From the IMG/VR virus record IMGVR_UViG_3300033495_000700: a DNA stretch of 12,495 nt. The stretch is one strand, 5' to 3'. The notes beneath the pieces were generated by a model. The model saw only the letters and a list, made by a program, of their open reading frames with translations, was not told where the DNA came from and searched no databases. A program made the translations under genes and the position numbers. The stretch comes from a virus (lineage: Duplodnaviria; Heunggongvirae; Uroviricota; Caudoviricetes). Numbering within the stretch: the stretch's first letter is position 1; each line of letters opens with the position of its first letter. Positions 1 through 12,495 of this stretch are shown here, in pieces.

Positions 1-83
1 ACTGTGGTCAGTGTGCCGGCTATTAGAATGAAGTTGACGATCCATGAAATGAATGCGTCAGGAAGAAAGTGCAGAATCCACAT
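1..83 (-). CDS. N-terminus of a membrane protein (partial, runs off the left edge); possibly spanin-like
   Basis: Manual translation from ATG at 83: MWILHFLPDAFISWIVNFILIAGTLTT, hydrophobic and open to the window edge. A TAAATA motif lies 5 nt upstream. The spanin role is a guess. Confidence 0.7.
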   Translation of the reverse strand, partial: MWILHFLPDAFISWIVNFILIAGTLTT

Positions 84-88
84 GCAGA

Positions 89-94
89 TATTTA
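89..94 (-). promoter_or_regulatory. T4-type late promoter core TAAATA
   Basis: Minus strand gaTAAATAtctgcATG. Matches the core of the T4 late consensus TATAAATA and sits inside an 8-bp inverted repeat (83-100). Confidence 0.6.
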
Positions 95-107
95 TCTGCA
101 AATGGTA

Positions 108-965
108 TTATAATCCCATGCTTTTTCTTATGTTTGTGGCAGAGATAGCATGTATTTCGTCTGTAAACGTTTCCTGAGAGATCTTGTAACCCACATCTCT
201 GCCATACACTATTTCAGTAATATTGGGAACTAGCATTATTTCATATTGTCCTTGATAGATAGGATCTAAGTCACGCTTGATAAATTTTTTAACTTTGTCA
301 AACTCAAACGGATTACTTTTGTTCCATCCTTGACAATCACGCACCTGGATAATCACTTGACCTGATTTAGTAATTGCCCGCTCAAACAACGCACGATGTC
401 CTTCATGCCACGGTTGATATCTACCAAGTAACAAGGCCGTTTCTTTCTTGAAATCAAACACAGGTCTACGGCGATTGTCTAGTATGTGTTGCCCAATGAA
501 TTCCGCCCATTTTTCAGCGTTTTGCTCTGTGATTCTGAAGTCATACACATCCGGAGACACAAAGGCTCGGTTGGTATCATCATATCTACCAGCATCGATT
601 GTGTCCATCCAGATGGTCCAATCTGCTTTGAAATTGTTTCTCATTTCTGGCAATGGTGCAACAAAATCACACATAACAAAGTCGCCTGTACACTTGGCCG
701 CAAACTCAAACATTCTCAAACTTTGTCGTATACGCCCATCTCTACTGAAATCCCAATCGTTAAAACGTTTGCGAATTTCATCAGCATTGAACCAATCTAC
801 TGTTACATTAAATGTTGTGCTGTCAGGAATACCTTCGTAATGTAAAATTTTACCAGGAGATATTTTCATAATATCCCCATGGGTTTCAAGATATCTTTTT
901 AATCTCTCAGCAAGGTATGTTTTGCCTGCGCCAGGAAGACCCATTATCAATATTTTTTGTGTCAT
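108..965 (-). CDS. Fusion of an adenylylsulfate-kinase-like P-loop domain and a HxGH nucleotidyltransferase domain
   Basis: Walker A GLPGAGKT, then WFNADEIR and DWDFSRDGRIRQ (CysC-like). C-terminal LLGRYQPWHEGH is a HIGH-superfamily signature (HEGH at 396-407). Start set at the MTQK ATG (965) rather than 986. Confidence 0.8.
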   Translation of the reverse strand: MTQKILIMGLPGAGKTYLAERLKRYLETHGDIMKISPGKILHYEGIPDSTTFNVTVDWFNADEIRKRFNDWDFSRDGRIRQSLRMFEFAAKCTGDFVMCDFVAPLPEMRNNFKADWTIWMDTIDAGRYDDTNRAFVSPDVYDFRITEQNAEKWAEFIGQHILDNRRRPVFDFKKETALLLGRYQPWHEGHRALFERAITKSGQVIIQVRDCQGWNKSNPFEFDKVKKFIKRDLDPIYQGQYEIMLVPNITEIVYGRDVGYKISQETFTDEIHAISATNIRKSMGL

Positions 966-1016
966 ATGTGTTTCTTTGATGAACAACTTGCAAGATCATT
1001 TGCAATGTTGTTGAAA

Positions 1017-1022
1017 TATTTA
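1017..1022 (-). promoter_or_regulatory. T4-type late promoter core TAAATA
   Basis: Intergenic agTAAATAtttc, about 50 nt upstream of ATG 965. Confidence 0.5.
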
Positions 1023-1035
1023 CTGTTGATGTGGG

Positions 1036-1057
1036 TCTACAGACTTATTTCTGTAGA
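1036..1057. terminator. Intergenic hairpin (8-bp stem, 6-nt loop), possible terminator or RNA processing site
   Basis: tctacaga-cttatt-tctgtaga, downstream of the 1103 gene stop. The T run follows it only on the plus strand. Confidence 0.35.
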
Positions 1058-1102
1058 TTTTGGACGGTGGTAATCAGTTTGTCATGCAACTGATAGATTG
1101 TG

Positions 1103-1681
1103 TTATAGTATACCTGCAGCGGCTTGCATGGCCTGTAGATCTTTGCTGACCTTGGTGTAGATAGGCTTTACATCCAGTCCGGCAGCAATACGCATCTCGT
1201 TGAGATCGCCTTCCATGCGTTCTCTATACTCGTTGGGTGTGAGTGGAACAAGTTTGGCAAATGTTTCAGGATTCCATTCGTGCTTTTTTTTCTTGTACAC
1301 CATGATCCAATCGTCCGGCTGGTATTCTGTGAGGGTATTAAGGTCGTTGAGAATTTCTTGAATTTGCCCAGGTGCAGCATTACGACGGCGCATTTCCAAG
1401 TACACTAGATAACGATTGGGTTTGATTTCTCCGGGGCTTTGATCAGCGTCAAGCACAAAATCATAGCCTTTTTCAAACCAATTCATAAGATCTTTGGCAG
1501 CTTGTTTGTCGCGAACAAAAAAGCTCACCACAATCACATCAGCATCTTCGCCCATTTTGGAACTGAATTCGTCGATATGCACAGTGGGCTTCATCATGCC
1601 CTCCATGTCTTTGTAGCCTAAGCCTTCGTTAAGCGGCTGGTGGAGCTGCTGCGGGTTGTTGAAGTTGTTGTTGTGCTGCAT
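1103..1681 (-). CDS. Conserved phage hypothetical protein
   Basis: Long ORF with LNEGL...VHIDEFSSKMGEDADVIVVSF. Start is uncertain; ATG 1681 (MQHNNN) chosen so that LNEGL is included, which overlaps the upstream gene by 53 nt. Confidence 0.7.
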   Translation of the reverse strand: MQHNNNFNNPQQLHQPLNEGLGYKDMEGMMKPTVHIDEFSSKMGEDADVIVVSFFVRDKQAAKDLMNWFEKGYDFVLDADQSPGEIKPNRYLVYLEMRRRNAAPGQIQEILNDLNTLTEYQPDDWIMVYKKKKHEWNPETFAKLVPLTPNEYRERMEGDLNEMRIAAGLDVKPIYTKVSKDLQAMQAAAGIL

Positions 1682-2213
1682 TTGCTTTCTCTTCATCTTT
1701 GTATTGATCTTTATCGAGGTCTTCTGCGTAAGCATCGTCGAGATCTTGTAAATCTATTTCTTCACCTTCCAAGTCAATACTACCTGTGCGTATGTCTGCA
1801 ATGAGATTCTTGGGCATGACGATTTCAACCAACCATACTTTTTTGGTTATCAATCTAGCAATATGTGTACCAGCTTGGTAGTCACTGGGTTGTGTGACTT
1901 TGATGGGGATCTTCATGTCCACTTTTTTAAATTTTACTTCGCAATCAAATGGTAGCAGTCTGCGTCCACCACGTGGGTCTGGCATGAGATTCTCTGGCCA
2001 CATGAATATGCAACCTATTTTGTATTTGCCAATGTCAGGACCTTGCACTAGTTCGCCGCGATCCCAGTTACGAAATGCATAGATATCCAGTTCATCAAGA
2101 ACTCGTTCAAAATCCAACAGCGTGAGCAAACTGCCTTCACTGAGGTAGATATCACGGATGTTTTCGGCCACATTCCAGTAGTCTGTGTGATCTTTAAAGA
2201 TGTTTTCGTCCAT
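1629..2213 (-). CDS. Conserved phage hypothetical protein (LLDFERVLDE motif), acidic and Q/A/P-rich tail
   Basis: 194-aa ORF with protein-like composition. TAAATA lies 5 nt upstream of the ATG. Confidence 0.8.
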   Translation of the reverse strand: MDENIFKDHTDYWNVAENIRDIYLSEGSLLTLLDFERVLDELDIYAFRNWDRGELVQGPDIGKYKIGCIFMWPENLMPDPRGGRRLLPFDCEVKFKKVDMKIPIKVTQPSDYQAGTHIARLITKKVWLVEIVMPKNLIADIRTGSIDLEGEEIDLQDLDDAYAEDLDKDQYKDEEKANAAQQQLQQPAAAPPAA

Positions 2214-2218
2214 ACAGA

Positions 2219-2224
2219 TATTTA
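2219..2224 (-). promoter_or_regulatory. T4-type late promoter core TAAATA
   Basis: caTAAATAtctgtATG, the same context as the motif at 89-94. Confidence 0.6.
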
Positions 2225-2241
2225 TGGCAGGAGACTAGAAC

Positions 2242-2268
2242 CTGTGCGCTTTGTTTTTTACCGCACAG
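2242..2268. repeat. 7-bp inverted repeat in the divergent intergenic region
   Basis: ctgtgcg (2242-2248) ... cgcacag (2262-2268), 13-nt spacer. Confidence 0.4.
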
Positions 2269-2329
2269 AGAAATACTTATGACACAAATTGCTGAAATCT
2301 ATGTACCGAGATCTCACACTACAAACACC

Positions 2330-2335
2330 TAAATA
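2330..2335 (+). promoter_or_regulatory. T4-type late promoter core TAAATA upstream of phoH
   Basis: ccTAAATAttcg, about 45 nt before the TTG start; AGGAG Shine-Dalgarno site follows. Confidence 0.5.
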
Positions 2336-2379
2336 TTCGTGCTAAAACACAATTAGCAAACACTTTAGGAGAACCACAC

Positions 2380-3123
2380 TTGAGTAGACAACGCGGGGCC
2401 AAAGCCCAAATCCAAAAACGCATCACACCACATATGGTAGAAAACACAATTCCATTCAATCCAGAACCCAGGCAACGACAACGACCAATAGAACTCATAC
2501 CAAAATCACGCAATCAAGAAAATCTCATATTAAATCTACTCAACTCAGAACAATCAATTGTAGTAGCAGTTGGCCCAGCAGGTACTGGTAAAACTTACCT
2601 GGCCATGTTGGCCGCTGTAAAAGCATTTAGAACAGGCGAATGTAAACGTATCATCCTAACACGACCGGCCATTGGCGTAGAAGACGAACAGCACGGGTTC
2701 TTACCCGGGAATCTCGTTGCCAAGATGGAACCGTGGACTCGTCCCTTGCTGGATGTATTGCGTGAATACTATCGCCCACCAGAAATTGCAGCTATGATTG
2801 ACGAAGGCACTATAGAAATATCACCCTTGGCCTACATGCGTGGACGAACATTCAAACATGCATGGATCATTGCAGACGAGATGCAGAATGCCACGCCATC
2901 ACAGATGAAAATGTTGTTGAGTCGCATAGGCACTGAATCACGTATTGTGGTCACTGGGGATGTAGAACAAGCTGATCGCGCACGAGGCGAAAATGGTCTG
3001 TTAGATCTTTGTTCACGGTTAGAGCATTATCCAGTCAAAGGAATGGCTGTTTGCAGGCTAACCGGGCGAGACATACAACGCCACCCAATTATAGGGAGTG
3101 TACTTGCACTATACGACAAATAA
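2380..3123 (+). CDS. phoH: PhoH-like ATPase
   Basis: IPKSRNQ Q-motif, Walker A GPAGTGKT, LTRPAIG, GFLPG, PLAYMRGRTF, Walker B ADEMQN, TGDVEQADR, RHPII. TTG start preceded by AGGAG. Confidence 0.95.
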   Translation: MSRQRGAKAQIQKRITPHMVENTIPFNPEPRQRQRPIELIPKSRNQENLILNLLNSEQSIVVAVGPAGTGKTYLAMLAAVKAFRTGECKRIILTRPAIGVEDEQHGFLPGNLVAKMEPWTRPLLDVLREYYRPPEIAAMIDEGTIEISPLAYMRGRTFKHAWIIADEMQNATPSQMKMLLSRIGTESRIVVTGDVEQADRARGENGLLDLCSRLEHYPVKGMAVCRLTGRDIQRHPIIGSVLALYDK

Positions 3124-3129
3124 CTGATC

Positions 3130-3160
3130 CACAGTAATGGGCCCAGTGCCCATTACTGTG
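3130..3160. terminator. Perfect 13-bp hairpin between convergent genes, likely bidirectional terminator
   Basis: cacagtaatgggc-ccagt-gcccattactgtg. The right arm contains the TAA stop of the minus-strand gene. No U-tract. Confidence 0.55.
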
Positions 3161-3437
3161 TGACTGCTGGTTGTGCTTTCACACGCTCGTATCCGTTTTC
3201 TGCAAACAGTCGGTCAATGATGTTTTCATAATGCTGAATGTAGTATTCCACGATTTTGTTAAAGTCCTTGGGCACGGTTACCCCATTCATGTGAGCTTTG
3301 ACCACTTGAAGTTTTTTGAAATCTAAAATCACGTTGCAGGTTTGGAGATCTCTGGTTTTGAGATTTCGAGATACCGCAGTGGTTTCGTCAATTTTACCAT
3401 CAGATTTTTGCAAAAAGGTGATTAGAAAATATCTCAC
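3153..3437 (-). CDS. Hypothetical protein
   Basis: 94-aa ORF, GTG start, fills the space between the clamp loader and phoH. Confidence 0.7.
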   Translation of the reverse strand: MRYFLITFLQKSDGKIDETTAVSRNLKTRDLQTCNVILDFKKLQVVKAHMNGVTVPKDFNKIVEYYIQHYENIIDRLFAENGYERVKAQPAVTQ

Positions 3438-3482
3438 TTGTTTTCTTTCAGGTAAATTTTAATTGATTCAGGATATGTTGCC

Positions 3483-4187
3483 TTACTTACCAATTTGGCA
3501 CAATTCAATTATACAGGCCGAAAGATTGATTTCTTGATCTGCAACTAATGGAACATTGACCAATGCATTACGAATAATAATAATTGCTTGATCTTGCCCC
3601 TCGGGTGTGGCATTCCAAATAGATAAATTATCATACATCCAGCGGAATATTTCTTCTGCTTCCTCGGGATTTGAACTCTGACAAAGCAAGGTACGTGCTT
3701 CACGTACTTTTCCTTTTTTAAACAAGTCTACACAATCTAGTTTCCAATCACCAACTGACTTATCACTAACACCTGGCGGTTTAAGAGTACCCGATTGTGA
3801 GTTTAGTTGCACCAGATTCAAACACTTTCGTAGGTCTGGGTAGGTAGCAGATATATACAAATCCAGCACATCTAGATCAAATTCTACCCCTTCTGTGACC
3901 AAGACGGTGGCTACACGGGCTGTGAATTCTGTGTGGTCAGTCTTGGTAATATGGAAACCTTGACAACGACTGTGCAAGGGTGCAATGATTTTGTGTGGAT
4001 AGTTACAAGTCATGATGAATCGCACTGTGCCGGAATAATCTTCCATCAAGTTGCGAAGTGCAGGTTGAACTGAGTTACAGTTATGCGCAACCACTCCATT
4101 TGCCAAAACAAAGTTTTTGTTTTTTCCGGAAGTTACAACGTCGTATACCGGTTTAATGCCAAGCGATTTAATTGATTTAATCTTCAT
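3483..4187 (-). CDS. Clamp loader (gp44/RFC small-subunit-like) C-terminal part, preceded by split-intein C-fragment
   Basis: First 36 aa end in VVAHN, followed by C+1. Then QPALRNLME, RFIMTCNYPHKII, LHSRC (SRC arginine finger), YPDLRKCLN (sensor 2) and a C-terminal collar DQEINL. Confidence 0.92.
   Translation of the reverse strand: MKIKSIKSLGIKPVYDVVTSGKNKNFVLANGVVAHNCNSVQPALRNLMEDYSGTVRFIMTCNYPHKIIAPLHSRCQGFHITKTDHTEFTARVATVLVTEGVEFDLDVLDLYISATYPDLRKCLNLVQLNSQSGTLKPPGVSDKSVGDWKLDCVDLFKKGKVREARTLLCQSSNPEEAEEIFRWMYDNLSIWNATPEGQDQAIIIIRNALVNVPLVADQEINLSACIIELCQIGK
4080..4187 (-). mobile_element. Split intein C-fragment (IntC, 36 aa)
   Basis: MKIKSIKSLGIKPVYDVVTSGKNKNFVLANGVVAHN|C contains block F (VYD...NF) and block G (NG...HN plus Cys nucleophile). 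It closely resembles the layout of cyanobacterial DnaE IntC. Confidence 0.93.
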
Positions 4188-4355
4188 TTATCTTTCCATT
4201 TGTCGTTAGTTAAGTGATTTGAAATCTTTTTATTGCGAGAGGTAAGTTTATTACCTTTAATCCATCCTTCGGGCACATCTTTTGTATCAAACACAGCTAT
4301 GAGTTGCACATAGTCCGGTGACTTTATTTTTGGTCAGATAAGTGAATGCTTTCAT
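4184..4355 (-). pseudogene. Internally deleted homing endonuclease remnant
   Basis: ATG 4355 gives MKAFTYLTKNKVTGL (GIY-YIG-like start), stopping at 4287. The +1 frame gives ...VQLIAVFDTKDVPEGWIKGNKLTSRNKKISNHLTNDKWKDK*, whose TGA overlaps the IntC ATG. Confidence 0.6.
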
Positions 4356-4674
4356 TGTGGCCTTTATTAACGAAGTTGATTATATCAATATTATCTATGT
4401 TATATAACTCATTTCCGTCAATTAGTGCTTCTTGCCCATTGCTGTCAAAGAATGGATGATCTTTAGTACACACTATAGTGGTGCCATCTTCAAACTCAAT
4501 CTCGAATAATTCGGCTTCGCCAGTCATTATAATATTAGCAGAGGTAGTTTCTACCTCTTTAGTTGCAAAATTATACGCCAATACATCAAAGTCTTTGTCT
4601 TGTAATTCGGCAATAGTCTTAACTTCTATAGTACCACCGTTTACGGTAAAGATCTCTTGGACTTTACCGAAGCA
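4324..4674 (-). mobile_element. Split intein N-fragment (IntN, 116 aa)
   Basis: Starts with Cys1 (CFGKVQEIFT, block A) right after DEADYMN. Block B is IEFEDGTTIVCTKDHPFF (TxxH). No endonuclease domain; ends at TAA 4324. Confidence 0.92.
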
Positions 4675-5010
4675 GTTCATGTAGTCAGCTTCATCAATCA
4701 AGACCACCTTGAATCGGCCAAAAGGCATGGTTTGACAAAAACTGATCAGTTTGTCCACCCATTCAATCTTACGACCTTCTTTGGATCCATTTACATACAT
4801 CACATCGTACTGATCTATTCCCAGTTCGTTGATCAAGAGCTTGGCCAATGTGGTCTTGCCTGTGCCAGCTGCACCACTCAGTAATAGATGTGGAATTGTA
4901 CCGTCTCGGATCCATGATTGCACTTGTTCTCGTTGAGAATCATCCACAAACACATATCCGTCTACTGTAGTGGGCCTAAATTTCTCTACCCAAAGTTTGG
5001 CAATTGCCAT
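4324..5010 (-). CDS. Clamp loader (gp44/RFC small-subunit-like) N-terminal part (112 aa) fused to split-intein N-fragment
   Basis: LWVEKFRP (RFC box II), IPHLLLSGAAGTGKTT (Walker A), VNGS, KVVLIDEAD (Walker B). AAGGA Shine-Dalgarno site upstream. Confidence 0.93.
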   Translation of the reverse strand: MAIAKLWVEKFRPTTVDGYVFVDDSQREQVQSWIRDGTIPHLLLSGAAGTGKTTLAKLLINELGIDQYDVMYVNGSKEGRKIEWVDKLISFCQTMPFGRFKVVLIDEADYMNCFGKVQEIFTVNGGTIEVKTIAELQDKDFDVLAYNFATKEVETTSANIIMTGEAELFEIEFEDGTTIVCTKDHPFFDSNGQEALIDGNELYNIDNIDIINFVNKGHNESIHLSDQK

Positions 5011-5783
5011 ATAATTTCTTCCTTGTTTAACACTAATACTACATTATAACCTTGTTGCATACTTGATGTCAACTTTGCTTTGTTCTTTTCTTCTAAGATT
5101 AAATCTTTGCCATGTTTATTCCAGGTCCATAAAGATTTGATTTCGTATATTGTATTGTTGATGATAAAATCGCTTATGTATAATCGTTTTATAGCATTTG
5201 TGGGATCAATATACCATAGAGCTGGCCCACGCTTTACATTTAATTTGACCCATTCTATTCCATGTGTTGTTTCTAAATTTTCCAGGAAGCAATATTCAAA
5301 ACTTCCCTGGTAATTTATAGATGTGTCCTTATAGAGTATCAACGGATTCCGTTGATTATTTTGATGAGGATTATTTTTCCAATGCTCCTGCATCTTTGTT
5401 CTTATCACTGCATAAGTGCCATTTGCTTCCATAGTAGCAAGTGCTTTTGCTCTTGACGATTTTGTGATGCCTAGATCTGTTCGAGTTTGTAATGATTTAG
5501 CAGCACGTTCTTTGTGATCTTGTCGATTAGAAAATTCACTACGCTTACCCGTACATGAATTATGACTAGTAGAGCAGCAAATTTTACCATTGGAAAACTT
5601 GTATTTTGCCGTTTGATTGCACCCATACCCACAAAGCTCAGAAGTTGTTATTTCTTCTGCTTTTGGTTTTTTGTAGATGTCCCTGGGCCTATTTTTAAGT
5701 TTTTCTACAGTTACGACTGAATGCTTTTTACCCTTAAATGCCAACCCTGTTGAATTTTTAATTCCTTTGTTCCATCCGCCCAT
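4986..5783 (-). CDS. Free-standing homing-endonuclease-like protein (NUMOD3-like motif, Cys cluster, C-terminal PD-(D/E)XK nuclease)
   Basis: WNKG and FKGKKHSVVTVEKL (NUMOD3-like), CGYGC...CCSTSHNSC, and YQGSFE...YISDF...IYEIKS...KNKAK. ATG 5783 has AGGAG 6 nt upstream. The gene is AT-rich. Confidence 0.72.
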   Translation of the reverse strand: MGGWNKGIKNSTGLAFKGKKHSVVTVEKLKNRPRDIYKKPKAEEITTSELCGYGCNQTAKYKFSNGKICCSTSHNSCTGKRSEFSNRQDHKERAAKSLQTRTDLGITKSSRAKALATMEANGTYAVIRTKMQEHWKNNPHQNNQRNPLILYKDTSINYQGSFEYCFLENLETTHGIEWVKLNVKRGPALWYIDPTNAIKRLYISDFIINNTIYEIKSLWTWNKHGKDLILEEKNKAKLTSSMQQGYNVVLVLNKEEIIWQLPNFG

Positions 5784-5800
5784 AAACACTCCTGTTGAAG

Positions 5801-5806
5801 TATTTA
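5801..5806 (-). promoter_or_regulatory. T4-type late promoter core TAAATA for the endonuclease gene
   Basis: gcaTAAATActtcaacAGGAGtgtttATG. Confidence 0.6.
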
Positions 5807-5837
5807 TGCATTGACCTACTCTCTACCCATAATTTTT

Positions 5838-6116
5838 TCATTTGTATCTACTTCCTGATTGGCCTGGTTGATTTGAATTGTCACAGGCTAAGTTATGATC
5901 AGTTGCCTTTGGACAACGTTTGTTACCACAGCTGGAACACACAATAAATGTGCTCATGGTCAGTGGCCATCCGCTATCATCAGCAATCTTGCTCATACAA
6001 TTATAACACCCGCACTGAACGTTTGCAACCGTGTTTTTAAAGATACCATCAAAGGTGTCACTGAATGTTTCCGGGCTCACACTAAGTGGGCGTGGCTCAC
6101 TACCATTGTTCATCAT
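5838..6116 (-). CDS. Small Cys/His-rich, probably zinc-binding protein
   Basis: CGCYNC...CSSCGNKRCPKATDHNLAC..SNQPGQ. ATGA overlap with the upstream ORF. Confidence 0.75.
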   Translation of the reverse strand: MMNNGSEPRPLSVSPETFSDTFDGIFKNTVANVQCGCYNCMSKIADDSGWPLTMSTFIVCSSCGNKRCPKATDHNLACDNSNQPGQSGSRYK

Positions 6117-6301
6117 GTGCGCCCAAGTGGAACGTTTTTGCCAAGCTGGCGTTCGTGCGAAGATTGCTGTTGCAATTCAGCAGGCAGTGGTGGTGGAACA
6201 TAACGTTCTTTTGGTGGTTTCTTGCCAAAGATTGATTGGTGTCGATTGGCCAATTCTTCTTGATCCACTGTGGATTTTCTTGGTCTTGATCCTCTACTCA
6301 C
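6113..6301 (-). CDS. Small hypothetical protein (GSRPR...IFGKK)
   Basis: 62 aa, with ATGA overlaps at both ends. Confidence 0.65.
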   Translation of the reverse strand: MSRGSRPRKSTVDQEELANRHQSIFGKKPPKERYVPPPLPAELQQQSSHERQLGKNVPLGRT

Positions 6302-6546
6302 ACCAGTTCCTCTACAATGCCCAACACTTCGGCTGCAATCAGTAATGCTCCGCCAATCACAAGTGAACCTTGAATAAATGCAATACCTGCAAGTATTCTA
6401 AGTGCGCTTTTGGCCAGGCTTACATAAAAGTGTCCGCGGCTGGTATCTCGGGGTTGAATTTCTATCATGGGTTTCCTATTTGGGCAACGCCCTTGTTTAT
6501 AATCACAATCTGATTGAACAGAACCGTGACAAGTTTTGCATTTCAT
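6298..6546 (-). CDS. Small membrane protein with N-terminal Cys motif
   Basis: CxxC...C...C followed by hydrophobic ILAGIAFIQGSLVIGGALLIAAEVLGIV. Start overlaps the upstream stop (TAATG). Confidence 0.7.
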   Translation of the reverse strand: MKCKTCHGSVQSDCDYKQGRCPNRKPMIEIQPRDTSRGHFYVSLAKSALRILAGIAFIQGSLVIGGALLIAAEVLGIVEELV

Positions 6547-7019
6547 TATTGTGTTAGTCCACGTTCTACTTCAGCTTTGGCCACACGTCGGCGCAGACTT
6601 GAACTGGAGAAACTATGATCTCTCTTGTTGAACACTAGTTCAATGCCCCGTAGACTACCTTCGTCTCGACCAGTAAAATCTTTGTCGCAGTATTCCACAC
6701 CCAAGATACGTACATCCACCGGTAGGATCAATAACAGGTCAATGAGATCTTGTTCTGTTTGATACACCACAACCTCGTCCACATAGCGGCAAGCGGCCAA
6801 TTGTATTTGACGTTCTACTATGCTTTGTACTGGTGAATTCTTGGTATCTGGGCGATCTATTGTGGGATCAGTTTGTAGTCCAGCAATGAGATAATCACAG
6901 TGATTCTTGGCTTCACTTAACATGGCAATATGGCCAGCATGAAACATGTCAAATGCCGAAAAAACAATCCCAATTTTCTTGCCATCCTTCTTGAGCTGCT
7001 TGATGTGATTGAAAATCAA
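6546..7019 (-). CDS. Cytidylyltransferase, TagD (glycerol-3-phosphate cytidylyltransferase)-like
   Basis: FSAFDMFHAGH (HxGH), LIAGLQTDP, ACRYVDEV, GVEY, RDHSFSSSSLR. Substrate not determinable from sequence. Confidence 0.88.
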   Translation of the reverse strand: MIFNHIKQLKKDGKKIGIVFSAFDMFHAGHIAMLSEAKNHCDYLIAGLQTDPTIDRPDTKNSPVQSIVERQIQLAACRYVDEVVVYQTEQDLIDLLLILPVDVRILGVEYCDKDFTGRDEGSLRGIELVFNKRDHSFSSSSLRRRVAKAEVERGLTQ

Positions 7020-7417
7020 TTGTGTTGCATCCAGTCAGGTTTGGCTTCCACATGAATTGCTGTGGAGAAAGTATCATCGTTGGGCCGTTCATCTGCTACC
7101 ATCATGATATCTTTGGGATCCACACGACGCAGAGTGACCCGGCCGTTCTCATCTTGAACTTCAATACCACGAGTCCAACGCCCATGTTCAATGCAGATCC
7201 ATTGTCCGGGCACAACATCCTTTTGTTCAGGACCCACAGCATACACTTGGCCCCAGCGTGGTCGAATGCCGGTGCTCTTGCCATTGTCGTTGGGAATAAT
7301 AATACCACTTGTGGTGATGCGTGACTCAAAAATCATGTCACTCACAATCACAGAATCGTTCAGTGGTACAATTTGTTGACGTTTTAGTTGGTGTGGCTGA
7401 TAAGCAAATTTAGTCAT
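7016..7417 (-). CDS. groES: GroES/Cpn10-like co-chaperonin
   Basis: IVPLNDSVIV, RITTSGIIIP (mobile loop), GQVYAVGP. Confidence 0.85.
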   Translation of the reverse strand: MTKFAYQPHQLKRQQIVPLNDSVIVSDMIFESRITTSGIIIPNDNGKSTGIRPRWGQVYAVGPEQKDVVPGQWICIEHGRWTRGIEVQDENGRVTLRRVDPKDIMMVADERPNDDTFSTAIHVEAKPDWMQHN

Positions 7418-7819
7418 TTATTCCTCGTTGGGTTGTTTTGCTGCACGAGCCATGGCTGCTGCCAGGCCTGTTGTGGGTTCTTCAACTTGCGGAACTGCTC
7501 CTTGAGCTCTTAGTGCCTGGCGTTGTAATCTTGCTTGCTCTAGTTTTTCTTGGTCAGCTGCTTGAATGGCCGCAACATCTGCATCTTTCTGTGCCTGTGT
7601 GCTGGTAGGAATTGGTCCAGGTACTGCATTGGTGGTGCGATTGAGATTGCGATTGACCTGCTGTGCTCTGGTGGAGATGACGTTGCCATCAGCATCTAGT
7701 TTATCTCCCCGGGCGTTCACTTGCATATTGCCCACAGCTCGAACTTGTTCATTTTGAGCTTGTAATGCACCAAAGTCTACAACTCGACCCTGTGCTGTTC
7801 TGTAAATTTTCTTTGACAT
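7418..7819 (-). CDS. Conserved phage hypothetical protein (MSKKIYRTAQG...VRAVGNMQVNARGD), Ala/Gln-rich tail
   Basis: Start reset to ATG 7819, which has AAGGA upstream and TAAATA at 7837-7842. The longer listed ORF overlaps the polymerase fragment. Confidence 0.75.
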   Translation of the reverse strand: MSKKIYRTAQGRVVDFGALQAQNEQVRAVGNMQVNARGDKLDADGNVISTRAQQVNRNLNRTTNAVPGPIPTSTQAQKDADVAAIQAADQEKLEQARLQRQALRAQGAVPQVEEPTTGLAAAMARAAKQPNEE

Positions 7820-7836
7820 AATGTTTTCCTTAAAAA

Positions 7837-7842
7837 TATTTA
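7837..7842 (-). promoter_or_regulatory. T4-type late promoter core TAAATA, sharing its TAA with the stop codon of the upstream gene
   Basis: cgtTAAATAtttttAAGGAaaacattATG. Confidence 0.55.
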
Positions 7843-8358
7843 ACGCAGAAACTCTGCGATATCTAACTTGTAATGCAGGCTGTCTATTCTGTGTACCCCC
7901 AATAGATACAACACATAGCTGGCTACTGAGCTTCCACGTCCTACACCCCAAATTAGATTGTTTTGTCGCATGATATCTACTAGAAATTTGAGATATCGCA
8001 ATAGGTCAAACAAATCACGTGCTTGATACAGTAATAGTTCTTCCCCTACTCGTTGTAATGCTGCTGGTGATTGGCACAGATTTAACACATGTTCTGCAAT
8101 GTCTAAGTTCTTGTATTGATCTGGCATGAGCCAATTGCTTTGATTTCCATGATCAAATTCTTCTACTGTGATGGTCTGAAAGGCCAGTTTGTTGTATTTT
8201 ACAAACTTAGGAACATTTTCCAAAATCAACACAGACGTTTCCAAATCCACAGTGGCGTCTACCAGCATGCCATCCACTTGCATACTGTGTCCACGCATGA
8301 GCATGTTTACACAGTCGTCTTCATTGTAGATCAGTTGACCCAGATGATCAGTTCTCAT
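7840..8358 (-). CDS. dnaE: Stand-alone fragment of DNA polymerase III alpha (C-family) catalytic subunit
   Basis: RVGEELLLY...YLKFLVDIMRQNNLIWGVGRGSSVASYVLYLLGVHRIDSLHYKLDIAEFLR parallels DnaE RL..EL..I...YFLIV.D...GPGRGSAAGSLVAY.LGIT.IDP...DLLFERFL. Start set at the MRTD ATG (8358). Confidence 0.8.
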   Translation of the reverse strand: MRTDHLGQLIYNEDDCVNMLMRGHSMQVDGMLVDATVDLETSVLILENVPKFVKYNKLAFQTITVEEFDHGNQSNWLMPDQYKNLDIAEHVLNLCQSPAALQRVGEELLLYQARDLFDLLRYLKFLVDIMRQNNLIWGVGRGSSVASYVLYLLGVHRIDSLHYKLDIAEFLR

Positions 8359-8962
8359 CACTAGGAAACTTAGCAAATACCACGGTGTTGGCTGCAGAAT
8401 CAGTAACAGGTGCTGCTGTTCCGCTCCACTCAAGATCTAAATCACGCCAGGTTGGTGTACGATTCAGTTTGACCACTTGTTTTTTGTTGCCTGTGGTGGG
8501 TTTGAAATTGTTATGGTTAGGGCCAGAATCAAACCACCAACCTGGCTCATCGCACGGCCCTATACTTTCTTGATCGCTATGCAAGTACCGAACATTGTCT
8601 CCAAGATTACTTTGTATGGTTATGTCTGTTACTATCATTCGTTGTTCTAGTATTGCGTTGAGTTTGCAGTATAGCATAATACCAATCACTTGGTCAATAG
8701 GCTCTTCGGGCAATGGGGTGATATTAATACCTGCCGTGGTCAACGCCTGCATCTGCTCTTGATTATGGTGTTTGATAAACACAGTGTTGGTAAGTTCGTT
8801 ATACACAAAATGATTCAAACGTGCCAAACTGGTCACATGATCGTCTTGGTCAATAGTGTTGGTATAGATAGACAATTCGGCTGCGTAATCATTGATTTGC
8901 AGACGACCTTCAAACCATATGGCAGCACTCCAGGTCACGTCATATTCTAATCTTACGTTCAT
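8348..8962 (-). CDS. Conserved phage hypothetical protein
   Basis: 204-aa ORF with ATGA overlap to the upstream ORF and an 11-nt overlap with the downstream one. Confidence 0.75.
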   Translation of the reverse strand: MNVRLEYDVTWSAAIWFEGRLQINDYAAELSIYTNTIDQDDHVTSLARLNHFVYNELTNTVFIKHHNQEQMQALTTAGINITPLPEEPIDQVIGIMLYCKLNAILEQRMIVTDITIQSNLGDNVRYLHSDQESIGPCDEPGWWFDSGPNHNNFKPTTGNKKQVVKLNRTPTWRDLDLEWSGTAAPVTDSAANTVVFAKFPSDEN

Positions 8963-9198
8963 GATATATCAATCTTGTTGTTAAATGAGTCGTCTGCGCC
9001 CGGCGGCGGTGCGTTTAGTGCTGTCATTTTTTGTTGATGTTTGCCGTTATAGCTGGCCAACGCCATGCGAATTTGATCACACAGATAACTATTACCCATC
9101 CTATGCGCTATGCTGAGTTTTTTGTGAAGTTCAGAAATTTTTGACCCCAGTTGTTCTACGGTCAAATCTTCTAAATTGTTGATAAACGGGTGTTCCAT
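8959..9198 (-). CDS. Small helical hypothetical protein
   Basis: 79 aa, strong AAGGAG Shine-Dalgarno site, directly downstream of a sigma70-like promoter. Confidence 0.78.
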   Translation of the reverse strand: MEHPFINNLEDLTVEQLGSKISELHKKLSIAHRMGNSYLCDQIRMALASYNGKHQQKMTALNAPPPGADDSFNNKIDIS

Positions 9199-9216
9199 TT
9201 GACTCCTTGCTGAATG

Positions 9217-9245
9217 AGTTTACAGCAACAGTCAACCAAAGTCAA
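9217..9245 (-). promoter_or_regulatory. Sigma70-type (early) promoter
   Basis: Minus strand TTGACT (9245-9240), 17 nt, TAAACT (9222-9217), then AAGGAG and ATG 9198. Confidence 0.65.
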
Positions 9246-9250
9246 CACAT

Positions 9251-10144
9251 TTAGGCAAACACAGCGCCGTTGTTGCCAATGCAAAACCATTTGGAATTGG
9301 TATACATCAAGGTACAGCCAACTCCTCGACTGCTGAATGTGATAGTTCCATTCCCACTGGCTTTCCAACCTGCATTGCTGACCGTGATAACCATGTTACC
9401 AAGAGTAACATCCACAGCACTAAACACTTTGATTTGTCCTGTATATCCTGCTGCCAGGGTAGCTGCCTCTACTGCGGCAGTAGAGAAGTACGAAGTAGTT
9501 TTGGTCAAACTGGCAACGGCACCGGCAGCTAGGTCTTCCGAACTGGGCAGATAAATTGGATCCTGGTTCTGACTGAGATCAAATACTGAAATAGACGCAA
9601 CCACAGCACCACCAGTGCTGCTAGTGAAATCGTATGTGTATGTTCCTGTCTGATTATAAGTGATCACTCCGGCGGCATAGCCTTGTAGATTACTGGTGCC
9701 CACGCTAACAGTATTGGGCAATGTAACTGTATAACCAACATTAGTCACTGTGATTGCCACACGAACTATACCAAAATTACCAGCAGCTGGAAAATTGGCA
9801 AATGCCAACGATATTGATCCACTGGTGGTCACAGTTTGATAGTGACCGTCAACATAGTTAATGGTCACTGTGCCTGATAGAGTGCCTAGATCAGCTGCTA
9901 CTGCACTGAAATCAGAAATATTGGCATTACTCAATGGGCTACCGGCCATGTCGTTGTCCAATACAGTGCCGTTTAAGGCTGCTTTGAGCACTGCGTTGGT
10001 TTGAAGGTCAGTGATCTCGTTGGCTGCATACTGAAAGTTAGTTTTGGTATTGGTGAAGTTATCACGAAAACCTTGACTGTTGTTGTCTTGTCCGGCCACT
10101 GGATAGGTGCCGTCGATGTCGTTTGGGTTAATTGCACTGGTCAT
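9251..10144 (-). CDS. Virion structural protein (baseplate or tail associated)
   Basis: N-terminus MTSAINPNDIDGTYPVAGQDNNSQGFRDNF followed by a short coiled segment, then Thr/Gly/Ser/Ala-rich beta-type domains. Follows a large structural gene; AGGA Shine-Dalgarno site. Confidence 0.7.
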   Translation of the reverse strand: MTSAINPNDIDGTYPVAGQDNNSQGFRDNFTNTKTNFQYAANEITDLQTNAVLKAALNGTVLDNDMAGSPLSNANISDFSAVAADLGTLSGTVTINYVDGHYQTVTTSGSISLAFANFPAAGNFGIVRVAITVTNVGYTVTLPNTVSVGTSNLQGYAAGVITYNQTGTYTYDFTSSTGGAVVASISVFDLSQNQDPIYLPSSEDLAAGAVASLTKTTSYFSTAAVEAATLAAGYTGQIKVFSAVDVTLGNMVITVSNAGWKASGNGTITFSSRGVGCTLMYTNSKWFCIGNNGAVFA

Positions 10145-10153
10145 ATGTTTGTC

Positions 10154-12495
10154 CTACACTAAAATGTTCCTACGGGGAAATACTAGATATTTATCGAATG
10201 CATCTGTGTTGGTATAGATATCTACAGGTGCTTCGAATCGCATACTAGTGTCGTCAAATGTTGTGGCAGTTCCGGATCCAATCACAAGATCAAACTGGGC
10301 ACCTGTACCTGTTCCTATTATGTTGGTACCAGATATATTGTTGAATGCTATATTCAAAGCCCAGACGTTATATGTACCTGCTCCCACTGTGGTTGTGACT
10401 GTCACAACCAAATTACCAGTTATTGCAGAGTAAGAAGTAACTACTCCAAACATGTAATTAGATTGGTCGTACACAATACTTATGTACTGCCCTGGATTGT
10501 AAGATAATCCTGGACTTATATTTAAAGTCTTAGAACCGTTGCCAATGGTCAAATTGGTAATGCTAACTGTACTATATTGTACTAATAACAAGGCAGTACC
10601 TGTATAATTTACTAGGGTTATTGCGCCAGTTGTGGTGTTTATATCTTGAACCGTAATAATTACATCATTTAACACATCTGTGCCACCTAAATTGCTGCCC
10701 AATATCCGTATCTTATCATTAATATTATATCCAGTTCCGCCCACTGCAATTGATGTAATCACATAATGCAGTACCAAATCAAATGTAGTTTCAGCACCTG
10801 GGGGTGTCCATGCACCGTGGGTGGAGTCCGCAATTGGATCCCAATGGATACTGAGCAGTCTATCTAGCTCGTAACGATCAACTTCAAAATCCACCAGGTT
10901 AAGTTGTTGACCAAACTGAGTTCTTATATTATATGCAATTTGTCCCGAAGCTCCTGGATTGCAATAGGCTATGACCCAAGCTGGAGTGAATCCTAATACT
11001 TTTCCATCTGCTTGCTTGCTCAACATCCATAACGGCAATAAGTTTGAAATTTGTCCAACCACATCAATCACTTGATTACGCATGTTGTCCAAGCTGTTGG
11101 GATACACGGTGGTAATCTCTGTGCTGTCACCGGCATTGATTGGGTAAGGTAGTGTGACTTGTTTACTCACGCTGATACCTGAATTATTAACTAAATTATC
11201 TTGTATAGCACTATAGACCACTTCATAAATCACATCGCCAGTTGTGGGATCTATGGCTTGAGCTGTTTTAATTTCGCCCAGTATTAAATTTTTCCAGTAA
11301 TGATTTTCAATCAAACTACTGATATACAGTTCAACTGTTGAACTGGTGAGCCCAAAGCAATGGTCATAAATTACCGAAGTTGCCACACCAAAGTTGGGAT
11401 CTTGAGATCTAAATATCTTGTCCGGTGGAAATATGTCTGAATCCTGAATCAAACTGCTGATCAATGCACGAGTTGAAATTGGTGGCATTGCTTTGATATA
11501 GAGATTTTCGTATGGCTCGTTGTACACCCGTAAAACTTTTACTGTGAATGTTTTGTATACTGATATTTGTCCGTCTGAAGAAAATGCATTTGCTGTGAAT
11601 GTGAATTGACTATCAAATGTGGTCTCCTGTGGAGATTGAATCAAACTGGTGCGTAATTCTTGATCAAAAGTAGTAGTTCCCAGATCCAACGCAAACGTAT
11701 TAAAACTCACTCGGCCGGCAATTTCTCCCGACGGCAACAACGATAATCCCTGTGGTAACTTATTATAAAATCCTGGCACATAATCAGTAGGAGGAATTGC
11801 ACCCGGGCGTAGTCGATACTCTAATGCACGCCCGCCGGTGTTAACAGCTTGAACTTGTAATAAACTAGTTGATCCATTGACGATGCTGCCAAGATCTGAA
11901 TCTGTGAGCCATATTACTTGTGTTTCCACTTGGCCAGTCACAGTCACACTGAAATAGTATGGATCTGAGTGTATCACTGGGTCAGCAGTATCTATCAGAT
12001 AGATAGCAAAGTTATATGTGATTTCGGTAATGCCCAAGTCTGGAAGATATCCATACAACCATCCAGTGAATGGATCAAGTGTGGTACCTGGCGGTAATTG
12101 TAATCCAGCGCCGGGATATTCCAAGTATTCAATTATGTAAGGACCAAATGTTAATCCTTTGAATTGATATGCCCAGAAGTTGTCTGCACGAATTACACCA
12201 AGATCGCTTGGTGCGGCATTGGTCAAGAATGGCGAATAATTTGGAGTCTGTGATGCATCAACAAAAGTGTCATCTGCTGTGATATCTGTAGTAGATGATT
12301 GTAGAGTGGTTCTACTGTAAACATAAATTTGATAATTTCTCAAATCACTGCTTTTGCCATCAGACAAACGTAATGTGAATTGATAATTGGTATTGGGACT
12401 TTGTCTCACAAAGTCAAACGGAAACATATCAAAATTTTGTCCAAGTCTATCAAATCCGCCAGTCTCGTTAATGGGATTGACCGGAATAATATATC
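10154..12495 (-). CDS. Large virion protein with putative Ig-like (He_PIG-type) repeats, baseplate-wedge-like; partial, starts beyond the right edge
   Basis: The frame stays open from ATG 12427 to the window edge (...YIIPVNPINETGGFDRLGQNFDM). Ig-type repeats LPPGTTLDPFTGWLYGY and LPQGLSLLPSGEIAGRV. The TTFD motif occurs four times. Confidence 0.75.
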   Translation of the reverse strand, partial: YIIPVNPINETGGFDRLGQNFDMFPFDFVRQSPNTNYQFTLRLSDGKSSDLRNYQIYVYSRTTLQSSTTDITADDTFVDASQTPNYSPFLTNAAPSDLGVIRADNFWAYQFKGLTFGPYIIEYLEYPGAGLQLPPGTTLDPFTGWLYGYLPDLGITEITYNFAIYLIDTADPVIHSDPYYFSVTVTGQVETQVIWLTDSDLGSIVNGSTSLLQVQAVNTGGRALEYRLRPGAIPPTDYVPGFYNKLPQGLSLLPSGEIAGRVSFNTFALDLGTTTFDQELRTSLIQSPQETTFDSQFTFTANAFSSDGQISVYKTFTVKVLRVYNEPYENLYIKAMPPISTRALISSLIQDSDIFPPDKIFRSQDPNFGVATSVIYDHCFGLTSSTVELYISSLIENHYWKNLILGEIKTAQAIDPTTGDVIYEVVYSAIQDNLVNNSGISVSKQVTLPYPINAGDSTEITTVYPNSLDNMRNQVIDVVGQISNLLPLWMLSKQADGKVLGFTPAWVIAYCNPGASGQIAYNIRTQFGQQLNLVDFEVDRYELDRLLSIHWDPIADSTHGAWTPPGAETTFDLVLHYVITSIAVGGTGYNINDKIRILGSNLGGTDVLNDVIITVQDINTTTGAITLVNYTGTALLLVQYSTVSITNLTIGNGSKTLNISPGLSYNPGQYISIVYDQSNYMFGVVTSYSAITGNLVVTVTTTVGAGTYNVWALNIAFNNISGTNIIGTGTGAQFDLVIGSGTATTFDDTSMRFEAPVDIYTNTDAFDKYLVFPRRNILV

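Follow-up and report, generated by a model that had tools for sequence, protein, structure and literature searches.

The DNA analyzed here (hereafter the window) is a stretch of 12,495 nt from an IMG/VR viral contig of 76.5 kb, in which it occupies bases 64001-76495 and for which CheckV gives a completeness of 22%. On its minus strand, two consecutive ORFs each encode one portion of a clamp loader fused to one half of an intein. The first, ORF 5010-4324, encodes the 228-aa protein P0001, while the second, ORF 4187-3483, encodes the 234-aa protein P0002. A first-pass annotation, made from the letters alone, had read this locus as a phage clamp-loader gene fractured by a naturally split intein. 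Upon re-reading the translations, we found its ORF coordinates, its boundaries, and its key motifs (Cys1, TxxH, HN, and Cys+1) all to be as claimed. The features of the locus are as follows:

5043..5072, minus strand: promoter-like site of the sigma-70 type (TTGACA-18-TATAAT, 12/12; a consensus match only)
4675..5010, minus strand: N-extein, clamp-loader residues 1-112 (Walker A GAAGTGKT, Walker B IDEAD, end YMN)
4324..4674, minus strand: IntN, 116 aa plus stop (Cys1 in block A, TKDH in block B, TIGR01445, matches to NrdJ-1 and DnaE)
4287..4355, minus strand: endonuclease 5' stub, which overlaps the IntN tail in a different frame, with ~14 N-terminal GIY-YIG codons; MKAFTYLTKNKVTG
4188..4323, minus strand: gap of 136 nt between the halves, holding the deletion junction and most of the endonuclease 3' remnant
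4184..4309, minus strand: endonuclease 3' remnant, 41 codons (PEGWIKG...NKKIS motif; 90% nucleotide identity to L004 5457-5579)
4080..4187, minus strand: IntC, 36 aa (block F VYDV, block G VVAHN, TIGR01443)
3483..4079, minus strand: C-extein, Cys+1 to stop (sensor 1 TCN, arginine-finger motif SRC in HSRCQGF, lid and collar)

The N-half start codon lies 33 nt downstream of the promoter-like site, and no terminator-like site was found between the two halves. The C-half is preceded by a putative ribosome-binding site, GGAAAG, placed 6 nt before its ATG and only moderate as judged by eye. An in-frame TAA lies directly upstream of the same ATG, and the gap carries stops in all of the frames that would join the halves. 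Neighboring genes encode PhoH, a GroES-like protein, virion proteins, and a stand-alone DnaE-like fragment, which is a fit for a large tailed phage. The 267-aa ORF upstream has no match in PHROGs and only a weak DUF7487 match in Pfam, and the 94-aa ORF downstream has none in either collection. Thus, neither a gp62-like small subunit nor a clamp was identified beside the gene from PHROGs and Pfam.

Taken together, the two extein pieces make up a clamp loader of the gp44/RFC type. Residues 5-112 of P0001 match positions 9-113 of phrog_168, a phage clamp loader family (E 7e-33), while residues 38-229 of P0002 match positions 114-307 (E 1e-35). Because the first match ends at 113 and the second resumes at 114, the extein pieces abut without loss or overlap. 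Both halves also match the RFC small subunit model NF001679 (E 5e-20 for the N-half and 1e-20 for the C-half), with scores that fall under its whole-protein cut-off because each half is partial. The motif set expected of a gp44/RFC-type protein is complete across the two pieces: GAAGTGKT, IDEAD, TCN, and HSRCQGF, followed by the lid and collar domains. An uninterrupted 309-aa allele, P0011, is present in a syntenic relative (L030), with flanks that are 90-93% identical at the nucleotide level. This protein matches archaeal RFC-S (1iqp, E 1e-32) and T4 gp44 (3u5z, E 6e-25), and the N-extein of the window is 96% identical to it in protein sequence. The 310-aa product and YMN|CNS junction proposed in the first-pass annotation fit well with the abutting phrog_168 matches and with the 309 aa of P0011, although the spliced protein itself is a prediction. 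Judged from codon comparisons, the exteins are under strong purifying selection, with dN/dS ratios of ~0.07-0.10 wherever dS could be estimated.

The sequences between the exteins are those of an intein in two halves. The N-extein ends in IDEADYMN and IntN begins with CFGK, such that Cys1 of the intein is Cys113 of P0001, while block B (TKDH) occupies intein residues 70-73. At the other end, IntC terminates in AHN and is followed by Cys37, the +1 residue, which begins the sequence CNSVQPALRN. Intein HMMs, which had been proposed as a check on both ORFs, placed each half above a curated cut-off: TIGR01445 scored 33.0 bits on IntN (cut-off 24.5) and TIGR01443 scored 22.0 bits on IntC (cut-off 15.6). 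PF14890, when run on each half alone, yielded 32.1 and 16.1 bits, which are below its gathering score of 35.8. In a phmmer search of the PDB, the intein halves matched the NrdJ-1, DnaE, and DnaB inteins. The previously assigned IntN length of 116 aa is correct, but only residues 1-94 correspond to the HINT fold, and residues 95-116 form a 22-aa tail. This tail is without a counterpart in contiguous relatives, looks relaxed in the more distant dN/dS comparison, and might alter solubility or splicing rate. The reported charge counts proved exact, as IntN contains 23 D/E versus 7 K (net -16) and IntC contains 6 K versus 1 D (net +5).

The catalytic positions of the intein, namely Cys1, the block B Thr and His, the terminal His-Asn, and Cys+1, were invariant in all seven N-halves and four C-halves compared, even though identity to the window ranged from 52-84% for IntN across the N-halves and from 83-92% for the first 60 C-half residues across the C-halves. 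By the measure of codon substitution, the intein is under purifying selection as well: the IntN core has a dN/dS of 0.17 versus L004 and 0.07 versus L002, and IntC has values of 0.05-0.06. A model of the IntN and IntC complex reached an ipSAE of 0.63 versus 0.01 for the best control, a pass that signifies likeness to the solved split-intein complexes that already exist and is no proof of binding. Of 80 solved complexes, 58 attain the ipSAE mark employed, as do 2 of 110 mismatched pairs. The model runs agreed in at least 94% of contacts with a partner pLDDT of at least 60, and the modeled interface consists of IntN residues 1-94 with IntC residues 1-37.

A split between the halves had been recognized correctly in the first-pass annotation, but the gap that separates them is not empty. 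It holds both ends of a homing endonuclease gene, from which a core of ~758 nt that is present in L004 is missing. The deletion junction maps to ~4312-4322, at microhomology around CCGGAC, and the window aligns to L004 at 90% nucleotide identity on either side of the deletion. The 5' stub is a 22-codon ORF in which ~14 endonuclease codons are kept before it continues out of frame to a stop. It is 90% identical at the nucleotide level to the 5' end of the undeleted gene in L004 and L007, and it stops short of the second GIY-YIG motif. The stop codon of the 3' remnant overlaps the IntC start codon (ATGA), as it does in relatives with an intact gene. Since its length is not divisible by three, the deletion left the two remnants in different frames.

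The relatives L002-L007 (62-79% identity) carry an intact ORF of 309-323 aa between the same two halves, namely the free-standing endonuclease gene of which the window has only the two ends. The ORF occupies a different frame, has its own start and stop, and overlaps both of its neighbors: its first ~30-45 nt (32 nt in L004) coincide with the end of the IntN ORF, and its stop overlaps the IntC start. These intact ORFs match phrog_314, annotated as 'homing endonuclease' (E 5e-14). Their tentative assignment to the GIY-YIG type comes from SegE_GIY-YIG PF19835 scores of 18.9-21.7 bits, which are under the cut-off of 25, and from a weaker match to phrog_5123 (GIY-YIG; E 2e-3). In all, six N-half clusters beyond the window have this split (61-78% identity), together with their C-halves. 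When the gap was folded as RNA, no structure was better than that of shuffled sequence (z 0.43), and therefore the hairpin that Dassa et al. described upstream of endonuclease genes is not evident here.

From these results, we consider it highly probable that this gp44/RFC-type clamp-loader gene is a 'fractured gene' with a trans-splicing split class 1 intein, the endonuclease of which was later deleted. The profile matches, the recurrence of the arrangement in relatives, and the invariant residues all argue for the naturally split intein that was originally proposed. As we envision it, the class 1 mini-intein, which sits at IDEADYMN|C, seven residues past the Walker B Asp-Glu, was cut in two at the usual endonuclease-insertion loop by a free-standing GIY-YIG-type endonuclease gene. 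The ~758-nt deletion later destroyed the endonuclease gene, while the split remained. The halves are probably co-transcribed from the promoter-like site at 5072-5043 and then translated separately. We infer that the acidic IntN (-16) and the basic IntC (+5) associate electrostatically and fold into a HINT domain, in which Cys1, TKDH, the block F Asp, the terminal His-Asn, and Cys+1 would perform standard class 1 protein trans-splicing. The predicted outcome is a 310-aa clamp loader having the junction YMN-C-NSV.

One could also envision that the intein halves are a non-splicing dimerization module, which would keep the two clamp-loader pieces associated with no peptide bond made between them. 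Non-splicing association has reportedly been proposed for some relic split inteins as well as for the fragmented NrdA of phage Aeh1, and the complex model would be consistent with association of the halves. Nevertheless, we regard this explanation as quite unlikely, because the residues required for the chemistry, which are not needed for binding, are invariant down to 52% IntN identity. Intein-free alleles encode K or P in place of Cys+1, so this Cys is retained only alongside the intein. Furthermore, the break separates Walker B from sensor 1 in the ATPase core, where a retained 152-aa insert is unlikely to be tolerated.

Less probable again is that the locus is a decaying pseudogene, in which a mobile element inactivated the clamp loader and the phage relies upon another copy or upon that of its host. 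The endonuclease gene in the gap is indeed clearly degraded, and the contig is just 22% of a genome according to CheckV, so that a second, intact clamp-loader gene may lie elsewhere. However, no second clamp-loader large-subunit gene was found in the 76.5 kb searched, and the decay is limited to the endonuclease gene. Both of the clamp-loader frames are open over their full lengths, the low extein dN/dS given above is not that of a decaying gene, and the same split persists across lineages whose protein sequences diverge by 20-40%. We therefore consider decay of the clamp loader itself to be very improbable.

It should be noted that the full 1528 nt of the locus are base-identical in L019, L020, and L021, which derive from a further JGI sample and from independent Logan assemblies of two SRA runs, and that a fourth further contig is identical over the 860 nt that it covers. 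We therefore give almost no credence to the idea that assembly or sequencing errors broke up a contiguous intein with an in-frame endonuclease domain. The sequence does come from a metagenome assembly, and the first-pass annotation had foreseen an assembly artefact, but the base identity across contigs from two JGI samples and from two SRA runs with separate assemblies removes this objection as far as is testable here. Moreover, the endonuclease of the relatives is a separate gene with its own frame, start, and stop, and the gap of the window has a defined deletion junction in addition to its stops in all joining frames.

Base composition and nucleotide identity bear on the origin of the element. 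IntN, the gap, and IntC have GC contents of 35.3%, 36.0%, and 36.1%, respectively, compared with 43.8% and 41.0% for the exteins. The whole element is 35.5% GC versus a contig mean of 43.1% (SD 3.5% in windows of the same size), which places it in the lowest 2% of such windows. Thus, the previously noted GC contrast is right in its direction, but the values of 28% and 48% attached to it were the extremes of single 60-nt lines. In comparisons with L004 and L007, the intein and its endonuclease flanks are 83-97% identical to the window at the nucleotide level, whereas the exteins are only 50-75% identical, and the identity drops ~10 codons past the C-terminal junction. Likewise, identity to the intein-free allele dips to 0.67-0.72 within ~15 codons of the insertion site. 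High intein identity next to low extein identity, together with a dip near the site, is a signature of lateral transfer with short-flank co-conversion. Nucleotide comparison therefore shows an intein element that moved laterally, in line with the earlier suggestion of an acquired element.

Inteins also occur at this site in contiguous form. Three clamp loaders of other uncultured T4-like phages, known as unpublished database sequences, P0147 (447 aa), P0181 (464 aa), and P0137 (460 aa; NCBI assembly GCA_020049755.1), contain mini-inteins at the same insertion point, with the pattern DE.DYLN|C ... HN|C(N/T)STQPALR. All are single polypeptides having ~3 residues at the position of the window's break (three in P0147), and P0147 is 40% identical to the window in IntN and 68% identical in IntC. 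More generally, clamp-loader inteins of cis and of split type are numerous in the sequence databases, at the DEADYxN site and at others, among them the P-loop, the position directly after the Walker B Asp-Glu, and sensor 1. A blastn search of the GenBank phage collection with positions 3000-6000 of the window returned no match, and a tblastn search of the same collection with IntN returned two distant inteins only, which reside in other genes of Campylobacter and Listeria phages. From the latter result, the element is absent from the cultured phages of that collection. Scanning IMG/VR with an IntN alignment similarly recovered distant inteins only, with 28-55% identity over parts of the query. 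A tree of the IntN core separated two clades with strong support, CF(G/A)xxQ and CL(E/D)ENE. The support in this tree does not extend to the order of cis and split forms, so that splitting may have happened once or more often; some of its short 'split' entries may also be ORFs that end at contig edges.

The closest precedents for the locus as a whole are the 'fractured genes' of Dassa et al. 2009 (Dassa, London, Stoddard, Schueler-Furman, and Pietrokovski; PMC2677866), which include gp41-1 to gp41-8, NrdJ-1, NrdA-2, IMPDH-1, DnaE, ligase, and terminase. This paper confirms the precedent to which the first-pass annotation had referred. As in those genes, a conserved phage gene of DNA metabolism is interrupted here by a split intein broken at the endonuclease-insertion loop, and the relatives of the window likewise carry a free-standing GIY-YIG-type gene between the halves, with a 3' end that overlaps the IntC start. 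Step III of the Dassa et al. model is endonuclease loss, which was seen at locus gp41-7 (PMC2677866), and the window, being similarly devoid of an intact endonuclease, matches that step. The window differs from the Dassa et al. loci in three respects. Its host gene is a clamp loader, which is outside of their enzyme types; the endonuclease loss can be read directly from the two gene ends that remain and from the mapped junction; and intein-free, cis, split with endonuclease, and split without endonuclease alleles are all available for one gene family.

Among characterized inteins, the nearest solved relative by sequence is NrdJ-1 (PDB 8ubs), which IntN matches with an E-value of 1.7e-6. The cyanobacterial DnaE inteins of Npu and Ssp (PDB 4qfq, 5ol5, and 1zde) are also related, with E-values of 2.4e-5 for IntN versus Npu and 1.5e-3 for IntC versus Ssp. 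Like NrdJ-1 and DnaE, the window pair has the Cys1 and Cys+1 of class 1 chemistry, is split at the same position, and includes an IntC of 35-36 aa. Unlike them, it is found in a different host protein and at a different insertion site, and its IntN has the extra 22-aa tail. As the matches are weak to moderate, the window pair is distinct from both. Contiguous inteins have been reported in cellular clamp loaders, specifically in cyanobacterial DnaX (PolIII gamma) and at sites a-d of archaeal RFC-S (Novikova et al. 2016, PMC4760082). These are similarly located inside the clamp-loader AAA+ core near Walker B, and the Spl DnaX mini-intein was among the weak matches to IntC. However, they are contiguous and cellular, whereas the intein of the window is split and phage-borne. 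The DnaX site is directly after Walker B, and the site here is seven residues past the Asp-Glu, at DEADYMN|C, such that the two may differ.

We found no account of a split clamp-loader intein in the open-access literature, whether under gp44 or under replication factor C. The novelty suggested by the first-pass annotation is thereby upheld with respect to open-access descriptions, but it does not extend to sequence databases, given the clamp-loader inteins present there, split ones included. Hence, a clamp-loader split intein appears to be new to the open-access literature, whereas the arrangement itself has been known since Dassa et al. 2009.

A more ambitious reading, which we put forward tentatively and consider unlikely to hold in its entirety, would join these observations together. 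The DEADYxN|C intein would then represent a complete natural series within one gene family, consisting of an intein-free gene, a contiguous mini-intein, a split intein whose endonuclease is live, another whose endonuclease is dead, and perhaps a gene in three pieces. The window pair would be fast and orthogonal to DnaE, gp41-1, and NrdJ-1, and its Cys1 and Cys+1 might tie replisome assembly to the redox state of the host. If true, such a series would allow the conversion of a cis-intein into an efficient trans-splicing pair to be retraced by experiment.

The general understanding of split inteins is unchanged by the present finding. For protein engineers, the locus supplies one complete IntN/IntC pair with weak-to-moderate similarity to the characterized ones and with natural relatives in both cis and split forms. 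For the evolution of fractured genes, it offers base-level evidence for a step of the gene-breaking model in which the breaking nuclease gene is lost and the split is retained; the split must stay after nuclease loss, because only precise removal would restore the gene. With this locus, the clamp loader joins the phage replication genes that are fractured by split inteins.

The last third of the C-extein, the clamp-loader portion of the C-half ORF, stands apart from the flanking genes in its identity to relatives. This segment (3483-3870, minus strand) shares only 50-60% nucleotide identity with L030, a syntenic relative whose clamp-loader gene is uninterrupted and free of any intein, while the genes flanking it exhibit 90-93% nucleotide identity between the window and the same relative. 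It is also dissimilar to L004 and L007, two relatives that have the same split clamp loader with an intact endonuclease gene between the halves. The short co-conversion tract at the intein insertion site does not explain this mosaic segment.

Gene content likewise varies among these relatives. L030 encodes a 486-aa radical SAM protein (4214-5674) between a 96-aa ORF and PhoH, and this gene is missing from the corresponding place in the window (3124-3152). The window and L030 have in common a set of ORFs that separates the clamp loader from the GroES-like gene and is lacking from L004, L007, and L002 (a third relative with the split gene and endonuclease). This set consists of a DUF7487-like ORF of 267 aa, a cytidylyltransferase-like ORF of 157 aa, and two small ORFs:

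4986-5789, minus strand, ORF
5838-6116, minus strand, ORF
6298-6546, minus strand, ORF
6546-7019, minus strand, ORF

The 3' end of the 267-aa ORF, which lies upstream of the clamp loader, also contains a promoter-like site, with the clamp-loader start codon 33 nt further on:

5043-5072, minus strand, sigma-70 consensus match only (TTGACA-18-TATAAT, 12/12 positions)

Three further ORFs of the window were examined for family matches:

7840-8433, minus strand, stand-alone 197-aa ORF (PF07733, 31 bits; phrog_11127, E 1e-40)
9251-10144, minus strand, 297-aa ORF
10154-12427, minus strand, 757-aa ORF

The 197-aa ORF matches the NTPase domain of DNA polymerase III alpha over a short segment only, and relatives keep a counterpart of 164-190 aa in the same position. 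Neither the 297-aa nor the 757-aa ORF matched anything in PHROG or Pfam, and the relatives' ORFs at the position of the latter have weak He_PIG matches.

Besides the clamp-loader intein, the contig containing the window (G000:C1) has a further intein match outside the window:

G000:C1:31444-32091, minus strand, PF14890 match (64 bits) with internal stops

Clamp-loader fragmentation may extend beyond two pieces. P0142, a 306-aa database protein from outside the window, carries at its N-terminus the C-half of an intein inserted in the P-loop, whose junction reads HHN|TT; it finishes with an IntN at DE.DYLT|C, the same site as the window's intein. P0142 looks like the middle part of a three-part clamp loader.
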